Shown here: in pieces, positions 1 through 64,000 of the stretch | Layout of the letters: each line of letters begins with the position of its first letter | Position numbering within the stretch: the first letter of the stretch is position 1 | NCBI GenBank assembly: GCA_963804995.1 | Contig: CAWDSK010000003.1 | Span: forward strand, 544,001-608,000 | Origin: an uncultured Acidobacteriota bacterium | Lineage (GTDB): Bacteria > Acidobacteriota > Terriglobia > UBA7540 | Length of the DNA stretch: 64,000 nucleotides | Reading direction: 5' to 3' | Program-made: the position numbers and the translations under genes | The notes under the pieces: generated by a model | Seen by the model: the letters and a program-made list of their open reading frames with translations, nothing else | Told to the model about the DNA's origin: nothing | The model's database searches: none

Positions 1-932
1 GCAAACCCGTGGCGTTTGCGCCGGACTGCATCGGCCCCGCTGCTGAGGCTGCGGCTAAAGGTCTCCAGAATGGCGACGTCCTGCTGCTCGAAAACGTGCG
101 CTTCCATCCGGAAGAGGAAAAGAACGATCCCGCCTTCTCCCAACAACTAGCGGCGCTGGCGGAAGTTTATGTAGACGATGCCTTCGGCTCCGCCCACCGC
201 GCCCACGCCTCCACCGAGGGCATCACGCACTATCTTTCTCCCTGCGCGGCGGGGTTGCTGATGGAAAAGGAGCTCGAATACCTGGGCAAGGCTGTCGAAA
301 ACGTGGCGCGCCCGTATGTGGCGATCGTGGGTGGCGCCAAAGTTTCCGACAAGATTGAATTGCTCCAAAACTTTCTGAAAATTGCCGATACCGTGCTGGT
401 GGGCGGCGCCATGGCTTATACGTTCCTAAAGGCGCAGGGCGTCGAAACCGGGCTGTCGAAGACGGAAGACGACAAGCTCGAACTTGCGAAGACTCTTTTG
501 CAGGACGCCGCGGCGCGCGGGAAGAAATTCCTGCTGCCTACCGATCACATCGTGGCTGAGAAGTTCGACGCTTCGGCTGCAGCAGAAACCGTTACGTCGC
601 GCGCCATTCCAGCAAACCGCATCGGGCTCGATATCGGCCCCGCCACTCGTGCCGCCTACGCCGCAGAGATCGCCACGGCGAAGACAATTGTATGGAACGG
701 TCCCATGGGCGTATTTGAAATGAAACAGTTCGCCGAAGGCACACTCGCCATTGCCAAAGCCGTGGCAGCGTCCTCCGCAGTGTCGATTGTGGGCGGTGGA
801 GACTCCGTTTCAGCCGTCAAGAAGATGGGCGTTGCCGATAAGATCAGCCACATCTCGACCGGCGGCGGCGCTTCTCTCGAATTCCTGTCGGGGCTCACGC
901 TGCCCGGAGTCGCAGCGCTGACGGAAAAGTAG
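1..932 (+). CDS. pgk: Phosphoglycerate kinase (5'-truncated by window edge)
   Basis: Motifs [41 protein letters not shown] and [13 protein letters not shown]. Confidence 0.98.
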
Positions 933-939
933 GCAGTAG

Positions 940-1026
940 GACCCCGGAGGGGTCCAAGATCATTAGCCGTGGGTGAAACCCACGGAAATGGTCACCCCAA
1001 AAATTACCCAACCCCGAAGGGGTTGA
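940..1026. repeat. Left REP-like end of the tnpA element (three stacked hairpins)
   Basis: Hairpins GACCCCggaGGGGTC, CCGTGGGTgaaACCCACGG and CAACCCCgaaGGGGTTG; the block is an imperfect inverted copy of 1482-1574. Confidence 0.8.
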
Positions 1027-1476
1027 ATGATGTCGTCTTACACACAGATCCTTTATCACATCGTTTTCGCGACCAAGGATCGTCATCCTGCACTTTCGGA
1101 CTCACGGCGCGATGATCTTTTCAAATACATGCATGGTGTGATTAAGAACAAACACTGCCGGCCCGTTTGGATCAACGGCGTGAAAGACCATGTCCACATT
1201 CTGCTGAGCCTCCACCCGACGGTCGCGCTGGCGGAACTGCTGAAGGACGTCAAGGTTGCGTCATCGGTTTGGATCAAAGGAAATAATGTATTCCCCAACT
1301 TTGTAGGCTGGCAGGAGGGATATGGGGCTTTCACATTTTCCCTCCGTGAGGAACCGGCACTGATCGAGTACCTCAAGGCGCAGGAGGAACACCACCGGAA
1401 GACATCGTTTCTGGATGAGTACCGGAAGTTGTTGCTTGATGCCGGAATCAAGCTCGATGAAAGGTTTTTGCCTTGA
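1027..1476 (+). mobile_element. tnpA: IS200/IS605-family (RAYT-like) Y1 tyrosine transposase TnpA
   Basis: YHIVFATKDR, HUH motif DHVHIL, WQEGYGAF and catalytic-Tyr region YLKAQEEHH; flanked by palindromic ends; splits pgk from tpiA. Confidence 0.92.
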
Positions 1477-1481
1477 GTGGG

Positions 1482-1574
1482 TTCGACCCCTTCGGGGTCG
1501 ATTGGGATTTTTGTTGCGTGGTCAGGGTCCGTAGGTTGCACCTACGGCTAATGCTATTGTCCCCCTTCGGGGAA
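1482..1574. repeat. Right REP-like end of the tnpA element
   Basis: Hairpins CGACCCCttcGGGGTCG, CCGTAGGTtgcACCTACGG and a TCCCCCTTCGGGGA palindrome; mirror of the left end. Confidence 0.8.
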
Positions 1575-1620
1575 CATGCGGAGACCACGGACAACCGAAA
1601 CTTAATTCAAAGGACTCAAC

Positions 1621-2379
1621 ATGCGAATACCCGTAATTGCTGGAAACTGGAAGATGTACAAGACCATCGCGGAAACGGTGGATTTTTTCGAGAAGATCAA
1701 ACCCGTGGCGGAGAAGGCCGAGCACTGCGAGGTAGTAGTGTCACCGCCTTTCACGGCACTGGCGGCGGCTGCGCAAGCGGCCAAAGGCAGCAAGGTGAAG
1801 GTAGCCGCTCAGGACATGCATTGGGATAAGGATGGCGCGCACACCGGTGACATTTCCACAATCATGCTGCTGGATGCCGGTTGCACGCACGTCATCATTG
1901 GCCACTCGGAGCGCCGGCACGATCATGGCGAAACCGACGAGCAGGTAAATCGCAAGGTCAAGACGGCGCTGGCTGCGGGACTCACGCCCATCGTCTGCGT
2001 TGGGGAAACGCTTGCCGAGCGCGAGTCCGGCCGCACCGGCGAAGTTCTTAAGACCCAGTTTGAAGGTGGACTTGCCGGATTGACCCCCTCGGACTTTTCC
2101 CGTATCATAATTGCATACGAGCCGGTTTGGGCGATTGGCACGGGACGTACCGCGACGCCGGCGATGGCCGCGGAAAGTCACGGAGTATTACGCGACCTGG
2201 CCCGGCAAAAGTTCGGAGAAAAAGAAGCCAGCGCCGTGCGCATTCTCTACGGCGGCAGCGTCAAGCCCGACAATGTCGGTGGCCTGATGGCCCAGGAAGA
2301 CATTGACGGCGCGCTGGTAGGCGGGGCGAGCCTGAAGGTAGACTCGTTCACCGCCCTGGTGAATTTCCCCCGCGAGTAA
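1621..2379 (+). CDS. tpiA: Triosephosphate isomerase
   Basis: Motifs AGNWKM, IIGHSERR, AYEPVWAIGTG, LYGGSVKP and LVGGASL. Confidence 0.99.
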   Translation: MRIPVIAGNWKMYKTIAETVDFFEKIKPVAEKAEHCEVVVSPPFTALAAAAQAAKGSKVKVAAQDMHWDKDGAHTGDISTIMLLDAGCTHVIIGHSERRHDHGETDEQVNRKVKTALAAGLTPIVCVGETLAERESGRTGEVLKTQFEGGLAGLTPSDFSRIIIAYEPVWAIGTGRTATPAMAAESHGVLRDLARQKFGEKEASAVRILYGGSVKPDNVGGLMAQEDIDGALVGGASLKVDSFTALVNFPRE

Positions 2380-2404
2380 GTGCCGCGGGCTGGTAAGGAG
2401 CGGA

Positions 2405-2704
2405 ATGATTACTGTCGTTGAGGTTCTTCATATACTTATTTGCATCTTGCTGGTGGGAGCGGTGCTCCTGCAGGGCGGCGAGAATGCGGATATCACTGCG
2501 GCCTTCGGGGGAACGAGTCAGGCGGCCTTTGGCCCGCGCGGCTCGGTCACCCTGCTGGCCAAGATTACCTGGGTGCTGGCAGCGATCTTCATTTTCACTT
2601 CGGTTACACTGGCCGTGCACGCCTCGAAGGGTGGCGTCGGCTCGATCATGGAGCATGCGCCTGTCAAGACCGCGCCGGCTGTACCCGCACCCGTGAAGAA
2701 ATAG
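2405..2704 (+). CDS. secG: Preprotein translocase subunit SecG
   Basis: 99 aa with two TM segments around VLLQ...AFGG...AFG; follows tpiA in the usual synteny. Confidence 0.93.
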   Translation: MITVVEVLHILICILLVGAVLLQGGENADITAAFGGTSQAAFGPRGSVTLLAKITWVLAAIFIFTSVTLAVHASKGGVGSIMEHAPVKTAPAVPAPVKK

Positions 2705-2711
2705 CTAAAGC

Positions 2712-2749
2712 AGCTCTCAGCTATCAGCCGTCAGCTATCAACGTTCAGC
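2712..2749. repeat. Heptamer tandem repeat (AGCTATC-like, about 5 units)
   Basis: agctctc agctatc agccgtc agctatc aacgttc agc immediately after the secG stop. Confidence 0.7.
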
Positions 2750-2864
2750 AAAGGCCCGAGTTTTCCAATTGCTCGCCGGTCTGACGGATAGTTCCTACCA
2801 CAGCAAAGAACATCAGCACTTCAATTGTTTTCTGTGACCGGAGCTGTAGGTTCGCCTTGGCGAG

Positions 2865-2993
2865 CGGAAGCCTGGCTTCACGGCGGTCGCGGTGTTGACG
2901 CTCGCGCTCGTTATCGGCTCCGTCACCATGATCTTTAGCGCCATGAAGTGCGTCATGCTCAACCCCTCGCCTTAAAAGGACAGCCCTCGGCTC
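2865..2993 (+). pseudogene. Decayed 5' fragment of an ADOP/MacB-like ABC permease
   Basis: Hand translation [42 protein letters not shown] matches the ADOP N-terminal signature (PGFTxxAVLTLALGIGANTAIFS...LLxPLPYxDPxRL), with an in-frame stop. Confidence 0.75.
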
Positions 2994-3030
2994 GCGGCAT
3001 TCGCGATCAGAGATCCAAGAAAGTCTGGTG

Positions 3031-5008
3031 TTATCGGACTTGATTCCTTATCGCTCCGCTTGGGGCAACGCCAAGACGATTGCCTCTCGACAACCGCCCG
3101 GCCGTCGACAGATTCATGGGAGAAGCAATAGGGCTATAAGTGGCGGGGTTGTGGTCTTTGCCGTGGCAGGTGAGGTAGCAGGTGCCGCTGCGGGAGCCGA
3201 GGCGCTGATATTGCAGGATGCCGCCGCTGCTGGGCCCCACAATGGTGCGGTCAAAATCAATGAGCATGGGCCCCTGTGAGGCATGCGGAGCGTGGCAGGT
3301 GGAGCAGGCCGCATTTGCGCCACGGACGTGAATGGAATGGTAGGTGAAGCTCTGGTCCCGCAGGACGCTTCCCTCCACGTCATGACACTTGTCGCACAGA
3401 GCGTAATTGGTCACCGCGTAGGAGACGCCCGTCGACGAACCTCCGGGCGCCGCCGGCGGCGGTTCTAAGGAGCTTTCCCGTTCGAGCAGATGCGGCAGGT
3501 TCGAGCCGTGCGGTCCTGCAGGGCCGCTGGATGTTCCCAAGTTGCGCCCTGTGTCGTTGTTGTGGCAATCGCTACAGTAGATGTAAGTGACGGCCGAAAG
3601 TTGGCGGCTGGTCATGGTAGCTCCGCCCGGCGTGATGGGCTGCGGTCGCAGACTGGGGACGTCACCCCCCAACCCCGTGGCCAAATTCCGGGGGCGTGTC
3701 ACAGGATGAAAGGAGGGGCTGAACTGGAACTGCATGCGCGTGTTGAAGCGGTTGGGACTGCTCGCCTCGAACATGCGCTGGGGATTGCGCCCGTAACCCA
3801 CGCCCACCACACTGAAATCGGTGGATTGAGGCTTATTCCCGCTATCGGCATGACACTTAAAGCAGATCTCGTATTCGTTGTTGCTTTGGAGTATGTGTGC
3901 ATTGCCAGTGGATTGGCCTTTGACACCTAGCAACGACCCCTTCACCAGCGGCGGCTGCGCCGATACGCTGTTGGCGAAGTGGGGGTTATGGCAGTCGACG
4001 CACGCGGCGTGGCGGGGCGTGCCACTCCCCGTTTCGGGAAGCGGGTGCTGCGTGGAAGTCGGACTCTCCGCAGCATCGTGGACCGTGGGCGTGATTTGCA
4101 CCGGGTGCCGGTAAGTTTTGGCGGTGAATTCGCCTTCGACGTTCAGAGTGGTTACGCTCCCATTGTGGCACTGGTAGCACGTGGACGATTCCACAAACTT
4201 GACTAACCTCTGGGCGGTGGCGGGAGCGTGCGGCCGATGGCAGCTTTCGCAGCCATTCTTATTAACCCCGACGTACCCCGTGTGCGCGCCTTGCGCCGCG
4301 GTATATTTCACATCCTCGCGCGGGTCGGGCGGCATTCGGTGTACGGAGTCTTCCCAGCCCGCCTGGACGTGGCAGGTTAAGCAGAGCGCGGATTCGGAGT
4401 TCGGGGTCACAAGGAATTTCCAGAACCGTCGGATCCAGATTTTCCTGGTGAGGATCGTGGCAACTGGTGCACTGTACCTTTCCTGCGCCATCCAGGCGGA
4501 CCGGGCCGGTGGCGGTAAGGGGTTTGATCCCACTTGTGTGCGCAGGAGCAAAACCAAACGGATGGTCGTCTGTGAATCCCTTGTTCGCTGCCAGGTTGGA
4601 AGCAGAACTCGCCGGAAGGGCATACGCCGAGCCTTGTACAAATCGAAGCTGTCCATCATTGACGGTGTCGCCCAGGGCAATCGTCCCATCGTGGCAACTC
4701 AGGCACAGCTTGGAGACATCCTGCGGCTGAATAGGCGCGACGCTGGACGCTTGCGTCGTACTGGAGTAAGCCGGGAACTGCGCCGTTGACACTTTCTGGT
4801 TCCACAAATAGCTCCCGGGGTTCGAGTTGTGCGAGGTGTGACAAAAGGCGCAGGGGTCGCGGCCGGAAACCGAGCGTACGGTGGCTGGCGAAGAAGCCCG
4901 AAAATCGTGCTTGGAATTCAGCACAGCAGATATCTTATCGCCTCCCAACGCCGGCAGTACCATGGCCGCCCAGAGCGCCAGCAACGAGATGTAATTCACC
5001 CTACGCAA
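3031..5008 (-). CDS. Large multiheme c-type cytochrome (11 CXXCH + 1 CX3CH) with an OmcE-like N-terminal tetraheme module; split by a +1 frameshift near 4417-4426
   Basis: ORF 4262-5008 has a signal peptide, KHDF, CAFCH, LWN, CLSCHDG, DDHP and CTSCHDPH. It continues in ORF 3031-4689 from KFLVTPN with CLTCH, CESCH, CYQCH, CVDCH, CFKCH, CSDCH, CDKCH, CSTCH and CYLTCH. Removing one base gives about 658 aa. Confidence 0.88.
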
Positions 5009-6154
5009 CTACTGTCCTCCGCTGGGAGCTGTACCATCCGGCCGCAAACGAAACATCTGCACGCGGCGGTTGAACCCATCCGCCACGTAAATCCGGTTTT
5101 CGCTGTCCAAGGCGATGGCGGTGGGGAGGAAGAACTCTCCGGCCCCGGCTCCAGTTGAACCGAAGACAAATAATAAATGACCTTCCGCGTCGTAGACCTG
5201 CACGCGGTCGTTGCGGCCCTCAACTACGTAGACCCGTCCATGCTCGTCCACAGCGATACCCTTGGCCTTGTCGAAATCGCCCGGGCCGCTGCCCGCATTG
5301 CCAAATGCGGATAGAAACTTCCCCTCGGGGTCAAAGTGCTGGACACGGAAATTCAACGAATCGGTGACCCAGAGGGAGCCATCGGGGGCCACGGCGATGT
5401 AGGTCGGATAATTGAACTCGCCGGGTCCATCCCCACGTTCGCCAAAGCGGCCCACCACCTTGCCCTCGAGCGTCATCATCACCACTCGCATGGCAACGGT
5501 GTCCACGACGTAAAGGCGGTCGCGCTCGCTGTCGACGGCGATTCCCGTCGAGCGCTTGAAGATGCTCTCCTGGCGGTCCAACGCGCCCAGCGCCCGCAGG
5601 TACTTGCCTTGGGGATTAAAAAGGAAGATGCGCGCCCGCACGGCGTCGGAAACATAAATCCGCCCCTGCGCATCGCAGGCCACCGCTATGGGCGCGAGGA
5701 AAGGATCGGAATCGGGCGGGTGGAATTCTTGATACCGCCGGCGCGCCGGGTCAAATACGTGCAGGACTCGCTCCTTGGTATCGGCTACCAGAATCCTTCC
5801 TTGCGGGTCCACCGCGACGCCGTTGGGCGCCAGCATGGCTTTCTGCTGCTCCTCCAGCCCGATGATCGCCTTCAATACCCGCTTGCCCCAGGAGGGCTTG
5901 CCTTTAACATCGGCGGCGCTGCGCAGCTCGCCCACCCAGTCCACCGCGCCCAAGGCGATGGGATTGATGGGCGATTTCGGACTATCGGCGACCATCAGCC
6001 GCCCCAGCCCAACCGCCAGAAAGCAACAAACTGCCACCACTCGCGGGAGCTTATTGCTGTAACGGCGGTCTCTGACCGCCGCCTTTTGGTTCAACAGATT
6101 CCGGCGGTCAGAGACCGCCGCTACAGCAAGGCGAATTGGGTTAAGGCGCGACAA
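5009..6154 (-). CDS. Exported NHL-repeat six-bladed beta-propeller protein
   Basis: Repeated F-x-x-P-x-G-(I/V)-A-V-D...(I/V)YV-D...RVQ-F units; hydrophobic N-terminal segment. Confidence 0.92.
   Translation of the reverse strand: MSRLNPIRLAVAAVSDRRNLLNQKAAVRDRRYSNKLPRVVAVCCFLAVGLGRLMVADSPKSPINPIALGAVDWVGELRSAADVKGKPSWGKRVLKAIIGLEEQQKAMLAPNGVAVDPQGRILVADTKERVLHVFDPARRRYQEFHPPDSDPFLAPIAVACDAQGRIYVSDAVRARIFLFNPQGKYLRALGALDRQESIFKRSTGIAVDSERDRLYVVDTVAMRVVMMTLEGKVVGRFGERGDGPGEFNYPTYIAVAPDGSLWVTDSLNFRVQHFDPEGKFLSAFGNAGSGPGDFDKAKGIAVDEHGRVYVVEGRNDRVQVYDAEGHLLFVFGSTGAGAGEFFLPTAIALDSENRIYVADGFNRRVQMFRLRPDGTAPSGGQ
6057..6126. repeat. GTAG-type REP doublet inside the 5' end of the NHL ORF
   Basis: TGTAACGGCGGTCTCTGACCGCC ... 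GGCGGTCAGAGACCGCCGCTACA inverted pair. Confidence 0.8.
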
Positions 6155-6163
6155 CGTTGACCC

Positions 6164-8038
6164 TCACAATATCTTGAAGTCTCTCGTTATACGAAAGAAG
6201 TAGCGGTTCAGGAGGTTGCCTGTCTGGACGGGAACGGTTATGTTCTCGATCTCGTAGGATCCGAAGCCAACCTGTATTCTGATTTTGCCCACACGGTAGC
6301 GAGCGCTGATATCCGCTGTGCGGAATTTCGCTTGCGAGCTGCTGAGCAGGTCCCTTTCCGACATGTAATCGGCCGCCACATCCAATTGCGCACGCACCCG
6401 GAGCGCGGCCGTCGCCGTGTCGACGCGCGAGATCCGGTTGAGCAAGGGGGTGGCCACCAACTCGCTCAAGGGCAGCGGAACGCTCAGAAACTGCTCGGCG
6501 TTAATGATGGCGGGAAATAGCGCGCCCGCGCCCACTAAGTCCTGGTGACCCGCGCTCAGCGACAACCGTTGGTGCTGGACCTGCGCCGCATAGTTCGTCG
6601 TATCCGATTTGATGTCGCCGCTTACGCCCAGGTACTCCAAGCGAGCCCGTTCGGCGGTTCCCCGCACATACCAGCCAAAGAGGCGGGATGATTCCGCCTG
6701 CAGGCGCAGGCTGCGGGTGGAGGAAAATCCGCCGAGTTCATCGACGAGGTTGTACCTGGAATCCATCCCGGTAGCAAGCAGACGAAGGCGACCGGGGTCG
6801 CCCCAGCCAACTCTCCCCTGCAGGTCATTGGAGAACGTTGTCGGGTGGTGCCCCAGGGTCGTCCCCAGCAATTGGTAGTGGCCGGTGTATGTCCCCCCCA
6901 ATTCCAGCCCCCGCCAGGTTCTCCCAAAAGAGACGCCACTCAGAGAATCGAACTCGGAGGTCTCCGCCTCCGCCACCCCTTCGACCGCCGTTACACGATA
7001 TTCCTGAACTTGTTGAAACAGGTTCACGCTGGGGATGACCTGATAATTCACTCCCGCCCCAAGGCTATTCGAAGTGAACGCGGGAACCTGAATCAGGCTG
7101 AGGTTGCTGCCAGTGCCCTCTGTTCCGGTCAGGGAATTGGCACCACTCTGGGAGATGTTGGTGAAAGTGTAATAGTAGTTCGAGGAAAGTTTGGGCGTGT
7201 GCTTGATCTGGAGTTGGGAAGTGACATAAGCGTCCGTGAACTGCCCGGCGGGCTGGCCCAAAAAACTTTCCTGCTGCCATTCCAGGCGATCCGCAATGTT
7301 TAACCGGGCCTTGTCGTCCCAAAACTTGCGTGAAACAAAAAGGTCCTGCAATTTCAGATTTTCCCGGAACGGACTGGAAAGAGCGAAAGCCCCAACCGCG
7401 TTGGTCGTGGTGGAGAAGTCGTTGAAGCCGCCGTTCCATTTCCAACTCTTCCACTCGTCGGAAGCATCGATACTGAGCTCGTTCAGGCGGTAGCTCGAAT
7501 TGGTGAGCGAGGTGGGCAGTTGCACTTCGTTGGCTTGGTTAAGGTAGCGGACGGTCAGGTGAGGCAGGCGGCGGGTGCGAAGTTCCCACGTGAATCCGAA
7601 TGAGGAGGTGTCTGAATTCTCACCAAAACCCGTGCCATTGGCCCCGTACTCACTCTTCCGGTAGAAAATCTGGAGCGGAAACGAGCGTTCGGGCAGGAAA
7701 GATGCGCTGAAACCGACATCATAGACGTTGTCTCGAAACCCGCCCAGAGCTACCGCGTTTGAGGCGTGCTCGCCGCTGTAGTTAATGGTGAAGGGAATGA
7801 ATTTGGGATTCTTCAGGTACCCGCCCGCGAGAAGGTTCCAATCAAAGCCGGCGGTCGAATAATCGGAAGTATTGTTGGGACTGGAAGGCGTGAATAACGA
7901 CGTGTCGGTGGTTTTGCTGAGGTCGGCGCCCAGGGCGCCTTGCAATCGCCAATGTTCAGGGGTCGGGTCCTGTGCGAAACTCGGCAGCGCGGCCGCTAAG
8001 GCAATCGTCACGAGTTGAATTGCCAGTCTTGCTCTCAT
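6164..8038 (-). CDS. Putative outer-membrane beta-barrel (porin of a porin-cytochrome conduit)
   Basis: Cleavable signal peptide (…LPSFA/QD); 624 aa rich in S/T/N/G/Y/F with alternating amphipathic strands; C-terminal YFFRITRDF strand; no heme motifs; embedded among cytochrome genes. Confidence 0.78.
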   Translation of the reverse strand: MRARLAIQLVTIALAAALPSFAQDPTPEHWRLQGALGADLSKTTDTSLFTPSSPNNTSDYSTAGFDWNLLAGGYLKNPKFIPFTINYSGEHASNAVALGGFRDNVYDVGFSASFLPERSFPLQIFYRKSEYGANGTGFGENSDTSSFGFTWELRTRRLPHLTVRYLNQANEVQLPTSLTNSSYRLNELSIDASDEWKSWKWNGGFNDFSTTTNAVGAFALSSPFRENLKLQDLFVSRKFWDDKARLNIADRLEWQQESFLGQPAGQFTDAYVTSQLQIKHTPKLSSNYYYTFTNISQSGANSLTGTEGTGSNLSLIQVPAFTSNSLGAGVNYQVIPSVNLFQQVQEYRVTAVEGVAEAETSEFDSLSGVSFGRTWRGLELGGTYTGHYQLLGTTLGHHPTTFSNDLQGRVGWGDPGRLRLLATGMDSRYNLVDELGGFSSTRSLRLQAESSRLFGWYVRGTAERARLEYLGVSGDIKSDTTNYAAQVQHQRLSLSAGHQDLVGAGALFPAIINAEQFLSVPLPLSELVATPLLNRISRVDTATAALRVRAQLDVAADYMSERDLLSSSQAKFRTADISARYRVGKIRIQVGFGSYEIENITVPVQTGNLLNRYFFRITRDFKIL

Positions 8039-8155
8039 TGTCTCTCCGCTTGTTCACGGGCACGTTGCCTTCCAAAGATGCAGATGCAAACGAAACCAGA
8101 GTCCTGAGTTAGGAGTTCGCGATCAAAGTCGCCCTTTCAATTTATTCCAGGGCGA

Positions 8156-8402
8156 CCCCCTCACCCGACTGCGGGCCGAAGCTGAACTTGTTTACTGCTC
8201 CCAGGTACCCCTTCGGAGGGAGTAGGCCCGGCCCGCCCCGGCTGATGAAAACGCCGGTTGCGATCCACCCTCTCCCCCAAGGGGGCGAGGGCAAAGAAAA
8301 ATAAATCAACTCTCCCCTCGCCCCCCTTGGAGGAGAGGGCAAAAAAATCAAACCAACTCTCCCCTCGCCCCCTTGGGGGAGAGGGGCCGGGGGTGAGGGG
8401 GT
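8156..8402. repeat. Palindromic repeat family A (CCCCTCACCC...CCGGCTGATGAAAACGCCGG...CCACCCTCTCCCC-AAGGGGGCGAGGG)
   Basis: Related copies at about 46917-47070, 49398-49530, 49577-49683, 60491-60560 and 60858-60933. Confidence 0.85.
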
Positions 8403-8553
8403 TCGCGAACAATCAACAAACTTCTGACCCCGGACACCAGGGTGATGCGGACCAGCCGACAGCGGAGGCCGGAGGTAGGTTGCCCAGACCTCCACCGCCG
8501 GGAAAATAAGAATGAACTTCCGACTCAGGACACTACCGCCCCCTCGATGGGTA

Positions 8554-9327
8554 TTACTTGTGGCAGTAGGTGCACCAGTTGGTCGTCGCAACGAGCAAAG
8601 CTCGTCCGTAAGGGAAAGTAGTGCTCGCCCCTGCCGACGCCCCATTGTGAGGGTCATGGCAAGTCGCGCACTCCATCATGTAATTGTTGCCGTAAAGGGG
8701 TACATATCCGTTCGCGTCAACCCCATTAGCGCCGGCTGGAGCTGTCATCGAGGCTGCTGCCGCCAGGGCGGCGGTATATTGGAAGTGGACAGGGTGCGAC
8801 TTGGTCAGGTCCGAGATCGTCATGGTACTCGGCATGAAGGTTGCGCCGCTGACACCTAAACCAGTGCTCGTAAAAGTTGAGCCAGTGGCTGGAAGCCCCA
8901 ATGTCGACTCATAGAAGCTGGCAACCGCGACCGTACCATCGTGGCAGCTTAGACACAGGTTGCTGACCGTCAGCGTAGTAATGGTGTTGTCAGTCCCGAG
9001 CTCGGTGGGGCCGGCAGCCGCACCCAGGTGAGCGGTGAAGGTGTCGCTGCTGTAAACGCCGTAGGTCACTGAGGGGGAAGAAATAGTGTGGTTCCAGAGC
9101 AAATAACCCGGCGCCGAAGCAGAGTTATTTGCTGTTTTGTGCGTGATGTGGCAAAAGAAGCAAAGATTGGTTGAGGGAGCACTGGTTGCCGAGCCGAAGG
9201 TATAGCCGGACGTCAAATCGTGCGGTGTACCGACGATGCTTGCTTTGGTAGCCTGCTGGGCCGAGGCGGTTACGGTCAGAGCCGTCACCATCATCATCGC
9301 CAGTAGGAGTCTTTTTAGATTTGTCAT
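8554..9327 (-). CDS. OmcE-like tetraheme c-type cytochrome (copy 2), candidate nanowire subunit
   Basis: Sec signal; IVGTPHDL, CFFCHITH, LLWN, YSS, SNLCLSCHDG, DLTKSHPVHF, VPLY, ECATCHDPH and terminal CTYCHK. Motif order matches Geobacter OmcE as I recall it. Confidence 0.85.
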   Translation of the reverse strand: MTNLKRLLLAMMMVTALTVTASAQQATKASIVGTPHDLTSGYTFGSATSAPSTNLCFFCHITHKTANNSASAPGYLLWNHTISSPSVTYGVYSSDTFTAHLGAAAGPTELGTDNTITTLTVSNLCLSCHDGTVAVASFYESTLGLPATGSTFTSTGLGVSGATFMPSTMTISDLTKSHPVHFQYTAALAAAASMTAPAGANGVDANGYVPLYGNNYMMECATCHDPHNGASAGASTTFPYGRALLVATTNWCTYCHK

Positions 9328-9459
9328 AATGACCTCTCGATAGAATTTTATTACTGAGGCCGCAGAATGTTTCTCCGCGGTTGAGAAAAAACTTGCTTAC
9401 CACCTGCCTTCAAAAATCATGAGGACGCGCCAAATACCCTGGCGCCCCCTCGCTGGGGA

Positions 9460-10248
9460 TTAAGTGTGGCAGTAAGTGCACATACCGCCGCTAGCCGCAT
9501 AAGTGAAAAAGAACTGCCGGGCAAAGGGCATAGTACTGCCGTTCCCTACTGACGCCCCATTGTGCGGGTCATGGCAAGTCGTGCATTCCAACATGTAATT
9601 GCCGCCGTAAAGGGGTACTGCTCCGGCCCCGTCAACCGAATTAGCGTTGGCCGGAGTTTTCATCGCGGCCGCATTCGCCAGGTTAGTGGTATATTGGAAG
9701 TGGACAGGGTGCTGCTTGGTCAGGTCCTTAATCTCAAGTCCGTTATACGGAAACATCTTGGTGGTATAACCCAACGCCACCCCTGGAAGCCCGCCTACGT
9801 TCTCATAAAAGCTATTCATTGCGACCGTACCATCGTGGCAGCTCAGACACAGGTTGCTGGTCGTCGCCGAAGTGACGGAGTTGCTAGCCCCGAGGTCAGT
9901 GGGTGGGGCGGCGGTGGCCGCAGCCAGCACAGCGGTGAACGAGTCGCTGCTATAAACGCCGTAGGTTGGTGTGGAGGAGAGAGTTTTGTTCCAGAGTAAA
10001 TAACCCGGCGCCGAGGAAGCGACATCCGCGGTCTTGTGTGCGATGTGGCAAAAATAGCAAAGATTGGTCGTGACCGGCGCAGTTACACCGCCTTTGGTAT
10101 AGGTAGCTATAGTTCCAGTGTGTGCGGTCCAGGTCAAATCGTGCGCTGAATGGACGATGCCTGCTTTTGTAGCCTGCTGGGCCCAGGCCGTTGCGGTCAG
10201 AGCCCCCAGCACAAGCATCGCCAGGAGAAGTCTTTTAAGAATTACCAT
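9460..10248 (-). CDS. OmcE-like tetraheme c-type cytochrome (copy 1), candidate nanowire subunit
   Basis: Paralog of 8554-9327: IVHSAHDL, CYFCHIAH, LLWN, YSS, SNLCLSCHDG, DLTKQHPVHF, VPLY, ECTTCHDPH and CTYCHT; GAGAGG RBS before ATG 10248. Confidence 0.85.
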   Translation of the reverse strand: MVILKRLLLAMLVLGALTATAWAQQATKAGIVHSAHDLTWTAHTGTIATYTKGGVTAPVTTNLCYFCHIAHKTADVASSAPGYLLWNKTLSSTPTYGVYSSDSFTAVLAAATAAPPTDLGASNSVTSATTSNLCLSCHDGTVAMNSFYENVGGLPGVALGYTTKMFPYNGLEIKDLTKQHPVHFQYTTNLANAAAMKTPANANSVDGAGAVPLYGGNYMLECTTCHDPHNGASVGNGSTMPFARQFFFTYAASGGMCTYCHT

Positions 10249-10329
10249 AATCACCTCTCAACAAAATTTCCTTCGTGAAGCTGGTGAATGTTTCTCTGTA
10301 CTTGCGGAAAAGCTTTCTCACCTCCTTTC

Positions 10330-11436
10330 TCATGGCTTTCGCGGCGAGCCCGGATGGTCGCCGCCCAGGAACTGAAAAATTTGCACGCGGGAATTGAGCG
10401 CATCCGCGACGTAAACGCGGTCCTGCCTGTCAATGGAGATTCCCAGGGGCAGGTTAAAGCCACCCGGCGCCTTGCCGAAATTGCCCACGAACATCAGGAC
10501 CGTTCCTTTGGGATCGAAGATCTGGACGTTGTTGAAGGCGGCGTCCACCACCCAGATGTTGCCTTCACTGTCGAACGCCACGCCCTTGGGCCGCGTAAAG
10601 TAGCCAGGCCGATCGCCACGCCCGCCAAAGCGCCGCACAAATTTGAAGTCGGGGGAGAAAATCTGGACGGAGCAGCTTCCCGTATCGGTCACCGCAATGT
10701 AGCCGTCCCGGTTCACCCCCACTCCGATCGGATAGTTGAATTCCCCGTTTTTAGTGCCCCGCTTACCTACCGTGGCGATGTTTTGCAGCGTTTCCATGTT
10801 GTAGACCAGGACCTGATGGAGGTGGCTATCCACCACAAAAAGCCTGCGCCGGTTTTCATCCAGCGCCAGCAGCGCAGGGTTCTGGAGCGCCGGGGTCTGC
10901 CCGATCATGGCTTGCAAGTGGCCATCGCGGTCGAACTTCAGGACGCTGTGCAGCGACGGGTCGGAAACGTAGATATTGTCGTGGCTGTCCACGGCCAGGC
11001 CGAGGGGCATCTTGAGCACAATTCCCCGGTCACCTTTGATTCGGATGACTTGGTGATGATCCTTGTCCAGCACATAAAGTGTGGCGCTCTGGGCCGAGGT
11101 GAGCAAAATTCGTCCCTTGGAATCACTGGCCACGTCGGAGGCCCGCTTGAAGAACTCGACTCTGTTGGGGTCGGGATTGCCCACCATGCGATCCACCATA
11201 CTGAGCTTCTTGCGCGGCTCGATGTCGAAGTTGTTGGAAAACATCTCGAGGAACCGGACGCGCGGCTTGTCGGGAGACAGAGGCCAAACCATGGTGGGCT
11301 GGTCAGACGCGGAATAGCCAGGCGGCGCCTTTTCTTTGCCTCCCCCTCCCGCCACCCCCGGCGCGCCCCAAAGCATTACCAGGACGGCGGCCAAAACTAG
11401 GCCGGTTCCATTTAACTTCGGCAGGCTGACTCTCAT
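10330..11436 (-). CDS. Exported NHL-repeat beta-propeller protein
   Basis: Signal peptide, VWPLSPDKPRVRF N-terminal motif and NHL repeats (FNYPIGVGV, FTRPKGVAFD, FNLPLGISID); overlaps the stop of the upstream cytochrome (ATGA). Confidence 0.92.
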   Translation of the reverse strand: MRVSLPKLNGTGLVLAAVLVMLWGAPGVAGGGGKEKAPPGYSASDQPTMVWPLSPDKPRVRFLEMFSNNFDIEPRKKLSMVDRMVGNPDPNRVEFFKRASDVASDSKGRILLTSAQSATLYVLDKDHHQVIRIKGDRGIVLKMPLGLAVDSHDNIYVSDPSLHSVLKFDRDGHLQAMIGQTPALQNPALLALDENRRRLFVVDSHLHQVLVYNMETLQNIATVGKRGTKNGEFNYPIGVGVNRDGYIAVTDTGSCSVQIFSPDFKFVRRFGGRGDRPGYFTRPKGVAFDSEGNIWVVDAAFNNVQIFDPKGTVLMFVGNFGKAPGGFNLPLGISIDRQDRVYVADALNSRVQIFQFLGGDHPGSPRKP

Positions 11437-12347
11437 GGGTTCACCTTCTCTCCAGGCTTCGCCGGGGTATCCGGCATCTTCTTGGTTTGCTGCCCCGTTG
11501 GCGGCGCTTGGCTCTTGTTTTTGGCTGCCTTTTGCTCATCGATTATTTGGTGGCAGGTGGTGCAAACGTCCCGACCGCCCTTCACCGAAACAATGAGGTT
11601 TTCGTCCCCCGAGGCATGATGAGCATGGCAACTCAGGCACGACATTTTTTCTCCCGCGCGCAACAGGTCCGGTACCACGGCAACCGGATGGGTCACCCAG
11701 GGATGTCCGAAGCGCTGCGTGGGGTCAAGATCGATTTTCGGAATGGCGTCAAAATCGGCCTTCGAGATTTTCTGTGAGCCGAAAAGGGTTACCGTCTCGG
11801 CCGGGGCTTGGACATCGGCGTGGCAGGCGAGGCAGAGTGCATTTCCCGCCGCCCGTGTCTGTGCCTTGAATTCCGAGGAATGTGGATCGTGGCAAGTCAG
11901 GCACTGGCCACTCTTAAAGGGGCCGTGCAGCACAGGGTCCTTGGGGGCCTCATGGCACATCACGCAAAGATCGCCCCCGGTGGCGACCAAAGTGATGGTT
12001 GTCTTGTTTTTTTCTGACGTGGTTTGGTGGCAGTTCTCACACCCCATCCCCACTGCCGTGTGTACGAATTTCCCCTGGTTTTTGTCGGGATGGCACTGGA
12101 GGCAGGTCTCGCTTTTCAGGCCCTTGGTTTCAACAAAGGGATGCTCCGTGGAGTCGGCAGCAGAAAGTTTGCTAATCCTCAAAACCAAAACTGCCGATAT
12201 AACGAGAAGGAGTAAAAGTCCGCGTAGGGGCCCAACCGCTAACCGAATTCTAATAGAATTACCCGCTTGTCCCATTGTCCCAAGACCTGCTGTGCGTGGC
12301 ATAGAGAGCAAGGGATTCGCCAAAGGCGTGAATATTTTGTCTGCCAA
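11433..12347 (-). CDS. Heptaheme c-type cytochrome (cytochrome c3-like, doubled CXXCH), membrane-anchored or periplasmic; start uncertain
   Basis: CLQCH, CENCH, CVMCH, CLTCHDPH, CLACH, CLSCH and CTTCH; N-terminal hydrophobic helix. Confidence 0.9.
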   Translation of the reverse strand: MADKIFTPLANPLLSMPRTAGLGTMGQAGNSIRIRLAVGPLRGLLLLLVISAVLVLRISKLSAADSTEHPFVETKGLKSETCLQCHPDKNQGKFVHTAVGMGCENCHQTTSEKNKTTITLVATGGDLCVMCHEAPKDPVLHGPFKSGQCLTCHDPHSSEFKAQTRAAGNALCLACHADVQAPAETVTLFGSQKISKADFDAIPKIDLDPTQRFGHPWVTHPVAVVPDLLRAGEKMSCLSCHAHHASGDENLIVSVKGGRDVCTTCHQIIDEQKAAKNKSQAPPTGQQTKKMPDTPAKPGEKVNP

Positions 12348-12754
12348 TGTCGTTAGAAACCGTTAAGATTCTATACTTTCCAGTTGGGTACAATTTGGCA
12401 TCTGTAGAAGTGTGGTGTTTTGCAGCATAGTGCGTTAATTTGCACAATAGTTCGTATTCTAATGGGGTTACTCACGTATATGGGTTGGCATTGAAGTTAT
12501 GTGACGTGTTGTTACATCGATAGCTGGGGATTTGCCCTTTATCCACCTTCGCTTCTGCCCTAAGAGGGGCTCCCCTTCTCGTAAGTGCGCTGGGATGTGA
12601 ACTGACGGGGATATGGAAGGCGCAGACCCCGAAGGTTCTTGCCCATAGCTACAGTAAGTCCAGGAGCAGCGGGGTCAATCAAGCAACTTTTCGAATCGCG
12701 CCATCAAACCCTATGGTACAATCGCGTTGGAAATCTGGTTCGCAGTCACGTCGT

Positions 12755-12841
12755 GCGGAAGTGGCGGAACTGGCAGACGCACCAGCTTGAGGGGCTGACG
12801 CTCGCAAGAGCGTGGGGGTTCGAATCCCCCCTTCCGCACCA
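12755..12841 (+). tRNA. tRNA-Leu(GAG)
   Basis: GCGGAAG/CTTCCGC acceptor stem plus ACCA; D-arm TGGCGGAACTGGCAGACGC; anticodon loop TTGAGGG; long variable arm; GGTTCGAATCC T-arm. Confidence 0.97.
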
Positions 12842-12851
12842 TACCCAGCCT

Positions 12852-14201
12852 TCAGAGGGCGCGGAGCCAGGCAAGCATCGCGTCAGCCTTGGCGGCAGGC
12901 ACGCCTTCTGCCCACAAGCAATCACTGTCCTTCCGTAGCAGAACGGTCACGCCGTTCGCCGCCGAACCGACAAACAGGTCCGTGGTCGAGCGCTTGTCTG
13001 TCGCGAGATCCGGGTACTTGTGCCCCAGTATCGTGTGGTAGTCACGGAAAAACGCCAAGGCGGTTTCCGGGCTTGTCCAGCGCGTGCGCGCCACCAGAGT
13101 ATATTCACCCCCGCTGGAATGCTCATAGAGCAGGTAGCGATCAGCGAGCCAGGCGTGGCTAAGGTTCTTCGCTTCATCTTCGGAAATGAGTTGGCCGAGA
13201 AACGCATAATAGCCGAGTTCGCCCATCGTATTCTCGGCAAGGAAATTGAGGCCTGCCACTCCGTCCAGCGCCGCCGGATGGGCCAGCGCCAAGGTGGGTA
13301 GAGCCTGATGGTCAAAGTAGGCGCCAGGCTCAAAGATTTGTTTGGTGACAGTCGGAGGGTTATCAAATACCGCGTTGAGACCTTTCCATCCGCCCCGCTG
13401 GATGGCGCCTTGCGCGAAGCCCATGCCTTGCATATACGGGAACAGGGCCTGCATGCGGAAGAAATAGGGCGCGCTCAAGAAGGTGGGGTACTCTTCGAAC
13501 TGCTGGTGGATGACCATCTCCATCAGCGGCCCTAAGGAAGGCAATTCCGCCAGACTCAGCGGTGCCGTCATTTGTTGGATCATGGCCGCCGTGGCGTAGC
13601 CCTCCACCAGGGCCTGGCGAGCGTTCGAGGCGTCGTCATTGTCGCGAACCGCATGCAGGAATCTATCCAGATCCCAGTTCTGATCCTGCAGGGCGTGCGT
13701 GAGTTCATGCGAAAGCACCATGGTTTGGGTTTCCGCCGGGATCCAATCGGCGATGAACATGGTCTTTTCCTTGGGGTCATAGAAGCCCGCGGCCTGCTCC
13801 GTGTAAAAGCTGATCAGAAACTTCTGCAGGTTGAAGTCCCGTGACACCAGGCCAAAGGCGCGCAACTGTGCCTCCTGCGCGTGGACTTCGGCGGGCGTCA
13901 TCTCCGTGTGCAGATTCTCGGTCAGGTATTTCTGGATTTCCGCGCGGCTGACCACTTGTTTCTTCAGCGGCCCTTTGATGGGCAGGCCGGTGATCTCACT
14001 CATCTGGTGAAGAACCTGGTCGGCCTGCGACAGCAGGTCCTGGGCCGGCGCCTGCTGCCCATACGCAATGGCCGCCGGGGCGCCCAGCAAGCTGACGGCT
14101 ATCAGCAGCCGCAGGAATTGGAATCCATACCGTTTAATCGGCTTCAAGATATGCATGGTGTCGAACGTCCCGTCTGTAAGGCTAGAAGCAAGAGTGTTCA
14201 C
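12852..14201 (-). CDS. Exported protein with HExxH zinc-metalloprotease motif; true start probably downstream of 14201
   Basis: Signal peptide; AGFYDP, LSHELTHALQDQ, ALVEGYAT and FPY motifs. Confidence 0.75.
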   Translation of the reverse strand: MNTLASSLTDGTFDTMHILKPIKRYGFQFLRLLIAVSLLGAPAAIAYGQQAPAQDLLSQADQVLHQMSEITGLPIKGPLKKQVVSRAEIQKYLTENLHTEMTPAEVHAQEAQLRAFGLVSRDFNLQKFLISFYTEQAAGFYDPKEKTMFIADWIPAETQTMVLSHELTHALQDQNWDLDRFLHAVRDNDDASNARQALVEGYATAAMIQQMTAPLSLAELPSLGPLMEMVIHQQFEEYPTFLSAPYFFRMQALFPYMQGMGFAQGAIQRGGWKGLNAVFDNPPTVTKQIFEPGAYFDHQALPTLALAHPAALDGVAGLNFLAENTMGELGYYAFLGQLISEDEAKNLSHAWLADRYLLYEHSSGGEYTLVARTRWTSPETALAFFRDYHTILGHKYPDLATDKRSTTDLFVGSAANGVTVLLRKDSDCLWAEGVPAAKADAMLAWLRAL

Positions 14202-14299
14202 TTCATGGGTTTCAGGGAATCACTTGTTCCTGGGTAAGCAGAGAACCGTTTCGTTGACCGTGTCTAAGCAAACCACCTGCTCCCCCACCCGCGTCCAGT

Positions 14300-14328
14300 T
14301 TGACCCGCCCCTTTATCGAGACTATCAT
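14300..14328 (+). promoter_or_regulatory. sigma70 promoter of rnpB
   Basis: TTGACC-17 nt-TATCAT, 7 nt before the RNA's P1. Confidence 0.8.
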
Positions 14329-14335
14329 AAATCCT

Positions 14336-14797
14336 GCGTGAGCAAGCCGGGTGATCGCTGCTTCGCCTTAGCGCCCCGCTCCTCGGGGCTGGCAGGGGCG
14401 AGGGAGAGGAAAGTCCGAACTCCGCAGGGCAGTGTGCTCGCTAACGGCGAGGGCCGGAGGAGGATGTTCGAGAAATCGGACCGTACGCCTCTGGTACGGA
14501 AAGTGCCACAGAAAATATACCGCCGTGTTCTCGCCTTCGGGCTGCAGGATGCGGTAAGGGTGAAAAGGTGCGGTCCCGGTTGCCGGGAATTAAAGTAAGA
14601 GCGCACCGCCTCGGTGGTGACATCGAGGGCAGGGTAAACCCCACACGGAGCAAGACCAAATAGGAGGGGAGGGGCGGCCCGTTCCGTTACAACCCTCGGG
14701 TAGGTCGCTGGACCCCACGAGCAATCGAGGGGCTAGAGGAATGATCGCCACCCCGATTTGTCGGGGAACAGAATTCGGCTTACAGGCTTGCTCGCGC
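14336..14797 (+). ncRNA. rnpB: RNase P RNA, bacterial type A
   Basis: GAGGAAAGTCC, AGTGCCACAGAAA, GGGTGAAA..GGTGCGG..TAAGAGCGCACC, GGTAAACCCC..GGAGCAAG and AACAGAATTCGGCTTA; P1 GAGCAAGC/GCTTGCTC. Confidence 0.97.
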
Positions 14798-14996
14798 TCT
14801 CTCCTTGATTTCCTTGGCGACACCATCTAGAGCCGCCGCGTCCCCTACATGGGGTATACTCTCCACCGGCGAGAGCCGAAAAGTTAATTCCGGATAACAT
14901 TGGGAACTTCGAAGTCGCAGCGCCTTCGCTCCGCGGATCATGCATTTGCATTCTTCTTCCAGGGGTTCCCTTAAGCGATCGCAGGGGGTACGCACC

Positions 14997-16430
14997 ATGC
15001 GCAACTCATTGGCAAGTTTCGAGAACGTGAGAAAGTCCGCATTTCTCCTGCTGGCGACGGCTGTTACCATCGCGGCGCAGCTCGTGGCGGCCGACCGATC
15101 CGTCCAATATCCCTTGAAGGTCAGTTCCAATCATCGGTACCTTGTTGACCAGAAGGGCCAGCCCTACCTCATTCAGGGCGACGCCCCGTGGTCACTGATT
15201 GTGGGAGCCAGCAACGACGAGGTGGAGCGGTATCTTGCGGATCGCCACGCCAAGGGCTTCAACACCCTGTTAATTAACCTCATCGAACACAAGTTCTGCA
15301 CCAGCCCGCCGAAAAATAAGGATGGCGTAGCTCCCTTCACCGTGCCGGCAGATTTCTCCACTCCCAACGAAAAGTACTTCGTGCATGCCGACTGGGTCAT
15401 CAAAAGGGCAGGCGAGTATGGCATGCAAGTCTTACTGGCTCCGTTGTACTTGGGAGCGAAAGGAACGGACGAGGGATTCTATGAGGAGACACTCGCCAAT
15501 GGTCCGGAGAAATGCCGAATTTACGGCGAGTATCTGGGAAAGCGTTACTCGCATTTTGACAACATCATCTGGGTGATGGGTGGCGATCGTGATCCCGACC
15601 GGGCTTGGGACGACGTGAACGCCCTCGCCGCCGGGATCAAGCGTTTTGACCCGCGCCATATCTTCACAGCGCATTGCCAGTCGGAACACTCCGCTGTGGA
15701 AGATTATGGACAAACCGCGTGGCTGGACCTCAACAGCACGTACACCTACGCACTCATCCATCCCAAATTGCTGGATGATTACCATCGCAAGCCAGTCCGT
15801 CCCTTCTTTCTGATCGAGACGACATACGAGGGAGAGCATAATTCCACGCCGGTGCAAATCAGACGGCAGGCTTATTGGGCCGATCTTTCCGGGTCCACCG
15901 GCCAGGTCATGGGAAATTGTCCCGTATGGGGCTTTGATTATTACGCGGACTGGGAAAAGGGAGACGAAACGATTCACAATGGCACGCTGTACCAATTCCG
16001 CAACTTCGATATCCTTCCCGGGTTGAAGCGCGGCCTCGATAGCACCGCTTCGCGCGAGATGGCCGTGCTTTCTCAGGTGTTTCGGTCGCGGCCGTGGTAC
16101 GCGCTGATTCCTGACGAGGCGCACTCCGTCCTGACCGCAGGACTGGGCGAATTCCGTGGGCTCGATCACGTTATGGCGGCGCGGGCGGACGATGGGAGTA
16201 CAGTCATCGCGTACACGCCCACCGCGCGCACGGTTACTGTCGATATGACGAAAATCTCTGGAACCGAAGCCAAGGTGTGGTGGGTGGACCCGCAGAGTGG
16301 ACAGGCAAGGAGCGCCGGCACTTTCCCCACTCGCGGAGCGCATGAATTTACGCCGCCGCAAGCGGGCGATTGGGTCCTGGTACTTGACGATGCTGCGAAG
16401 CAATTCTCAATTCCAGGGAAATCCAACTGA
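14997..16430 (+). CDS. Exported DUF4038 (GH140/apiosidase-like) glycoside hydrolase with C-terminal collagen-binding-like domain
   Basis: LKVSSNHRYLVDQKGQP..GDAPW, YLADRHAKGFN, NIIWVMGGD, PFFLIETTYE, IRRQAYW and C-terminal WWVDP...FTPP..GDWVLVL. Confidence 0.8.
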   Translation: MRNSLASFENVRKSAFLLLATAVTIAAQLVAADRSVQYPLKVSSNHRYLVDQKGQPYLIQGDAPWSLIVGASNDEVERYLADRHAKGFNTLLINLIEHKFCTSPPKNKDGVAPFTVPADFSTPNEKYFVHADWVIKRAGEYGMQVLLAPLYLGAKGTDEGFYEETLANGPEKCRIYGEYLGKRYSHFDNIIWVMGGDRDPDRAWDDVNALAAGIKRFDPRHIFTAHCQSEHSAVEDYGQTAWLDLNSTYTYALIHPKLLDDYHRKPVRPFFLIETTYEGEHNSTPVQIRRQAYWADLSGSTGQVMGNCPVWGFDYYADWEKGDETIHNGTLYQFRNFDILPGLKRGLDSTASREMAVLSQVFRSRPWYALIPDEAHSVLTAGLGEFRGLDHVMAARADDGSTVIAYTPTARTVTVDMTKISGTEAKVWWVDPQSGQARSAGTFPTRGAHEFTPPQAGDWVLVLDDAAKQFSIPGKSN

Positions 16431-16475
16431 CCTTTTGGGAAATTCCATATTTCAAATTGACGTGGGCCCCCAAAC

Positions 16476-16979
16476 ATGACCTACCACCGATTTGAGGACC
16501 TTCCTGTCTGGCAAGCGGGCTTGGAACTGGCCCGGCGAGTGTATCAGCTTACCGCTGGCCCGCCCTTCCGCCGGAATCGCAGCCTGCGCGACCAAATCGA
16601 GCGGGCGGCCGTCTCCGTCTCGAATAATATCGCCGAGGGTTTCGAGCGGGGTACGACGCAGGAGTTGCTGACCTTTCTCTACATTGCCCGCGGCTCGGGA
16701 GGAGAAATCCGCTCCATGCTCTGTCTGCTGGCCACGCTCGAGGATTTCGCCCATCTCAAATCTGAAATTTCAAATTTGAAATCCATGGCCGAAGGCGTTT
16801 CCCGCCAGTTGCGTGCCTGGGCCGATTCCTTGCAGAATTCCCCTATCACCGGTCAGCGGTATCTCACCGAAAAGTCCCGGCGCGCCAGCAAGGCCCGCAC
16901 TGAGCGTGATGAATTCCTAAGGAGCCTTCAAGATATTCGAGAGGGAAAAACGCCAGGTAGGAATTTACCTAACACGTAA
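16476..16979 (+). CDS. Four-helix-bundle protein (23S rRNA IVS protein / Avd-like family), copy 1
   Basis: RFEDLPVWQ, LRDQIERAAVSVSNNIAEGFER and FLYIARGSGGE. Confidence 0.92.
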   Translation: MTYHRFEDLPVWQAGLELARRVYQLTAGPPFRRNRSLRDQIERAAVSVSNNIAEGFERGTTQELLTFLYIARGSGGEIRSMLCLLATLEDFAHLKSEISNLKSMAEGVSRQLRAWADSLQNSPITGQRYLTEKSRRASKARTERDEFLRSLQDIREGKTPGRNLPNT

Positions 16980-17027
16980 AGGCAGGGGGACATCTGAAAT
17001 TTCAAATGCCTCCCCGGCAGAGCCGGG

Positions 17028-17155
17028 GAAGGTGTGAAAAAATACCATTTTCACCGCTGAGTCGCTGAGACGCAGAGAAATGACCCTTTGTTTTCAAACC
17101 TCTGCGCCTCCGCGTCTCCGCGGTGAAAGGTTTGATGGGATTTTTTCACAGCTTC
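17028..17155. repeat. MITE-like palindromic element, family B
   Basis: Terminal inverted repeats GAAGGTGTGAAAAAA / TTTTTTCACAGCTTC around an internal CGCAGAG..CTCTGCG palindrome; copies at 37689-37817 and 47131-47257, and a left end only at 33265. Confidence 0.8.
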
Positions 17156-17193
17156 GGGGGGGCTCCCAACGGACCAGGGGGAGGTATACCTAC

Positions 17194-18108
17194 ATGAAAG
17201 ATACCGTAAAGTTGCTGGAAAGCACCGCCAAGTGGCTGGCCTTGTTCATGCTCGTCTTCTGCGTGGCGCTTCCAAGCTACGCCCAGTTGGGCATGTTCAC
17301 CAAGGAGCAACGCATCGACTTGACGCGCGAATGGAAGGGAGACCGCTTCGACGACGGCCGCCCCAAGGTGCCTGACTCCGTACTCGAGGGTCTGAAGGAT
17401 GTGGATGCCGAGGAAGCCTGGCGCGTGTTGCGGTCGCACGGATACAGGTTGCAGTTCGAAGGCGGGTGGCACGAGATCAATCATGGTGATCGGATGGTGG
17501 GCCGCGTATTTACCGCCGCCTTTATGCCCGAGCGGCCTGACGTGGCTGGTTTAATCAATGATAAGGGCAAGGCGGAAGGGCGCATCGGGCCTCAGAACTC
17601 CTGGCCGATTGACATGCTCTCGCCCGGCGACGTGCTGGTAGTCGACATGTTCGGAAAATTCCCGTTCGCGGGTGACAACCTTTGCACGGCGATTTTTGCC
17701 CATAGCCACAACGGGCTGGTGGTCGATGGCGGCGTGCGCGACGAAACGGGTATTTCCGAAATTAAGGGCCTGCACGTATTCGTGCGCTACGTTGACCCTG
17801 ATGTGATCCGCGACGTTACGCTGGTAGGCATCAACGTGCCCGTCCGTATCGGTCACGTGATGGTGCTGCCTGGTGATGTGGCGGTGAGTGATGTCGAGGG
17901 AATCAGCTTTATCCCTCCCCAACTCGCCCAGGAGGTGATCGATAAGGCCCAAATGACCCACGCGGTGGACCAATGGGGGCACCAGATGTTGCGCGAGGGT
18001 AGATACACGCCCGGCCAGATCGATCGCAAGTGGACAAAGTCCATGATCGAAGAGTTCAACAAGTGGCTGGAACAGAAAGGCTCGAAATTGCGGATGCCGG
18101 AAGAATAG
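17194..18108 (+). CDS. RraA/HMG-aldolase-family protein with a Sec-type signal peptide
   Basis: GDVLVVD, GDNL, VVDGGVRD, NVPVRIG...PGDVAVSDVEGISFIP; GGAGG RBS before ATG 17194. Confidence 0.85.
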   Translation: MKDTVKLLESTAKWLALFMLVFCVALPSYAQLGMFTKEQRIDLTREWKGDRFDDGRPKVPDSVLEGLKDVDAEEAWRVLRSHGYRLQFEGGWHEINHGDRMVGRVFTAAFMPERPDVAGLINDKGKAEGRIGPQNSWPIDMLSPGDVLVVDMFGKFPFAGDNLCTAIFAHSHNGLVVDGGVRDETGISEIKGLHVFVRYVDPDVIRDVTLVGINVPVRIGHVMVLPGDVAVSDVEGISFIPPQLAQEVIDKAQMTHAVDQWGHQMLREGRYTPGQIDRKWTKSMIEEFNKWLEQKGSKLRMPEE

Positions 18109-18145
18109 CCGCCCGGCAACTCATTCTTACCTTGGAGACCAAGTC

Positions 18146-19504
18146 ATGATCAATAAATCCGGGTCGTTTCAAATGAACCGGCGTGGTGTGTTGAAGGGCT
18201 CAGCGGCCGCGCTGGGAGGCGCGCTCTTAAGCGGTGAGCCCATGGAGGCGTATCCCTTTAATACTCATTCCAGTCCTTCGGCGCTACGCATTACGGACCT
18301 GCGTGTCGCGCACATCACCAACGCTCCTTTTGACGTCCCCCTCATCCGAATCGATACCAACCAGGGAGTGTATGGACTCGGCGAAGTGCAAGCTGCGGCG
18401 AGCCCCACTTACGCTTTAATGCTGAAGAGCCGGTTGCTCGGCGAAAACCCCCTGCAAGTGGATCGAATCTTCCGCAAGATCAAGCAATTCGGCCACACGG
18501 CCCGTCAAGGCGGAGGCGTAAGCGGCATCGAGATGGCCCTCTGGGACCTCGCCGGCAAGGTGTACAACGTCCCCGTCTATGTGATGCTGGGCGGCAAGCT
18601 TCGCGACAAGATCCGCATCTACGCGGACACCGAGGAATCCAAGGACCCCAAGATTTATGCCGAGAGATTGAAGGAGCGCAAAGAAGTCCTGGGCCTTACC
18701 TGGCTCAAAATGGACTTGGGGGTTGAATTGGTTTGGGACAAACCCGGTACCGTGACCAGGCGCTCCGGCCTGAGTGAATGGGAAATGGATCAGGTCCCTC
18801 ATCCCCTGCTCGCGATGGAGGTCACCGATAAGGGCATCGCTCTGCTTGAAGAGTATGTGGCGGCTGTGCGCGACGCCGTGGGCATGGAGATTCCGCTTTC
18901 CATGGACCACCTCGGCCACCTTGGCGTCCACTCCATCATCCGTCTGGCTAAAGCGTACGAGAAGTACAACCTCTCCTGGTTGGAAGATGTGATTCCCTGG
19001 CAGTACACGGACCTGCTGAAACACATCACGGACCAGAGTCCAACGCCGATCTGCACGGGCGAGGACATTTACCTCAAAGAGGGCTTCCAGGTCCTTTGCG
19101 CGAATCATGCCGTCAGCAAAATCCATCCGGATCTGGCGGTGGCTGGCGGCATCCTCGAAACCCACAAAATCGGCGATTTGGCGTGGGAATACGGCGTGCC
19201 GATGGCCATGCACTTTGGCGGATCGCCCGTGAGCTGTATGGCAAACGTGCATTGTGCGGCGGCGACACTCAACTTTTTGGCGCTCGAAAACCACTCTCTG
19301 GATGTGCCCTGGTGGAGCGACTTGGTGGAGGGCATAGAAAAACCGATCATCAATCACGGGTTCATCACCGTGCCTGACAAACCAGGGCTGGGCGTCACTC
19401 TGAACGAAGATGCCGTGCGGCGGCACCTGATTCCCGGAACGGGTTACTTTGAACCCACGACACAGTGGGACCACGAACAATCTTGGGACCGCCAGTGGAG
19501 TTAA
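18146..19504 (+). CDS. Mandelate racemase/enolase-superfamily acid-sugar dehydratase with a Tat signal
   Basis: NRRGVLK twin-arginine motif; SGIEMALWDLAGK, LGG..RDKIRIY, WLED, TGED and PDKPGLGV. Confidence 0.9.
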   Translation: MINKSGSFQMNRRGVLKGSAAALGGALLSGEPMEAYPFNTHSSPSALRITDLRVAHITNAPFDVPLIRIDTNQGVYGLGEVQAAASPTYALMLKSRLLGENPLQVDRIFRKIKQFGHTARQGGGVSGIEMALWDLAGKVYNVPVYVMLGGKLRDKIRIYADTEESKDPKIYAERLKERKEVLGLTWLKMDLGVELVWDKPGTVTRRSGLSEWEMDQVPHPLLAMEVTDKGIALLEEYVAAVRDAVGMEIPLSMDHLGHLGVHSIIRLAKAYEKYNLSWLEDVIPWQYTDLLKHITDQSPTPICTGEDIYLKEGFQVLCANHAVSKIHPDLAVAGGILETHKIGDLAWEYGVPMAMHFGGSPVSCMANVHCAAATLNFLALENHSLDVPWWSDLVEGIEKPIINHGFITVPDKPGLGVTLNEDAVRRHLIPGTGYFEPTTQWDHEQSWDRQWS

Positions 19505-19565
19505 GCGCAGGAAGCCCCCCGTCACCCGCAGAAGAGCGAAGGTTCATGAATACGAGGTGCTAAAT

Positions 19566-20079
19566 ATGACCTACAACCGATTTGAGGATCTTCCTGTCTG
19601 GCAAGCGGGCTTGGAACTGGCCCAGCGAGTGTATCAGCTTACCGCTGGCCCGCCCTTCCGCCGGAATCGCAGCACAAATCGAGCGGGCTGCCGTCTCTGT
19701 CTCGAATAACATCGCCGAGGGTTTCGAGCGTGGTACGACCCAGGAGCTGCTGACCTTTCTCTACATTGCCCGCGGCTCAGCGGGAGAGGTCCGCTCCATG
19801 CTCTGTCTGCTGGTCACACTCGACGATTTCGCCCATCTCAAATCTGAAATTTCAAATTTGAAATCCATGGCCGAAGGCGTTTCCCGCCAGTTACGCGCCT
19901 GGGCCGATTCCTTGCAGAATTCCCCTATCACAGGTCAGCGGTATCTCACGGAAAAGTCCCGGCGCGCCAGCAAGACCCGCACTGAGTGTGATGAATTTCT
20001 AAGAAAGCTTCAGAATATTCGAGAGGGAAAAGAGCCGGGCGGGAATCTACCTAACACGAAAAGGCAGGGGGACACCTGA
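19566..20079 (+). pseudogene. Four-helix-bundle protein copy 2, frameshifted by an 8-nt deletion near 19673
   Basis: Near-identical to 16476-17009. Copy 1 reads AGCCTGCGCGACCAAATC where copy 2 reads AGCACAAATC, and the copy-1 stop TAA is AAA here. Confidence 0.88.
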
Positions 20080-20308
20080 AATTTCAAATGCGCGAATGCA
20101 GACTGGCTGGCGCAGGGCCAGTCCAGCCCTGCGACTCACGTGGCTGACCATGCCCGGCGATATTCCTCCGATCCAGAAAACAAGCTTCCAAATTCTATTA
20201 TCGGAACGATTCGTTCGTCTTGACCAGGAACCGGCTGGCTTGACCAAATCGCAGAGCTGCGCTCGATCTGCGCTAGCCTGTCTACCTCTGATGCGCTATC
20301 GGTTCCTG

Positions 20309-20460
20309 CTCAGCACCACCCCGTCGCTCTGAGCGCCACCCCTCCTTATCTGAGGAGGGAGTGTTTTAAGGAACTCCCCTCCTGATTTCCGTGGCGCGCC
20401 GTGCCCCGCTAGCGCGTTCTTTCCAAATTGATCATCGGGGCCAAGCGACGGGGTGGTTAC
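20309..20460. repeat. Palindromic repeat family C (CAGCACCACCCCGTCGCT..GCGCCACCCCTCCT..TGAGG..GGGAG...AACTCCCCTCCTGA..GCGACGGGGTGGTT)
   Basis: Copies at 31686-31805 and 45241-45361. Confidence 0.85.
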
Positions 20461-20535
20461 AGTCGCACCCTGAGATCCGGTGTGGTTATGGTGCCGGGAC
20501 GGTTGTTCGTGGTGGGGCTAAGGTGGCAAACTCGC

Positions 20536-20564
20536 TTGACACTCCTGTTTGCAGCGAATAGTTT
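20536..20564 (+). promoter_or_regulatory. sigma70 promoter, probably giving a leaderless mRNA
   Basis: TTGACA-17 nt-TAGTTT ends 6 nt before ATG 20571; no Shine-Dalgarno sequence. Confidence 0.6.
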
Positions 20565-20570
20565 GCTGCT

Positions 20571-22859
20571 ATGAGAACAACATTTCTTGCCATTGCCACA
20601 GCCTTTTTGCTGGCCGCGGCCAACTTAGCAGGCCAGTCGGCATCATCTCCCGTCACGGCTACGGAATTTGACGCCCAGGCTTTTGCCGCGCTTCCCATAG
20701 AGCCGCCCTATGCTTTTCATCAAGCCCTCGGGCAAGGACAAGACGAGGCGCAGTGGCGAGATCCCGCCGCCCAGCCTAATGCCGATGAACTCTCCATCGC
20801 GTCAAGCGGCTGGAAGCTTCTGATGCCAGCAAACGCGGGGGCTCCCCTGCGCAACGCTGCGGAGGACTTTACGCGCTTCCTCGAGCGCGTGATGAAAGTC
20901 CACATTGCGCTCGAACCTTCCTCATCCTTGAGTAGCTGGGACAAGTTGACGAAAGCCATAATTGTGGCGCCGCGCGAACAGCTTGCCGGGTGTGGTCAAG
21001 CCCTCACAGGCCCCAAGGACTATCAGATCACGGTCGCTCCCGAGCGAGTTGTAGTTTGCGGATTCGATGAGCGCGGCTCGATATTCGGGCTCTACAACTT
21101 GGAAGAACGCATGGCCCTGCGCGAAGCTCCCTTCTTGCCCCTCCGCCTCAACACGGTCCGGCACAGTTTGTACAAGGCGCGCATGACCGTGACGGGCCTG
21201 GGTTGGATGGAGTGGCCTGACAAGTACCTCGCGATCCTTCCTCGCTATGGGATCGACGCCATCTACGCGTCCCTGTATGCCAATCCCAATGGCGTGCCCG
21301 CCACCCCGCCCGAGTACGACCGCATGAGACGGAATGATCCGGCGGCAATGCACGAACTACTTCGCCATGCCGCGGAGCATGGGCTGGACGTCTACGCTCC
21401 CCTCCTGTACGTGTACACGGGCGACTCCGAAAGCGAAGCGGGCTTGCGGAAACTCGTCCGCGACGTGGCCACGGAGTTTCCGACCCTGCGTGGCTATGTG
21501 CTGCTGACCGAGGGGTTCCTCTACAAGACCCGGACTTGGGATTGGCCTGAGAACAGCATCCGCGATTACATTAAGGGGTGGACCCACGGCGTGGCCATCG
21601 CGGCGGAAGAGTTCCACAAAGTCAATCCCGCCATCGAGGTTTTGCCGTGGGATTACAATGTGGATTTCCGCGCCGAGGCGGTGGACCTGAAGCGCTTTCT
21701 TACCAGCCAACTTCCTCTCGATACGATCCCCCTTCTGACTTTTGAGAACGGAACGAGCTTCGAGCGTGGCGGTGAGCGAGGCCACCTGAAGGACTATGCC
21801 ATCAGTGAAATCGGGCCCTCCGAGGTAACCCAGGCGCAGCTTGCCGAAGCGCGCCAGCGGCGTATGCCGGGGGTTTACGCCAAGGCCGATACCTGGGCCA
21901 CCTGGCAATACGGCACTTTCCCGTACTTGCCCTTTCCCTACCAGTGGTACGCGCGCTATCAGGCGATTGAGAAGTCCGGCGTGGACGGGACCATGGAGAG
22001 CTGGTCATACGGCTTCAAGCCCAACTACATCGCGGAATTGCGCGGATGGACTAGCTGGAGTGATGCGCCCCCTCTCGATACCTTGCTCCGGCAAATCGCG
22101 CGTCGCGAGTTTGGACTGCATGCCGAAGCGCAGGTCTTGAGCGCTTGGGACCACTTCAGCCGAGCCATCCGACTGGTTCCGGACACCGGCTGGGGGACGA
22201 TGGGGACCTGCAACGCTGTCGCAGCGCCACTTTTCTTCTCCCTGCCGGAGCCGCGCACGCTGACTTACCTCCATTCCTTTTGGGATCAGGAAGCCATGCT
22301 GAAAGATGCTGACATCAATCCCTACTGGCCTTACGTTCCCACTCGCTTCATCTTGTTCCCTGACTTCACGAACCGGGTGAACAAAGCGGAAGCCTATGCG
22401 AAACCCTTCACGCTTCCGGTCTTTACCAAGTACTTGTTGGCAGCCGCCGACGAGATGGAGAAAGGCCTCGAAAGCTACCGCGCCGCGGCACTTCAAGCAC
22501 CGGCGGCCAAGAAGCTTCACGCCTTCCGGGAAGTTCTGCTTGCCGAACAACTCGAACGGATGATGCGCAGCGAGGTCGCGGTATTGCAGTTTGAGGACCT
22601 GCGGTTCCATCTCGCCCAAGCCACGCTGGGCGCAGAGCAAGCCAGACTGCTGGATCAGATGACGGCTCTCCTAAAGGACGAGATTCCACGGACCGAAGCC
22701 GCGCGTGAAACGGCGCGGCGCGACTCCCGCCTCGGTTATGAATGGGAGCAGGACTACCTCTACTCGCCCAAGATTATGGAGGAGAAACTTAAGCTACTGC
22801 GCAAGACCCTGAGGGATGAAATCCCGGCTTATCGCCGTGAGCATAAGGTCCCATTTTAG
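20571..22859 (+). CDS. Large exported hypothetical protein, possibly a glycoside hydrolase
   Basis: Signal peptide; YQITVAPERVVVCGFDERGSIFGLY resembles the GH20/GH67 N-terminal domain; Trp/Tyr-rich core. Confidence 0.6.
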   Translation: MRTTFLAIATAFLLAAANLAGQSASSPVTATEFDAQAFAALPIEPPYAFHQALGQGQDEAQWRDPAAQPNADELSIASSGWKLLMPANAGAPLRNAAEDFTRFLERVMKVHIALEPSSSLSSWDKLTKAIIVAPREQLAGCGQALTGPKDYQITVAPERVVVCGFDERGSIFGLYNLEERMALREAPFLPLRLNTVRHSLYKARMTVTGLGWMEWPDKYLAILPRYGIDAIYASLYANPNGVPATPPEYDRMRRNDPAAMHELLRHAAEHGLDVYAPLLYVYTGDSESEAGLRKLVRDVATEFPTLRGYVLLTEGFLYKTRTWDWPENSIRDYIKGWTHGVAIAAEEFHKVNPAIEVLPWDYNVDFRAEAVDLKRFLTSQLPLDTIPLLTFENGTSFERGGERGHLKDYAISEIGPSEVTQAQLAEARQRRMPGVYAKADTWATWQYGTFPYLPFPYQWYARYQAIEKSGVDGTMESWSYGFKPNYIAELRGWTSWSDAPPLDTLLRQIARREFGLHAEAQVLSAWDHFSRAIRLVPDTGWGTMGTCNAVAAPLFFSLPEPRTLTYLHSFWDQEAMLKDADINPYWPYVPTRFILFPDFTNRVNKAEAYAKPFTLPVFTKYLLAAADEMEKGLESYRAAALQAPAAKKLHAFREVLLAEQLERMMRSEVAVLQFEDLRFHLAQATLGAEQARLLDQMTALLKDEIPRTEAARETARRDSRLGYEWEQDYLYSPKIMEEKLKLLRKTLRDEIPAYRREHKVPF

Positions 22860-22973
22860 ATGCGTCGGGGGCGCGCACCTCGATATCGAGGTGTGCGATA
22901 AACCCAACTAACCCGGCGTTTGGAGCGCCGGGGTGGTGCTGAGCAGTAGGGTAGCGAAGCGCGGCGTGCCCGA

Positions 22974-23017
22974 AAATCAAAAGGCAAAGCGCAAATGTCA
23001 AAACGCAAAAGTGAAAA
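22974..23017. repeat. Heptamer repeat (AAGGCAA-like)
   Basis: aaatcaa aaggcaa agcgcaa atgtcaa aacgcaa aagtgaa; similar array at 63909-63945. Confidence 0.65.
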
Positions 23018-23046
23018 GCCCTTGCTAACGATGGTTGTCCGCTGTC

Positions 23047-23211
23047 CCCTGTTACCTGTTCCCTATTCCCTGTTCCGTGTTCCCTCCTCTCTGTTCCCTG
23101 TTCCCTATTCCCTGTTCCCTATTCCGTGTTCCCTATTCCCAGTTCCCTGTCCCCTATTCCCAATTCCCTGTCTGCTGTTCCCTTTTCCCTGTTCCCTTCC
23201 CAGTTCCCTTC
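23047..23211. repeat. Heptamer tandem array (CCCTGTT/CCCTATT), roughly 23 degenerate units
   Basis: Direct reading: ccctgtt acctgtt ccctatt ccctgtt ccgtgtt ... Confidence 0.9.
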
Positions 23212-23728
23212 CAGGACTCACGCGTCGAAATGGCTTGGGCCGTTCGACTTGTCAGAAGTGGCGACAACGGTTTTGCAGGACTTCTGGATGGGTAGTTCGG
23301 AGCCGATGATGCTGACTGAAGAGAAAAAGTGTCCTAGTTTGATTTTCTGGGGCGTGCGCAGTTAACTGTGTTGGTTCAGCCTGAAATGGAGAGGAGGCGC
23401 TCTCCGTTAGTGAGTTTTCCGCCCCTCGGGCGGGGATTTTCAAGGCATCGCTGCGACCACCAAGCTACCCCTCACCATGGTTGCGTCCCCGCAGAGCCCG
23501 CTTCCGTTTCGCCAGGCACGATCATTGTAGCTCCACCACGTCCATCCGTCTCAATTTCCGGTTACCCCGTCATCCGGGAGTTGAGTGGCGGTTAGATATA
23601 CGACATGGCGACTTACCGTCAAGTGGCAGCGGGTTGCGCAAAACGGTACCAAACGAAGCCTTACCGATTGGCACTTACGGACTGGGATATGGTTACGCGA
23701 CTGCCGAGGCCACACGATAAAATTGTTG

Positions 23729-23757
23729 TTGACTTCAACTCAACATATGCATATCCT
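23729..23757 (+). promoter_or_regulatory. sigma70 promoter of the XRE gene
   Basis: TTGACT-17 nt-TATCCT; the -35 box overlaps an imperfect palindrome (TGTTGTTGACTTCAACTCAACA). Confidence 0.65.
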
Positions 23758-23776
23758 ACATGCGGAGAGATACAAC

Positions 23777-24151
23777 GTGACCTTTGGAAAGCGCCTTCGT
23801 CAGGCCAGAAAGGAACAGGGGCTAACTTTACGCCGACTCGCAGAGGAAGCCGGCGTCAATTTCACCTACTTGTCAAAGATCGAGAACGAGCGGGTCCCAT
23901 ACACACCGGCGGCAGAGACGATTCGCAATCTTGCCCGAATACTAAAGGTCGACTCCATGGAGTTTCTTAAATTAGCCAATAAGCTGCCAAAGGAACTGGA
24001 ACCCCTAAATGCGAATGTGCACGCCCGGCGGTTTTTTGACAGAGCAAGTCAAGTGGCATCGCCCGCCGACTGGGAGGCTCTGCTTGAATTGTTAGAAAAG
24101 CGCCAGACCGGCAAAAAGGTCGGCAGAAAGGACGCCAAGAAGGGGCGATAG
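23777..24151 (+). CDS. XRE-family helix-turn-helix transcriptional regulator
   Basis: TFGKRLRQARKEQGLTLRRLAEEAGVNFTYLSKIEN; GGAGAG RBS before GTG 23777. Confidence 0.93.
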   Translation: MTFGKRLRQARKEQGLTLRRLAEEAGVNFTYLSKIENERVPYTPAAETIRNLARILKVDSMEFLKLANKLPKELEPLNANVHARRFFDRASQVASPADWEALLELLEKRQTGKKVGRKDAKKGR

Positions 24152-24289
24152 ATGGGACTTGACTGGTCTTTTTCGACCGACAGACGAATGCGTCGATGCG
24201 CGCGGCAGTTGTACTTCGCCGATGTCGCAGCTTGGCACAATGCCCCGGATCCCCTGCGCCGCGAGGCCTTTTTGCTTACTGGCACTTAG
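24152..24289 (+). pseudogene. Truncated 5' end of a PD-(D/E)XK (Cas4/AddB-like) nuclease gene
   Basis: ATG directly after the XRE stop; MGLDWSFSTDRRMRRCARQLYFADVAAWHNAPDPLRREAFLLTGT* resembles the W-S-x-S...C-x-R-x-x-Y-F N-terminus of this family. Confidence 0.55.
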
Positions 24290-24317
24290 CTTTGGATCTC
24301 CAACTGGTGAAACTCAC

Positions 24318-26621
24318 ATGGCCAATCAAAGTCCTCATGAAGAAACAGCAAGGGTACAGCTGCAGATTTGGACACTAATGGAGGAAATACGTTGTGTGAA
24401 GGGCTTTTTGGATCCTGCGGCAGTAGCGACTGCCGCCCAACAGAAGGGCATGCAGTGGGAAGACATTTTCGCGGCGTTTTCACTCGCTTTCAGCAAGTCA
24501 TTTGGGGAATTGTGGGTACCGCCTTACATTTCCAGGTTCGTAGCAGCGTACTTGAAGGGCAAAGAGGTCAGGCGAGCGCTCGATTTCCATGCTGGAGTTG
24601 GCTCGCTCCTGGCTCCCATTGTTCGGATACATGGAATTCAAGAGGCATTGGGCGTTGTTCGCACAGAAAAACAACTGAAGATAACCCAAGCGATGAGCCA
24701 GGGCCTGCCAATTAAGTGGGTACTTGGAGAGCCCCAGAAGATACTGGGCGAGCATGGGCAATTTGACTTGGTAGTGTCGTCGCCTCCATTTGGTATGCCG
24801 GCTACAAATGAGGAGATTCCCATAGATGGCGGCAGCATTAAGCTGCATGACTCTGCGACCAATCTCCTCGTGCTAAGGGCTTGTCTGCTGCTGGAGGGCG
24901 GGGGTGAAGGTGTTTTCCTGCTGCCTAACGCGTTTCTACGCAGCCAAGTTGCAGCAAACCTTTCCAAGTTCGGCCTATTTATTAACGCAGTACTTGCTCT
25001 TCCTGAGCGCGCATTTGCTCCCTTGACTGGAATTGACTTATACCTGGTCCTTATTAGTCGGCAGTCGACTGCAAGCTGGTTCGTTGGCCAACTCGAGCCC
25101 GAACGCGACCCGAATCCACTTCTTAAGAATTTGCGCGAACGGAAGGCCGGGCCGGCTCCCGAGCTTGGAAGAATTGTTGCCCCTGAAACATTCGTGTCTT
25201 GGCGGGCTCTCGTCAACTCTGAGGAAATTGAGAGGCTCGTTCAGCGGGGCGGTCTGAAGCCGATGCTGCTCGCCGACATCGTGGAAGTGATAAACCTAGG
25301 GAACCGCTCCGAGGACGGGGGATTTGTGGACCTTCCGAATGCGGTCTACCTACCTCTAATTGGGACATCGGCAGCGGCGACAAACCTATCTGCAATCCAG
25401 ATCAAACCACAGAACTGTGCCCAGCTTGTTCTCCGGCCTGACAAGGTGTTCGCGGAGTTCCTTGCTGGATTTTTCAATTCTTCCTTGGGCCGAAAAGTGC
25501 GAGGCCAGCTTCTCAGCGGAACCTTCATACCTAAAATCACCAAACATAGCTTGCTGGAAGGGACAGTCTACCTTCCTCTGATCGAGGCGCAAAAGGAAGT
25601 CGTGGATGTCCAACGAGAGATCCGTGACTTGACACTTCGCCTTGGCGATTTGCAGCAGACCCTTTGGAACCGGCCGACCGACGCTACAAAAGTGCGAAAG
25701 AGTCTCAGCTCCATCAACCAAAAGGAAAGCTTCGAAATATGGCTGGAGGCCCTTCCCTTCCCTTTGGCTTCGATTCTTTGGCGTTTTCACGCAACAAATG
25801 CCATCGAGGAGAAGAATACTCATCTGCTGAACTTTTTTGAAGCCGCCGCGCAGTTCTTCGCGACGATGATGCTAAGTGCCTTCCATACCAGTCAGCCCTT
25901 CTTCCAAGAGAATAAGCGTACCTGGTGTGAAGCTGGCGACAGCGACCACTCTCTGGTCCGAAGTAATTTCGGCGAGTGGGTGGTACGCGGACAGCGACTG
26001 GCCAAGACGACGCGGACGATGCTCTCTGACAAGGAAAAACGAAGCTTCTGCCTGGAATTGTTCGGAACTCAGAATCCGGAAAACGTGGAAGCAGTGGCGA
26101 GCAAGGATTTGCATGGGCTTTTGGATCTTGCCAACCAGTACCGCATTGATTGGAAGGGCCACGGCGGCATAGTCAGCCAGGGTGAGTACGACCGAAGGCT
26201 AACGCTGCTCCAAGGGCAACTCACCCGGATGCGGGAAGTTGTGGGATCAATCTTCGAAAACTGGGTGCTATTACGCCCCGGAAGAAGTGAATACTCCAAA
26301 GGAATGTATCGCTTCTCTGCTGCGAAACTGATGGGGAGCCGTCAGATTTTCAAGGAACTCGAAGTTGAGACGCCAACTGTGATGGACAAAAATGAACTAT
26401 ACCTTTTTGACTTCACCACGCGACATCCAATCCAACTTCTTCCATTCTTGCGAATATTGCCAAGCCCCCGAACCGAGGAGAACGCCTGCTATTTCTATAA
26501 CCGCGTGCAAAAAGATGGTGTCCGATGGGTCTCATACCATTTTGAACAGGAAGCTGAACTTGTCTGCTCCGACGATGCCTTGCTCAAAGTGATAAAAGAG
26601 ATCGAGAGCGATACGGGGTAG
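24318..26621 (+). CDS. Amino-DNA methyltransferase fused to an HsdS-like specificity region and a C-terminal helical domain with an R-x5-H motif
   Basis: Motif I-like LDFHAGVGSLL; motif IV FDLVVSSPPFG; FLAGFFNSSLG...GTFIPKIT...VYLPLIEAQKEVV (TRD/CR-like); YRIDWKGHGG at about 26139-26168. Confidence 0.78.
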   Translation: MANQSPHEETARVQLQIWTLMEEIRCVKGFLDPAAVATAAQQKGMQWEDIFAAFSLAFSKSFGELWVPPYISRFVAAYLKGKEVRRALDFHAGVGSLLAPIVRIHGIQEALGVVRTEKQLKITQAMSQGLPIKWVLGEPQKILGEHGQFDLVVSSPPFGMPATNEEIPIDGGSIKLHDSATNLLVLRACLLLEGGGEGVFLLPNAFLRSQVAANLSKFGLFINAVLALPERAFAPLTGIDLYLVLISRQSTASWFVGQLEPERDPNPLLKNLRERKAGPAPELGRIVAPETFVSWRALVNSEEIERLVQRGGLKPMLLADIVEVINLGNRSEDGGFVDLPNAVYLPLIGTSAAATNLSAIQIKPQNCAQLVLRPDKVFAEFLAGFFNSSLGRKVRGQLLSGTFIPKITKHSLLEGTVYLPLIEAQKEVVDVQREIRDLTLRLGDLQQTLWNRPTDATKVRKSLSSINQKESFEIWLEALPFPLASILWRFHATNAIEEKNTHLLNFFEAAAQFFATMMLSAFHTSQPFFQENKRTWCEAGDSDHSLVRSNFGEWVVRGQRLAKTTRTMLSDKEKRSFCLELFGTQNPENVEAVASKDLHGLLDLANQYRIDWKGHGGIVSQGEYDRRLTLLQGQLTRMREVVGSIFENWVLLRPGRSEYSKGMYRFSAAKLMGSRQIFKELEVETPTVMDKNELYLFDFTTRHPIQLLPFLRILPSPRTEENACYFYNRVQKDGVRWVSYHFEQEAELVCSDDALLKVIKEIESDTG

Positions 26622-26690
26622 GTGCCGGAAAGTGGCAGAGATACGAAACCGGCCGGCTTGTGAATTTTTCCGGAAGGGAGGTGGCTTCAT

Positions 26691-27101
26691 ATGAGCGACA
26701 TTTCTACGTTGTCCCACGAATATGAAGCTTCAGCAAAGTTAGCGGAAGAGCTAAATGAGGCGATATTAGCCATCAAGAAGTCACGATTACATCGGCGAGC
26801 CGGGTTGAGCGCAGATCAAATGAAATCTCTCGCCAACACTATTGAGTCGCTTCGGCAGCAAGTGGAGGCCGATCGAGACCTCGGCCAGTCTGAATTCATT
26901 CCGCAGGAAATGGTCGACCGTGTGCGTGAGCGAAATCGACTGCACATGGCCTATTTCCTGGATGATCTGTCTCGCACGGTAAGCGTGCTGGACTCCGGCT
27001 CCGGGCCGCTCGACGATACCGTCGTACGGACATTGGATGAAATCTGTGATGCAGCGGATGAAACGGCATCTGCCGTGTTTCGGCGTATGCGTAGGCGCTA
27101 A
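26691..27101 (+). CDS. Hypothetical alpha-helical protein (136 aa)
   Basis: GGAGGTG RBS; stop abuts the next ATG (TAAATG). Confidence 0.75.
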   Translation: MSDISTLSHEYEASAKLAEELNEAILAIKKSRLHRRAGLSADQMKSLANTIESLRQQVEADRDLGQSEFIPQEMVDRVRERNRLHMAYFLDDLSRTVSVLDSGSGPLDDTVVRTLDEICDAADETASAVFRRMRRR

Positions 27102-28208
27102 ATGGCGAACTTTCTCGAACCTCTCCTTCACGATTTGGCGGAGAGGTTTCGGTTTTTGAATGAAGAACTTGCGAGAATAGCAGCGGCTCCGGAGGCGGAG
27201 CCATGCCGCCAGCAAATTCAGCGGCTGGTGAGTCGAGGAAAGGGCAGAATAGACACAGTCTTGACTGATCCGGATATTGCGAGGCCGGACTTTGCCAAGA
27301 ACTTTTACCATACGTTCAAACGCCTTTCTGAGTTGGCCCAGGCGGTCGAAGAGGGCCCACTCTTTGTGTTAAGCCGGTTTCGGCTGGAGGATCGCTTCCT
27401 GACCAGGGTGGTGGGCGCAGTTTGCCAGGAATCTGGCTTTTCAGACCCGGCACCCATATGTGCCGCTATGAGTTCTCAATACTATTTCTCCATGCCGGGC
27501 ATGGATCTGATTCTTGTTCCACACGGTGAGGCAACCCATCTACTCGCTTGGGCGGACCTTTACCACGAACTGGGCCACTTCATTCTTGCGCGAGATCCAG
27601 TTCGGTTGCTTCAACCGCTGCGCAAACGTGTCAGTAAGCACTTCGTGACCGCCGTTCATGATGCTACACGACAGGGATTGACAGCGAACGCAATCGAGGA
27701 ACTAAATGCATACCGTGGACTCTGGCTTGGGGATTGGATTCTTGAATTTGCGTGCGACTGGTTTGCCACATTCGCAGTGGGGCCTAGCTTTGCTTGGGCT
27801 AATTTGAGGTTGTGTGCGCGCATGAGCACGGACCTATTTGGGATTGCGAGTTCACACCCAGCGGACGCTGCGCGGACACAGGCTATCGTCGAAATGCTGA
27901 AATTGGTTGCTGGTGACGCCTCAACGCACCAGATTGAGAACCAGTGGCAAGAGCTGCTGGGAACGGTTGCCGCGAAAGAACCCCAGTATTTTCGGATTGC
28001 TTATCCTCCTGATTTGATCCGTGAACTGGCGGCTGAAGCCAGTCAACTTTTCAGGAACTCGGGTTTCCATTCGTACAACCCAGGGTCCAAACCGATTGGC
28101 GACTTGCTTACTGAAGCGTGGAATTATTTCCAAACTAACCCCTCGGGTTTCCCCGAGTGGGAACGCGGACAATTGCAGCAACTACGGAAAGCTTTCAACC
28201 TCATCTGA
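27102..28208 (+). CDS. Cytoplasmic HExxH zinc-peptidase-like protein (M48-like motif set)
   Basis: LYHELGH, downstream EFACDWFA and SSHP..R; no signal peptide. Confidence 0.72.
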   Translation: MANFLEPLLHDLAERFRFLNEELARIAAAPEAEPCRQQIQRLVSRGKGRIDTVLTDPDIARPDFAKNFYHTFKRLSELAQAVEEGPLFVLSRFRLEDRFLTRVVGAVCQESGFSDPAPICAAMSSQYYFSMPGMDLILVPHGEATHLLAWADLYHELGHFILARDPVRLLQPLRKRVSKHFVTAVHDATRQGLTANAIEELNAYRGLWLGDWILEFACDWFATFAVGPSFAWANLRLCARMSTDLFGIASSHPADAARTQAIVEMLKLVAGDASTHQIENQWQELLGTVAAKEPQYFRIAYPPDLIRELAAEASQLFRNSGFHSYNPGSKPIGDLLTEAWNYFQTNPSGFPEWERGQLQQLRKAFNLI

Positions 28209-28409
28209 TCTGGCGTAAGGTAGCCGACAGCGGTTTACTGCTTGGTGTTCAATTCCTTCATCGATGCAAGAACCTATTGGCTATCCGAACAGCTCGAAAC
28301 CAACCACTTTGACGGTAAACGGCCTATGCTCGGATGTGCCGCCCGGTGTTTTCGGGCGTATGGTCGGCCAAACGGAAGTAATCCGTTTCATCAGTCACGC
28401 GGCCGACCG

Positions 28410-29639
28410 TTAGGTTTTTGCCGGCACGGCGCGCCGCGCCATTTCCGTTATACTCACCCATTCCATGCTGTTGCCGAACACCGATTGAATCCTCTCGGCC
28501 AAGGCGCTCAAGCCCTCCAACCCGAGGCCAGTACCCTGCGTATAAAGCGACTGCCAGTGGGTGAGCAGGATGACGGGATGCCCGGAATCAATCAACTGGC
28601 GGATTCTTCCCGTGCGGCCGTCCGCAGAAAGCACCTTATCGATGTTGTCCTTGATGAACTGCCGGCGCTCGCTTACCGGCTTCTCCATGCTCCAGAAGAG
28701 GTCCACAAAATTCGCCGGCACGCTGACCACCGACTGCCCGCGCTCCGCGTCCTGGTATTCCACCGTGCAATGGCGCGGCTCCTTCCAACCCGTAACGTAG
28801 AGGAAATACCAGGTAAACTTGCGATTGAAGACCTTCCACTGGGCGTCGGCCAGCGCCTTGGCGTACTTCTTCTCCACATCGATTCCCGATTCCCAGGGCG
28901 AGGTGATGCCCGGAGCGTTCAGGCCCACGTTCTTGAGAATCGTGAAAGCCAGCACGAAGTACTCAACAATCTCCTCGGGCGGCGCCCCGGTGATCCAGAC
29001 GTCTTCGTAGATGTGCTGGTATTGCCCTCGCTTCAGATCGTAGGCGCGCAGGTGAGTGAGGAATTCCGGGGTGATGTCGAAACGGGGTTGGATCCTGTCG
29101 CGCACCACTTCGAGGAAATCCTGCAAATGGTCGGCGGGCACGCGCTTCAGCGACTGGTCCAGCCGCCCCAGACAACTGGGCATGGGAATCATCGTCAGTT
29201 TGCCGCGCAGGTCGTACTTATCGAACGTGTCGGCGACGCGCTGGGTGAAGGCGCGAGGAACCAGGAAAGGGGTCTCATAACCGGGAATTTCGTAGAAGAG
29301 CGGATCGACCGGCGAGCCGTCGTCAATAATCAAGGAGAATGGAATCTTGCGGAGCGCTCGCCGGGGCCGGCGGTGGTGTGCCTTCGGTCCACGCGGCGCT
29401 GCCGGGCTGAGCGTAGGCCACGCGCTTCGCCAGATTGCCTGCCAAACGAGGCCCGCTGCCATGCCCGCGCCTGCGCGTGTCAGTAATTCCCGCCTTGAGA
29501 GAGTTCGCTCCGCCGGCGCTCCTTCCGCCGCGCCTTGGTCGACTCCGGCTTTCCTCCGGGTCCAACACGCCGTATTGGTCATCACTCGCCATGTTCGCCC
29601 CCCATTTTCACGCATGAATGTTCCGGCCATCATGCGCAA
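28410..29639 (-). CDS. Tat-exported hypothetical protein, possibly a polysaccharide-deacetylase-like fold; start likely 29582
   Basis: SRRELL twin-arginine motif plus hydrophobic segment; SLIIDD, EFLTH, GITSP and LLTHWQSLY. Confidence 0.6.
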   Translation of the reverse strand: MRMMAGTFMRENGGRTWRVMTNTACWTRRKAGVDQGAAEGAPAERTLSRRELLTRAGAGMAAGLVWQAIWRSAWPTLSPAAPRGPKAHHRRPRRALRKIPFSLIIDDGSPVDPLFYEIPGYETPFLVPRAFTQRVADTFDKYDLRGKLTMIPMPSCLGRLDQSLKRVPADHLQDFLEVVRDRIQPRFDITPEFLTHLRAYDLKRGQYQHIYEDVWITGAPPEEIVEYFVLAFTILKNVGLNAPGITSPWESGIDVEKKYAKALADAQWKVFNRKFTWYFLYVTGWKEPRHCTVEYQDAERGQSVVSVPANFVDLFWSMEKPVSERRQFIKDNIDKVLSADGRTGRIRQLIDSGHPVILLTHWQSLYTQGTGLGLEGLSALAERIQSVFGNSMEWVSITEMARRAVPAKT

Positions 29640-29972
29640 AACTTATCGGCTGGTCAAGCGCGTCGCAACGGACCGTAGCTTCCCGGCCGTCGGCGCATCA
29701 AATCCGGAAAGGTGGATAGTCCGCAAATCCCCGCCAGTGGCCCCTACACACTGGCCGAGCGAGACAAAATGTCACGGAAAAGCACGTGGGACAAGGCGCG
29801 TGGATGTCCCAGATGTTCGCTTCCGCGGGGCATAGCGGGCGAGGTCCCACTTATTTCCCCACACCTGGGACACGCAAAAATCTTGAAATCCGGTTTGCAG
29901 CGCAGAACCACGCGAGCCAATCCAATGCGTGGCAACCGCCAAACTATTCTGCCTTGCAAACCTGCCGCTGCG

Positions 29973-31555
29973 TCAGGATTGTTCCGTCCGGCGCGTGGCG
30001 GCAGTCATGGTGAGACCCGTGTCGTAATCCAGTTCGCGGGGAAGATAGCCATCGTCTTCACGCTGGCGGGTGTATCCGTCGTCGGCCCAGGAGACGGGGT
30101 AGTCCGGTCTCCAGGCGCGGCGTCCCCAGTAATAGCCTCGGAAGGGATCGCGTGAGACGTTCATCCAGTTCAGCAGGCGATCATGCAGGTCATTGCGAAT
30201 AGCCGCGTGCTTTTCCGATTCAATCAGGTTGACCATTTCGTACGGATCAGTCTCAAGATCGTAGAGCTCGTCGGTGGTCATCAGATTGATAGCCAGCTTG
30301 TAGCGGCCATCGCAGACGCAGCGGATCGGCTGGAAGGCGCCGTAGCCGTCGTGGTCCACTTCATAGCGGCCAAATTCGATGAAGACTTCTTTGCGGACGT
30401 GAGCGGTGGGGTCCTTCAGCAGCGCCAACATGCTGCCGCCTTCGAGGGTTTTGGGAATCTCGAACCCGAAGAATTCCATCAGCGTGCCGCTGAGGTCCAG
30501 ATGCGAGACCAGGCTGGAGGACTTGACATTAGCGGGCGTGTGACCAGGCCACATGGCGATAAAGGGCACGCGCGTGATCTCGTCATACATGGCGGGACCC
30601 TTATCGGTCAGGTGGTGCGAATCAAGAAACACGCCGTGGTCGCTGGTGTAGAGAACCAGGGCGCCGGGCGCGCGGGTTTCCGCGGAATCGAGCACGCGGC
30701 CGATTTCATTGTCGATAAAGGTGTGTGACCCAAAGAACTGGGCACTCTGAATAGGCCCTGGCGACCGGTGCAATCTTGGCCCGGCCCACACGCGCTGCTC
30801 TTCGGGCTTGTGGCGCAGATCGTCCTGGAGGTTCGGGTGCGACGGGAATGTATAGTCCTTGTACATGCGGGTGTATTCAATGGGGCAAAGGCAGGGACCG
30901 TGCGGCTCGTCGTACGAGATTACAAGCAAGAAGTCCTCGTTATGGTGCTTCTCAGAAAATCCAGGGCGCGATTGGTGCAGCGGTGGCCGTAGCAATACTC
31001 CGCCGTCCAGGAAGGATCGTTGCCCGTGGCGCGGTCGCGTGAACGCACGCGGTCGGCGGGAGAAAGCTCCGAGAGGTAGTCGCGCATGTCATACCAGTAG
31101 TCTTTGTCCCAACCGGCAACAGGACGCCCTGTATCAAAGTAATCGGTGCCGGTAAGGTGCCACTTGCCCATGAAGGCGCAGTGAATGCCCTTGTCGGTGA
31201 GGCGCTGGCCAATGGTGTGCGTGGTGTCGCCCAGCGGCATGCAGTTTCCCCAGACGCCGTTGGTGTGGGGAGTAAGCCCTGTCCAGAGGGCGGAGCGGGC
31301 GGGCGAACAAACAGGCTGGCAGTTGTAGGCGCGCTCAAACGTGACACCACGCGCCGCAATGCGGTCAAGGTTGGGGGTGTGCAGCCCGGTGTTCACATTG
31401 CAATTCAGCATGTCGTAGCGGACGGATTCACCCAGGATTACGATCGCCTGGCGCAGCGGCCCCTTCTCAGTGCGGCTCGATACGGGTACAGGTTTTTGGG
31501 CGACGGTGGCCATGCTTGCGGCGCCGGCCAGTCTAATGAAATCTCTGCGCTTCAT
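29973..31555 (-). CDS. Tat-exported Cys-type sulfatase (YidJ-like), split by a single-base deletion near 30953
   Basis: KRRDFI Tat motif; CSPARSALWTG; GKWHL; ALDFL continues in the other frame as EKHHNEDFLLVISYDEPH; YTSDHG and ELYDLETDPYE. Confidence 0.88.
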
Positions 31556-31685
31556 GGGAGATGACCTCGGAATTGATGCGTTTCGGTTCAGGCATTCTAC
31601 AGCCTATCCACTTGCCAGCACCATCGCTTAATCGTGCCTGCACCACGCCTTTGTTCCCTTATCACGACTACACCATGATGTACTG

Positions 31686-31805
31686 CTCAGCACCACCCCG
31701 GCGCTCAGCGCGCCACCCCTCCTCATCTGAGGCGGGGAGTTCTTGTTTTAAACAACTCCCCTCCTGATTCAGGAGGGGTGGCGCGTTGAGCGACGGGGTG
31801 GTTAC
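31686..31805. repeat. Palindromic repeat family C, copy 2
   Basis: Same structure as 20309-20460 and 45241-45361; overlaps the anSME stop region. Confidence 0.85.
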
Positions 31806-33100
31806 TGCCGGCGGGCGCAGCAGTGCTTGAACTTTCGGCCGCTTCCACAAGGGCAAGGATCATTGCGTCCGGGCGTAGCCTTTCCTGACCGACGCAAGTC
31901 CGCCTGGGCCGCATACTCCATCACATTCGCGGGGGGACGGCCGGCTTGCAACTCACTCGCCATCATCTTCATGTAGGGATCAATGTGGTGGAAGAACAGC
32001 TTGTAGCCTGCGCACAAGTAGTTCAGCCCCGGTTCTCCGTCAGGCGTACGCGCAAATCGATGTTTCGGGCACTCCCCGTTGCAGGCAAACCGCACATCGC
32101 ACTCGCGGCAATAGCGGGGAAGCGTATCGCGCTTATTCTCTCCGAACTTGCGCTGCTGCTCCGATTGGACCATAACTTCCAGCGGAGCGTCCATAATGTT
32201 GCCGAGTTTGTTCTCCGGATAAACAAAGTGGTCGCAGGAATAAAGGTCGCCCGTGTGCTCGATGGCCATCGCCTGACCGCAGGTTTCCCGGAACACGCAC
32301 AGGCTTGCGCCCATTCCGTACCAAATTTCCAATGCCACGTCGAAAATCTGCACAAACTGACGCCCCACATCGCGCCGCACCCACTCATCGAAGATGGCAC
32401 AGAGGAACTTGCCGAACGCCAGGGGTTTGACCGACCAGGGAGTAACCTCACTCTCGCCTGGGAAGGAGGGTTGGATCAACACCAGTCCATCATTGCCGGG
32501 GGACTTCGTGGTGCGTTCGACAATGGGGATGAACTGCATAAACCCGCTGCCAATTTCCTTGAGGAACCGATACACGGCAACCGGCTGTTCGGAATTGACT
32601 CGATGAACGACCGTAAGAGTGTTGAATTGCACGGCATGCTTCTTCAAAACTTGAATGCCGTTCATCACCTTATCGAAAGTCGGCTGCCCGCCCTTATCCA
32701 CGCGGTAGCAATCATGCACTTCGCGCGGACCGTCGATCGAGACCCCCACCAGAAAATCGTGTTCGGCTAGAAACTCCCCCCAAGTGTCGTCCAGCAGAAC
32801 GCCGTTGGTTTGGAACGCATTGGTGATAGCTCTGCCTTCTGCATATTTGTTTTGCAGGTCCACGACGTTCTTGAAGAAATCGATGCCCAGGACGGTGGGT
32901 TCGCCGCCTTGCCAGGCGAAGTTGAGCGGACCCGCAGGTTGCGCTCGGATGTACTGTTGAACGTACGAATCCAAAACCGCTGGCCGCATGGCCCAATTGT
33001 TCGTATCCGGATACAGTTTTTCCTTCTCCAGATAGAAACAATATTTGCAGTCCAGATTACAAATCGGACCGACGGGCTTGGTCATGATGTGAAACGGCAA
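31802..33100 (-). CDS. Anaerobic sulfatase-maturating enzyme (radical SAM + SPASM + SEC-C); start uncertain
   Basis: KPVGPICNLDCKYCFY (CX3CX2C), WQGGEPT, SPASM cysteines (CVFRETCG, YSCDHFV, CRECDVRFACNGECPKHRF) and GRNDPCPCGSGRKFKHCC. Confidence 0.95.
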   Translation of the reverse strand: MPFHIMTKPVGPICNLDCKYCFYLEKEKLYPDTNNWAMRPAVLDSYVQQYIRAQPAGPLNFAWQGGEPTVLGIDFFKNVVDLQNKYAEGRAITNAFQTNGVLLDDTWGEFLAEHDFLVGVSIDGPREVHDCYRVDKGGQPTFDKVMNGIQVLKKHAVQFNTLTVVHRVNSEQPVAVYRFLKEIGSGFMQFIPIVERTTKSPGNDGLVLIQPSFPGESEVTPWSVKPLAFGKFLCAIFDEWVRRDVGRQFVQIFDVALEIWYGMGASLCVFRETCGQAMAIEHTGDLYSCDHFVYPENKLGNIMDAPLEVMVQSEQQRKFGENKRDTLPRYCRECDVRFACNGECPKHRFARTPDGEPGLNYLCAGYKLFFHHIDPYMKMMASELQAGRPPANVMEYAAQADLRRSGKATPGRNDPCPCGSGRKFKHCCARRQ

Positions 33101-33347
33101 CGAGCTCGAACATCCGAAATCGCCATCCTGTATGGGAAAGATCGCCCCACGAATTGCCAGCCAGGTTCCTATGATAGCAAGGTCTGCCCCTTCACGCACA
33201 GAACCGTGGGTAGTGGTGTCATTTGGAAGTGCCACGGGCAGCCTGCCCCGATGCATCGGGGTCCGAAGGTGTGAAAAAATGCAATTTTGACCGCAGATTC
33301 CCATGAGCCTTCGGCTCGCCACTGTACATGAAAATGTGCGAAGCACC

Positions 33348-33428
33348 TTGGAGTGCGGCGGCTCAACGCCGCCTTCGTCATCGTCCTCGGCGTAAATTCA
33401 AGGCGGCGTCGAGCCGCCGCACTCCAAG
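33348..33428. repeat. GGAG-type REP doublet
   Basis: TTGGAGTGCGGCGGCTCAACGCCGCCTT ... AAGGCGGCGTCGAGCCGCCGCACTCCAA inverted pair. Confidence 0.8.
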
Positions 33429-33599
33429 TGAAAGTCTGGGGAGTGATTCTATTAAGTTTTCTGGGAGAAGCACTGGAGGCTGGTTTGAGTCCGCAGGGTG
33501 CGAGCAAAACCCAGCTGGTAGGACCTGCCCCTGGGGGCGGCCTTTTGAGGCCGCCCCCAGGGCTCATTCCATCTTGCAAGTTACGACGAACTGCATCGA

Positions 33600-36500
33600 C
33601 TAGAAGTAGAACTTCCCGCCGATCTGTCCGATGCGCGTGGAATTACCGGCTCCATTTACTCCGCCAAAACCGCCGGGGCCGTCATTAAAGTTGCCGTCCA
33701 CATTGTTGTTGCCAAAGAACTGGGCGTGGTTGAAAGCGTTGAAGAACTCGCCACGGATCTCCAGCCGCATGCCTTCTCTCACCTTGATATCCTTCATCAC
33801 GGCCAAGTCCCAGTTATTGACCCCCGGCCCGTGGAAGAATCTCCGGTTGGCGTTGCCCTGGCCGCCAAAAGGTTCGGGGCCGAACAGCGCGGGGTTGAAA
33901 TAGGGGTTGACCAGGATCCCGTTGGAATCTATGTATTGCTTTCTCGGGTCCTTGTTGACGTAGATTGAGCCACCCCCCAGGAAAACGGGTTCATCCGTGT
34001 AGGACTGTTGCGGGCTATTGCGGCCATTGCCCCGCAACGAATTATCATTCGTCTGAAAGATACTAACCGGGGGGCCTGTCGTAAATGAGGTGACCCCTGC
34101 CACTTTCCACCCCCGCGTCAGCCGGTTATTGGCACGGAAGAGCTTGTCAAAGGGAAGTTCGTACGTGTAGCTGAACGAGAAAATGTGCGTGAGGTCGAAC
34201 TGCGAGAGGGAGCGGTAGATATTCGGGTTCAAGCCCGGGATAATCTGGTCACCGAATCCGGAACCGTTATCGAGCGACTTACTGTAAACATAACTGAGGA
34301 GGTATGCCGCCCGCCCCGTAGTACGACGCAGGGTGAGCTGGCCGGAGTGGTAGGCCGAGTTACCCGCCATAATCTGCGCGCCCAAGCCCGCGTAGTTCTG
34401 ATCAAAGGGGCCGCGGACGAGGACCTGTCCTCCTCCCGCCGGGCTGAAGAATCCCGTTTCGTTTCCAGGACCGCAAATATTGGAGTTGGGCATGACGCCA
34501 CCGATTCCCCGCTGTATGGCCAGCGCAGACCCAGCGACTGCGCTCAGACTGTAGCAGAGCGCCGGGTTGGCTTGGTTCTTATCCGCATTCAGAACCAGGT
34601 GGTGGCCGAAAGTCCCCACGTAAGCCAAGGTCAGCAGCGTGTTGGGCGTCAACTGCCGCTGGAAGGAGAGATTTAGGTGTTCAGCGTAGGGGCTGGGATC
34701 ATTGGGGTACGGTTCCCGATCCCCTGAAATGGGCAGGAACGGCGAAAAATCGATGTTGGTGTCGCCCTTGTGATGAACGGGAAGCGGAAAAGGATTGGCA
34801 AAATTCGCTCCCGTCAGCTTGTTAATAAAGGGGGCGCTAAACAACGGCGGAAAGTTGCTGGGGTAGTACAGAGAATAGGGGGCGGCAGCAAAATTGAATG
34901 TGTTCGCTCCCTCGATGTTGGTGAAGAAGGTGCCATAGCCCGCCCGGATGCTGCTCTTGCCCGCATCGCCAAAAAGCGTGTGCAAGAAACCACTGGAGAA
35001 GCTGGGCGAATAGGCCAATCCCAGCCGTGGGCCGAAGTTGTCCCAGCGGGGATTGAGGAAGTATTGGGGAATGCCCGGGTCGCCGGGGAAACAATATCCC
35101 ACGGGAGCCGTGGGGAAGGTCTTCGAAACACATCCCAACTGAACGTCAGGGTTCCGATTGAACCGGTCGCCCCAGAACGGGGTAGTTTCCCAACGCACTC
35201 CATAGTTAAAGGTCAGGTTAGGTCTGATGCGCCAACTGTCCTCGCCATAGATCCCAACGTAAAAGTTCCGCAGATTAAGGGCAGCGGGAGCGCCCTGGGC
35301 GAAATAGTCAGGAGCGCCAATCAACATGTTCGCGAGATCGTATCCGGTCTCAGTATCACCACTCATTGTAAAAAACGAATTGCCACCATTGTTGACCTGG
35401 GCAATGGGCACGTGGTCCCAGTGGTAGTTCCCCCCGAATTTGATGGTATGGGTTCCCTTAACTTTTGTGAAGTCATCCTGGAGTTGGTAGGTCTCACCGT
35501 CCTGGACGCGCTCCACCACATATTGTCCTGTCCCATAGTGGTCGAACCCGATCCAAGGCCACTGTTGAGCGCTGGGGCCTTCCAACTGATAGATGCCGCC
35601 CTGCGCCCCGGGGGGCTTGAAGCCGAGCGATTGGAGGGTTGGCCCCGTGGTTCCTGCCTTGCCACCATCGTTGTGGTTGCGCATATAGCTGGCGGTAAAC
35701 GAGTTGACGGCGGTACCGCCGAAGTTAGTGGTAACGTTAAACGTGAACAATTGCGCCTTGCCCACGTTCTGAATCGGAAAACCAGGGAACGAGCTGGCCG
35801 CAAACGGACCATAGGGTGCTTGTTCCAGCCAGGGGTCGTAATGCCAGTAGCCTGAGATCATTCCAATTCGTGTGTTGGCGTCGATGCGGACGCCGGCCTT
35901 GTCATCGTTTAGAGTCGATGACGTTCCGGGGGCGGTATAAAACTGGCTCCCGGGGTCAGGATCAGCAATGAGCTTAAGTACGTTCGCGCTGGGGCTGTCC
36001 CAGGCCGACTGCGGAATCATGTAACCGGGAAAGACACACTGGGTATTGTTGACACAGCCGGGCAAGAAATAGTGCTCACCCGCGGTTACCGGATATCCCA
36101 GCCTGGTAGCGAGGACACCGGCAAAGTATTGGCTACTGACCAAGTTCACATTCGGGTTACTAGCTGCATTGGCTGCAATAACCGCTGACTGATCGGTGAA
36201 GTTTCCGGTCTTGTCGGCAACCGAAGGGACCAGTTGTCGCCCCCTAGTTACACCCTCCACATGCCGAGTCCCCTGGTAATCGAGGAAGAAAAAGACCTTA
36301 TTTTTCAAAATCGGGCCGCCGCCTGTCGCGCCGAACATGTTCTGGTGAAGGATGCCACGTTTCCCGTCGGCGATCCTTGTGTAATAGTCGCGCGTATCGA
36401 AGTCCGAATTGCGCACAAACTCAAACGCGGAACCGTGAAAACCGTTGGTCCCCGATTTGGTGAGGACGTTGACCTGCCCGCCGCTATAGTTGCCGTATTC

Positions 36501-37286
36501 AGCGCCGGCATTACTGAGGATGATCCGGAACTCGGAGATCGAGTCGAGGTTGGGGATAACGGTCGTACCGCCCCCATTTCCCTCGACCGTGTTGGCCCCG
36601 TTCACCATGAAGCCGTTCTGTTCGCCCCTCTGCCCGCTCATCACCAGCACGCCGTTGTTGAGCGAATTCGAGGGCGACAGTGTGCCGTATTGGGACAAGT
36701 TGAAAGGTACGACGCCCGGCTGAAGGGCTAGAAGGTCGGTGTAGGCGCGGCCGTTGAGCGGCAGGTCCTGCATCTCCTTGCTGCCAATCACTTCGCCCGT
36801 CTGCTGGGTCTGAGTATCTACCTGCGCTGCCGCGGCAATCACGGAGACCTCTTGAGTCACAGTTCCCACTTCGAGCACGGCATCGACGCGCAGGGCCGTA
36901 TCGACATCGATATTCAAGCCCTTCTCGACGTAAGCCTTAAAGCCGCTCTTTTGGATGCTGATGTCATACATGCCGATGGGCAGTGCCGTGAAGTTATAGA
37001 ACCCCACAGTGTCCGTCTGGCTCTTCTGGTCCACACCTGTCTGCTCGTTGTGGGCTGTCACCGAAGCGTCTGGGACAACTGCGCCCTGAGCATCCTTGAC
37101 GGTCCCTGAAATGTTTCCCGTCACCTTGGCGAGAAGCAAGGCCGGGGCGAAAACCAGCAATGCCAGCAACAGCAGGCTCTGTCTCATCCAAGAAGGAAGA
37201 GACCGGACGGGGCGCAAGCCGCCCCGAGGCGTCAGAGCACGATTGTCCGCTGCAGATACATCATTCGCAGCTTGGCAACATATCAT
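33600..37286 (-). CDS. Oar-type TonB-dependent receptor with a carboxypeptidase-regulatory-like N-terminal domain
   Basis: GNISGTVKDAQGAVVP, DLPLNGR..TDLLALQPG, TKSGTNGFHG..FEFVRN, TFNYGVRWE, NFGPRLGLAY and terminal GGKFYF; GGAGG RBS before ATG 37286. Confidence 0.93.
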   Translation of the reverse strand: MICCQAANDVSAADNRALTPRGGLRPVRSLPSWMRQSLLLLALLVFAPALLLAKVTGNISGTVKDAQGAVVPDASVTAHNEQTGVDQKSQTDTVGFYNFTALPIGMYDISIQKSGFKAYVEKGLNIDVDTALRVDAVLEVGTVTQEVSVIAAAAQVDTQTQQTGEVIGSKEMQDLPLNGRAYTDLLALQPGVVPFNLSQYGTLSPSNSLNNGVLVMSGQRGEQNGFMVNGANTVEGNGGGTTVIPNLDSISEFRIILSNAGAEYGNYSGGQVNVLTKSGTNGFHGSAFEFVRNSDFDTRDYYTRIADGKRGILHQNMFGATGGGPILKNKVFFFLDYQGTRHVEGVTRGRQLVPSVADKTGNFTDQSAVIAANAASNPNVNLVSSQYFAGVLATRLGYPVTAGEHYFLPGCVNNTQCVFPGYMIPQSAWDSPSANVLKLIADPDPGSQFYTAPGTSSTLNDDKAGVRIDANTRIGMISGYWHYDPWLEQAPYGPFAASSFPGFPIQNVGKAQLFTFNVTTNFGGTAVNSFTASYMRNHNDGGKAGTTGPTLQSLGFKPPGAQGGIYQLEGPSAQQWPWIGFDHYGTGQYVVERVQDGETYQLQDDFTKVKGTHTIKFGGNYHWDHVPIAQVNNGGNSFFTMSGDTETGYDLANMLIGAPDYFAQGAPAALNLRNFYVGIYGEDSWRIRPNLTFNYGVRWETTPFWGDRFNRNPDVQLGCVSKTFPTAPVGYCFPGDPGIPQYFLNPRWDNFGPRLGLAYSPSFSSGFLHTLFGDAGKSSIRAGYGTFFTNIEGANTFNFAAAPYSLYYPSNFPPLFSAPFINKLTGANFANPFPLPVHHKGDTNIDFSPFLPISGDREPYPNDPSPYAEHLNLSFQRQLTPNTLLTLAYVGTFGHHLVLNADKNQANPALCYSLSAVAGSALAIQRGIGGVMPNSNICGPGNETGFFSPAGGGQVLVRGPFDQNYAGLGAQIMAGNSAYHSGQLTLRRTTGRAAYLLSYVYSKSLDNGSGFGDQIIPGLNPNIYRSLSQFDLTHIFSFSYTYELPFDKLFRANNRLTRGWKVAGVTSFTTGPPVSIFQTNDNSLRGNGRNSPQQSYTDEPVFLGGGSIYVNKDPRKQYIDSNGILVNPYFNPALFGPEPFGGQGNANRRFFHGPGVNNWDLAVMKDIKVREGMRLEIRGEFFNAFNHAQFFGNNNVDGNFNDGPGGFGGVNGAGNSTRIGQIGGKFYF

Positions 37287-37688
37287 GATGTTTATCCTCC
37301 AAAAATAATGTGTTTTAACAAGGCCCGATATACGTTCCTCTAGCCCGTGACCCTTGATAGCAATCAATATACCAAACATTGAATCCCCACATCTGGCTCC
37401 AACACGTTGAAAAACCACGGCATCCATTCAATTTGAGTTATGTATATAGCGGTAATCAAGCTCAGGAATTCTATAATCCGTATCAGAAAATTCAGTAATT
37501 CATATTTAGGGTGAGATAATGACAAGCTGTCCACTAGAGGACAAATTGGCATATTCATCTGGCGGAGAATTAACTTCAGAGAATACAAGGACTTATTGTC
37601 GCAAAGTTTTCTGAATCAAGCCGAAAGAGGTTGAAACTCCGAACGTCGGCTCAAGTTGCAGGGCGAAAGGGCTTCTTCCCATGGCTCA

Positions 37689-37817
37689 GAAGGTGTGAAG
37701 AAATAGTATTTTTACCGCGGAGGCGCTGAGGCGCAGAGAAAAGGAGCTTTATTTTCATTCCTCTGCGCCTCAGCGTCTCTGCGGTAAGGAGGTTTTAGAC
37801 GATTTTTCCACAGCTTC
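37689..37817. repeat. MITE-like element family B, copy 2
   Basis: GAAGGTGTGAAGAAA ... TTTTTCCACAGCTTC; near reverse complement of 47131-47257. Confidence 0.8.
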
Positions 37818-37846
37818 TCACGCCATGGGAAGAAGCGGCAGGCTCA

Positions 37847-39364
37847 CTACGGAGTTAACGTGCACCCCTGCAGGTGGTTTTCAAGGCAAGTCTGGTTGTT
37901 CTTAAAGACCGTGTTGGCAGGCTCCAGCCGCCGCGCGGTTTTGAATTCCGCGGCGGCGTTTGACCAATCCTGGATCTTGGCGAGCGCAACGCCCAGCACA
38001 TTGTGAGCGTAGGGGTCGTCCGGGCGCAAGACAATAACCTTTTGCAGGCAAGAGGCGGCGTCTTCCGGCCGATCAGCCGCCAAGTAAGCCTTGCCAAGAA
38101 GATAGAGAGTGTCGGGGTGGTCAGGCTGAGATCGCAACACCGCCTGGAAATGGGTTATAGCCTCGTCGGGCTTACTCTGCATAAGCAAAGCTAAGCCGTA
38201 ACCGTACGAAGCTCGCACATTTTCGGGGTCCAGGCGCAGGGCTTCCTGAAACTTCCGCACGGCTTCCTCAACCTTTCCGCCCTCGAGGAGCTTCGTGCCT
38301 TCTCCGGCGTACGTGTTCGACAGGTTCCTATCCGCAGTACCTTCGGTCCTCTGCTGAAACACCCGGATCTCCTTTTCCGCTTCGCCTTTTCGCGCGGTTT
38401 TTTCGAGGGCTTGCGCCAGCACGAAATGGACCTCACGGTCATCGGGCAGCAGTTCGGCCGCGCGGCGCAGTTCCACGATCGCCTCATCCAGGCGTCCCTG
38501 CCTGCGCAGGACGAGTCCCAAATCCCGATGCGCTTCGCCCAAGTCGGGCCGCCGTTCGATAGCGCGGCGAAGCTCCGTTTCCGCTGTACTCAGCTCGTTT
38601 GACTGGAGATCGAGGTTCCCCAAGGCAGCATGGTAGTCCGCGTCGCGATCGTTGAGCTTGATGGCCGCCCGCAACTCCGCTTCCGCCTCGGGGAGGCTGT
38701 GATTGGTTTGATAGAGTTTGCTCAATTCAAAGTGCAGGCTGGGCTCGCGCGGGGCGTAACGCAGCGCCACGCGGTACTCTGCGAAGGCCAGGTCGTTGCG
38801 TCTCTCTTTGGCGAAGAGGCGCGCCAGGGCCTGGTGGACCTGGACGTCCGCGGGGTTGAGCCGGGCCGCTTCTTTCAGCTCTTTCTCGGCGTTGTCGTTC
38901 GCGCCTTCGTCCGCCAGCATGATACCCAAATTGCGGCGGATGACAGCGTCACGAGGAGCGAGCGAGGCGGACTTCCGCATTTGGGCAACAGCCTCGTGAG
39001 GGCGGCCGCTAGCCTCGAGCGCCGCCGCCAGGTTGCTGGACAGGCGAGGGTCGTTGGGGCGCCGCTCAGCGGCGCGCTGGAACACCTCCACGGCCTCTGC
39101 GTTGGCTCCCTCACTCATTAATGCGACACCGAGGTTGGCGAGGCAGTCGACATTTTCCGGATCGCGCTCCAGTGCCTGGCGGAATTTTTCTACCGCTTCC
39201 TTCACCCGCCCTTGCTTCATAAGGTCCAATCCAGCGGAATTCAAGCGTGCGGCAATCTCCCCTTTGTCCTCAGGGCGCGCTACGGCGCTCCATAAGAGCC
39301 CGGGGCCCGGTAGGAACAAGGACAGCAGTACGATGACAACGGCTTGTCGGTGTGAAAACCGCAT
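37847..39364 (-). CDS. Exported tetratricopeptide-repeat protein
   Basis: Signal peptide and more than 10 TPR units (A...LG..L...G...EA...F..AL...P). Confidence 0.92.
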   Translation of the reverse strand: MRFSHRQAVVIVLLSLFLPGPGLLWSAVARPEDKGEIAARLNSAGLDLMKQGRVKEAVEKFRQALERDPENVDCLANLGVALMSEGANAEAVEVFQRAAERRPNDPRLSSNLAAALEASGRPHEAVAQMRKSASLAPRDAVIRRNLGIMLADEGANDNAEKELKEAARLNPADVQVHQALARLFAKERRNDLAFAEYRVALRYAPREPSLHFELSKLYQTNHSLPEAEAELRAAIKLNDRDADYHAALGNLDLQSNELSTAETELRRAIERRPDLGEAHRDLGLVLRRQGRLDEAIVELRRAAELLPDDREVHFVLAQALEKTARKGEAEKEIRVFQQRTEGTADRNLSNTYAGEGTKLLEGGKVEEAVRKFQEALRLDPENVRASYGYGLALLMQSKPDEAITHFQAVLRSQPDHPDTLYLLGKAYLAADRPEDAASCLQKVIVLRPDDPYAHNVLGVALAKIQDWSNAAAEFKTARRLEPANTVFKNNQTCLENHLQGCTLTP

Positions 39365-39365
39365 C

Positions 39366-41277
39366 TTACTTGCGGATAATCTTGGGAAAGTTCCTGGGAA
39401 CAATTCCGACGCCTTCCTTTACAGTGATGATGCGATCGATGGGCAGGTTGGCAAGTTTGTCCACGGCGCCACTGGGCCAGACAATTTCGAGTGCATCGAC
39501 ATTCTTTCTTTGCCCCAGCCCGAAGTGAAGGCGCGGGTCCTGGGCGGACATATAACCCATCCCCCCCTGCGCCTGCCGGTACTCGATGAAAGTGCCGGAG
39601 GTAAGCTTCAGCGCCGCGCCCCGGCCGTCCCGATTGGATTTTGTCCCCACCAGCATTACTTCCAGCCAGTGGTTCGAATTTTCGCCTTCGTTGCGCAAGA
39701 GCTGCGGGTAGGAATTGCTGTTCGAGATGGCGATACCCAGGCGCCCGTCGTTATCAAAATCCGCTACGGCCGACCCGCGCCCCACGGTGGGTTTCATGAA
39801 GTCCGGCCCCATCTGCTCAGACACTTTTTCGAATTTACCTCCGCCCAGGTTGCGGAACATCAACTTGGGCTCCGCCCAAGTCTCCTCCGAGTGGTACAAG
39901 CGGATATTGTCCAGCATGCTCCCATTCACCTGGAAGATGTCCACCCAACCGTCGTTATCGTAATCGAACATCCGGGCGCTTACGCCGCTCAGAAGAATGG
40001 CTTTGTTGCCGAGGCCAGAGGTAAAGGTGACGTCATCGAAGGTCTCGTCGTGGTTGTTGCGATAAAGCCGGTTCAGCTCAAAGTCCAGGTGCGTGACGTA
40101 CACGTCCAGCCAGCCGTCGCCATCGACGTCCGCCGCGTCCACACCCATGCCGGCCTCGTATTTCCCGTCGTCACTGGCCGCCACGCCTGAGGTGAACGAA
40201 ACATCGCGAAACGTCCCGTCATGATTGTTGATGAAAAGGAAATTCGGCCAGGTATCATTGGCCACAAAGATGTCAGGCCAGCCGTCGTTATTAAAGTCCG
40301 CCAGCACCACACCCATGCCCTTCGCTTTCGGGCTTCCCCACCCCGGAGGCGTCGCTAACGTCTGTGAAGGTGCCGTCGTGGTTGTTGTGATAAAGCTTCA
40401 AGCGTTGGCCCCGGTAATTGTCCGGATGGCAATAAGCACGGTAGCCGGGCTTGTGGTCGCCACACCAAAGATTATTTTGGGGCGACCATTGGATGTAGTT
40501 GCAAATCAGCAGATCCAGATAGCCGTCCCGGTCGTAATCAAACCACCCCGCGCTGGTTGACCACCCGCCCTCATCGGCGACGCCTGCCTGGGCGGTCACA
40601 TCGGTGAAGGTCCCGTTGCCGTTATTGTGGTAGAGGATGGTGTGGCCGTAGCCGGTCACCAGCATGTCCGGATAACCGTCGTTGTCAAAATCGCCTACGG
40701 CCACGCCTTGTCCGTAGAACCCTGCGGCGCCGACCCCGGCCTTTTCCGTGACATCGGTGAACGTTCCATCGCCATTATTGTGATAAAGCGCCGAGCGCAG
40801 AGGGCGCGAGGGCTTGTACCATTCCGTCGCCGCGGTTTGGACCAGGTAGAGATCCATCAGCCCGTCCTGGTCGTAATCGATCCAGCCCAATCCGTTGCCC
40901 ATGGTCTCGAGGTAATTCTTTTCTTCCGTCATCGTGGCGTCGTGCTGAAAGGTGATTCCGGCGGCCTGCCGTACGTCCGTGAAGTGAATTGGGATGCCGG
41001 CCGAATGCGGCCCGGCGTGCTGGACCTCGTGATGGGCGACTTGACTTCTGTTGACCGCGCCGGCCTGAGGGGGAGCGCCAGAAGTCATGGGCCACAGAGC
41101 AGCAAGGGGCTGCGCACGTAATAGACTCCACAAGGCCGAGTTCGCGAAAAGTAGGGCGGCGGTCAGAAGGGCCACAGCCGCCAATCGGTGCGACTTGGGA
41201 GTCGTATTTGGATTTTGTTTTTTCAACTGGGTTTCTCGTCCCGCCCAACTATAGCGCAACCCGTCCTCCGACCTCAA
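39366..41277 (-). CDS. CRTAC1/ASPIC-UnbV family FG-GAP repeat protein, split by a +1 frameshift near 40327
   Basis: DYDQDGLMDL, DFDNDGYPD and DYDRDGYLD repeats; GKPE(A)KG joins MGVVLADFNNDG; C-terminal LHFGLG...IVWPSG UnbV domain. Confidence 0.9.
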
Positions 41278-41369
41278 TCATCCTCGGCGACCGTGCCAAT
41301 TGAACCCGACATTTGATATGCTAGCGACACCAACGCGATCTGAGGTTAGCACGAGGGAGCCACTGGCGA

Positions 41370-43631
41370 ATGGTCTTGCGCAAAACAAATTTGAAATCCG
41401 AAACTCCGGATAAGGGGCCAGATGAGGGGAATGATTCGACCGGTAAGAACCACAGTCAGTCGCAGACTCGGAGGGCCGACGGATTGGTCCCGCCCATGCG
41501 GCCCTCCCCGGCATCGCGATTCGCAACCCACCCGACGGTCTGGGCGGCCATTCTCCTGGGCCTGTTCTGTAGTTCCGCCGGCCTCTCGCAAAGTGATTCT
41601 CTCAATCGCACGCCGGTTTTGCTGATTACCGTCGATACGCTGCGCTGGGACCGGCTGGGCTGCTACGGGTCTCGCAGCGTCCGAACCCCCGCCATGGACT
41701 CCCTGGCCGCGCAGGGCGCGCGCTTTGAAAACGCCTTGGCCCAGGTTCCCGTCACCTTGCCCTCGCATACCGTGATCTTGACCGGGACCTATCCGATATA
41801 CAACGGGGCCCGCCACTATACAAGTCCGAACATCTTCCCGAGTATCGGACTGCTGCCGGAGGCCTTCCGCCGCCAGGGCTACGATACGGCGGCCTTTGTG
41901 AGCGCGTACGTGCTGAATTCGATCTGGGGCTTGAATCGCGGCTTCCAGACTTATGACGACCACTTCGGCCCGCGGCAGAATGTAATGCGCAACCCTGAGA
42001 ACGTTGAGCGCCGCGCCGACGAAACTGTGGGGCACTTGCTGGCTTGGTTCGAGGCCCGTGCCCAGCGAGGCGCAGCGGCCCGGCCTTTCTTCGTCTGGCT
42101 ACATCTCTACGATCCGCACAGTCCTTATGATCCTCCGGAGCCCTTCCACAGTCAGTACGCCGGACGCCTTTACGACGGCGAAGTGGCTTACGCGGACAGC
42201 CAGTTGGCGCGGCTATTTGATTATCTCCGCAAGAGCGGCCTCTACGATCGCACACTTGTGGTGCTGCTGGCTGATCACGGAGAGTCGCTGGGCGAGCACG
42301 GCGAAGACGAGCACGGCTTCTTCATCTACAACTCCACCTTGCACGTTCCGCTCATCTTTAAACTCCCGCAGGGAGAGGGTACGCCGCGTGTCGTCCACCG
42401 GCTGGTAGGGACCATCGACGTGGCGCCCACCCTCCTCGAACTGCTGCACCTTCGCGATCCCCTCAGCCGCCAGTTCCAGGGAACCAGCCTGGCTTCCGAC
42501 ATCCTGGGAAAAGAGGCGGCCAGCGCGCGCCCCGTTTATTCCGAGACGTATTACCCGCGCGACTCCCTGGGCTGGAGCGAGCTTGCCGGCCTTACCACCG
42601 ACCGCTTCAAGTTCATCCAGGCGCCTCACCCGGAGCTTTACGACCTTAGCAAGGATCCTCAGGAGTTGCGCAACCTCTACAGCGAAAACGCCACGACCGC
42701 GGCCGCGCTGCGCGAACAACTGACGGACATCGAGCGGCGTTACAGTTCGACTCAGACTGCGGCGGTTGGCCCGCCCTTGCCGCCGGAAAGCCTCGAAAAG
42801 CTGCGGTCGCTCGGTTACCTCGCTTATTCGGCACCCGTACAGCCTGCCTCCGCCGGGCCGCTCCCTGACCCCAAGGACCGCCTGAAGATATACAAGTCGA
42901 TCCAGCGCGCCCGCCTTTTGAATTCGACTGGACACAGCGAGGAGGCCGACGCGCTCCTCGCCACCGTCGCGAGCGAAGACCCGCACCTGTATGTGATTCC
43001 ATACTTGCAGGCTGAGAATTTCGCGCTGGTACATCGCTGGGATGATGCCGAACGCAGCTACCTGGCGTGCCTGAAACTCAATCCCGCCTACGATCAGGCG
43101 ATCATGGGGCTGGCGAATCTATATCTCGACAAGGGGGACGCCGCACAGGCGAAACCGTGGCTCGATCTCGCCATCCACCAGAACCCTCACAACTACACCG
43201 CCTACTACGCTCTGGGGGTGATAGCGCGGACGGAGAAGAACAATCAGGAAGGCTATCGCTGTTTCCTGAAGGCCGTCCAGGAGAATCCTGACTACGCGTA
43301 TTCCCAGCAGGAGTTGGGAATTACGCTGGTCGATCTGCAGCGCTACCAGGAATCCCTGGGGCCCTTGGGCCGCGCCGAAAGCCTTGGGCAGGAGGATGCG
43401 CGCCTCGAGCAATACTTCGGAACGGCCCTGGCAAACGTTGGCCGGTCGAAGGACGCCGTGGGTCATTACCAGAAGGCGCTGAAATTGAAGCCTGACTTCG
43501 CCGAGGCGCGCCTGAGCTTGGCTTTGACCTACCTCAGCCTGGGCGACCGCTCCGATGCGACCCGCGAGTTCCACACCCTCTGCCGCCAGAATGCTTCCCT
43601 GTGCCAACAGTTCCGCAACCAGTTTGAATAG
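41370..43631 (+). CDS. Sulfatase-like hydrolase/transferase with C-terminal TPRs; start probably about 41496
   Basis: LLITVDTLR, TPAMDSLA, TLPSHTVILTG, WLHLYDPH, ADHGESLGEH and ELYDL..DP; TPR tail. Confidence 0.9.
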   Translation: MVLRKTNLKSETPDKGPDEGNDSTGKNHSQSQTRRADGLVPPMRPSPASRFATHPTVWAAILLGLFCSSAGLSQSDSLNRTPVLLITVDTLRWDRLGCYGSRSVRTPAMDSLAAQGARFENALAQVPVTLPSHTVILTGTYPIYNGARHYTSPNIFPSIGLLPEAFRRQGYDTAAFVSAYVLNSIWGLNRGFQTYDDHFGPRQNVMRNPENVERRADETVGHLLAWFEARAQRGAAARPFFVWLHLYDPHSPYDPPEPFHSQYAGRLYDGEVAYADSQLARLFDYLRKSGLYDRTLVVLLADHGESLGEHGEDEHGFFIYNSTLHVPLIFKLPQGEGTPRVVHRLVGTIDVAPTLLELLHLRDPLSRQFQGTSLASDILGKEAASARPVYSETYYPRDSLGWSELAGLTTDRFKFIQAPHPELYDLSKDPQELRNLYSENATTAAALREQLTDIERRYSSTQTAAVGPPLPPESLEKLRSLGYLAYSAPVQPASAGPLPDPKDRLKIYKSIQRARLLNSTGHSEEADALLATVASEDPHLYVIPYLQAENFALVHRWDDAERSYLACLKLNPAYDQAIMGLANLYLDKGDAAQAKPWLDLAIHQNPHNYTAYYALGVIARTEKNNQEGYRCFLKAVQENPDYAYSQQELGITLVDLQRYQESLGPLGRAESLGQEDARLEQYFGTALANVGRSKDAVGHYQKALKLKPDFAEARLSLALTYLSLGDRSDATREFHTLCRQNASLCQQFRNQFE

Positions 43632-43906
43632 ACCTGCCCGCAGTGCGTTGTCCCGGCAAAAATGTGAGGGCCGGTTTTGGGGATTACGACCAAAAACTGG
43701 TTGCTCTAAATGTCCATTCCAATTTATTGCTATTTGTCCCAGCACTGAGGATTTATGTGGGACCTCGCTCGCTATGCCCCGCGGAGGCGCACAACTGGGA
43801 CACAAATCCGTTGGCCCATAAGCCTCGCGAGCGACAGATTGTCTGGATCGGCCAGCCCTGCCATTTGCGCAATTCAGGGGGTGAAAATCAGGGTCGGCGA
43901 TATCCT

Positions 43907-45115
43907 CTAGTGGGCCAGCTTGTACACTTCGCTTGCGGCCAGCAGAAATGCGCCAGTGACGAACTCGTGGGTACTGTTGCGCGCCACGGCGTGGGGCTCC
44001 GCGTCCACCGGCTGACCCCAAAGAATCTTGCCTTCCGGGCTGACGTTTTGCGTCAAACCTTTCCACGCCTTCCAGAGGGCCGGGAGATACTCTTTTCGGC
44101 TCAACACTCCATGGTTGATGCCCCAGGCCAATCCAAAACAGAAGAAGCCTGAGCCGCTGGTCTCGGGATTGGGGAATTGGTCCGGGTCGTCCAGGTTCAC
44201 CCGCCAAAGGCCATCCGCTCCCTGCCGCTTGACCACTTCCGGCGCCATGCGCAAGAAAATTTCGAGGTAACGCTGCCGGCTGGGGTCATGTTTCGGCAGA
44301 TAATCCAAAACCCGGGGGATGCCGGCGAAAACCCAGCCATTGGCGCGCGACCACAGGATCTTTTTCCCGTTGGGAGTTTTCTGGCCAATGAAACTGGGAT
44401 CGCGATAGTACAACCCGGATTCCTTGTCGAACAAAGGCGCCGTAGTGTCATCGAAAAACGCATTCATGATGTTGAGATATTTTTTATCGCCGGTAGCCTG
44501 GGCGAGCATGGCGAGCGCCGGCGCGCCGTAGAGGGCGTCGGCATAGGGGATTGGCGGCGACTTGGTATCTCTTGCGTCCATATACCAGAGTTTCGAACCC
44601 GCCGGCGAGAGGGGATCGGGTGTGGCGAGCCACAGGATCGACGGCTCGATCATCGCCCGATCCTTCTTGGCGAAGTAAATCTCAGCCCAGAGCTGGATGG
44701 GGAAGAGGCGGTTGGGCCCTATGCGCTCCTTGCCAACCTGCCATTGGAGTTCGCGACCGTATTTCACAGCTTGTTCCAGGTATGAGGGGTCCATGGTCGC
44801 CCGCCACGCCGCCATCACGCCGTTGTACCACACGACGCGCGGCCAAGGGTGCCACAGCGGGTCCGCTGCCTCCGACGGGTCTAACACCGGATGGGCGAGC
44901 TGATAAGAGTTCACCTTCTGGATAATCGCCAGGACGTCGGCTTTTGTCGGGATTGCGTCATCGGTTATTTCTTTTCCCGCCGCCATGGCTCCGGTGACGT
45001 GAACCCTTTCCCCGAATCTTAAGAGGTTAGTCGCGACCGAGGAGGTTTTCGCACCCGCTGCTGCTAGCAGGACGGGGTATGTAATCAATACGAGCCACGG
45101 TTTCCACTTGGTCAT
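43907..45115 (-). CDS. GH105/GH88-family unsaturated uronyl hydrolase, exported
   Basis: ADALYGAP, LFDKESGLYYRD, WSRANGWVFAG, QGADGLWR, ETSGSG and GAFLLAASE. Confidence 0.88.
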   Translation of the reverse strand: MTKWKPWLVLITYPVLLAAAGAKTSSVATNLLRFGERVHVTGAMAAGKEITDDAIPTKADVLAIIQKVNSYQLAHPVLDPSEAADPLWHPWPRVVWYNGVMAAWRATMDPSYLEQAVKYGRELQWQVGKERIGPNRLFPIQLWAEIYFAKKDRAMIEPSILWLATPDPLSPAGSKLWYMDARDTKSPPIPYADALYGAPALAMLAQATGDKKYLNIMNAFFDDTTAPLFDKESGLYYRDPSFIGQKTPNGKKILWSRANGWVFAGIPRVLDYLPKHDPSRQRYLEIFLRMAPEVVKRQGADGLWRVNLDDPDQFPNPETSGSGFFCFGLAWGINHGVLSRKEYLPALWKAWKGLTQNVSPEGKILWGQPVDAEPHAVARNSTHEFVTGAFLLAASEVYKLAH

Positions 45116-45129
45116 TTGATTTCCCCTTG

Positions 45130-45361
45130 CTCAGCACGACCCGTTTATCTTGTCAGCACCACCCCATTTCATTTTCAGCACCATGCCTTTTCCTTTTCAG
45201 CACCACTTCATTTCCTTTTCAGCACCACTTCATTTCCTTTTCAGCACCACCCCGTCGCTCAGCGCGCCACCCCTCCTCATCTGAGGCGGGGAGTTCCCTT
45301 TTTTTAAACAACTCCCCTCCTGATTTAGGAGGGGTGGCGCGCCGAGCGACGGGGTGGTTAC
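45130..45361. repeat. About 22-bp tandem repeat (TCAGCACCACTTCATTTCCTTT, 4-5 units) fused to family C copy 3
   Basis: Each unit begins TCAGCAC and the last runs into the family C palindrome. Confidence 0.85.
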
Positions 45362-45422
45362 CGGTGGCGCCGGGGTGGTTACGGCGGGTGGCGCCGAGCG
45401 CCGGAGGGCTTTTTCCGGCAGG

Positions 45423-46838
45423 CTAATCCCGTTCCGCTTGAATTCCGAGTTCGCGCAACTTCTCTTGCAGGCTCTGGCGATGCAAACCGATGGCCGCGGC
45501 CGTGCGCGTAATGTTTCCGCCGTGCTCGCGAAGTTTGCCTTTGATAAAGGCAATCTCAAACTGCCGCCGCGCCTCCCTAAAATCGTCGATATTGAGAAAG
45601 CCTAAGTCACCGGACCCTGCCTGCCGAGTGGCGCCCGGCGCAACGGAGTCTCGCGAGAAGTCTTCCGCATGCAAGGTGTCGCTGCGGCTCATGACCATAG
45701 CGCTCTCAAGCGCATTCTTCAGCTCGCGAACATTTCCCTTCCACTCCGCGCCCATCAGAATTTCGATGGCATCCTTGGCGACTGCTACTGACGGCCGGGC
45801 GTGTTTCTCGCCCAGCATCTGGCAGAACTGTTCGACCAAAAGGGGAATGTCCTCGCGATGCTCGCGCAGCGGTGGCAAACGCAGCAGCACCACGCGCAGG
45901 CGGTAGTAGAGGTCCTCGCGAAAGATTTGTTTTGCAATCTCCGCGGCCAGATCTTTGTTGGTTGCACTCACAATGCGGACGTTGACTTCGAGCGGCGCGG
46001 TCCCGCCCAACCTGTCCACCCGGCGCGTCTCAAGGACCCGCAGGAGCTTGGCCTGGGTCGCGAGCGACATGTCCCCCACCTCATCGAGAAAAAGCGTGCC
46101 ACCATTCGCCAGCTCAAACTTGCCGCGTTTCATTGCCATGGCACCGGTGAAGGCGCCCTTCTCAAATCCAAACAGCTCACTCTCAATCAAATGCTCCGGG
46201 AGGGCCGCGCAGTTCAAGGCCACAAACGGCCCCTTGCCGCGATTACTGCGCCGATGGATTTCCGTGGCCAGCAGTTCCTTTCCGGTCCCGCTTTCCCCTT
46301 GAATCATGACCGTGGCATCCGCTTGTGCGACCCGGTCGGCCAAGTCAAAAAGTTCCCGCATCACGCGGCTTGGACCGATCATGGCGCCGAATTGGCCTTC
46401 TGAAACCAACTGGCGCTTCAGCCGAACATTCTCTTCCGCCAGCGCCAAGTGCTCCAAGGCGCGCGCTACCACCAGACGAAGCTCATCCACTTCGAAAGGT
46501 TTCGGCAGATAGTCGTACGCCCCGCTCTTCATGGCTTCGACGGCAATCTTTTCCGAGCCATAGGCTGTGATCATGATGACCGCGGGACTGCTGGCTTGCG
46601 CTTTCAGTTCGCGAAGAAAATCCAGGCCGCTCTCCTCCGGCATTTCGATGTCCAGCAGAAGCAGATTGGGATTTTCCTGCGCAACCAGCGTGCGCGCGGC
46701 GGCGACGTTTTCCGCGTCCAGCACTCGATAGCGGTCTTCGAGCGCCCGCCGCATCCCGTAACGGGCGGTGCGGTCGTCGTCGACAATCAGGATGGTTTGA
46801 GGTTTTCGTTTCTGGTTCGAGGATTCTGTAGGGTTCAT
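45423..46838 (-). CDS. NtrC/AtoC-family sigma54-dependent response regulator
   Basis: Receiver domain (IVDDD, LLDIEMP), GESGTGKE, GAFTGA, LFLDEVG and Fis HTH. Confidence 0.96.
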   Translation of the reverse strand: MNPTESSNQKRKPQTILIVDDDRTARYGMRRALEDRYRVLDAENVAAARTLVAQENPNLLLLDIEMPEESGLDFLRELKAQASSPAVIMITAYGSEKIAVEAMKSGAYDYLPKPFEVDELRLVVARALEHLALAEENVRLKRQLVSEGQFGAMIGPSRVMRELFDLADRVAQADATVMIQGESGTGKELLATEIHRRSNRGKGPFVALNCAALPEHLIESELFGFEKGAFTGAMAMKRGKFELANGGTLFLDEVGDMSLATQAKLLRVLETRRVDRLGGTAPLEVNVRIVSATNKDLAAEIAKQIFREDLYYRLRVVLLRLPPLREHREDIPLLVEQFCQMLGEKHARPSVAVAKDAIEILMGAEWKGNVRELKNALESAMVMSRSDTLHAEDFSRDSVAPGATRQAGSGDLGFLNIDDFREARRQFEIAFIKGKLREHGGNITRTAAAIGLHRQSLQEKLRELGIQAERD

Positions 46839-46916
46839 ATGGTTTTGCGAAGCCTCAGGGGGAATGACTCTCTAATTCTTTTCACGTAACCTCTTGTATC
46901 CTGTTCGATGCTAAGA

Positions 46917-47070
46917 CCCCCTCACCCGTCCCGCTCCGGCTGATGAAAACGCCGGCAGCGGTCCACCCTCTCCCCCAAAGGGGCGAGGGCAGTAAGTTCA
47001 ACTTAACTCCCCCCTCGGTCGCCGCGGCGACTGAGGGCGGTAAGTTCAATTTAACTCTCCCCTCGGAGAG
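46917..47070. repeat. Palindromic repeat family A
   Basis: CCCCTCACCCGTCCCGCTCCGGCTGATGAAAACGCCGGCAGCGGTCCACCCTCTCCCCCAAAGGGGCGAGGG. Confidence 0.85.
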
Positions 47071-47130
47071 GGCTAGGCACCGTAAATCCCAGCCTTCTCC
47101 CAGGGGTCACAGATCCGCCGTGGCGGGAAA

Positions 47131-47291
47131 AGGGGTGCAAAAATCGTCTAAAACCTTCTTACCGCAGAGACGCTGAGGCGCAGAGGAATGAAAATAAAGG
47201 TCCTTTTCTCTGCGCCTCAGCGCCTCCGCGGTAAAAATACTATTTCTTCACAGCTTCGGACCCCGATACATCGGGGCAGGCTGCCCGTGGC
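47131..47291. repeat. MITE-like family B copy 3 plus CCCCGATACATCGGGG module
   Basis: Overlaps the kinase C-terminus; the module is the reverse complement of 33231-33278. Confidence 0.8.
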
Positions 47292-49306
47292 TCATCGGAC
47301 CCGGCGGCGCGGAAGCGTACTACGAACCGCGTGCCGGGGTGCGCGGCGTTTGCCCCAACACTCTGCACGGGGCTTTCACATTCCACGGAGCCGCCAATCT
47401 CATCCAAGCGTCGTTTTACGATGGCGAGGCCCAACCCGGTTCCACCCGGGCGCGTGGTGAAAAACGGCTGGAAGACTCTATCCAACTTATCCGCCGGAAT
47501 GCCCTGCCCTTCGTCTTCTACAGACAGCTCGACGCGGCCCCGCTCATTTTGCGTGTGAACCAGGCGAATCCGAATTGTGCCACCCTCCCGGCTAGCTTCC
47601 AATGCGTTCACAAGCAGATTTGAAATGATGTCGCTCGCGGCCTCTTCGCCCCCTTCAATCGAGCACGGCTCCCCTGCCTCCACCTCCAGGGTTACCTTGA
47701 GTCTCTCCGCCTCCACCCGCAGAATCGCCGCGACTCTTGCCACCACCACTGCCAGGTCCGCGGGACGGTCGGTGTCACGCGCGGGCTTGGCGTAACGGAG
47801 AACCTGCGAGATGTTTCGATTCAAGCGGTCGATCTCTTCCACCAGCATGTGGCAGTCGCGCCGCGCCGGCTCCGGAAGAGTTTGATCCTCTTCCAGGAGC
47901 TGCACAATCGTTTTCATGGAGCTGAGGGGGTTCTTCACGTTATGCGCAATCCGCGCCGCCATCTCACCCAGGAAAGCCATCTTGGCTTTTTCCGCAAGCT
48001 GGCGTTCCAGGTTAACCTTGTCGGCGATGAGCCGGCAAAGCTCCAAGGCGCCCGCCAGACGGCTGGCAAAGATTTCAAGCGCCGCAAGCTGATCGCCGGA
48101 AACTTCGGCTGCGGCCGGAATGACTTCGAGGTAAGCGATGGTTTCTCCGCTGCGATGAACCGGCACCCAGCGCGGTTTCTTCCAAGTCGCCGTGCCCTGA
48201 GTCTCGGGGTGAGTAGAGCCCTGCCAGAGCTTGACGCGCTCCAGGCCGAGTTCCTTAGGTACACGCTCCTCCACAAAAGCCTGAAGAGAATCCACATCCC
48301 CCGTCTGCTTGGCATGCTCCTCAACTTCATCCGCGAGGTTTTGGACCTTTTCAAACTCTGATACGAATTGACTATGCAGGGCCTGATTGATCAGTCGCTT
48401 CATCGGTTCGAGCAGGACGACGAGGATAAAAATCATAATGCCTTCCGTGACGACGGCAGGCAAAACCTCCCGCGCCTCAAGCCAGGCGCTGATCCGGCGC
48501 ATGAAGTTCAGGTAAAGCAGAAACCCAAAGCCCGCGATTACCGCGTAGGCAACATTGCGCTGCACGCGGAGATCCAGAAAATTGTAGCGGAAGATGGAGT
48601 AACCCATGAGAGCACTGGGAATAATCGCGACCAGCATCAACGCTGTGGGGAAGTATCCTCCCAATCCCCCCAAGCGCGGCAGCGTATACGGAACGAAAAC
48701 CAAGGTGAGCCCAAGGAATCCCTGCAACCCTGCAAGATATCCATGAAATCTCGCCAGAGTTGGGTTGACTTCTCTCTGACGCTTGGCGAGGAACAGATTC
48801 ACCCCCGCCGCCAGGAACAAGGCGGCAACCGCCCAGACGACCAGCAGGCTTATGGGCCACCCCAGCGCCACCAGCGGCTCGATGCCCAGGTGGCCAAGCG
48901 TTCTTCCCACAACCCACGGACTCGCCAGAAGCGGCAGATAGAAGCAGGCCACGAGCAACTTTTGGTTGAAGCGAAGTGGCACAAACCCTCCCAGGTATTC
49001 CACCTGAACGTGAACCAGGAGGGGGACCGCCGTCAGGAAGCCGGCCAGCGCCAAGAAGGGGGCAAAGCCCGAAAGGAAGGGGGGACCGGCTCCATAGAAA
49101 AGGCCGATGTTCAGAGCCAGCAGGTTTCCCGCATACCACATGAACAGCGCCGCCATCAAGGCGAAGAGGAGCCATTCAAACCGCCGCAGGCGACGATTGC
49201 CCAAGATCAGAACCATCAAGAAGAGATGGACAAGCGTCCCCACGCTGTAGATGACCAGCTTGGTGGCCACTAGAAGAGTGAGTTCAGAAGCGACATCCAC
49301 GCGCAA
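47240..49306 (-). CDS. Multi-TM sensor histidine kinase
   Basis: About 8-9 TM helices; H-box AHNVKNPL, N-box NLLVNALEA, DEGQG and FFTT..GTGLGL. Confidence 0.93.
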   Translation of the reverse strand: MRVDVASELTLLVATKLVIYSVGTLVHLFLMVLILGNRRLRRFEWLLFALMAALFMWYAGNLLALNIGLFYGAGPPFLSGFAPFLALAGFLTAVPLLVHVQVEYLGGFVPLRFNQKLLVACFYLPLLASPWVVGRTLGHLGIEPLVALGWPISLLVVWAVAALFLAAGVNLFLAKRQREVNPTLARFHGYLAGLQGFLGLTLVFVPYTLPRLGGLGGYFPTALMLVAIIPSALMGYSIFRYNFLDLRVQRNVAYAVIAGFGFLLYLNFMRRISAWLEAREVLPAVVTEGIMIFILVVLLEPMKRLINQALHSQFVSEFEKVQNLADEVEEHAKQTGDVDSLQAFVEERVPKELGLERVKLWQGSTHPETQGTATWKKPRWVPVHRSGETIAYLEVIPAAAEVSGDQLAALEIFASRLAGALELCRLIADKVNLERQLAEKAKMAFLGEMAARIAHNVKNPLSSMKTIVQLLEEDQTLPEPARRDCHMLVEEIDRLNRNISQVLRYAKPARDTDRPADLAVVVARVAAILRVEAERLKVTLEVEAGEPCSIEGGEEAASDIISNLLVNALEASREGGTIRIRLVHTQNERGRVELSVEDEGQGIPADKLDRVFQPFFTTRPGGTGLGLAIVKRRLDEIGGSVECESPVQSVGANAAHPGTRFVVRFRAAGSDEPRAACPDVSGSEAVKK

Positions 49307-49397
49307 CCCTCAGACCGGAGACAGGCGGTTCAAACCTTCACTGCTGAGCTTAGCGCAGCTAGTGCGGTGTCCCGGTTAATATCTGACAAGGCTTCCG

Positions 49398-49683
49398 ACC
49401 CCCTCACCCCCCAGCCCCTCTCCCCCAAAGGGGCGAGGGGAGAGTTAATTCTCTTGCCCTCGCCCCTTTGGGGGAGAGGGTGGCTGGCCGAGGCGTTCTC
49501 ATCAGCCGAGGCCAGACGGGTGAGGGGGTTCTACCCCTTGTCAACTCTAACTCGGGACACCACACTAGGTGACATGCCCCCCCCGGCCCCTCTCCCCCAA
49601 AGGGGCGAGGGGAGAAGAAAGTTGAATTCCTGCCCTCGCCCCTTTGGGGGAGAGGGTGGCGCGCAGCGCCGGGTGAGGGGGTC
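49398..49683. repeat. Two doublets of palindromic repeat family A
   Basis: CCCCTCTCCCCCAAAGGGGCGAGGG / CCCTCGCCCCTTTGGGGGAGAGGG pairs ending GGGTGAGGGG. Confidence 0.85.
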
Positions 49684-49865
49684 CATGCGTCACGCTCTTG
49701 TGCAAAGCTCAGTAGTCACGCGCCGCTTACGCTGGCACCATTGTACGGCTGCCAGGAAGGGGGCTCAAGTAATAGGTCCGTTCGCAATCTCATTTGCACA
49801 CTTGCGACTCTTATGCGAGGATGGTGCGGCCCTTTTGAAGTAGGCAAGGGTCCTGATTACCCAAG

Positions 49866-52128
49866 ATGGAGAGTAATTCCACCCCACAAGCCCCCCCCCG
49901 CGCCACTACACCTGCACTACCCCGGGTCATGGTGGCGACGACCGCCATGCTCACCTTTATCACCTTTTGGCGAGCCGCGGCGATCGTCCTGAATGACCTT
50001 GCTTCCTCCGCCTACTACGCGGGCGGCATCGCCGAGCAGGCAGTGGGCAAATCAGCCCCCTGGTTCATCCTCGCCATCATGCTGTTTTCCTACCTGGTGC
50101 GAGCGATTTACGTCGAAAGCTGCAGCATGTTCGTGCGCGGTGGAGTCTACCGCGTGGTCAAAGAGGCGATGGGTGGGACTCTTGCCAAATTCTCAGTTTC
50201 CGCCCTGATGTTCGATTACATCCTGACGGGCCCCATCAGCGGCGTTTCCGCCGGCCAGTACCTTGTGGGGTTTCTGAACGAGATCCTCCAGTATTTCCAC
50301 CTTGCGATCGTCTTGCCCGTAAACCATACGGCTGCCTTCTTCGCTGCCCTGGTCACAATTTATTTCTGGTGGGAGAACGTCAAAGGAATCCCGGAATCGA
50401 GTGAGAAGGCTCTGCGCATCATGCAACTCACCACCGTGATGGTGGTGCTCCTGATTGGCTGGTGCGGTTACACGCTTTGGGTACGAGGCGGCCACCTGCC
50501 TCCGCCGCCCACGCTCGGACACCTTAATTTCGCCCCCGATGCCTTGGGATGGCTGAGAGGAAGCCGGCTGCCCCAGACGATCGGCATAGTGGGAATCTTC
50601 ATTGGTCTCGGCCACTCCGTGTTGGCCATGAGCGGCGAAGAGTCTCTGGCGCAGGTGTATCGTGAAATCCAGCATCCCAAACTGCCGAACTTGAAAAAGG
50701 CGGGCTTGGTTATTTTCATTTACAGCATGGTCTTCACCTCGCTGGTGTCGTTCTTTGCGGTGATGATCATCCCGGATGCAGTGCGGAAAAACTTCTTTGA
50801 CAATCTGATCGGCGGTCTGGCCATGAACATGGCAGGCCCGCTGATGCTCCGCCTGGTGTTCCATGCTTTCGTGGTTTTGGTGGGCACCATGATTCTGGCC
50901 GGCGCGGTCAATACCGCCATTGTGGGTTCCAATGGAGTTCTCAACCGCGTTTCGGAAGATGGAGTGCTGTCCGACTGGTTCCGGCGCCCGCACCCGCGCT
51001 TTGGCACCTCCTATCGCATTATCGACATGGTGGTTGGCCTGCAGCTTTTGACGATCCTCCTGAGCCGAGGCAACATAATGATCCTGGGCGAGGCCTATGC
51101 CTTTGGCGTGGTGTGGAGCTTCGTCATGAAGGGTCTGGCGGTGCTGGTGCTGCGTTACAAAAATGCCGGGCCCCGTGAGTACCGGGTTCCGTTAAACATC
51201 CATATTGCCGGACGCGAAATTCCCATCGGGCTCGGCGTCATCACCCTGGTGCTTCTGGGTATCGCGCTTATCAATCTGCTTACCAAACAGGTTGCGACGA
51301 TTTCCGGAGTCTCGTTTACCATAATTCTCTTCCTCGTCTTCACGATCTCGGAGAAAATAACTCATTCTCGCCAGGGCATTCACGAGGAATTGGATCAATT
51401 TCACCTGGTCCCGGGCGAGGAACTCACCCCCAAGGCGGTCGGAGTTCGTCCCGGCAACGTTTTGGTTTTAGCTCGCGACTACCACACCCTTTACCATCTG
51501 GCGGCCGTCCTGCGTCGCGTCAACACCACCCGCCAGGACGTCGTGGTCCTGAATATTCGAATCTTGCTACGCGCCGCTTCCGGTGAGAGCAGCCTTGAGC
51601 CGGAACAGCTCTTCAGCGTCACGGAGCAATACCTCTTCACTCGCGCCCTTTCCCTCGCCGAACACGAAGGTAAAAGCATTCATCTTTCGGTCGCTGCTGC
51701 CAGTGACATTTGGGATGGCATTCTGCGCTCCGCGCACTCGCTCCAATCCTCGACCATCGTCCTCGCACTCTCCGCGAAGATGACGGAGACGGAGGAAGCA
51801 CGGCGTGCCGGCTTCGCCTGGGAACGGCTCCCCGATCCTAAACCGCGGTTGACCGTAGAGATCTTCACTCCCGACGGCAGGGAAGAGATCTTCTATCTAG
51901 GGCCGCATGCACCCCACCTTACCCCCAAGGAAATCGATCTGCTCCACAAGCTCTGGTTAAAATACAGTACCGAGCTTGCTCCGGAAGAGGTCCACCACCA
52001 CGACATCGTACACTTCGCGCTGAACGAGTTGCAGGATGAGCTGGCTCAAGGGTAAGGAAAAGGAAGTTCGCCTGAGATTGAAAGAGCACCTTGAGCAGAT
52101 CAAGTCCCGCCGCGTTCCCCACCTTTGA
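49866..52128 (+). CDS. APC-family (amino acid/K+, KimA-like) permease; apparent +1 frameshift at 52050-52052 clips the last ~25 aa
   Basis: DLASSAYY, GGVYRVVKE, DYILT and SGEESLAQ; about 12 TM plus a USP-like tail. CAA GGG TAA versus CAA GGT AAG GAA... reading QGKEKEVRLRLKEHLEQIKSRRVPHL*. Confidence 0.85.
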
Positions 52129-52171
52129 GTGATTGTAGAATTTTGAATTGCTTCTATCGGCCATCGACTAT

Positions 52172-53203
52172 TCAATCGGCCTGGCGCTCGTCCTTGGGGC
52201 GGAAGATCTGCGTCAGGATGACCCCGATCGAAACCAGGGCAATGCTGAGCAGCATAAGCAGATTCAGGAATTCGTGCAGGAAAAAGTGGGCGAATAAAGT
52301 GGCAACCAGAGGCGTGAGGGAAGAAAAAGCATAAACGCGCGCCACGGCCATGAGGCGCAGGGCCGTAAACATACAGTAGATCGCGAAGACACCGGAAAGG
52401 ACACCGCTGGTCAGCAGGGCAGCCAGGGTGCGCCAGGTTGTGGATTGCAGCGATGCGCCGTGCCCTGAAATCAGCAAGCCGGCGATACCCACCGCTACGC
52501 TCGTGACAAATTGCAGGAAGATCGCCACTGATTGGTGCGCGCCGCGAAGCTGCCCGTCACGCCACAGGACCCCGGAAATCCCGTAGGTCAACGCCGTGCT
52601 AAGAGCCAGCGGGATGGCCCAATACCACAGCGGGGAAATCGGCTGGCCCCGAACCTGTCCGAGCGCTAGCCCAACCAATCCCAGAAAAATCAAGCCCACA
52701 CCCACAAGAGCATAGCGATGAATCCGTTCATGCAGAAACACCCACGCGATCAAGGTTCCCCAGATGACGTAGGTCTCCTGAACCGGTATGGTGATGGTCA
52801 CTCCGCCGATCTGAATTGCAAAGTAGTAAAGGAAGAGTCCCAAAGTGGAGATGACGCCCGCGGCGACAAAAGCCAGGATGGCCCGCGGCCCAATGTACTG
52901 CGGCGAACTCGGTCGCAATTGATCGAGCGTGCGGTGCTTCCACACCAGGATACAACCCAGCAGCAAGCTGGGCAGTCCGCGCAGCACCGGACCAATGACC
53001 GGGTCGGCATGGACCACGGCGAGACGGTCGAAAATGTTAGCTGAGGCGTAACCCGTTACCGTCCCCAGCGCCCAGGGCTCACCGCGACGGCGTGGATTGG
53101 GGTTGGATGGGGTTTCCATATCGGTCGGGATCGTGGTCTCCGCACTGTTATCACAGGCCTCAGCGATTATATCGGGTTGAAGGGTTTGGGCAAGCTGATT
53201 CAC
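52172..53203 (-). CDS. DMT/EamA-family transporter; start uncertain
   Basis: About 10 TM in two repeats; AWVFLHERI and AHFFLHE motifs. Confidence 0.85.
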   Translation of the reverse strand: MNQLAQTLQPDIIAEACDNSAETTIPTDMETPSNPNPRRRGEPWALGTVTGYASANIFDRLAVVHADPVIGPVLRGLPSLLLGCILVWKHRTLDQLRPSSPQYIGPRAILAFVAAGVISTLGLFLYYFAIQIGGVTITIPVQETYVIWGTLIAWVFLHERIHRYALVGVGLIFLGLVGLALGQVRGQPISPLWYWAIPLALSTALTYGISGVLWRDGQLRGAHQSVAIFLQFVTSVAVGIAGLLISGHGASLQSTTWRTLAALLTSGVLSGVFAIYCMFTALRLMAVARVYAFSSLTPLVATLFAHFFLHEFLNLLMLLSIALVSIGVILTQIFRPKDERQAD

Positions 53204-53306
53204 AAGCCTTTTACAATTTCATGACGTATTCTCGCCACCCTCGTTGGATACTACTTCCGGTTGGATTTGAATAGGCGGCGCCCGGAGAGCAATTGCCGGT
53301 ACTGGT

Positions 53307-53399
53307 GCAGTTTGACGTAGCGGCGGGTTTACCCCGCCATCGTACGTCGAGATAACTCGATCGATGGCGGGGTAAACCCGCCGCTACGTCAGCAAACTG
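53307..53399. repeat. GTAG-type REP doublet
   Basis: CAGTTTGACGTAGCGGCGGGTTTACCCCGCCATCG ... CGATGGCGGGGTAAACCCGCCGCTACGTCAGCAAACTG. Confidence 0.85.
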
Positions 53400-53424
53400 A
53401 ACCAATACCCAATTGCTTTGCTTC

Positions 53425-53454
53425 TTGAGGGGGCCACCTAAGAAGTGATACATT
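53425..53454 (+). promoter_or_regulatory. Possible extended -10 promoter for the riboswitch-TBDT transcript
   Basis: TTGAGG ... TGaTACATT about 15 nt before P1. Confidence 0.45.
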
Positions 53455-53469
53455 AGATACGGAATTTAG

Positions 53470-53669
53470 TGACCTTCGGGGCAGGGTGAGGACTCGCAGC
53501 ATTTTGATTCGGCTGCAACTCCAATTCCCGATCGGCGGTATAGCCCGCGAGGGGAGATCCGAATCGCCAGCGTGCACTAAGCTGTGTTACGAGGGCGAAA
53601 CGAATCTGCAATCCCCAGGATCCGGTGAAACTCCGGGGCCGACGGTACAGTCCGGATGGAAGAAGGTCA
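53470..53669 (+). ncRNA. FMN riboswitch (RFN element) with an L2 insertion and an extended P4
   Basis: P1 TGACCTTC/GAAGGTCA; GGGGCAGGGTGA..AATTCCCGATCGGCGGTATAGCCCGCGA; GATCCGGTGAAACTCCGGGGCCGACGGTACAGTCCGGATGGAAGAAG. Confidence 0.93.
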
Positions 53670-53788
53670 GGGCCGGTCCTTGTTTGGTGGACAATACTGC
53701 CTTCGCAGGTAGCGGAGGTGGCCGTCCATCTGTGTACCCTACCGCTCTGATCCCCTCCTCGCTCGTGCCCCGCCGTGAGGAAATTCCC

Positions 53789-56700
53789 TTGGGAAAGAAC
53801 CGGGAAAGAATTCTTTCACCGCTAATCATTCTCGTCTTCGAAGTTCTCTTTGCCTTGTGCGGTCTGACCCTGGCACCGTGGGCGGGCCGCGCGCAAAACT
53901 GGAACAGCCAACTGGAAGGGCTCATTACCGATCCCAGTGGCGCGGTCATTCCCGGAACCCAGGTTGAGTTGAAGAACTCTGCCACAGGGCAAATCCGCAA
54001 AACCAAAACCGATCAGCAAGGGTTCTATACTTTTCCTCTCGTACCGGTAGGGACCTACGACCTGCAAGTGGTGGCCCCCGGCTTTGCCACGCGCCTCCTG
54101 CATGGCTTGGTTCTGCAAGTCGGGCAGACGCCTCGCGTCGATTTGACACTGCAACTCGCGCGCGGTCAGGAGGTGTTGCAGGTCCAAGCCAGGACCCCGC
54201 TGGTCGAGACGGCTTCCCCTGCCATCGGCGACGAGCTCTCGAACCAACGCGTTACTTCCCTTCCCTTGAACGGGCGGCAATTCTCGCAGCTTGCGCTGCT
54301 CGCCGCCGGCGCCGTCCCACCCTATGCGAATGGCGCCACGCAGCAGTTCAATACGCCCGCCCAAGGTCTGGGATTTTCCGTTAATGGCCAGCGCTCCGAA
54401 CGCAACAACTTCTCTCTGGACGGCATCACGCTGATTGAACCTTTCGCCTTCAGCCTGACTGCGAATCCCTCAACGGATGCCATCCGGGAGTTCCGCGTGG
54501 TTGAGAATTCCTATTCCGCGGAACAGGGGATGCTTTCCGGCGCGCAAGTCGATATCGTGTCACGATCAGGTTCGAACCGGCTTCAGGGCACCGTCTACGA
54601 GTACTTGCGCAACAGCGCGTTCGACGCCAAGAACTTCTTTGATGACCCCACCCGTCCTATCCCACCCTATCGGCAAAACCAGTTCGGGGGAAGCTTGGGT
54701 GGACCCGCGCGCCGCGACCGGACATTCTTCTTCACCAATTACGAGGGATTTCGCATTCGCCAGAGCATCACGAACACCACCCTGCTCCCGACTGCAGCGG
54801 AGCGCCAAGGTGATTTCAGTGGGATCAATCCTGCCACCAGCCAGCCTTTTCCCGCGATCATTAATCCCGCGACCGGTGCGCCCTTCTCCGGAAATCATGT
54901 TCCTATCGCGGACATGAGTTCTGTGTCGCGGGCGCTGCTTGCCCTCGTGCCGCTGCCGAACCAATCCACTGGGGCGCTGGGTACGAATAACAGCATCGAT
55001 ACGGGGCTCCATGATCTGACCTCTGACCAGTTCACGGTGCGGGTCGATCACCAACTCAATTCCCGGCAGCAACTCTTCGGGCGCTTTCTGTTTTTTCAAG
55101 ACACTCAACTCTTTCCTTTCGTGCCAGACAGCTTTGCCAATAATCCGCCTGCCCCGCCCGGCTTTGGAGACAACGTCCACGACTCCGGCCGCAATCTGGC
55201 TCTGGGCCTCACCTCCGCCTTCCGGCCCACCATGATCAACGATTTTCGCTTCGGTTACTCTTACTACCACGGCGCCAAAGCAGGCCAGAACATCCGCAGC
55301 GGATTTCTTCAGTCACAGGGTTTGTCGCGCGCACCCGGCGCAACCAACGACGGCATTCCTGCCCTGGCCATTCCAGGTTACGCCGACCTGGGAGACAGCG
55401 ACATCTTCCAGCCGCAGTATCGCAAGAATCACACTTTTCAAGTGACTGACAGCCTGGTGTGGGTAAAAGGGCGGCACACTTTTCAGGTCGGAGGCGACTT
55501 CCGGCGGCTGCGGCTCTTCTACTTGGTCGAGGACTTCGGCCAAGGTGTGTTCCAATTCAGTGACGGGGCCAGTTCAGTTTCCGGCACGGCCTTCTCTGAC
55601 TTTCTGCTTGGCAGGCCGTTCCTTTCCTATGCCCAGGCTGGCAATTCCGGCGGCAACGACCGCCTCGACTATGTGGGAGCGTACTTCTCGGATGAATTTC
55701 ACGCTACCCCGCGCCTGAGCCTCACCTACGGCCTGCGCGAGGAATTCCACACGCCCCCGGTGAACATCGAGGGCCGGGCGTCGATCCTCGATCCCTCTAA
55801 TGCCCTGCGGTTCATCGTGCTCAATAACCGTGGCCAGGCTGACTCCCTGATTGCGAATCCGCTGGTCCAACAACTCAGTTCGCTTTACGGATTGCAATTC
55901 GAAACCTCGCAGCAGGCAGGATTACCAGATTCACTCATCAAGCCGGACTGGGCCAACTGGGCGCCCCGCTTCGGCTTCGCTTACGACCTGAATGGCAACA
56001 GCAAATCCTCGCTGCGCGGGGGCCTCGGTGTATTCAATTCCCTGATGGAACTTGATTACACTTCGGAGACGCGCCTGAGTGCGCCCATTACCGACTTCCT
56101 CTTCGGGCTCGACTTGTGCCGCTTCTACGGCCCCGGCGCGTGCGGTCAGTCTTTTGCTCCACCCGTGCTCACCTATCAACTCGGTTACACGCTCGGCAAT
56201 CAGGAGCCCACCGCTATTTCGTCTCCGCCCAACATCCGCAACGGTTATGTTTATGAGTGGAGCCTTTCCTATGAGCGTGAGCTCGCGCCCAACACCATCG
56301 TCTCGGTAAGTTACACGGGATCCGACGGCCACAAGTTGCCGCGGCGGGCTCTGCAAAATCAAGGCGTGCCCAATCTGCCGGGAGAGCGGCGTGGCTATCA
56401 TCCGCAACCTGGCTCCAACCAATTCATCCGCGCCACTGACGTAGACTCGAATTACAATGCGCTCGTGGCCCGCCTGGAGCGCCGCCTTTCCGGCGGACTC
56501 TCCTTCGCAGGCGGCTACACTTACGGCAAATCCCTTGACACCACCTCGGGGCTCGATGGCACCAATCAGCCGCAGGACAATTACAATATGCGCGCAGAAT
56601 ATGGCCCCTCCGATTTCGACATGCGCCAGCGCTTCACATTGTCGGGAATCTGGCAGTTGCCGTTCGGAACGAATGGGCGTTGGGCGAAGCAAGGAGCGGC

Positions 56701-57181
56701 CCGGAGCATCGCCGGCGATTGGCAACTCGCGAGCATCGTCACACTTCAAACCGGCCAGCCCGTCACCGCCATCCTCGCCACGGCGCTCAGCGGCACACAG
56801 TCGAACGGCACCGATCGCCCCAACTTGATTGCTGACCCCAATCTTCCCGGCAGCCAGCGCCGCCCGACCCGTTGGTTCAATACCAATGCCTTCGCCACCC
56901 CGCCAATCTTTAACGATGCGCTGGGCGCCTACAGCATTCCCGGGAATGAGGCGCGAAATGTGATTACCGGCCCGGATCTGAAAAGTTGGGACGCCAGCCT
57001 GGAACGTAACTTCCGCCTGACCGAGCGCTCAAAGATAATCTTCCGCACGGATTGCTTCAACCTCACCAACCATCCCAATTTCAATCGCCCCGGGTTGATC
57101 TTTGGTACGTCGAATTTTGGAAAGATTACGTCTGCACAAAACTCCCGGCAGATTCAGCTTTCCCTGCGCTTGAATTGGTAA
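53789..57181 (+). CDS. Oar-type TonB-dependent receptor under FMN riboswitch control
   Basis: GAGGA RBS plus TTG 53789; signal peptide; EGLITDPSGAVIPG, SLPLNGRQF, SRSGSNRLQG..YEYLRN, NWAPRFGFAY and terminal RQIQLSLRLNW. Confidence 0.92.
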   Translation: MGKNRERILSPLIILVFEVLFALCGLTLAPWAGRAQNWNSQLEGLITDPSGAVIPGTQVELKNSATGQIRKTKTDQQGFYTFPLVPVGTYDLQVVAPGFATRLLHGLVLQVGQTPRVDLTLQLARGQEVLQVQARTPLVETASPAIGDELSNQRVTSLPLNGRQFSQLALLAAGAVPPYANGATQQFNTPAQGLGFSVNGQRSERNNFSLDGITLIEPFAFSLTANPSTDAIREFRVVENSYSAEQGMLSGAQVDIVSRSGSNRLQGTVYEYLRNSAFDAKNFFDDPTRPIPPYRQNQFGGSLGGPARRDRTFFFTNYEGFRIRQSITNTTLLPTAAERQGDFSGINPATSQPFPAIINPATGAPFSGNHVPIADMSSVSRALLALVPLPNQSTGALGTNNSIDTGLHDLTSDQFTVRVDHQLNSRQQLFGRFLFFQDTQLFPFVPDSFANNPPAPPGFGDNVHDSGRNLALGLTSAFRPTMINDFRFGYSYYHGAKAGQNIRSGFLQSQGLSRAPGATNDGIPALAIPGYADLGDSDIFQPQYRKNHTFQVTDSLVWVKGRHTFQVGGDFRRLRLFYLVEDFGQGVFQFSDGASSVSGTAFSDFLLGRPFLSYAQAGNSGGNDRLDYVGAYFSDEFHATPRLSLTYGLREEFHTPPVNIEGRASILDPSNALRFIVLNNRGQADSLIANPLVQQLSSLYGLQFETSQQAGLPDSLIKPDWANWAPRFGFAYDLNGNSKSSLRGGLGVFNSLMELDYTSETRLSAPITDFLFGLDLCRFYGPGACGQSFAPPVLTYQLGYTLGNQEPTAISSPPNIRNGYVYEWSLSYERELAPNTIVSVSYTGSDGHKLPRRALQNQGVPNLPGERRGYHPQPGSNQFIRATDVDSNYNALVARLERRLSGGLSFAGGYTYGKSLDTTSGLDGTNQPQDNYNMRAEYGPSDFDMRQRFTLSGIWQLPFGTNGRWAKQGAARSIAGDWQLASIVTLQTGQPVTAILATALSGTQSNGTDRPNLIADPNLPGSQRRPTRWFNTNAFATPPIFNDALGAYSIPGNEARNVITGPDLKSWDASLERNFRLTERSKIIFRTDCFNLTNHPNFNRPGLIFGTSNFGKITSAQNSRQIQLSLRLNW

Positions 57182-57199
57182 GCTACTCGCATTGCGAAC

Positions 57200-58945
57200 C
57201 TAGTCCTCCAACGTCGAGAGGTCGCCGGTGGGCAGGCCTAATTCCCAGGCCTTCAGGACGCGGCGCATGATTTTCCCGCTGCGCGTTTTGGGTAGCTTTT
57301 CGCGGAATTCAATCTCGCGCGGAGCCGCGTGCGCCGCCAGTTTTTGCCGCACGAATTTCTGAATCTCATCTTTCAGCTCGTCGCTCGGTTTGTATCCTTC
57401 GCGCAGCGAGATGAACGCTTTGATGATGTGACCGCGCATGGCGTCGGGCTTGCCAATCACTCCGGCTTCGGCGACCGCCGGGTGCTCAACCAGGCAACTC
57501 TCGACCTCGAAGGGCCCCACGTTTTCGCCGGCCGTAATAATCAGGTCATCGACGCGCCCCTGGAACCAGAAATACCCGTCGGGGTCTTTGTAAGCGCTGT
57601 CGCCCGTCACGTACCAGCCCGGAATGCGGAAATAAGTCTCGTAGCGCTCCGGTTGTTTCCAGATGGTCCTCATCATACCGGGCCAGCCGGGCTTTATCAC
57701 CAAGTTGCCGAGCGTATTGGGAGGCACTTCCTTGCCCTCGTCATCGACGATTGTGGCGTGGACACCCGGCAGGGGCCGCCCCATCGAACCGGGCCGGATA
57801 GTCATAGAGGGATAATTCGAAACCAGGATATGTCCTGTTTCAGTCATCCACCAGTTGTCATGGATGCGCCGGCCGTAGGTTTTCCATCCCCACCACACCA
57901 CTTCCGGATTCAGCGGCTCCCCTACGCTCAGCACGTGGCGGAGGCTCGAGAGGTCATACTTTTCGACCACCTCTTCGCCCGCCCCCATCAGCATGCGGAA
58001 GGCGGTGGGCGCGCTGTACCAGATGTTCACGCGGAAGCGCTCGATGGTGTGGTACCAGTCGGCAGCGTTGAAGCGCCCGCCGCGGATGAGGTTGGTCATG
58101 CCGTTCAGCCAGGGTGAAAAGATTCCGTAGGAAGTTCCCGTCACCCAACCCGGGTCAGCCGTGCACCAATAGACATCGTCTTCGCGCATGTCGAGCACCC
58201 AGCGGCCCGTCATCAAGTGCCCGAGCATGGCGCGTTGGACGTGCAACACGCCCTTGGGTTTTCCCGTTGAGCCCGACGTGTAGTGGATGATCAGAGGATC
58301 GTCCAGCGTCAGCCACTCGATTTCCGTCTTCTCCTCGGCTTTGTCCATCAGGGCTTCGTAGCTATGCTGCGATTCCGACAACTCGCTGGCCGCCGCGCCC
58401 ACCAGGATAATGTGCTTCAGCGCGGGCAATTCGTATTGCGGCACGCGTTCGACGAGCGCCGGAGAGGTCACCAGCGCCACGGCTTCGGCGTTCGCCATGC
58501 GGTCCCTGACCGCGTCTTCCATGAAGGCCTCGAAGAGGGGGTTCGGAATCGCGCCGATCTTCAGGATGCCGAGGATGGCGATATAAAGTTCCGGGCGTCG
58601 TCCCAGGAATACAAACACCCGGTCGCCCTTTTTCACTCCCAGCTTGCGCAGAACGTTTGCGAAGCGGTTGGACTGTAGCGACAGGTCCTCAAAAGTAAAG
58701 CGCGAGGTGTGTTCCTTGTCGGTATAAATCAGCGCCAGCTTGTTGCGACGGCCGCGCGTCAACTGGCGGTCAATGGCCTCGTGCGCCATGTTGACCTTGC
58801 CGGTTTTTGCCCAATCAAATTCCTTCTCTGCGTCTTCCCAGCGGAACGTCGAGTAAAGCCCCTCATAATCCTTCAGATGGTGGGCCTGGGGATCGTCCAC
58901 CGGCTTCAAGACATTCAGCGGGTCCGCAGACGCTTTCGTGGCCAT
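57200..58945 (-). CDS. acsA: Acetate--CoA ligase
   Basis: YTSGSTGKPKG, WCTADPGWVTG, SVGEPLNP, DNWWMTETG and LPKTRSGKIMRR. Confidence 0.95.
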   Translation of the reverse strand: MATKASADPLNVLKPVDDPQAHHLKDYEGLYSTFRWEDAEKEFDWAKTGKVNMAHEAIDRQLTRGRRNKLALIYTDKEHTSRFTFEDLSLQSNRFANVLRKLGVKKGDRVFVFLGRRPELYIAILGILKIGAIPNPLFEAFMEDAVRDRMANAEAVALVTSPALVERVPQYELPALKHIILVGAAASELSESQHSYEALMDKAEEKTEIEWLTLDDPLIIHYTSGSTGKPKGVLHVQRAMLGHLMTGRWVLDMREDDVYWCTADPGWVTGTSYGIFSPWLNGMTNLIRGGRFNAADWYHTIERFRVNIWYSAPTAFRMLMGAGEEVVEKYDLSSLRHVLSVGEPLNPEVVWWGWKTYGRRIHDNWWMTETGHILVSNYPSMTIRPGSMGRPLPGVHATIVDDEGKEVPPNTLGNLVIKPGWPGMMRTIWKQPERYETYFRIPGWYVTGDSAYKDPDGYFWFQGRVDDLIITAGENVGPFEVESCLVEHPAVAEAGVIGKPDAMRGHIIKAFISLREGYKPSDELKDEIQKFVRQKLAAHAAPREIEFREKLPKTRSGKIMRRVLKAWELGLPTGDLSTLED

Positions 58946-58976
58946 TTTGGAAACCTCGTTAGTGGGAATTTGGTCT

Positions 58977-59132
58977 AAGGGCAGTGGCTAGTGGTTAGTG
59001 GCTAGTGGATAGTGACGAGCGCCTCCGAGATCCTAAGTGGGAAGAATCACTCCAATTTTGTTGGCTTCGGACCTCGGACGCCGGAAACGATTCTTGCTAG
59101 CCACTAGCCACTAACCACTAGCCACTGCCCTT
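58977..59132. repeat. Perfect 32-bp inverted repeat built from GTGGCTA heptamers
   Basis: 58977-59008 AAGGGCAGTGGCTAGTGGTTAGTGGCTAGTGG is the exact reverse complement of 59101-59132. Confidence 0.9.
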
Positions 59133-60442
59133 CCATATGCTTCATCCAGCAATTCGATCACATGCATCACCCGCTGCCCCTTGCCCTGGCGCTTCACGCC
59201 GGCGCTGAGTTGCAGCAGGCACCCGGGATTGGCAGTCAGCACCACTTCTGCACGTGTCTCTTCAATGCGGCGCAACTTGTTTTCCAGCAGCCGCTCCGAC
59301 ATCTCGTTGTGCACAACATTGTAAACGCCCGCGCTGCCGCAGCAGATGTCAGCTTCCTTCAGCTCCACCAGATCCAGCCCCGGGATGGCGGCCAGCAGCT
59401 TGCGTGGCGCCGTCCGGATACGCTGCGCGTGCCCCAGATGGCAGGGGTCCTGATAAGTTGCCCGCACTTTCATTATTCCCAGTTCCCGGTTCAAGTCAAT
59501 CCCCGCGAGGAATTCCGTGACGTCGCGCAATTTTTCGACGAAGGCCTTGGCGGGCTCATAAAGCTCCCGGTCTTCCTCCTCGAAGAGCAGCGGATACTCC
59601 TTGAGGACGGAGCCGCAGCCTGCGGCGTTGGTGATCACCGCGTCGAAGTCTCCGGCCAGGAACGCATGGATGTTGCGTTTCGCGAGGTCACGAGCCATGC
59701 CGCGCATGCCCGCGTGCACGTGCAAGGCGCCGCAGCACCCCTGGTCGCCTGGAATCACGACCTCGCAACCGTTTTTCGCGAGCACGCGCACCGTAGCGTC
59801 ATTGAGCCGCGCGAAGGAGAGGTTCGCAATGCATCCCGCAAAGAAGGCCACGCGGTAGCGCCGCGTCCCCTCCGCCTCAACGGTCGTCCCCAGGCGTCCA
59901 TAGAAGAAGGGTTTCTCCATGCGGGGCGCGAGTTCCGCCACGCGCGCCAGGCGACCGGGAAACAATTTCAAGACGCCTGAGCCCAGCACCAACTTTTCAA
60001 GCCCTGAGCGCTGATAAACGCGCAGCATGCCGCCCAACAATTTCAAACGTCCCGGATGCGGCAAGACTTCACAATAAAAGAGCTTGCGCAGCAAGGTGGT
60101 GAGCGGCGGACGGTGATAGTATTTTTCGATTTGCCCGCGCGCCGCTTCCACCAGCTTGCCGTACTCAACTCCGGAGGGGCACGCGGTTTCACACGCGCGA
60201 CAGTCAAGGCACAGATCGATGTGGCGGACAAAACTTTCACCGAGCGGCAGGCGGCCTTGCTCTACCTGAATGATCTGGTAGATGCGCCCGCGGGGCGAAT
60301 CCATCTCCACACCCAACTCGCGATAGGTGGGGCAGGCGTTCAGGCACAAGCCGCAGTGCACGCAGCGGGAATAGTCCGCCCAACGCGGCGCCTCACCCGG
60401 GCCGTAGCCGTTGCGCTTTTCGTCCTTGTTCAAATTCTCCAC
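59111..60442 (-). CDS. glcF: Glycolate/lactate oxidase iron-sulfur subunit
   Basis: CVHCGLCLNACPTY, CLDCRACETACPSG and two CCG domains; downstream of glcDE. Confidence 0.9.
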   Translation of the reverse strand: MENLNKDEKRNGYGPGEAPRWADYSRCVHCGLCLNACPTYRELGVEMDSPRGRIYQIIQVEQGRLPLGESFVRHIDLCLDCRACETACPSGVEYGKLVEAARGQIEKYYHRPPLTTLLRKLFYCEVLPHPGRLKLLGGMLRVYQRSGLEKLVLGSGVLKLFPGRLARVAELAPRMEKPFFYGRLGTTVEAEGTRRYRVAFFAGCIANLSFARLNDATVRVLAKNGCEVVIPGDQGCCGALHVHAGMRGMARDLAKRNIHAFLAGDFDAVITNAAGCGSVLKEYPLLFEEEDRELYEPAKAFVEKLRDVTEFLAGIDLNRELGIMKVRATYQDPCHLGHAQRIRTAPRKLLAAIPGLDLVELKEADICCGSAGVYNVVHNEMSERLLENKLRRIEETRAEVVLTANPGCLLQLSAGVKRQGKGQRVMHVIELLDEAYGRAVASG

Positions 60443-60490
60443 GCTCGCTTGGTTTCCAGTCTTAGTGGTCTCTGCGAATTGTGTGAAGTA

Positions 60491-60933
60491 ACCCCTCACC
60501 CGTCCCGCCCCGGCTGATGAAAACGCCGGCGGCGGTCCACCCTCTCCCCTCGGAGAGGGCTATGAATTCACGTTCTTCCCTTATCCAACTATATTGACTC
60601 TCCTTCGAAGTGCGCTAGTACTTGCTTGGATTAATTCGCGCATTTTTAAGTCGTTGAAATCAAAGTGCGACCAACAGCCAGTTACGTACGCTAATTAAGT
60701 CAAGCAAGTACTAGTGCACCGGACACACAGGGCGTTCATGTTAGTGCTGACCCCCTCACGCCCCCCCGGACCCTCAATCGCCGCGGCGACCGAAGGGGGA
60801 GTTAGGTTGATTTCGTTCCCTCGGCCTCAAGTTCGGGGGGCTTGATTTGAATCCACAACCCTCGCCCCTTTGGGGGAGAGGGTGGACCGCAACCGGCGTC
60901 CTCATCAGCCGGGGCGGGCCGGGTGAGGGGGTC
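60491..60933. repeat. Family A palindromic repeats in inverted orientation bracketing an AT-richer spacer
   Basis: 60491-60560 and 60858-60933 are inverted family A copies; the spacer has GTGCGCTAGTACTTGCTTG / CAAGCAAGTACTAGTGCAC inverted repeats. Confidence 0.75.
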
Positions 60934-60982
60934 CCAACGCCACTCCATGATGTAAGGCCAAATCCCAGCACCCATCCAAAAT

Positions 60983-62320
60983 CTAAAATCCCAAGAACCG
61001 TCCCGGCGACAGAATCCCTTTCGGATCCCAGGCGGATTTCATTTTGCGCATGGCTTCGATGTCATCGCCGGGCGCGCCCCAGACATCGACTTGGGCTTTA
61101 AGCTCCGCCGGGCAATGCTCGATGACCAGCGACCCGCCCAGATCGCCAGCGGCTTTGCGGAGGCGCGCCACCAAGTCGCCTGACTTCTCACTGAACTTCT
61201 CTTCCAGCAGGCAGACGTGGACAATGCCCACACCCGCAAAAACCGCGACCGATATGCGTTCCGCCGCAGCCGCCTGCTGCGCCTGTTCGAGGAATGTTTC
61301 GCCGGCGGCAATGGGCAGGGCGGCTTTCAGAACTGTCACATCGCGATATTTTTCCTTTAGCCACAGGGGAAGATTTGAGACCCGCTCCCACACCGTCTCC
61401 GCAGATTCCAGGCGCGCCATCATGGCGCCAGCGGCGCGGGCGAGTTGCCCCAAATCCCGTTCACAGCGTTCGATCACGCGGTGTGACCCACCCACTTCCA
61501 TCCAGAGTTCCAGACCGTTCTGCCCGGCATTCGATGCAGCACCATCGAGGAGACCGATGGCAGAATCATCCAGCAACGCCAGCCGCAGGGCATCAATCGG
61601 CGAACGCAGAATAATGCGACGTAGATCTCGCGCCGCGTCGAGGGTCGAGATCTCGAAAGCGAAGGTGGCGCGTTCCGGCGGCTTCGGATAAAGTTTCAGG
61701 TTGGCTTCCACAATGACGCCGAGCGTCCCGTATGAACCAATCAGAAGTTTGCTCAGGTCATAGCCGGCAACGTTTTTCACTACTCGCCCGCCGGTCTTCA
61801 AAATCTTTCCGTCGGTCGCGGCAATCTTCAATCCCAGGACCATATCCCGCGGGCCGCCATAGCCTTGCCGCAGGGGTCCCGCCGCGTTGGCCGCGATAAT
61901 CCCTCCGATGCTGGCCTTCGCGCCGCCCCTCGGATCGAGAGGCAGCCACAGCCCATGGCGCCCCACAAAGTTCTGGAGATCGCCGAACTTCATGCCGGGC
62001 TCGACGCTGATCGTCAGGTCAGCCGGCTCGTAGTGCCAAACCTGATTGAGTTCCTTTAATGATAGAGCGAGGTCGTATCGCCGCGGCGGGTTGCCGATCG
62101 AAAGCTTGGTGCCATTGCGAAAAGGAATAACGGCCAGTTCGTGCGCGGAGGCCAGGCTCAGCACTGCCGCCACCAGCTCTGCCGTGGGGGGGTAGACCAC
62201 GCAGCTTGGGACCTTGCCATCCACGGCCACGGCCGCACAGGCCTCGGGGTCTGTCACCACACGCGATTCGCCCAGCAGCGCTGTCAATTCCGCCCGCACG
62301 GATAGGAGCGCGACCGTCAC
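60983..62320 (-). CDS. glcE: Glycolate oxidase FAD-binding subunit
   Basis: YEPADLTISVEPG, ASIGGIIAAN, GGRVVKNVAGYDL.KL..GSYGTLG and WDPKGILSPGR; GTG overlaps the glcD stop. Confidence 0.9.
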   Translation of the reverse strand: MTVALLSVRAELTALLGESRVVTDPEACAAVAVDGKVPSCVVYPPTAELVAAVLSLASAHELAVIPFRNGTKLSIGNPPRRYDLALSLKELNQVWHYEPADLTISVEPGMKFGDLQNFVGRHGLWLPLDPRGGAKASIGGIIAANAAGPLRQGYGGPRDMVLGLKIAATDGKILKTGGRVVKNVAGYDLSKLLIGSYGTLGVIVEANLKLYPKPPERATFAFEISTLDAARDLRRIILRSPIDALRLALLDDSAIGLLDGAASNAGQNGLELWMEVGGSHRVIERCERDLGQLARAAGAMMARLESAETVWERVSNLPLWLKEKYRDVTVLKAALPIAAGETFLEQAQQAAAAERISVAVFAGVGIVHVCLLEEKFSEKSGDLVARLRKAAGDLGGSLVIEHCPAELKAQVDVWGAPGDDIEAMRKMKSAWDPKGILSPGRFLGF

Positions 62321-63744
62321 AAGACACCTCCCGCGGCCCGCTCCACACGCAATTCCCCGCACATTTTCCCAGTGGGCAAAAGCTTTCCGGGATTAAAGCG
62401 CCCCTGAGGATTGAAAAGGTTCTTGATCCGGCGCATCAAATCCAGATCGTCGTCGGAGAAAATCAACGGCATCAGGTCCGATTTTTCGAGGCCCACGCCG
62501 TGCTCACCGGTGATGGAGCCGCCCATCTCCACGCACTTGCCGATAATTTCTTTGGCGGCCTTGAGGACGCTCGCCGTCTGCTCCTTGTCGCGCGAATCGT
62601 ACATGATGAGAGGATGCAGGTTTCCATCGCCCGCGTGGAAGATGTTGCCAATGTGTAAATCGTATTTCTTCTCGATGTTGCCGATGAATTCCAGCATCTC
62701 CGGCAACTTGGTGCGGGGGATGACGCCGTCCTGAACGTAGTAGCTGGGACTGATGCGGCCCAGCGCCCCGAAGGCATTCTTCCTTCCCTTCCACAACAGG
62801 TCGCGCTCCTCCGCCGTCCGGGCGCGCCGCACATCACGCGCCTGATTCTCGCGGCAGACACTCTCAATTTCATCCGCGTGCTCTTCCACGGCTTCTTTCA
62901 AGCCCTCGACTTCCGCCAGCAACACAGCGGCGCAATCCATGGGATAGCCGGCATGGGTGGCTGCTTCCACGGCGCGCAAGGTGAATCCATCCATCATCTC
63001 GAGAGCGGCGGGCGTAATGCCCCGCGCCGTAATGGCAGCCACAGTGCGCGTGGCGTCCGCGATGCGGTCGTAAATGGCGAGGAGCGTTTTGACGGCTTCA
63101 GGCCTGCGCGAGAGCCGCACCGTTGCCGCCGTGACGATGCCGAGCGTCCCTTCCGAACCGACAATCACTCCCGTCAGGTCGTAGCCCGGCCGGTCCCAGT
63201 GCGCCGCGCCCGTATGCATCACTTCGCCATCGGGCAACACCACCTCCAAGCCCAGCACGTGGTTGGTGGTGACGCCATAGGCCAGAGTGTGCGGGCCGCC
63301 GGAATTCTCCGCCACGTTGCCGCCAATCGTGCAGGCCTTTTGGCTGGAGGGATCGGGGGCATAGTAGTAGCCCTCGTCGGCGACGGCGAGGGTGAGGTCG
63401 AGATTCACCACGCCGGGCTGGACGCGGGCGCGCTGGTTCTCTAAATCAATTTCGAGAATCTGCTTCATCCGCGAAAAGCCCACCAGGATGCCGCCCTCGG
63501 TAGCGACCGAGCCTCCGCTCAGGCCCGTGCCCGCCCCCCGCGCCACCACGGGCAGATCATGCCGTACGGCAAGTTTTACAATCGCGACCACATGCTCTGT
63601 CGTGCGGGGGAAGACCACGACGTCAGGCTGGCGCAAAGAGGAAAGGGCGTCGTACTCATAGAGCATCAGGTCTTCCTGATGCCATAAGACGCCGTCCTCG
63701 CCCACGATTTTGGCGAGTTCCCGAGCAAAACTCTTGGAATTCAT
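62317..63744 (-). CDS. glcD: Glycolate oxidase FAD-linked subunit
   Basis: RGAGTGLSGG, PDPSSQKACTIGGNVAENSGG, GSEGTLGI, FHAGDGNLHP and GEHGVGLEK. Confidence 0.93.
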   Translation of the reverse strand: MNSKSFARELAKIVGEDGVLWHQEDLMLYEYDALSSLRQPDVVVFPRTTEHVVAIVKLAVRHDLPVVARGAGTGLSGGSVATEGGILVGFSRMKQILEIDLENQRARVQPGVVNLDLTLAVADEGYYYAPDPSSQKACTIGGNVAENSGGPHTLAYGVTTNHVLGLEVVLPDGEVMHTGAAHWDRPGYDLTGVIVGSEGTLGIVTAATVRLSRRPEAVKTLLAIYDRIADATRTVAAITARGITPAALEMMDGFTLRAVEAATHAGYPMDCAAVLLAEVEGLKEAVEEHADEIESVCRENQARDVRRARTAEERDLLWKGRKNAFGALGRISPSYYVQDGVIPRTKLPEMLEFIGNIEKKYDLHIGNIFHAGDGNLHPLIMYDSRDKEQTASVLKAAKEIIGKCVEMGGSITGEHGVGLEKSDLMPLIFSDDDLDLMRRIKNLFNPQGRFNPGKLLPTGKMCGELRVERAAGGVL

Positions 63745-63908
63745 ACCGGCCCCTGAGTGCAATGTGCCCGCCGGATTGCGGGGATAGCGGGCCAATTGCG
63801 TGGGAATTTGATGCGGCCAAGCCAGCCCCTTACTCTCGGCGCGAGTATATCGCCGCGGCCGAGGGGCGTCAACGGAGGGGGGGTATGAAGATTCGAGCTG
63901 CGGCGGCG

Positions 63909-63945
63909 CAAAGGAAAGTCAAAAGGCAAAAGGCAAAAGTGAAAA
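63909..63945. repeat. Heptamer repeat (AAAAGGC-like)
   Basis: caaaggaaagtcaaaaggcaaaaggcaaaagtgaaaa. Confidence 0.65.
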
Positions 63946-64000
63946 GGGTTTGCTGGCGGCAGCTATCGGTCGAAGGCGGGAACCCCTTGACGCCCGGCCC

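Follow-up and report, generated by a model that had tools for sequence, protein, structure and literature searches.

A block of seven co-oriented genes, g1 to g7, occupies positions 3031-12347 of the window, by which we mean the whole 64,000-nucleotide stretch of DNA that was analysed, and lies on its minus strand, as the first-pass annotation had described. Read along that strand, the block runs from a seven-heme cytochrome (g1) through an NHL-repeat propeller (g2), two tetraheme cytochromes related to OmcE (g3 and g4), a spacer with inverted repeats, a predicted outer-membrane barrel (g5) and a second NHL propeller (g6) to a large cytochrome that is frameshifted in the assembly (g7). The seven genes carry 26 canonical CxxCH motifs, or 27 heme sites when the conserved CX3CH of g7 is counted, in agreement with the original figure of about 27. 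The statement that all products have export signals fares well as far as inspection by eye extends, each N-terminus being positively charged and then hydrophobic, and we term these signals putative. The genome, which a housekeeping protein places in Terriglobia, contains four Cytochrom_C_asm matches relating to cytochrome c maturation and 23 multiheme ORFs with at least three CxxCH motifs. A sigma-70 promoter scan returned one site against 3.6 expected and was uninformative. A reading of the locus as a set of periplasmic enzymes was rejected, as no catalytic family matched any of the seven products.

The first gene (g1, 11433-12347, minus strand) is an ORF of 304 aa encoding a c-type cytochrome with seven CxxCH motifs and an N-terminal hydrophobic segment, and it matches Paired_CXXCH_1 (E 2.4e-29); its form in the protein collection, P0338, has 280 aa. 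With seven hemes and a TIGR03508 score of 59.2 bits against a cut-off of 192.2, g1 is not a decaheme of the DmsE/MtrA type. Its homologues number 256 at E<=1e-5, and a phmmer search with g1 matched 28 of the 32 multiheme ORFs that immediately precede a barrel gene at other loci, where the commonest heme count is five (20/32) as against seven in g1. We propose that g1 is a periplasmic or barrel-associated electron relay.

Tetraheme cytochromes related to OmcE

The products of g3 (paralogue 1, 9460-10254, minus strand, 264 aa) and g4 (paralogue 2, 8554-9327, minus strand, 257 aa), with four CxxCH motifs each, are 62% identical and appear as mutual nearest neighbours in the module tree. Both align with 7tfs_A, which we take to be G. 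sulfurreducens OmcE: phmmer gave E 1.6e-9 for g4 (residues 13-256 against 10-230) and E 2.4e-6 for g3 (residues 18-245 against 10-216), and in the g4 alignment the four CxxCH motifs and four further histidines were all matched. The tetraheme family profile A2 reached 6.7e-22 to 7tfs and 3e-18 to 9yuq, the entry for the D. soudanensis OmcE bundle, and in the corresponding alignment of 35 sequences H36, H63, H178 and H227 are invariant together with the four CxxCH motifs. Identity to the solved OmcE is low, and the MtrC/OmcA-family model PF22113 scored 18-25 bits on g3, g4 and the N-terminal piece of g7, below its cut-off of 30. The early suggestion that the tetrahemes are OmcE relatives is upheld in that, at the sequence level, they are full-length homologues of both solved OmcE filaments.

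OmcE polymerises into extracellular filaments in which heme is ligated by a histidine of the adjacent subunit (PMC9473688), and four CxxCH motifs plus four heme-ligand histidines are the conservation named for OmcE subunits in the accessible text of PMC13712944. The same text describes OmcE-like tetrahemes as widespread and calls for genomic context before a nanowire is assigned, its filter being whether the neighbouring genes include one for a large outer-membrane barrel and one for a beta-propeller. Such neighbours are present here, since the g5 barrel and the NHL propellers g2 and g6 stand in one co-oriented block with g3 and g4. On sequence grounds we regard g4 as a candidate major filament subunit and g3 as a candidate filament subunit. 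The filament initially claimed for this locus is therefore retained as far as the OmcE homology of the subunits goes, while polymerisation and extracellular location, which extended beyond homology, had been overstated.

A 515-nt spacer separates g4 from the barrel gene and contains inverted repeats at 8250-8410 (minus strand), where GC-rich palindromic hairpins are followed by U-rich runs. Its RNA fold was calculated at -97.9 kcal/mol (z -5.75), none of 200 shuffles being as stable, and one terminator-like site was detected in it, at 8347-8313. It is possible that these hairpins work as a transcription attenuator or an mRNA stabiliser that sets an excess of subunits.

The outer-membrane barrel

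No Pfam or NCBIfam family matched g5 (6164-8038, minus strand, 624 aa). A model built from the 21 sequences of alignment A1 had a pLDDT of 41.9 and was discarded; the AF2 model that replaced it, built from 59 sequences (pLDDT 87.7, pTM 0.71), predicts a signal helix and 28 strands, and with this confident model the 624-aa protein may indeed be considered a transmembrane barrel, as first suggested. MtrB (6r2q_B) was its top PDB match with both aligners (Foldseek E 2.9e-10, TMq 0.50; VIA-align Z 17.0, 471 aligned, rmsd 6.5), at an identity of about 8%. The structural matches that follow are generic porins and TonB receptors (VIA-align Z 13-16), and the likeness of the model to MtrB could reflect just size and the absence of a plug. 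We propose, with the model as basis, that g5 might serve as a secretion pore, an anchor or a conduit sheath.

The g5 family profile A3 aligned with 33 ORFs that occupy the equivalent position in other phyla at an hhalign probability of 99.6% (E 6.7e-25), and hmmsearch with A3 matched nine of these 33 at E<1e-3. These two comparisons constitute the independent link between the barrels: the broad barrel profile used in the survey described below was built partly from the same 33 positionally chosen ORFs, and its matches on them are circular, while the close-family profile A1 alone recovered 2 of 77 loci.

The large cytochrome and the two propellers

In the assembly g7 (3031-5008, minus strand) is represented by two overlapping ORFs, one with three CxxCH motifs (4262-5008) and one with eight CxxCH motifs and a CX3CH (3031-4689). 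The single gene for a cytochrome of about 12 hemes seen in the first-pass annotation thus stands in its motif content, 11 CxxCH plus CX3CH, but not as one open reading frame. A single frame change falls between 4427 and 4419, and intact homologues align across both frames, the pieces being 57-64% identical to the homologue at locus L007 and 48-54% to that at L009. If real, the frameshift may leave the system impaired, and the locus could then be decaying or inactive, a remnant from which the large cytochrome has been lost. The sporadic occurrence of the cluster would fit such a history, with two weak barrel matches among 40 related genomes and, in Acidobacteriota as a whole, a patchy set of barrel matches in 28 of 401 genomes (about 7%). 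Nevertheless, both halves of g7 are otherwise open and conserved and keep every heme motif, so that any break would be very recent; the six other genes are intact; and another gene in the window that is probably split as well (FG-GAP/UnbV_ASPIC, 39366-41277) hints at indel errors in the assembly. We consider decay of the locus quite unlikely.

The large cytochrome consists of an N-terminal OmcE-like four-heme module, seven further CxxCH motifs and the C-terminal CX3CH. Its N-terminal piece matched 7tfs at E 2.7e-13 and 9yuq at 1.7e-12, and the family profile A4 covered the whole OmcE chain at 1.5e-48 and 9.1e-40, respectively. Within this module nine histidines are conserved for four hemes, the ninth located 10 residues after heme motif 4. 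Inspection by eye showed the CxLxCHG that ends the proteins of this family in almost all of 55 members, and the 30 that were aligned have it without exception. Since the OmcE module is complete and is accompanied by seven CxxCH motifs and an invariant CX3CH, g7 qualifies as a candidate for anchoring or capping the filament, and the guess that it is a base or tip cytochrome gains support from its sequence. Such a nine-His OmcE module is what the authors of the mBio study specify as the ideal anchor; in the accessible parts of their article, OmcE operons are said to encode no tip candidate, and the anchor candidate put forward is located outside the cluster (PMC13712944). Our literature searches around GSU0615-0622 and OmcP returned no description of the OmcE module of the large cytochrome. 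An 'OmcE/OmcP' homology group is recognised in the literature.

The presence of two NHL propellers, proposed from the outset, was confirmed by Pfam NHL matches to g2 (type a, 10330-11436, minus strand, 368 aa, E 9.9e-31) and g6 (type b, 5009-6154, minus strand, 381 aa, E 6.1e-31), the stop of g6 abutting the start of g7. When NHL ORFs of other loci were scored against both propellers, g2 gave the better score for 33 of 52 that adjoin tetraheme OmcE genes, and g6 for 45 of 48 located directly upstream of a large OmcE-module cytochrome. The propellers hence form two distinct orthologous groups, the g2 type travelling with the subunit gene and the g6 type with the large cytochrome. By eye, the signal-like N-terminus of g2 has neither a cysteine nor a lipobox, and that of g6 reads VAVCC, which is not a standard lipobox; the propellers of omcE clusters are called lipoproteins in PMC13712944.

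Taking these features together, g7 might represent the missing terminal subunit of OmcE nanowires, an OmcE module fused to a seven-heme wire resembling MtrA/NrfB. Served by a dedicated NHL propeller, it would dock on one filament end only and wire the filament onto the 28-strand barrel or through it. Three mobile gene pairs would then make up the cluster (subunit and propeller a; cytochrome and barrel; propeller b and anchor). We put this forward tentatively, as a proposal with roughly one chance in three of being right.

Recurrence of the cluster and its relation to known systems

A synteny check, suggested with the first-pass annotation, was carried out, and the same set of gene types was found to recur around OmcE homologues in other genomes, a recurrence which indicates that the arrangement is not due to chance. 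Of 77 such loci, drawn from many phyla, 32 contain the five part types together; among loci that reach 18 kb or more the figure is 20 of 29. Locus L083 of Geobacter sp. is one of those with the full set. The common gene order elsewhere is E-NHL-MHC-barrel-NHL-large cytochrome. The genomes that contain the cluster are labelled as at least a dozen phyla, Acidobacteriota included, while the list in the accessible text of PMC13712944 has five phyla and Acidobacteriota is not among them.

According to the available sections of the same mBio 2026 article (PMC13712944), the minimal omcE cluster comprises two multiheme cytochromes, two beta-propellers, an OmcE subunit and a large barrel. Its counterparts here are g1 and g7, g2 and g6, g3 and g4, and g5, and the subunits share the four CxxCH motifs and four further histidines with those of Desulfuromonadia. 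In comparison with the latter, the locus has a tandem duplication of the subunit gene, its first cytochrome has seven hemes rather than five, no glycosylation gene block follows, g2 is devoid of a visible lipobox and the g3 and g4 subunits are 25-40 aa longer than OmcE. The order is also permuted, running cytochrome, NHL, E, E, barrel, NHL, large cytochrome, whereas that of Geobacter sp. L083 is E, NHL, 5-heme, barrel, NHL, 11-heme. It is likely that the locus is an omcE-type cytochrome-nanowire and extracellular electron transfer cluster in a Terriglobia chromosome, each of its parts having a homologue in the minimal omcE cluster of Desulfuromonadia. What is new is the host; the machinery was already known. 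Points against this reading are the frameshift in g7, the low identity to solved OmcE, the absent g2 lipobox, the altered gene order, the seven hemes of g1, the chance that the likeness of g5 to MtrB reflects just size and a missing plug, and the patchy occurrence in the phylum. The initial interpretation as a porin-cytochrome or nanowire system is supported by homology, through the part list and the OmcE-related subunits, and by the predicted barrel.

OmcS is another polymerising cytochrome, a hexaheme with inter-subunit histidine ligation, and its companion cluster osc, described by Shen et al. in 2025, reportedly contains channel-like and beta-propeller-like assembly genes. Sequence similarity of g3 and g4 to OmcS was not detectable, and 6ef8 was matched only at 0.0052 by the N-terminal piece of g7 and at 0.038 by A4. 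A porin-type mounting has been proposed for OmcS in the accessible part of PMC13712944.

A porin-cytochrome conduit without any filament should also be weighed. The barrel would then sheathe a multiheme cytochrome as MtrB does MtrA, and the OmcE-like tetrahemes and the large cytochrome would remain surface or periplasmic monomers, with humics or minerals receiving their electrons at the cell surface. The MtrCAB system of Shewanella (6R2Q), which moves electrons across the outer membrane, resembles the locus in having a large plug-less barrel beside multiheme cytochrome genes, its MtrB is the best structural match of g5, and the C-terminal part of A4 matches MtrA (6r2q_A, 4.8e-8) as well as the surface cytochromes 6qvm (4.1e-10) and 6i5b. 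Moreover, 'EET1' porin-scaffold-cytochrome clusters with OmcE-like models, reported as transcribed in peat, have been described in peat Acidobacteriota (Terriglobales, UBA7540) and interpreted as Mtr-like conduits, the word nanowire being absent from the available text of the preprint (bioRxiv 10.64898/2026.05.27.727921). On the other hand, g3 and g4 are homologous over their full length to two proteins whose structures are known solely as filaments, the whole cluster is tied to OmcE filaments in Desulfuromonadia in the accessible text of PMC13712944, and the MtrA and MtrC family models all scored below their cut-offs. Unlike MtrB, g5 has 28 predicted strands and no family model match, and neither the NHL propellers nor the OmcE subunits have an Mtr counterpart. 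We judge a conduit devoid of filaments to be unlikely. The EET1 clusters share with the present locus the phylum, a porin, a scaffold, multiheme cytochromes and OmcE-like models, and they are likely of the same cluster type. The novelty that the first-pass annotation had claimed was overstated and is modest, as the cluster type is published and the 2026 preprint, in the part available, had already reported extracellular electron transfer clusters with OmcE-like cytochromes in Acidobacteriota.

In the omcE-type reading that we favour, the products would be exported by Sec and the cytochromes loaded with heme in the periplasm. The g3 and g4 proteins would polymerise, the histidine of one subunit ligating the heme of the next and stacking the hemes in a continuous chain, and the hairpins after g4 may hold the subunit transcripts in excess. 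The modelled g5 barrel might provide an outer-membrane passage or anchor, with the propellers as putative scaffolds or chaperones, one for the subunit gene and one for the large cytochrome. Electrons from inner-membrane or periplasmic donors would be relayed by g1 to the barrel-associated base, and g7 would connect the filament with the barrel and the periplasmic relay, or cap it, docking at one end of the polar filament only, because its chain continues past heme 4 into seven to eight more hemes. The direction of flow is not readable from sequence, and the same parts could work inward, taking up electrons from Fe(II), reduced humics or a partner cell, or could serve mainly for biofilm cohesion; cell-to-cell transfer and biofilm roles are proposed for OmcE bundles in the accessible text of PMC13712944. 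No oxidative pathway is indicated in the window, where the flanking genes are housekeeping or carbohydrate-related, and we hold such uses to be very improbable here.

The large OmcE-module cytochrome is a concrete candidate for filament anchoring or termination, a question that the field lists as open, and the labels of the genomes in which the cluster appears span many more phyla than the five in print. Acidobacteriota dominate many soils and peats, in which carbon loss and methane are governed by the respiration of humic matter and iron minerals. The presence of a complete OmcE-type cluster in Terriglobia suggests that these bacteria may possess the same long-range wiring as Geobacter.

The seven-gene block and its putative OmcE-type subunits

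The block of seven co-oriented genes proposed by the first-pass annotation was confirmed on the minus strand of the window at 3031-12347; the export signals ascribed to all seven are supported by eye. It comprises a cytochrome with seven CxxCH motifs and paired-CXXCH modules (g1, 11433-12347), two genes with NHL repeats (g2, 10330-11436, Pfam E 9.9e-31; g6, 5009-6154, E 6.1e-31), two cytochromes with four CxxCH each and 62% identity to one another (g3, 9460-10254; g4, 8554-9327), a 624-aa protein whose predicted model is a barrel (g5, 6164-8038) and a large cytochrome represented by two overlapping ORFs (g7, 3031-5008). The canonical CxxCH number 26, and 27 if a conserved CX3CH in g7 is counted too, in line with the estimate of about 27. 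The cluster is flanked on one side by pgk, an IS200-like transposase, tpiA and secG, and on the opposite side by a DUF6782 metallopeptidase-like gene, and its GC content resembles that of the surrounding DNA. The transposase, of the IS200-like Y1 type (PF01797, E 6.5e-21), falls at 1027-1476 (+), close by the cluster, and separates pgk from tpiA. Sugar-metabolism genes surround an isolated gene at 16476-16979 (+) that belongs to the 23S rRNA intervening-sequence protein family (PF05635, E 2.7e-25).

The tetraheme cytochromes proved to be related to OmcE, as had been proposed. Both g4 (E 1.6e-9) and g3 (E 2.4e-6) match the 232-aa chain of 7tfs over its whole length, with four of four CxxCH and four further histidines in register, and a profile of 35 family members reached 6.7e-22 to 7tfs and 3e-18 to 9yuq, an alignment-based homology that includes the conserved ligand set. 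7tfs, with the table entry 'Cytochrome c', is the OmcE filament of G. sulfurreducens; 9YUQ is the OmcE bundle of Desulfuromonas soudanensis. No OmcE homologues besides g3, g4 and g7 were found in the window's own genome. Subunits of the g3/g4 type would polymerise; in the OmcE filament a heme is ligated by a histidine of the adjacent subunit (PMC9473688). The g3 and g4 pair has parallels in five surveyed loci of other genomes (L017, L018, L039, L069 and L075), where OmcE-like genes with four or five hemes stand in tandem or in several copies, and 5-heme variants appear as well in the mBio paper that describes the minimal omcE cluster (PMC13712944).

The spacer between g4 and g5 measures 515 nt; its RNA fold (z -5.75) consists of highly stable hairpins with U-runs behind them. 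At 8250-8410 (-) a GC-rich palindrome is repeated three times, each copy forming a very stable hairpin with a U-rich tail. An excess of subunit mRNA could result from these hairpins, and for the palindromes a REP-like element is as plausible as an attenuator with a regulatory role.

With respect to the host, the triosephosphate isomerase of the window shares a 90%-identity cluster with proteins that, where they carry a name, are labelled 'Terriglobia bacterium', Terriglobia being a class of Acidobacteriota, and the names on OmcE-family matches include Acidobacteriales, Terriglobales, Ca. Angelobacter and Ca. Acidoferrales. The genome (7.55 Mb, 9 contigs, 92% complete) yielded four matches to cytochrome c maturation genes and 23 ORFs with at least three CxxCH. 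Large multiheme ORFs located elsewhere in it, at C2:14210-17266, C1:679765-680808 and C3:534598-535893 (19, 10 and 7 CxxCH, respectively, on contigs C2, C1 and C3), may belong to further electron-transfer systems.

The predicted barrel protein and the cytochrome g1

No Pfam or NCBIfam family matched g5. A model built from 21 close homologues was poor (pLDDT 41.9). A profile search of 1.84 billion proteins returned 136 representatives at E<=1e-3, and the model from a 59-sequence alignment (pLDDT 87.7, pTM 0.71) predicts a signal helix and 28 beta-strands, bearing out at the level of the predicted fold the earlier description of a beta-barrel-like protein. Foldseek ranked the MtrB subunit of the Mtr complex first (6r2q_B; E 2.9e-10, TMq 0.50), as did the Foldseek-independent VIA-align comparison (Z 17.0, 471 residues, rmsd 6.5). 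Since the next matches, at Z 13-16, are generic porins, TonB receptors and LptD, the match to MtrB is best read as that of a very large plug-less barrel, with common descent unproven. Such a barrel would provide a passage or an anchoring point, and g1 would act as an electron relay; on the DmsE/MtrA model g1 scored 59.2 bits, far below the cut-off of 192.2. Chain A of 6r2q is MtrA.

The g5 family profile aligned with that of 33 heme-free ORFs occupying the same position in other phyla, the two closest loci being excluded, at an hhalign probability of 99.6% and E 6.7e-25; nine of the 33 were matched directly, including a Geobacter sp. ORF at 1.7e-4. As a single query, the protein gave two weak matches in 40 related genomes. 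Across the phylum, and with the window's own genome counted, the profile gave matches at E<=1e-5 in 28 of 401 genomes, or in 25 of 228 genera. The distribution of the barrel among related genomes and across the phylum is thus sporadic.

The large cytochrome as a candidate anchor or cap

An ORF at 4262-5008 with a signal-like N-terminus and three CxxCH is overlapped by another at 3031-4689 carrying eight CxxCH and the CX3CH. Homologues that are intact in other genomes, eight in all, follow the first frame to ~4427 and the second from 4419, and the identity of the two pieces to the homologue is 57% and 64% for L007 and 48% and 54% for L009. Hence, g7 as assembled is an otherwise conserved gene with a single frameshift, and the cytochrome of about 12 hemes first described holds as to its motifs, 11 CxxCH plus CX3CH, but is split here over two ORFs. 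At 39366-41277 (-) two overlapping ORFs with FG-GAP repeats, the second also with UnbV_ASPIC, look like one ASPIC/UnbV-type gene probably split by a frameshift; this second case besides g7 hints at assembly indel errors.

The N-terminal piece of g7 matches 7tfs (2.7e-13) and 9yuq (1.7e-12), and a profile of 30 full-length homologues covers the entire OmcE chain (E 1.5e-48 and 9.1e-40, respectively), revealing by sequence an OmcE module. The C-terminal part of this profile matches surface or periplasmic multihemes (6qvm, 4.1e-10; 6r2q_A, 4.8e-8; NrfB, 5.3e-5). Ten of the 11 CxxCH are fully invariant in the 30 homologues, and in the eleventh one cysteine is nearly so. The C-terminal C-x3-CH (CxLxCHG; alignment columns C638-H643; within 3031-3200 (-) at the end of g7) is invariant in all 30, and by eye this ending is kept in nearly all of 55 family members; it may constitute a twelfth, non-canonical heme site.

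Besides the eight histidines of OmcE, the module has a ninth, which is nearly invariant, lies 10 residues past motif 4 and by eye is present in g7 too. The chain runs on directly past the fourth heme motif, the point where OmcE stops, so that the module has only one free filament-type interface and the large cytochrome would necessarily be terminal, if it forms part of a filament at all. It is thus a candidate filament anchor or cap. The available portion of the mBio paper words its anchor requirement as 'nine histidines and four hemes', and describes OmcE operons without a tip candidate and an anchor candidate outside the cluster (PMC13712944). Literature searches on Geobacter neighbour genes and OmcP, with partial coverage, returned no description of the OmcE module of the large cytochrome. 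A tree of OmcE modules has a split that gathers 61 of 61 large-cytochrome modules and just three of 66 tetrahemes, at a weak support of 0.40, tentatively suggesting that the module was joined by one old fusion.

A modular cluster across phyla

Scanning one genome per species of the GTDB set with the OmcE-family alignment gave 382 confirmed matches, and six-frame ORF maps were drawn for the 77 loci defined by the best 80. A recurrent set emerged: an OmcE tetraheme, an NHL propeller, a multiheme cytochrome, a heme-free ORF of ~570-970 aa, a second NHL propeller and a large cytochrome of ~560-700 aa that begins with an OmcE module and has 11 CxxCH in total. Among these 77 loci from the best 80 of 382 matches, the tetraheme was present in 58, the large cytochrome in 61, at least one NHL gene in 68 and at least two in 39, and the barrel in 52, as judged with a broad and partly circular profile; all five part types occurred together in 32, contig ends cutting many loci, and in 20 of the 29 that span 18 kb or more. 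Complete loci carry the record labels Geobacter, Desulfobulbaceae, Desulforhopalus, Myxococcota, Gammaproteobacteria, Betaproteobacteria, Verrucomicrobiota, Phycisphaerae, Planctomycetota, Ignavibacteria, Bacteroidota, Calditrichota, Binatia, Thermoanaerobaculia, Poribacteria and Acidobacteria; L030, from Ignavibacterium album, is one of them.

The genes travel as three pairs: NHL-a accompanies the subunit, the barrel goes with a cytochrome, and the large cytochrome has NHL-b as its partner. Of the NHL genes immediately upstream of the large cytochrome, 45 of 48 are nearer g6, of those adjoining the subunit gene 33 of 52 are nearer g2, and the cytochrome directly upstream of the barrel has five hemes in 20 of 32. 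These propellers would serve as chaperones or scaffolds. The order found in the window (cytochrome, NHL, two OmcE-type genes, barrel, NHL, large cytochrome) is common to L009, labelled Acidobacteria, and L007, labelled Chlamydiota. The window's genes are most closely related to those of L007. The labels of two contigs that bear a complete cluster, outer-membrane barrel included, may reflect mis-binning: L061 is labelled Thermoplasmata archaeon and L007 Chlamydiota.

The feature is real and, judged from sequence, the nanowire and extracellular electron transfer reading of the first-pass annotation appears right, an OmcE-type nanowire and EET system being the best reading of the cluster. The annotation knew of no characterised cytochrome filament in Acidobacteriota, and full-text searches pairing OmcE with either Acidobacteria or Acidobacteriota, with partial coverage and at the level of titles and abstracts, returned none in the phylum; the cluster type and its minimal composition, however, are already in print (PMC13712944). 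The homologues listed in the part of that paper available to us belong to Thermodesulfobacteriota, Pseudomonadota, Aquificota, Campylobacterota and Nitrospirota, Acidobacteriota not being among them. A May 2026 preprint (10.64898/2026.05.27.727921) reports, in the portion available, that Acidobacteriota of peat carry and transcribe in situ a 'porin-scaffold-cytochrome' cluster (EET1) that includes OmcE-like models, and interprets its clusters as Mtr-like conduits. The locus is therefore a known cluster type in a host phylum absent from the list of the defining paper, in part anticipated by the preprint. What remains of most interest is the candidate anchor or cap, together with the three-pair modular architecture across many phyla.

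Follow-up and report, generated by a model that had tools for sequence, protein, structure and literature searches.

We describe a tandem duplication of about 915 bp that is probably lineage-specific and that copied a complete leader-subunit-terminator module within an OmcE-type nanowire cluster of a Terriglobia acidobacterium. The window, by which we mean the whole stretch of 64,000 nucleotides that was analysed, belongs to a genome placed in the Acidobacteriota (Terriglobia) by TIM similarity. The duplication most likely yields the same heme core with different surface loops, that is, surface variants of one wire, which may either co-polymerise or build two kinds of filament, the two options raised in the preliminary description. 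The locus is a fairly ordinary addition to the known OmcE system, with a recent gene duplication. Its features are collected in Table 1.

Table 1. Features of the OmcE-type cluster and of the duplicated module, numbered from the first nucleotide of the window
Feature	Position	Strand	Description
304-aa cytochrome, first gene of the cluster	11433-12347	minus	7 CXXCH; Paired_CXXCH_1, E 2.4e-29
NHL-repeat beta-propeller 1	10330-11436	minus	368 aa; NHL, E 9.9e-31
gene2 leader, native	10249-10329	minus	81 nt; entire spacer from NHL stop codon to gene2 ATG
gene2, upstream OmcE-like tetraheme subunit paralog	9460-10248	minus	262 aa from ATG
Intrinsic terminator after gene2	9412-9451	minus	Hairpin 9421-9451, U-run 9412-9416
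gene1 leader, duplicated copy	9328-9411	minus	Inverted repeat GGAGAAACATTCTGC (6/7 pairs), Shine-Dalgarno AGAGGTCATT
gene1, downstream OmcE-like tetraheme subunit paralog	8554-9327	minus	257-aa ORF
Second terminator copy, remnant, after gene1	8506-8553	minus	5' arm CGAGGGGGCG kept, 8537-8546
Palindromic repeat, MITE- or REP-like	8097-8441		345 bp; in spacer 5' of barrel gene
Outer-membrane beta-barrel	6164-8038	minus	624 aa; AF2 pLDDT 79.7, 28 predicted strands
NHL-repeat beta-propeller 2	5009-6154	minus	381-aa ORF; phmmer matches common to NHL query
Long ~12-heme cytochrome	3031-5008	minus	11 CXXCH and one CX4CH

The products of gene1 and gene2 are identical at 152/269 positions by BLASTP (E 4e-96), and a MAFFT codon alignment gives 62% amino acid and 72% nucleotide identity over 249 codons; across methods, the amino acid identity ranges from 57 to 62%. 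Each product contains exactly four CXXCH motifs, the final one (CTYCH) leaving a single residue before the C terminus. The four motifs and four candidate distal histidines, H36 (HDL), H63 (CH-x2-H), H178 (HPV), and H227 (DPH), do not vary across a family alignment of 89 sequences, and both products have all 21 family-invariant residues. The preliminary description, which had reported tandem duplicated tetraheme genes with four CXXCH motifs, four distal His, and a last CXXCH one residue from the C terminus, is therefore accurate on each of these points. The ORF listing starts gene2 at a GTG (position 10254) two codons 5' of its ATG; in the orthologs whose start was read (17/17), initiation is at the ATG that follows AGAGGTGATT. 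By eye, the N terminus of the paralogs looks signal-peptide-like, with a hydrophobic core, A-S-A or A-W-A, and then QQ, and residues 2 to 22 are helical in the AF2 model of gene1.

The loops had also been called Ser/Thr-rich, and the filaments possibly glycosylated. Serine and threonine do make up 25.7% of gene1 and 20.2% of gene2, where 24 other window proteins have a median of 10.2%, but with a family median of 20.5% the richness is a family trait and not peculiar to the pair. For glycosylation we found no evidence, as no glycosyltransferase family was matched when 37 window proteins were scanned at E <= 1e-5. Geobacter omcE clusters are described as being followed by 15 to 70 glycosylation genes (PMC13712944), a block that the acidobacterial cluster does not have. 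According to the same survey, where Desulfuromonadia omcE clusters have no glycosylation genes next to them, the filament is unglycosylated; the OmcE bundles of Desulfuromonas soudanensis WTL likewise have a small cluster without such genes, and their OmcE likewise combines variable loops with a conserved heme core (PMC13712944).

Neither copy is disrupted, and each encodes an OmcE-family tetraheme protein in which the eight His ligand positions are all present. A phmmer search of all PDB sequences aligned residues 13 to 256 of gene1 with residues 10 to 230 of Geobacter sulfurreducens OmcE (7tfs_A) at E 1.6e-9; runners-up followed only at E >= 0.2, and OmcS was absent from the matches. In this comparison, H36, H63, H178, and H227 align with histidines of OmcE. 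The AF2 model of gene1 has middling confidence (pLDDT 72.9, with residues 230 to 250 below 50). Its sole Foldseek match in the PDB is 7tfs (E 2.5e-6, TM 0.51/0.63), and VIA-align superimposes it on 7tfs_A with Z 11.7 (rmsd 3.2 A, 183/202 residues). Just two of 48,161 chains reach Z >= 2 by VIA-align, the other being OmcS (6ef8_A, Z 3.0). Archaeal tetraheme nanowires are not among the Foldseek or VIA matches, an absence that is uninformative. Pfam returned generic heme-motif families only for the subunits, and NCBIfam contained no model specific to the subunits or the barrel.

In the OmcE structure 7TFS (said to be that of Wang et al., 2022), one His reportedly ligates the heme of the neighbouring subunit. 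All four distal His are invariant in the family, so the inter-subunit ligand is conserved whichever one is the donor. Like the paralogs, G. sulfurreducens OmcE is a tetraheme protein (~230 aa) with four CXXCH motifs, the last near the C terminus, and distal His at aligned positions; its gene is likewise clustered with a barrel, propellers, and two multiheme cytochromes. It differs in its identity to gene1 of ~25-26%, in its phylum, and in the two tandem copies found here. The label "OmcE-like" used at the outset is upheld by the full-length 7TFS alignment, the specificity of the fold match, the eight conserved ligand positions, and the cluster composition; the result named beforehand as refuting it, no significant alignment to OmcE, did not occur. 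The parallel that had been drawn with tandem omcS/omcT is an analogy only and does not extend to relatedness, because OmcS is unrelated in sequence; it is a hexaheme protein that differs in overall fold as well. OmcS-family subunit genes in Geobacter, omcS and omcT included, are described as repeatedly duplicated, sometimes recently, and adjacent (10.1101/2025.11.06.686851). The same source describes Geobacter outer-surface cytochromes as evolving fastest, with loops that tolerate change.

The surrounding cluster, flanked by tpiA (1621-2379) and a putative peptidase (12852-14201), is of the same type as that accompanying experimentally imaged OmcE filaments. The smallest omcE clusters are described as always comprising two multiheme cytochromes, two beta-propeller lipoproteins, OmcE, and a large beta-barrel (PMC13712944); the window cluster has this composition, its propellers being matched as NHL proteins. 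Among 58 related loci that span 12 kb or more, all have NHL proteins, 47 have relatives of the 304-aa cytochrome, and 44 carry a short and a long OmcE-like gene together. The 304-aa cytochrome has a hydrophobic N-terminal segment and is likely a periplasmic or inner-membrane-anchored electron feeder. The barrel's top PDB match is MtrB (6r2q_B; E 2.2e-11, TM 0.52/0.50, 7% identity), and Pfam returned just Porin_4 at E 0.37. In MtrCAB of Shewanella (6R2Q), too, the gene for a large outer-membrane barrel adjoins those for multiheme cytochromes; the present system differs from it in the barrel (7% identity, TM ~0.5, 28 predicted strands) and in partners that are OmcE-like, not MtrC-like. The true start of the second NHL propeller probably lies further downstream than the start of the 381-aa ORF. 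The N-terminal module of the long cytochrome is OmcE-like (E 8.2e-8 to gene1), and in the long proteins this module keeps all 16 ligand residues (89/89), with its four CXXCH motifs and four distal His complete. The frame of the long cytochrome is broken near 4425, where one nucleotide is inserted in comparison with four intact orthologs of 652 aa; if real, the break may mean that the cluster is partly disabled. A sigma-54 promoter in the conserved GGTTTCGTTTGCA 5' of the barrel gene was considered and rejected by eye because its GG-to-GC spacing is 10 instead of 12.

A system described from this phylum and from matching order-level groups (Terriglobales, UBA7540) is EET1, the "porin-scaffold-cytochrome" of peat Acidobacteriota, which likewise combines a porin, a scaffold, and multiheme cytochromes, one of them called OmcE-like, and which is transcribed in situ (10.64898/2026.05.27.727921). 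Compared by description, EET1 is presumed to be the same cluster type. The words "nanowire" and "tetraheme" are absent from the main text of that source, where tandem copies are likewise unmentioned. The omcE cluster survey as described covers five phyla, with Acidobacteriota not named, and its main text contains neither "duplicat" nor "paralog" (PMC13712944).

In the duplicated unit of ~915 bp, the gene is flanked by a conserved leader and an intrinsic terminator. Homologous upstream regions of ~80 nt, and CGAGGGGGCG after both genes, had been taken as signs that regulatory DNA was included in the duplication. Indeed, the two leaders are identical at 61/86 aligned bases, the leader is conserved at 19 orthologous loci, and CGAGGGGGCG lies 3' of both stop codons, with ~27 nt past each stop homologous. 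We reject CGAGGGGGCG as a separate motif and re-read it as the 5' arm in the hairpin of a conserved terminator, which sharpens the earlier reading.

The gene2 leader contains a AAGGAGGTGAGAAAGC box, a degenerate GGAGAA-N3-TTCTCC inverted repeat (4/7 pairs), and the Shine-Dalgarno sequence AGAGGTGATT, and is 62 to 86% identical to the 19 orthologous leaders. Covariation in the leader hairpin is modest (75.7% of cells paired versus 71.6% after shuffling, a value reached by 6/500 shuffles), and neither leader, folded singly, outperforms its shuffles (z -0.31 and -0.71). RNAalifold, given 21 leaders, proposed a different 5-pair long-range helix (-0.45 kcal/mol, zero compensatory changes), which was not relied on. 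Rfam at E <= 1 had no match in the leaders and sub-threshold matches on the palindromic repeat only. Sigma-70-like promoters between 8000 and 12700 numbered 0 against 1.9 expected. A small ORF across the gene2 leader was rejected because the orthologous leaders have indels that are not multiples of three.

At gene2, CGAGGGGGCG (9443-9452) belongs to a terminator that folds at -22.4 kcal/mol with 12 pairs and one mismatch and that is homologous to the 13-bp terminators of orthologs. When the printed sequences were read by eye, the inverted repeat GAGGGGGCGC...GGCGCCTCCTC, with a T-run after it, was present in 14/14 orthologous downstream regions, and three orthologous terminators that were folded have stems of 12 to 14 pairs (-25.3 to -28.7 kcal/mol). 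At gene1, the 3' arm has been replaced by a 19-mer (8516-8534) resembling a repeat-element end, and the hairpin has therefore been lost; the remnant folds at -10.2 kcal/mol (z +0.77).

The two copies are sisters both in a 51-row tree (support 96/89) and in a 48-row tree (97/94), and the gene is single copy in all seven of the nearest judgeable metagenome loci (L096, L099, L100, L104, L106, L115, and L134), the count being restricted to metagenome loci of sufficient length. Because the copies are sisters and their closest relatives are single-copy, the duplication is lineage-specific and postdates the split from the nearest known relatives.

In the reading that we prefer, Sec would export the subunits, and four c-type hemes would be attached to each in the periplasm; PF01578 cytochrome c assembly genes number four in the genome. 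The 28-strand MtrB-like barrel, aided by the two NHL propellers, would be the site at or through which the subunits pass the outer membrane, and polymerisation would be head to tail, one subunit's His completing the bis-His ligation of the next subunit's heme. Such ligation would create a continuous insulated heme chain, to which the 7-heme and ~12-heme cytochromes would supply electrons. The terminator and a strong ribosome-binding site would provide the major subunit in excess over the machinery genes; in pilus operons, too, the major subunit is made in excess over the machinery.

An alternative that we consider unlikely is that the two paralogs belong to a single structure, as an obligate heteropolymer or as a major subunit with a specialised minor one (tip, terminator, or anchor) that assembles with it. 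A complex prediction for gene1, gene2, and four hemes scored 0.43 against 0.00 for the best of three controls. This passes a mark reached by 116/157 solved complexes and 2/215 mismatched pairs, although scores <= 0.60 comprise 18/157 solved complexes and both passing mismatches, and the counts are rough (own alignments, riding ligand). At least 85% of the contacts recur between runs, partner pLDDT is 80 or higher, and the pass may be a memory of the OmcE filament, since that filament is already solved. The prediction lends weak support to contact between subunits, in the preferred reading as in a joint structure, with a score that cannot separate hetero from homo contacts.

A precedent for retained pairs comes from the sister clade L118/L121/L126, in which the "a" copies group together (100/96), as do the "b" copies (100/99), with a+b at 98/95, and one older duplication has therefore been kept in three lineages. 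The tandem ORFs of L118 are ~12 nt apart, as computed from ORF coordinates and trimmed lengths. Tandem subunit pairs have originated independently several times and been retained in one clade. Co-assembly would also fit the retention of all donor and acceptor His in both copies and the open question of anchor and tip, for which omcE operons are described as having no candidate (PMC13712944). However, gene1 and gene2 have diverged symmetrically (branches of 0.30 and 0.32 in the 48-row tree), where a major and a specialised minor subunit would be expected to diverge asymmetrically, and most related clusters carry a single subunit gene, which evidently suffices. Further, the terminator after gene2 persists, and a separate leader and ribosome-binding site precede gene1, an arrangement that fits separate dosage better than fixed stoichiometry.

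A second alternative, which we also hold to be improbable, is that there is no polymer and that the tetrahemes are monomeric or surface-bound, acting much like MtrC, as the outer electron-transfer partner in a porin-cytochrome conduit. The barrel's resemblance to MtrB of the Mtr complex and the description of acidobacterial EET1 as a conduit in Terriglobales/UBA7540 (10.64898/2026.05.27.727921) point this way. OmcE-like tetrahemes are, moreover, described as widely distributed, of which only some may assemble, with just two OmcE filaments solved or imaged (PMC13712944). Against it stand the complete heme-ligand set, including whichever His OmcE donates to its neighbour, the specificity of the fold match to OmcE, and a cluster composition equal to that described for the imaged filaments (PMC13712944). 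The terminator after the subunit gene likewise fits a protein made in large excess.

We regard as doubtful a more elaborate scheme in which three OmcE-type modules build one rooted mixed filament, the head of the ~12-heme cytochrome forming the cell-proximal base while its remainder threads the MtrB-like barrel and the paralogs co-assemble, one as tip, terminator, or alternating subunit. If true, it would supply the anchor and tip described as missing from omcE operons (PMC13712944).

Both copies have changed fast, mainly in loops and mostly outside the heme-binding segments, and both are intact. Their terminal branches in the 51-row tree are 0.38 and 0.39 long, where the median is 0.13; dS between them is 0.47 and dN 0.315 (dN/dS 0.67, with some windows above 1), and 125/155 third positions within identical residues are identical. 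The dN/dS and long branches would also fit relaxed selection. With the destroyed gene1 terminator, the repeat element that landed adjacent, and the frame break in the long cytochrome, they are what one would see if one copy were redundant and drifting to loss, the duplication being a neutral accident without functional consequence, but this is very unlikely: both ORFs keep a start codon, a Shine-Dalgarno sequence, and all family-invariant residues, the numbers of >=90% conserved columns kept (77/85 in gene1, 81/85 in gene2) lie inside the 74 to 85 of the 43 closest relatives, and a dS of 0.47 represents ample time for disabling mutations, of which none occurred.

Under the preferred reading, surface variants of one wire, the locus adds a soil acidobacterial OmcE-type member with a natural two-subunit experiment. 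OmcE-type filaments are described as imaged in only two Desulfuromonadia species, with assembly, anchoring, and termination open (PMC13712944). Here the paralogs have a common heme core and different loops, each has its own leader, and a terminator is left at only one, so subunit mixing and the role of the loops are directly testable. Across many phyla, the conserved terminator follows the subunit gene and the cluster's long cytochrome always has a complete OmcE-like module. If such acidobacterial clusters are those described as expressed in deep peat (10.64898/2026.05.27.727921), they would bear on carbon turnover there.

The dispersed repeat near gene1 was delimited by comparison. Reading 8098-8534 as a single MITE with inverted ends of 21 nt was rejected, as orthologous spacers show part of this stretch to be ancestral and the insertion to be 8097-8441. 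The 345-bp element is bordered by CTGGT at both ends, is missing from the orthologous spacers of L100, L104, L106, and L115, and has 54 matches within its own genome. Within it, the stretch 8250-8395 folds at z -7.0.

The two tandem paralogs, gene2 upstream and gene1 downstream, encode OmcE-like tetraheme subunits that are 57% identical (152/269 residues; BLASTP E value, 4e-96), or 62% over 249 codons in a codon alignment. Each contains exactly four CXXCH motifs, with one residue after the last. In an 89-sequence family alignment, these motifs and H36, H63, H178, and H227 (gene1 numbering) form invariant columns, which remain unchanged when gene2 heads the alignment. This confirms that both paralogs carry four CXXCH motifs and four candidate distal histidines, as claimed in the preliminary description. 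An ORF listing starts gene2 at a GTG two codons upstream of the ATG from which we count; ortholog starts are an ATG after AGAGGTGATT in all 17 cases in which the start was read.

A phmmer search with gene1 against all PDB chain sequences matched OmcE of Geobacter sulfurreducens (7tfs_A) over approximately the full length (E value, 1.6e-9), with no other chain below an E value of 0.2. In this alignment, OmcE histidines lie opposite the histidines of the gene1 HDL, CH-x2-H (twice), and HPV motifs. An AlphaFold2 model of gene1 built from the 89-sequence alignment (pLDDT, 72.9; pTM, 0.70; residues 230 to 250 weak) has 7tfs as its single PDB match in Foldseek (E value, 2.5e-6; TM, 0.51/0.63). VIA-align, run on 48,161 representative chains, likewise superimposes the model on 7tfs_A (Z, 11.7; rmsd, 3.2 Å; 183/202 residues; 26% identity), and OmcS is the only other chain to reach a Z of at least 2 (Z, 3.0). 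With a significant alignment and a fold match by both structural methods, the OmcE assignment is sound. Published descriptions of OmcE and OmcS have one of the hemes ligated by a histidine of the adjacent subunit (PMC9473688; PMC12954529). Because all four distal histidines are conserved, the intersubunit donor is also conserved, whichever of the four it is. The HDL histidine is a plausible candidate for this donor, on an N-terminal arm, since in the alignment with the modelled 7TFS chain (range, 30 to 231) it falls on that chain's second residue.

Every gene from 12347 down to 3031 lies on the minus strand (see the table). The 624-aa protein is modelled as a signal helix followed by 28 beta strands (34-sequence alignment; pLDDT, 79.7), and MtrB, from the Mtr complex, is the best PDB match of this model (6r2q_B; E value, 2.2e-11; TM, 0.52/0.50). 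The smallest omcE clusters described by Petersen et al. (PMC13712944) always include two multiheme cytochromes, two beta-propeller lipoproteins, OmcE, and a large beta-barrel. The cluster in the window agrees with that description in composition, except that it has two copies of the subunit gene. The genome contains four PF01578 cytochrome c assembly genes, and no glycosyltransferase family was detected among the 37 window proteins scanned (E value ≤ 1e-5).

Features of the cluster and of two apparently split genes elsewhere in the window
Feature	Position	Strand	Details
Cytochrome	11433-12347	minus	304 aa; 7 CXXCH
NHL beta-propeller	10330-11436	minus	
gene2	9460-10248	minus	262 aa counted from ATG
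Terminator hairpin after gene2	9421-9451	minus	U-run 9412-9416; one mismatch; -22.4 kcal/mol
gene1	8554-9327	minus	257 aa
Palindromic dispersed repeat	8097-8441		345 bp; flanked by CTGGT; between gene1 and barrel gene
Barrel protein	6164-8038	minus	624 aa
Second NHL propeller	5009-6154	minus	
Long cytochrome	3031-5008	minus	11 CXXCH and one CX4CH
Sulfatase	29973-31555	minus	apparent frame break; two overlapping ORFs, successive Pfam profile parts
FG-GAP/ASPIC protein	39366-41277	minus	apparent frame break; two overlapping ORFs, successive Pfam profile parts

Relative to four intact 652-aa orthologs (loci L100, L104, L106, and L115), the long cytochrome gene has one extra base near 4425, which splits it into overlapping ORFs at 4262-5008 and 3031-4689; the cause is a genuine frameshift or else an indel introduced in assembly. 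The apparently split sulfatase and FG-GAP/ASPIC genes may likewise reflect assembly error. Elsewhere in the window, two PF05635 ("23S rRNA-intervening sequence protein") genes (16476-16979 and 19582-20079, both plus strand) flank an RraA-like gene and an enolase-superfamily gene. The window triosephosphate isomerase is 82% identical to an Acidobacteriia/Terriglobia MAG protein, the sole organism name among the 120 matches listed, and subunit homologs at 42 to 44% identity are named Terriglobales, Acidobacteriales, and Candidatus Angelobacter.

The gene2 leader is the whole 81-nt spacer following the NHL gene stop codon, and the leader before gene1 is a copy of it (61/86 identical). The divergence of the two leaders is near the expectation from dS and alone is no sign of constraint. 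The same leader is recognisable in 19 orthologous loci, in which the proteins are just 42 to 55% identical to gene1. Its three features are a AAGGAGGTGAGAAAGC box directly behind the NHL stop codon, the inverted repeat GGAGAA-N3-TTCTCC, which lies about 45 nt ahead of the ATG, and the Shine-Dalgarno sequence AGAGGTGATT. Within this repeat, paired cells amount to 75.7% versus 71.6% in shuffles (reached by 6/500), seven cells change on both sides (reached by 2/500 shuffles), and slid controls are 40 to 60% paired; the gene1 leader keeps six of the seven pairs and the gene2 leader four. These comparisons lend modest support to a hairpin or a palindromic binding site. Searches of the leaders turned up neither a sigma-70-like promoter nor an Rfam family, and their single-sequence folds were not significant.

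The CGAGGGGGCG sequence noted in the preliminary description downstream of both copies is indeed shared, but it belongs to an intrinsic terminator, as its 5' arm, and is not a separate motif. An inverted repeat followed by a T-run, read by eye, is present in 14/14 printed orthologous downstream regions, and three folded ortholog terminators have stems of 12 to 14 pairs (-25.3 to -28.7 kcal/mol). After gene1, the 5' arm alone survives (-10.2 kcal/mol, not beating shuffles), and the 3' arm is replaced by a 19-mer (8516-8534) resembling the end of the 345-bp repeat. Elsewhere in the genome this repeat is matched 54 times, for the most part over a core of about 120 nt, and it is absent from the orthologous spacers of L100, L104, L106, and L115. 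The leader homology and the terminator remains therefore delimit a duplicated unit of approximately 915 bp that starts directly behind the NHL stop codon and ends with the terminator T-run, bearing out the proposal that regulatory DNA was included in the duplication. Upstream of the barrel gene (window 8039-8096 and the orthologous spacers of L096 to L115), about 110 nt are conserved across orthologs (GGTTTCGTTTGCATC...GGCAACGTGCC...AGCGGAGAGA); this stretch may act as a promoter or otherwise regulate the machinery genes that follow the terminator.

The two paralogs pair as sisters (96/89) in a tree that combines the 45 closest sequences with six outgroups; their end branches are 0.38 and 0.39 versus a median of 0.13, and the sisterhood is repeated at 97/94 in a second, 48-row tree. 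A single subunit gene is present in each of the seven nearest metagenome loci whose length allows copy number to be judged (L096, L099, L100, L104, L106, L115, and L134). The tandem duplication of OmcE-like genes was thus correctly recognised, and it is lineage specific, a result that would not surprise a specialist. Of a further 24 species in the genus, 18 have a match, and a short subunit is found only in genomes G005 and G019, at 39 to 41% identity; the tree places it in another clade. The G005 cluster has one subunit gene and is otherwise alike. A 357-aa ORF (locus L093, 8604-9677, minus strand) lies between its subunit gene and barrel gene, where the window has no such gene; visual inspection suggests a SurA/PpiC-type peptidyl-prolyl isomerase.

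Nei-Gojobori estimates for gene1 and gene2 are a dS of 0.47 (range along the gene, about 0.17 to 1.6) and a dN of 0.315 (dN/dS, 0.67), and the third codon position is identical in 125 of the 155 identical residues. These values mark the duplication as fairly recent, with rapid protein change in both copies since then. This change is concentrated after the HDL motif, around residues 99 to 120, at 140 to 172, and at 229 to 250. Neither copy looks decayed: of the 85 columns with at least 90% conservation among the 43 closest relatives, 77 are retained in gene1 and 81 in gene2, compared with 74 to 85 in the relatives themselves.

The paralogs have a heme core in common and unlike loops. In solved filaments, loops are described as forming the surface and bearing glycans or bundle contacts (PMC13712944), and the simplest reading by analogy is that gene1 and gene2 would be two surface variants of one wire. 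A rival reading, a heteropolymer or a minor-subunit role for one paralog, is kept alive by tandem pairs retained elsewhere. Adjacent short-subunit pairs occur in 2/78 genome loci, once in L056 (Candidatus Frackibacter) and twice in L058 (Calditrichota), and in 3/80 metagenome loci (L118, L121, and L126), counts that are lower bounds because many loci are on short contigs. The L056 pair are sisters (100/99 in the 48-row tree), indicating an independent duplication event. In L118, L121, and L126, which form a sister clade, upstream copies group together (100/96), as do downstream copies (100/99), indicating one older duplication kept in three lineages, the best argument that two subunit types can be of use together. 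The two L118 ORFs are about 12 nt apart, as calculated from their coordinates.

We also predicted a complex of gene1 (residues 24 to 257), gene2 (residues 24 to 262), and four hemes, which had a median score of 0.43 (best of three controls, 0.00), with at least 85% of contacts agreeing between runs and a partner pLDDT of at least 80. The mark used is reached by 116/157 solved complexes and 2/215 mismatches, and scores of 0.60 or below hold just 18 of the 157 solved complexes and both passing mismatches; these counts are rough for gene1-gene2, and memory is possible because a solved OmcE filament exists. The prediction weakly supports a plausible subunit contact, with mixed and homotypic contacts not told apart. 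The pair is a useful natural experiment.

Petersen et al. attribute OmcE clusters to five phyla, with Acidobacteriota unnamed, and the main text of that article (PMC13712944) lacks the strings "Acidobacteri," "duplicat," and "paralog." In peat Terriglobales/UBA7540, a "porin-scaffold-cytochrome" cluster, EET1, is reported to include an "OmcE-like" multiheme cytochrome and to be transcribed in situ (Fiorito et al. 2026, bioRxiv 10.64898/2026.05.27.727921). EET1 is presumably of the same type as the window cluster; the words nanowire, tetraheme, and tandem are absent from the text of that preprint. OmcS-family subunits are reported to have duplicated repeatedly, and outer-surface cytochromes to evolve fast (Bond laboratory, bioRxiv 10.1101/2025.11.06.686851), and a Desulfuromonadia survey handled OmcE and OmcP as one prevalent group. 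The literature retrieved on OmcE and Acidobacteria, or on OmcE, nanowires, and tetraheme cytochromes, yielded no description of tandem OmcE-type subunit genes.

No acidobacterial filament has been seen, and this weakens the case, as do the extra base in the long cytochrome gene, the two other apparently split genes, and the negative promoter, Rfam, and folding results for the leaders. The likely working of the system can be drawn from solved OmcE filaments and the cluster. Subunits would be exported and then receive hemes, traverse the outer membrane at the barrel, aided by the propellers, and polymerise via the histidine given to the neighbouring subunit, while the 7-heme and roughly 12-heme cytochromes would deliver electrons. 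The terminator behind the subunit gene and the strong ribosome-binding site would fit a major subunit made in excess of the machinery.

The family is large, with 1,859 matches at an E value of ≤ 0.001 and 206 at ≤ 1e-10 among 1.84 billion cluster representatives at 50% identity. Relatives in named genomes come from many phyla, among them Planctomycetota, Verrucomicrobiota, Calditrichota, Nitrospirota, Gemmatimonadota, and Acidobacteriota. The usual locus has one short OmcE-like gene (~205 to 290 aa) and, a few kilobases off, one long cytochrome gene (~560 to 750 aa). Among 58 related loci of at least 12 kb, all have NHL proteins, 47 a relative of the 304-aa cytochrome, and 44 both the short and long genes; single-sequence phmmer picked up the barrel in just 10, owing to its fast divergence. 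All four CXXCH motifs and distal histidines are kept in 145/154 short ORFs, the nine exceptions likely being caused by truncation at contig ends. The N-terminal 200-odd residues of the long cytochromes match the OmcE-like profile at about 1e-40. All 89 long proteins examined, from loci of many phyla (L015 to L174 and L093; window counterpart, 4262-5008), keep the four CXXCH motifs and four distal histidines (16 Cys/His ligand residues). This OmcE-like head is a candidate built-in base or anchor of the filament. The conserved terminator and the always-present head are the more interesting by-products of the analysis, and together they hint at how the filament may be rooted, a question that Petersen et al. 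call open in the field (PMC13712944).

Follow-up and report, generated by a model that had tools for sequence, protein, structure and literature searches.

What does an outer-membrane transporter carry when its gene stands behind an FMN riboswitch? This question is raised by a locus in the window, by which we mean the whole stretch of 64,000 nucleotides that was analysed, from an uncultured member of the Acidobacteriota. An initial annotation of the window had proposed that an Oar-type TonB-dependent transporter (TBDT) encoded there scavenges flavins. It had added that no characterised TonB-dependent riboflavin receptor was known and, indeed, no description of one was found in the literature. 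Full-text searches also turned up no case of a TBDT gene preceded by an FMN riboswitch. The features of the locus are collected in Table 1.

Table 1. Features of the riboswitch-TBDT locus, with positions in the window
Feature	Positions	Strand	Basis
EamA/DMT permease, candidate inner-membrane riboflavin transporter	52172-53203	-	EamA 96.8 bits; divergent
Putative promoter	53425-53454	+	Sequence inference; similar block in relatives
FMN riboswitch aptamer (RF00050)	53468-53671	+	Covariance-model match
Aptamer 5' segment, CCTTCGGGGCAGGGTGAGGA	53473-53492	+	Complementary to expression platform
Expression platform	53672-53788	+	Aligns with rib-operon leaders of sister genera
Switching segment	53756-53772	+	Predicted to pair with Shine-Dalgarno region or aptamer 5' segment
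Shine-Dalgarno region, GTGAGGA	53775-53781	+	Sequence; spacing to TTG
Oar-type TBDT, 1130 aa	53789-57181	+	Pfam domains, AlphaFold2, Foldseek
Acetate-CoA ligase, convergent downstream neighbour	57200-58945	-	

An FMN riboswitch aptamer lies upstream of the TBDT gene

The initial annotation had described a complete RFN element upstream of the TBDT gene. This was borne out by cmsearch with the Rfam model, which matched with an E value of 6.4e-20 and 92.4 bits, above its gathering score of 66.2, and over its full length, from model position 1 to 138 of 138. It is the only FMN riboswitch in the 7.55 Mb genome. The P1 helix is made up of the strands GACCTTC (53471-53477) and GAAGGTC (53662-53668), and two peripheral hairpins hold long insertions. 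Across 26 distinct relatives, compensatory changes were found in 5 of 34 consensus pairs and the core was invariant; most core pairs lack variation because the sequences are close relatives. Judged by its sequence, the FMN riboswitch is genuine.

The putative promoter ahead of the aptamer consists of a -35 element TTGAGG (53425-53430), a spacer of 18 nt and an extended -10 element TGaTACATT (53446-53454). In alignments, a TGnTAnAnT-like block is found in relatives at an equal distance ahead of the aptamer. With 8 of 12 hexamer matches the putative promoter falls below the threshold of the consensus scan, for which 9 are needed. An intergenic palindrome at 53313-53391 was ruled out as a regulatory site, being a dispersed repeat with 82 genome matches on both strands.

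The gene behind the riboswitch encodes an Oar-type TBDT

The frame is open from the TTG codon to the end given in Table 1. The protein has a signal-peptide-like N-terminus, followed by a CarboxypepD_reg domain (residues 42-122), a plug region (about 140-256) and a barrel (257-1123). The barrel matched PF25183 (OMP_b-brl_4) with 738 bits over profile positions 1-838 of 838; CarboxypepD_reg followed by this barrel is the architecture of the Oar-like subfamily, shared with Oar of Myxococcus xanthus and acidobacterial Oar-like TBDTs. The Pfam Plug profile gave a weak match (15.2 bits, E 0.031) under its cut-off of 23.9. The segment EVLQVQA (residues 128-134), a beta-strand in the structural model (E129-133), is presumably TonB-box-like. 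In total, 18 TonB_C (PF03544) matches are present in the genome. The AlphaFold2 model (pLDDT 79.1, pTM 0.80) was matched by Foldseek to TBDT chains with E values of 5e-31 to 1e-22, and aligned to entire plug-and-barrel chains over about 1000-1100 columns (probability 1.00). A phmmer search against the PDB returned no chain at E <= 0.01.

The genome holds 51 Oar-like paralog loci, the closest paralog sharing 33-37% identity with the TBDT, and among the Oar-like loci the riboswitch is confined to this orthologous group. The initial annotation had called the gene monocistronic, which holds in this genome, where the upstream gene is divergent and the downstream gene convergent; in 6 of 9 relatives examined, by contrast, the TBDT gene has a small ORF behind it on the same strand. 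No such ORF is present in the window. The small ORF of the relatives matched no Pfam family, and its homologue in the genome studied here is weak only (35% over 76 aa) and lies outside the window.

These properties bear on the possibility that the TBDT takes up not free riboflavin but a macromolecule that contains flavin, or some other source of it (for instance a small flavoprotein), from which the flavin would be freed in the periplasm and then imported. FusA, the ferredoxin receptor, and YddB head the structural matches, and both are large protein-importing TBDTs; the protein studied here is unusually large with long loops, and the small gene following it in relatives encodes an exported protein. 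However, the TBDT structures all hardly differ in the quality of their match (TM-scores of 0.38-0.47 on the query), so that the ranking tells little about the substrate. In addition, the size is typical among the Oar-like paralogs and the accessory ORF is missing from the window. We consider import of such a flavin source unlikely, and return below to free riboflavin as the substrate.

The bacterium is predicted to be a riboflavin auxotroph

RibA, RibB, RibH and RibE were not found in the genome, which is 92% complete. Profile searches with Lum_binding, DMRL_synthase, DHBP_synthase and GTP_cyclohydro2 gave no match in it; control profiles matched in 10-14 of 14 genomes. Likewise, outgroup RibBA and RibH ORFs had no tblastn match at E <= 1e-8. 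The flavokinase RibF is present. Of known riboflavin transporters, the PnuX/RibM (PF04973) and ECF-RibU (PF12822) families were without a match in this 92% complete genome. The lack of rib genes, which the initial annotation had raised as a question, extends to the whole genus: RibH and RibB occur in 0 of its 25 genomes and in 16 of 16 genomes that represent other families of its class, and an FMN riboswitch in 22 of 25 and 0 of 16, respectively. From this gene content the bacterium is predicted to be unable to make riboflavin.

TBDT and rib operon stand behind the same riboswitch

The distribution of the TBDT was analyzed in 121 genomes of the family, covering 30 genera. RibH was found in 48 genomes and a TBDT ortholog in 66; no genome had both and 7 had neither. 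Hence, the ortholog is present in 66 of 73 RibH-negative genomes and in none of the 48 RibH-positive ones. Related genomes are non-independent, and therefore this perfect exclusion could stem from no more than one or a few evolutionary events. In one genus (g130) the sole RibH-positive genome, G238, is also the sole one without TBDT and without EamA. The clade comprises uncultured Acidobacteria of peat, soil and sediment.

Where a genus has rib genes, an FMN riboswitch homologous to that of the TBDT leader stands ahead of ribE-ribH-ribBA-ribD, and in rib-less genera the riboswitch stands ahead of the TBDT gene at a syntenic locus. Among 29 family loci, the aptamer was followed by ribE/ribH/ribBA in 18 and by the TBDT gene in 10 (one was uninformative). 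The gene order in G208 is EamA ortholog (64% identity), riboswitch, ribE-ribH-ribBA-ribD; in G238 it is permease ortholog (69%), riboswitch, rib operon. The upstream flanks of both rib loci correspond to the upstream flank in the window.

The initial annotation had asked whether orthologous TBDTs also carry RFN elements. The aptamer was present at all 20 TBDT loci rescanned within the genus and, where upstream sequence was available, at all 15 public MAG loci of 64% identity or more, compared to none of 3 paralog loci (35-39% identity) from public MAGs. Among the 66 family genomes with an ortholog, 60 have the aptamer, and contig ends explain 3 of the 6 misses. The three aptamer-less orthologs are those of G220, where a VapBC-like insertion takes the aptamer's place, of G190, with no aptamer within 2.6 kb upstream, and of G225, a 52%-identity ortholog with none within 4.2 kb upstream. 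The orthologs lie next to genes for an amino-acid permease and a DMT permease, acs and glcDEF; glycan loci were not among their neighbours.

A divergent EamA/DMT permease co-occurs with the TBDT

The gene divergent to the TBDT gene encodes two EamA repeats and thus has the EamA/DMT fold (Pfam). Its true start is probably near 53116, which would give the 314-aa form seen in homologues. RibN and ImpX are members of the same DMT/EamA superfamily. A homologue search returned close orthologs alone, all named 'DMT family transporter', a protein atlas gave generic EamA clusters only, and NCBIfam yielded only weak ArnE and phn_DUF6 matches. An ortholog of this EamA protein is present in 69 of 73 RibH-negative and in 1 of 48 RibH-positive genomes of the family. 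The EamA and TBDT genes are frequently found on separate contigs, and therefore their co-occurrence goes beyond physical linkage. We regard the EamA protein as a candidate inner-membrane partner of the TBDT. Four RibH-negative Acidobacteriota outside the family (G053, G084, G153 and G165) have neither an FMN riboswitch nor an EamA ortholog and therefore add no independent support.

The exceptions within the family bear on another possibility, namely that EamA alone feeds the cell with riboflavin, while the TBDT handles an unrelated substrate, the need for which tracks flavin status, or serves an Oar-like export. Indeed, two rib-less genomes retain EamA after loss of the TBDT gene: in G006 all that remains of the aptamer is part of its 5' end, which is mutated, and in G012 acs and eamA are separated by 790 nt with nothing between them. 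By gene content, the TBDT is dispensable in these rib-less relatives. In the family search, EamA also occurs without a TBDT ortholog in G198, G204 and G227; it is found in G010 as well, where the TBDT was seen as a contig-end fragment only. Moreover, no import substrate has been assigned to Oar-family members, and Oar of Myxococcus has a reported role as a secretion channel. However, EamA acting alone would leave unexplained why the TBDT has come to occupy the place of the rib operon downstream of this riboswitch and why TBDT and RibH exclude each other across the family. It also makes little sense for an auxotroph to repress an exporter at high FMN. We consider this explanation quite improbable, and the TBDT remains in our reading a flavin importer that would work together with EamA.

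The expression platform is predicted to act on translation

The aptamer's 3' end and the TTG start are 117 nt apart; its position upstream had been given correctly in the initial annotation, the distance (120 nt) had not. A terminator scan of the TBDT leader of this genome found no intrinsic terminator. The platform can be aligned to the leaders of the rib operons in sister genera, including a GCCCCG motif, which in those leaders is the 5' arm of a terminator hairpin. The in-frame TTG (53789-53791) lies 7 nt past GAGGA, and in 22 standard leaders GAGG is found 7-8 nt ahead of a conserved TTG.

The switching segment is composed of an anti-Shine-Dalgarno sequence, TCCTCGC (53756-53762), and TGCCCCG (53766-53772). 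The former and the Shine-Dalgarno region are the two arms of a hairpin that had been proposed to sequester the ribosome-binding site. Both arms are exactly where they had been placed, but the simple model falls short, as the switch needs a third partner, the 5' strand of the aptamer. The hairpin by itself is unremarkable (local fold z = -1.33; 17 of 200 shuffles fold equally well) and carries weight because it is kept in 22 of 26 distinct leaders. For all 22 standard leaders, the energy predicted for the duplex of aptamer 5' segment and platform lies between -29 and -37 kcal/mol, and folding gave the same ensemble unconstrained and with this pairing enforced. In 16 of 26 leaders the exact complement to the aptamer, CC(C)TGCCCC(G), reaches 9 nt or more and lies at a constant distance; in the window it spans 7 nt only, a length reached by 55 of 200 shuffles.

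In 21 of 22 leaders, opening of the Shine-Dalgarno region was predicted to cost more energy when the aptamer is folded than when the alternative pairing forms; the means were 6.1 and 3.9 kcal/mol, and in the window the values were 8.8 and 3.1 kcal/mol. In thermodynamic modelling, the region stays largely paired in either state (mean probability of being unpaired 0.14 versus 0.18), and therefore the predicted margin of the switch is modest. Plain pairing probabilities gave no clear difference in its accessibility between the states; opening energies alone separated them. At high FMN, the aptamer would be locked, leaving the CCUCC anti-Shine-Dalgarno free to pair with the GAGG and lower translation. 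At low FMN, the anti-Shine-Dalgarno and the (CCC)UGCCCCG tract would pair with the 5' strand of the aptamer, and the ribosome-binding site would open more easily.

The platform also bears on the view that the riboswitch is a leftover of a lost rib operon and regulates nothing now. Its descent from a rib-operon leader is clear, and the short complement in the window, so often matched by shuffles, fits a leader that has ceased to function. However, full-length aptamers scoring 82.9-96.8 bits persist in many genera and show compensatory changes, the remodelled platform is conserved with Shine-Dalgarno sequence and start codon where the terminator was, and in G006, where the gene was lost, the aptamer has become truncated and mutated. 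We therefore hold a regulatory relic to be highly improbable.

Discussion

The comparison of genomes, with its mutual exclusion of rib genes and TBDT, strongly supports the flavin scavenging put forward in the initial annotation; for the link to extracellular electron transfer that it had also suggested, no supporting evidence was found. We infer both the substrate and the direction of transport. In our judgement, the TBDT quite probably serves an auxotroph as an outer-membrane receptor that binds riboflavin (or FMN/FAD) with high affinity and is shut off by the FMN riboswitch when flavin is plentiful, and it is at present the strongest candidate for an outer-membrane receptor of vitamin B2. 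Flavin would pass the outer membrane via the TonB-energised TBDT, the adjacent DMT/EamA permease would move it over the inner membrane, and RibF would turn imported riboflavin into FMN and FAD. A point against a flavin receptor is that riboflavin (376 Da) could in principle pass via porins.

Vitamin riboswitches ahead of TBDT genes are known. A cobalamin riboswitch in the leader of the TonB-dependent receptor BtuB of E. coli and many bacteria is described as an OFF switch upon ligand binding that acts partly at the ribosome-binding site (PMC5756330, PMC5317091). The likeness is that of a coenzyme-sensing riboswitch ahead of an outer-membrane vitamin TBDT; the ligand there is adenosylcobalamin instead of FMN, and the TBDT studied here is of the Oar type with an N-terminal CarboxypepD_reg domain and about twice the length of BtuB. 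Similarly, TPP riboswitches control TonB-dependent thiamine receptors of the BT2390 type with an inner-membrane permease nearby, a case which is established in comparative genomics (PMC5317091, PMC10409787). That system also combines a vitamin of less than 400 Da, a TBDT under its own riboswitch and a nearby permease, and differs in vitamin, riboswitch and TBDT subfamily. No sequence homology of the TBDT to these characterised vitamin TBDTs was found with phmmer against the PDB and Foldseek; the likeness, to BtuB as to BT2390, is at the level of the fold only (8-11% identity), so that the TBDT would resemble these receptors in its mode of action and stands outside their group by sequence. PqqU (PDB 9c4o), a TBDT for the small redox cofactor PQQ, was a structural match (E 2.9e-26); it has no riboswitch, is a classical TBDT of about 660 aa and shares 9% sequence identity with the TBDT.

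The transporters found via the FMN riboswitch, which comprise ECF-RibU, RibM/PnuX, RibN, RfuABCD, ImpX, RibXY, RfnT, RibZ and RibV (PMC4418817), are all located in the cytoplasmic membrane, whereas the gene behind the riboswitch here encodes an outer-membrane component. The words 'outer membrane', 'TonB' and 'Acidobacteria' are absent from that paper. In contrast to the genes of those transporters, the DMT gene does not stand behind the riboswitch. FMN as the ligand sets the locus apart within a known arrangement of vitamin riboswitch and TBDT.

On balance, we lean towards a joint reading of these observations. In one Terriglobia family, an FMN riboswitch that ancestrally controlled ribE-ribH-ribBA-ribD through transcription termination would have stayed in place as its cargo changed to an Oar-type TBDT, and the 3' arm and U-tail of the terminator would have become the Shine-Dalgarno sequence and the TTG. 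Together with the DMT permease, the TBDT would form a two-membrane riboflavin salvage route with the first outer-membrane B2 receptor. As 73 of the 121 sampled genomes lack RibH, most of the family would have no other source of flavin. The locus would be a clear natural example of a riboswitch which kept its ligand while its cargo went from synthesis to uptake and its read-out from termination to translation.

If this is true, a substrate would be known for the first time for an Oar-type TBDT; the family is very large, and most of its members are without an assigned substrate. Riboflavin uptake by bacteria, so far described for the cytoplasmic membrane only, would gain a step at the outer membrane. 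It would also mean that widespread uncultured Acidobacteria of peat, soil and sediment rely on riboflavin made by others. Such a dependence would be a hint for their cultivation, by adding riboflavin, and would inform models of vitamin cross-feeding in soil.

The FMN riboswitch and its transporter gene

Scanning with the Rfam FMN model revealed a full, untruncated aptamer upstream of the Oar-type TonB-dependent transporter (TBDT) gene (92.4 bits, E 6.4e-20; gathering score of the model 66.2), which confirmed the RFN element claimed by the initial annotation. It is the single FMN element in the whole 7.55 Mb assembly (9 contigs, 92% complete). The hairpin arms TCCTCGC and GTGAGGA lie exactly where that annotation had placed them, and an in-frame TTG, 7 nt past GAGGA, opens a frame of 1130 residues. 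The gene stands alone, as had been proposed, between a divergent upstream neighbour (eamA) and a convergent downstream neighbour (acs, encoding an acetate-CoA ligase). The cluster of acs and the glcFED-like genes keeps its synteny across the genus. The glcF/glcE/glcD-like products are FAD/FeS oxidase subunits, i.e. flavoproteins in a genome predicted to be unable to make flavin. Between eamA and the riboswitch lies a perfect inverted repeat (30 nt, arms 19 nt apart). It is one copy of an element, palindromic and REP/MITE-like, that is dispersed through the genome (82 matches, both strands counted).

Features of the window and of the TBDT protein
Feature	Position	Strand	Remarks
tRNA with long variable arm	12755-12838
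Bacterial RNase P class A RNA	14339-14798		267 bits
EamA/DMT permease gene (eamA)	52172-53203	-	upstream of TBDT, divergent
Inverted repeat	53313-53391
FMN aptamer	53468-53671	+
Aptamer 5' strand	53473-53492
Peripheral aptamer hairpin	53527-53610
Hairpin arm TCCTCGC	53756-53762
Hairpin arm GTGAGGA	53775-53781
TTG start of TBDT	53789	+
Acetate-CoA ligase gene (acs)	57200-58945	-	downstream of TBDT, convergent; 943 bits to NF003313
acs, then glcF-, glcE-, glcD-like genes	57200-63795	-	cluster convergent to TBDT
TBDT, signal-peptide-like N-terminus	protein start
TBDT, CarboxypepD_reg domain	residues 42-122
TBDT, PF25183 outer-membrane barrel	residues 257-1123		full length, 738 bits

The Pfam Plug family matched the TBDT protein weakly (E 0.031), and a sequence search of the PDB found no related chain. 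An AlphaFold2 model from 36 input sequences (pLDDT 79.1, pTM 0.80) matched solved TonB-dependent transporters over nearly its whole length (E 5e-31 to 1e-22), including FusA, YddB, PirA, PfeA, PqqU and BtuB. Judged by its sequence, the protein is Oar-type and stands outside the BtuB, thiamine-receptor and PqqU families. The genome encodes 18 TonB_C domains and has 51 Oar-like loci, among which the closest paralog of TBDT is 33% identical.

Conservation of the riboswitch with TBDT orthologs

Among sampled genomes (G numbers), 22/25 of the genus carried the FMN riboswitch, one copy apiece, compared to 0/16 from other families of the class. TBDT lay immediately 3' of it in 21/21 fetched genus loci (L numbers), and 20 of these proteins were 64-77% identical to the window protein. 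Rescanning detected a full-length aptamer in 20/20 genus loci (85.8-92.4 bits; L020, which contains N, was left out); some first matches had scored low because the candidate windows were cut. In public genomes, TBDT identity drops abruptly from 64-83% to <=39%. The aptamer was found in 15/15 public loci with upstream sequence and a TBDT at least 64% identical (82.9-90.3 bits), and in none of the 3 paralog loci scanned. Both sets thus answer the question of whether orthologous TBDTs carry RFN elements in the affirmative. Going by their record titles, the public carriers come from peat, soil and sediment and are MAGs of uncultured Terriglobia/Acidobacteriota.

Several loci deviate in detail. L007 (G014) has the same leader and TTG start as its relatives, yet its TBDT shares only 36% identity with the window protein; a recombination event involving a paralog, or a chimeric assembly, may explain this. 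Orthologs in L030 (G013), L031 (G003), L047 and L048 span several frames or carry stops, and eamA of G013 is also split; these broken frames are probably assembly indel errors, pseudogenes being possible. A small exported protein of ~130 aa is encoded on the same strand 3' of TBDT in 6/9 relatives examined (L023, L024, L026, L028, L029 with two copies, and L031; e.g. L031:9963-10352, L028:9812-10225). It has a signal peptide and a lipobox-like ...ATAC... motif, matched no Pfam family and may be an accessory binding protein. The window lacks this ORF, and the only homologue in the source genome is weak (35% over 76 aa) and lies just past the window edge. In G020, a group II intron domain match (RF00029, 54.8 bits; L044 6669-6752) lies within a 3.1-kb TBDT-acs gap.

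Predicted riboflavin auxotrophy

Profile searches of the source genome gave no match to Lum_binding (RibE), DMRL_synthase (RibH), DHBP_synthase (RibB) or GTP_cyclohydro2 (RibA), so that the proposed check for missing rib genes came out positive for all four; the same searches were positive in 10-14 of 14 control genomes. Likewise, four RibBA and two RibH ORFs of outgroup Terriglobia had no tblastn match in this genome at E <= 1e-8, while some flanking outgroup ORFs did match. RibF (Flavokinase) is present, and searches for PnuX/RibM-type and ECF-RibU-type genes were negative. RibH and RibB occurred in 0/25 genus genomes (completeness 58-98%) vs 16/16 outgroup genomes. From this gene content the source organism is predicted to be unable to make riboflavin. 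In an even phylum sample, 146/150 other Acidobacteriota genomes had RibH (counting the unpublished, RibH-positive G062, G086 and G184), and just 1/150 had an FMN riboswitch, followed there by a ribB-like gene.

RibH and the TBDT ortholog exclude each other across the family

One draw of 121 family genomes (30 genera) was used for all four feature searches. RibH was present in 48/121 (including the unpublished, RibH-positive G206, G232, G258, G266, G270, G276, G279 and G291), the FMN riboswitch in 88/121 (24/30 genera), the EamA ortholog in 70/121 and a TBDT ortholog (52-100% identity) in 66/121, excluding nine genomes with only a 36-38% paralog (G195, G206, G211, G222, G226, G229, G262, G270, G273). 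RibH and a TBDT ortholog occurred together in 0/121 genomes, a count that ignores kinship: the genomes are related and not independent, and one or a few evolutionary events may lie behind the exclusion. Seven genomes had neither: G010, in which an ortholog fragment is present at a contig end, G198 (66% complete), G204 (83%), G227, G245, G251 (75%) and one of genus g132. In genus g130, four genomes are TBDT-positive and RibH-negative; the fifth, G238, is RibH-positive without TBDT and EamA. Three rib-containing genera have no FMN riboswitch at all (g141 0/15, g136 0/3, g125 0/2).

The EamA ortholog (58-86% identity) was found in 69/73 RibH-negative family genomes vs 1/48 RibH-positive ones (G208), and was missing from 16 outgroup genomes, where the best matches were <=29% identical. 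EamA and TBDT lie on different contigs in many genomes (e.g. G230, G214, G242) and 340 kb apart in G005; their co-occurrence therefore does not come down to physical linkage alone. Genomes that lost TBDT retained EamA as well. By profile match EamA falls into the DMT superfamily of permeases, which also includes the riboflavin permeases RibN and ImpX. We consider EamA a candidate inner-membrane flavin permease, an assignment that we favour slightly.

A proposed exchange of genes behind one riboswitch

In 18/29 fetched family riboswitch loci, ribH lies ~0.8 kb past the aptamer, and ribBA was also seen in the 12 of these whose sequence extends that far. A TBDT ortholog follows in 10/29, and 1/29 ends too early to tell. 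In G208 the operon is ribE-ribH-ribBA-ribD (Pfam), and upstream of the riboswitch, as in the window, are an EamA ortholog (64% identity, divergent) and a histidine-kinase ortholog. G238 has a permease ortholog (69%) directly upstream of riboswitch and rib operon. The downstream acs/glcFED flank is not common to the G208 and G238 rib loci within the fetched stretches.

Rib and TBDT leaders align over putative promoter, aptamer and platform, the leader between aptamer and TTG. A conserved GCCCCG motif provides, in the G248 and G238 rib leaders, the 5' arm of a hairpin that resembles a terminator and has a U-rich tail; at aligned positions of the TBDT leaders, GCCCCG is followed by a GAGG Shine-Dalgarno (SD) sequence and the TTG start. 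We read these alignments as one riboswitch lineage in which the cargo would have been swapped in place and the terminator turned into a platform for translational control. That the change went from rib operon to TBDT is inferred, since rib genes are the rule in the phylum.

A predicted translational OFF switch

A common platform was found in 22/26 distinct leaders. The aptamer 5' strand is complementary to the platform segment holding the anti-SD and a (CCC)TGCCCCG tract. This duplex reaches -29 to -37 kcal/mol (z -1.4 to -4.4 vs shuffled segments). It dominates the unconstrained ensemble, and that ensemble is 8-27 kcal/mol stabler than aptamer and platform folded apart. An exact 9-10 nt complement at fixed distance occurs in 16/26 leaders and was reached by 0-6 of 200 shuffles; that of the window is 7 nt only, which 55/200 shuffles reach. 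Pairing probabilities failed to separate the states (mean unpaired SD probability 0.14 vs 0.18). In 21/22 leaders, opening the 6-nt SD cost more when the aptamer was closed off than when the alternative pairing formed (mean 6.1 vs 3.9 kcal/mol; window 8.8 vs 3.1). No intrinsic terminator was found in the window leader, which together with the opening energies fits an FMN-dependent translational OFF switch. FMN would turn TBDT off at translation, probably under kinetic control, with a modest predicted switching margin.

Across relatives the core of the aptamer does not vary, and 5/34 aptamer pairs show compensatory changes. One peripheral hairpin, also seen in L002-L022, carries a long insertion of variable length (aptamers 139-252 nt), which in many relatives consists of imperfect heptad-like GTGAC/AGTGG repeats pairing into a long stem.

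Genomes that depart from the pattern

Two rib-less genus genomes are truly without TBDT. In G006, a mutated 79-nt aptamer stump adjoins eamA and is followed by unrelated DNA and acs; in G012 the order is acs, 790 nt, eamA. The receptor is therefore not indispensable. Six of the 66 ortholog-bearing family genomes gave no riboswitch match, three owing to contig-end cuts (G016, G199, G233), and G199 retains an aptamer 3' remnant at the contig start. The other three absences are real. In G220 (L175, G220:C375 1400-2010) a VapBC-like toxin-antitoxin pair, called as ribbon-helix-helix plus PIN by eye from the sequence, occupies the aptamer's expected place between eamA and TBDT, and a platform remnant alone is left (CTGCCCCG...GGGGCAG). 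No aptamer was detected within 2.6 kb upstream of the ortholog in G190, or within 4.2 kb upstream of the 52%-identity ortholog in G225. Four RibH-negative genomes elsewhere in the phylum were searched for the FMN riboswitch and the EamA ortholog and had neither.

Discussion

The arrangement works like two known systems described in the available text of PMC5756330, PMC5317091 and PMC10409787, where a cobalamin riboswitch controls BtuB and a TPP riboswitch controls TonB-dependent thiamine receptors. PqqU (PDB 9c4o), among the structural matches of our protein, shows that scavenging of a small redox cofactor is within the reach of a TBDT. In its available text, a riboswitch-guided survey of riboflavin transporters lists cytoplasmic-membrane systems only, and term counts there return none for 'outer membrane', 'TonB' or 'Acidobacteria' (PMC4418817). 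A full-text search covering the main texts of freely accessible papers returned no case of an FMN riboswitch in front of a TBDT gene. The relevance for extracellular electron transfer suggested by the initial annotation is unsupported. With RibH missing from 73/121 genomes, spread over 19 or 20 of the 30 genera, predicted riboflavin auxotrophy is widespread in the family. The riboswitch upstream of TBDT is confirmed, and the flavin-import interpretation of the transporter is supported: TBDT would be an FMN-repressed outer-membrane flavin receptor in a clade predicted to lack riboflavin synthesis.
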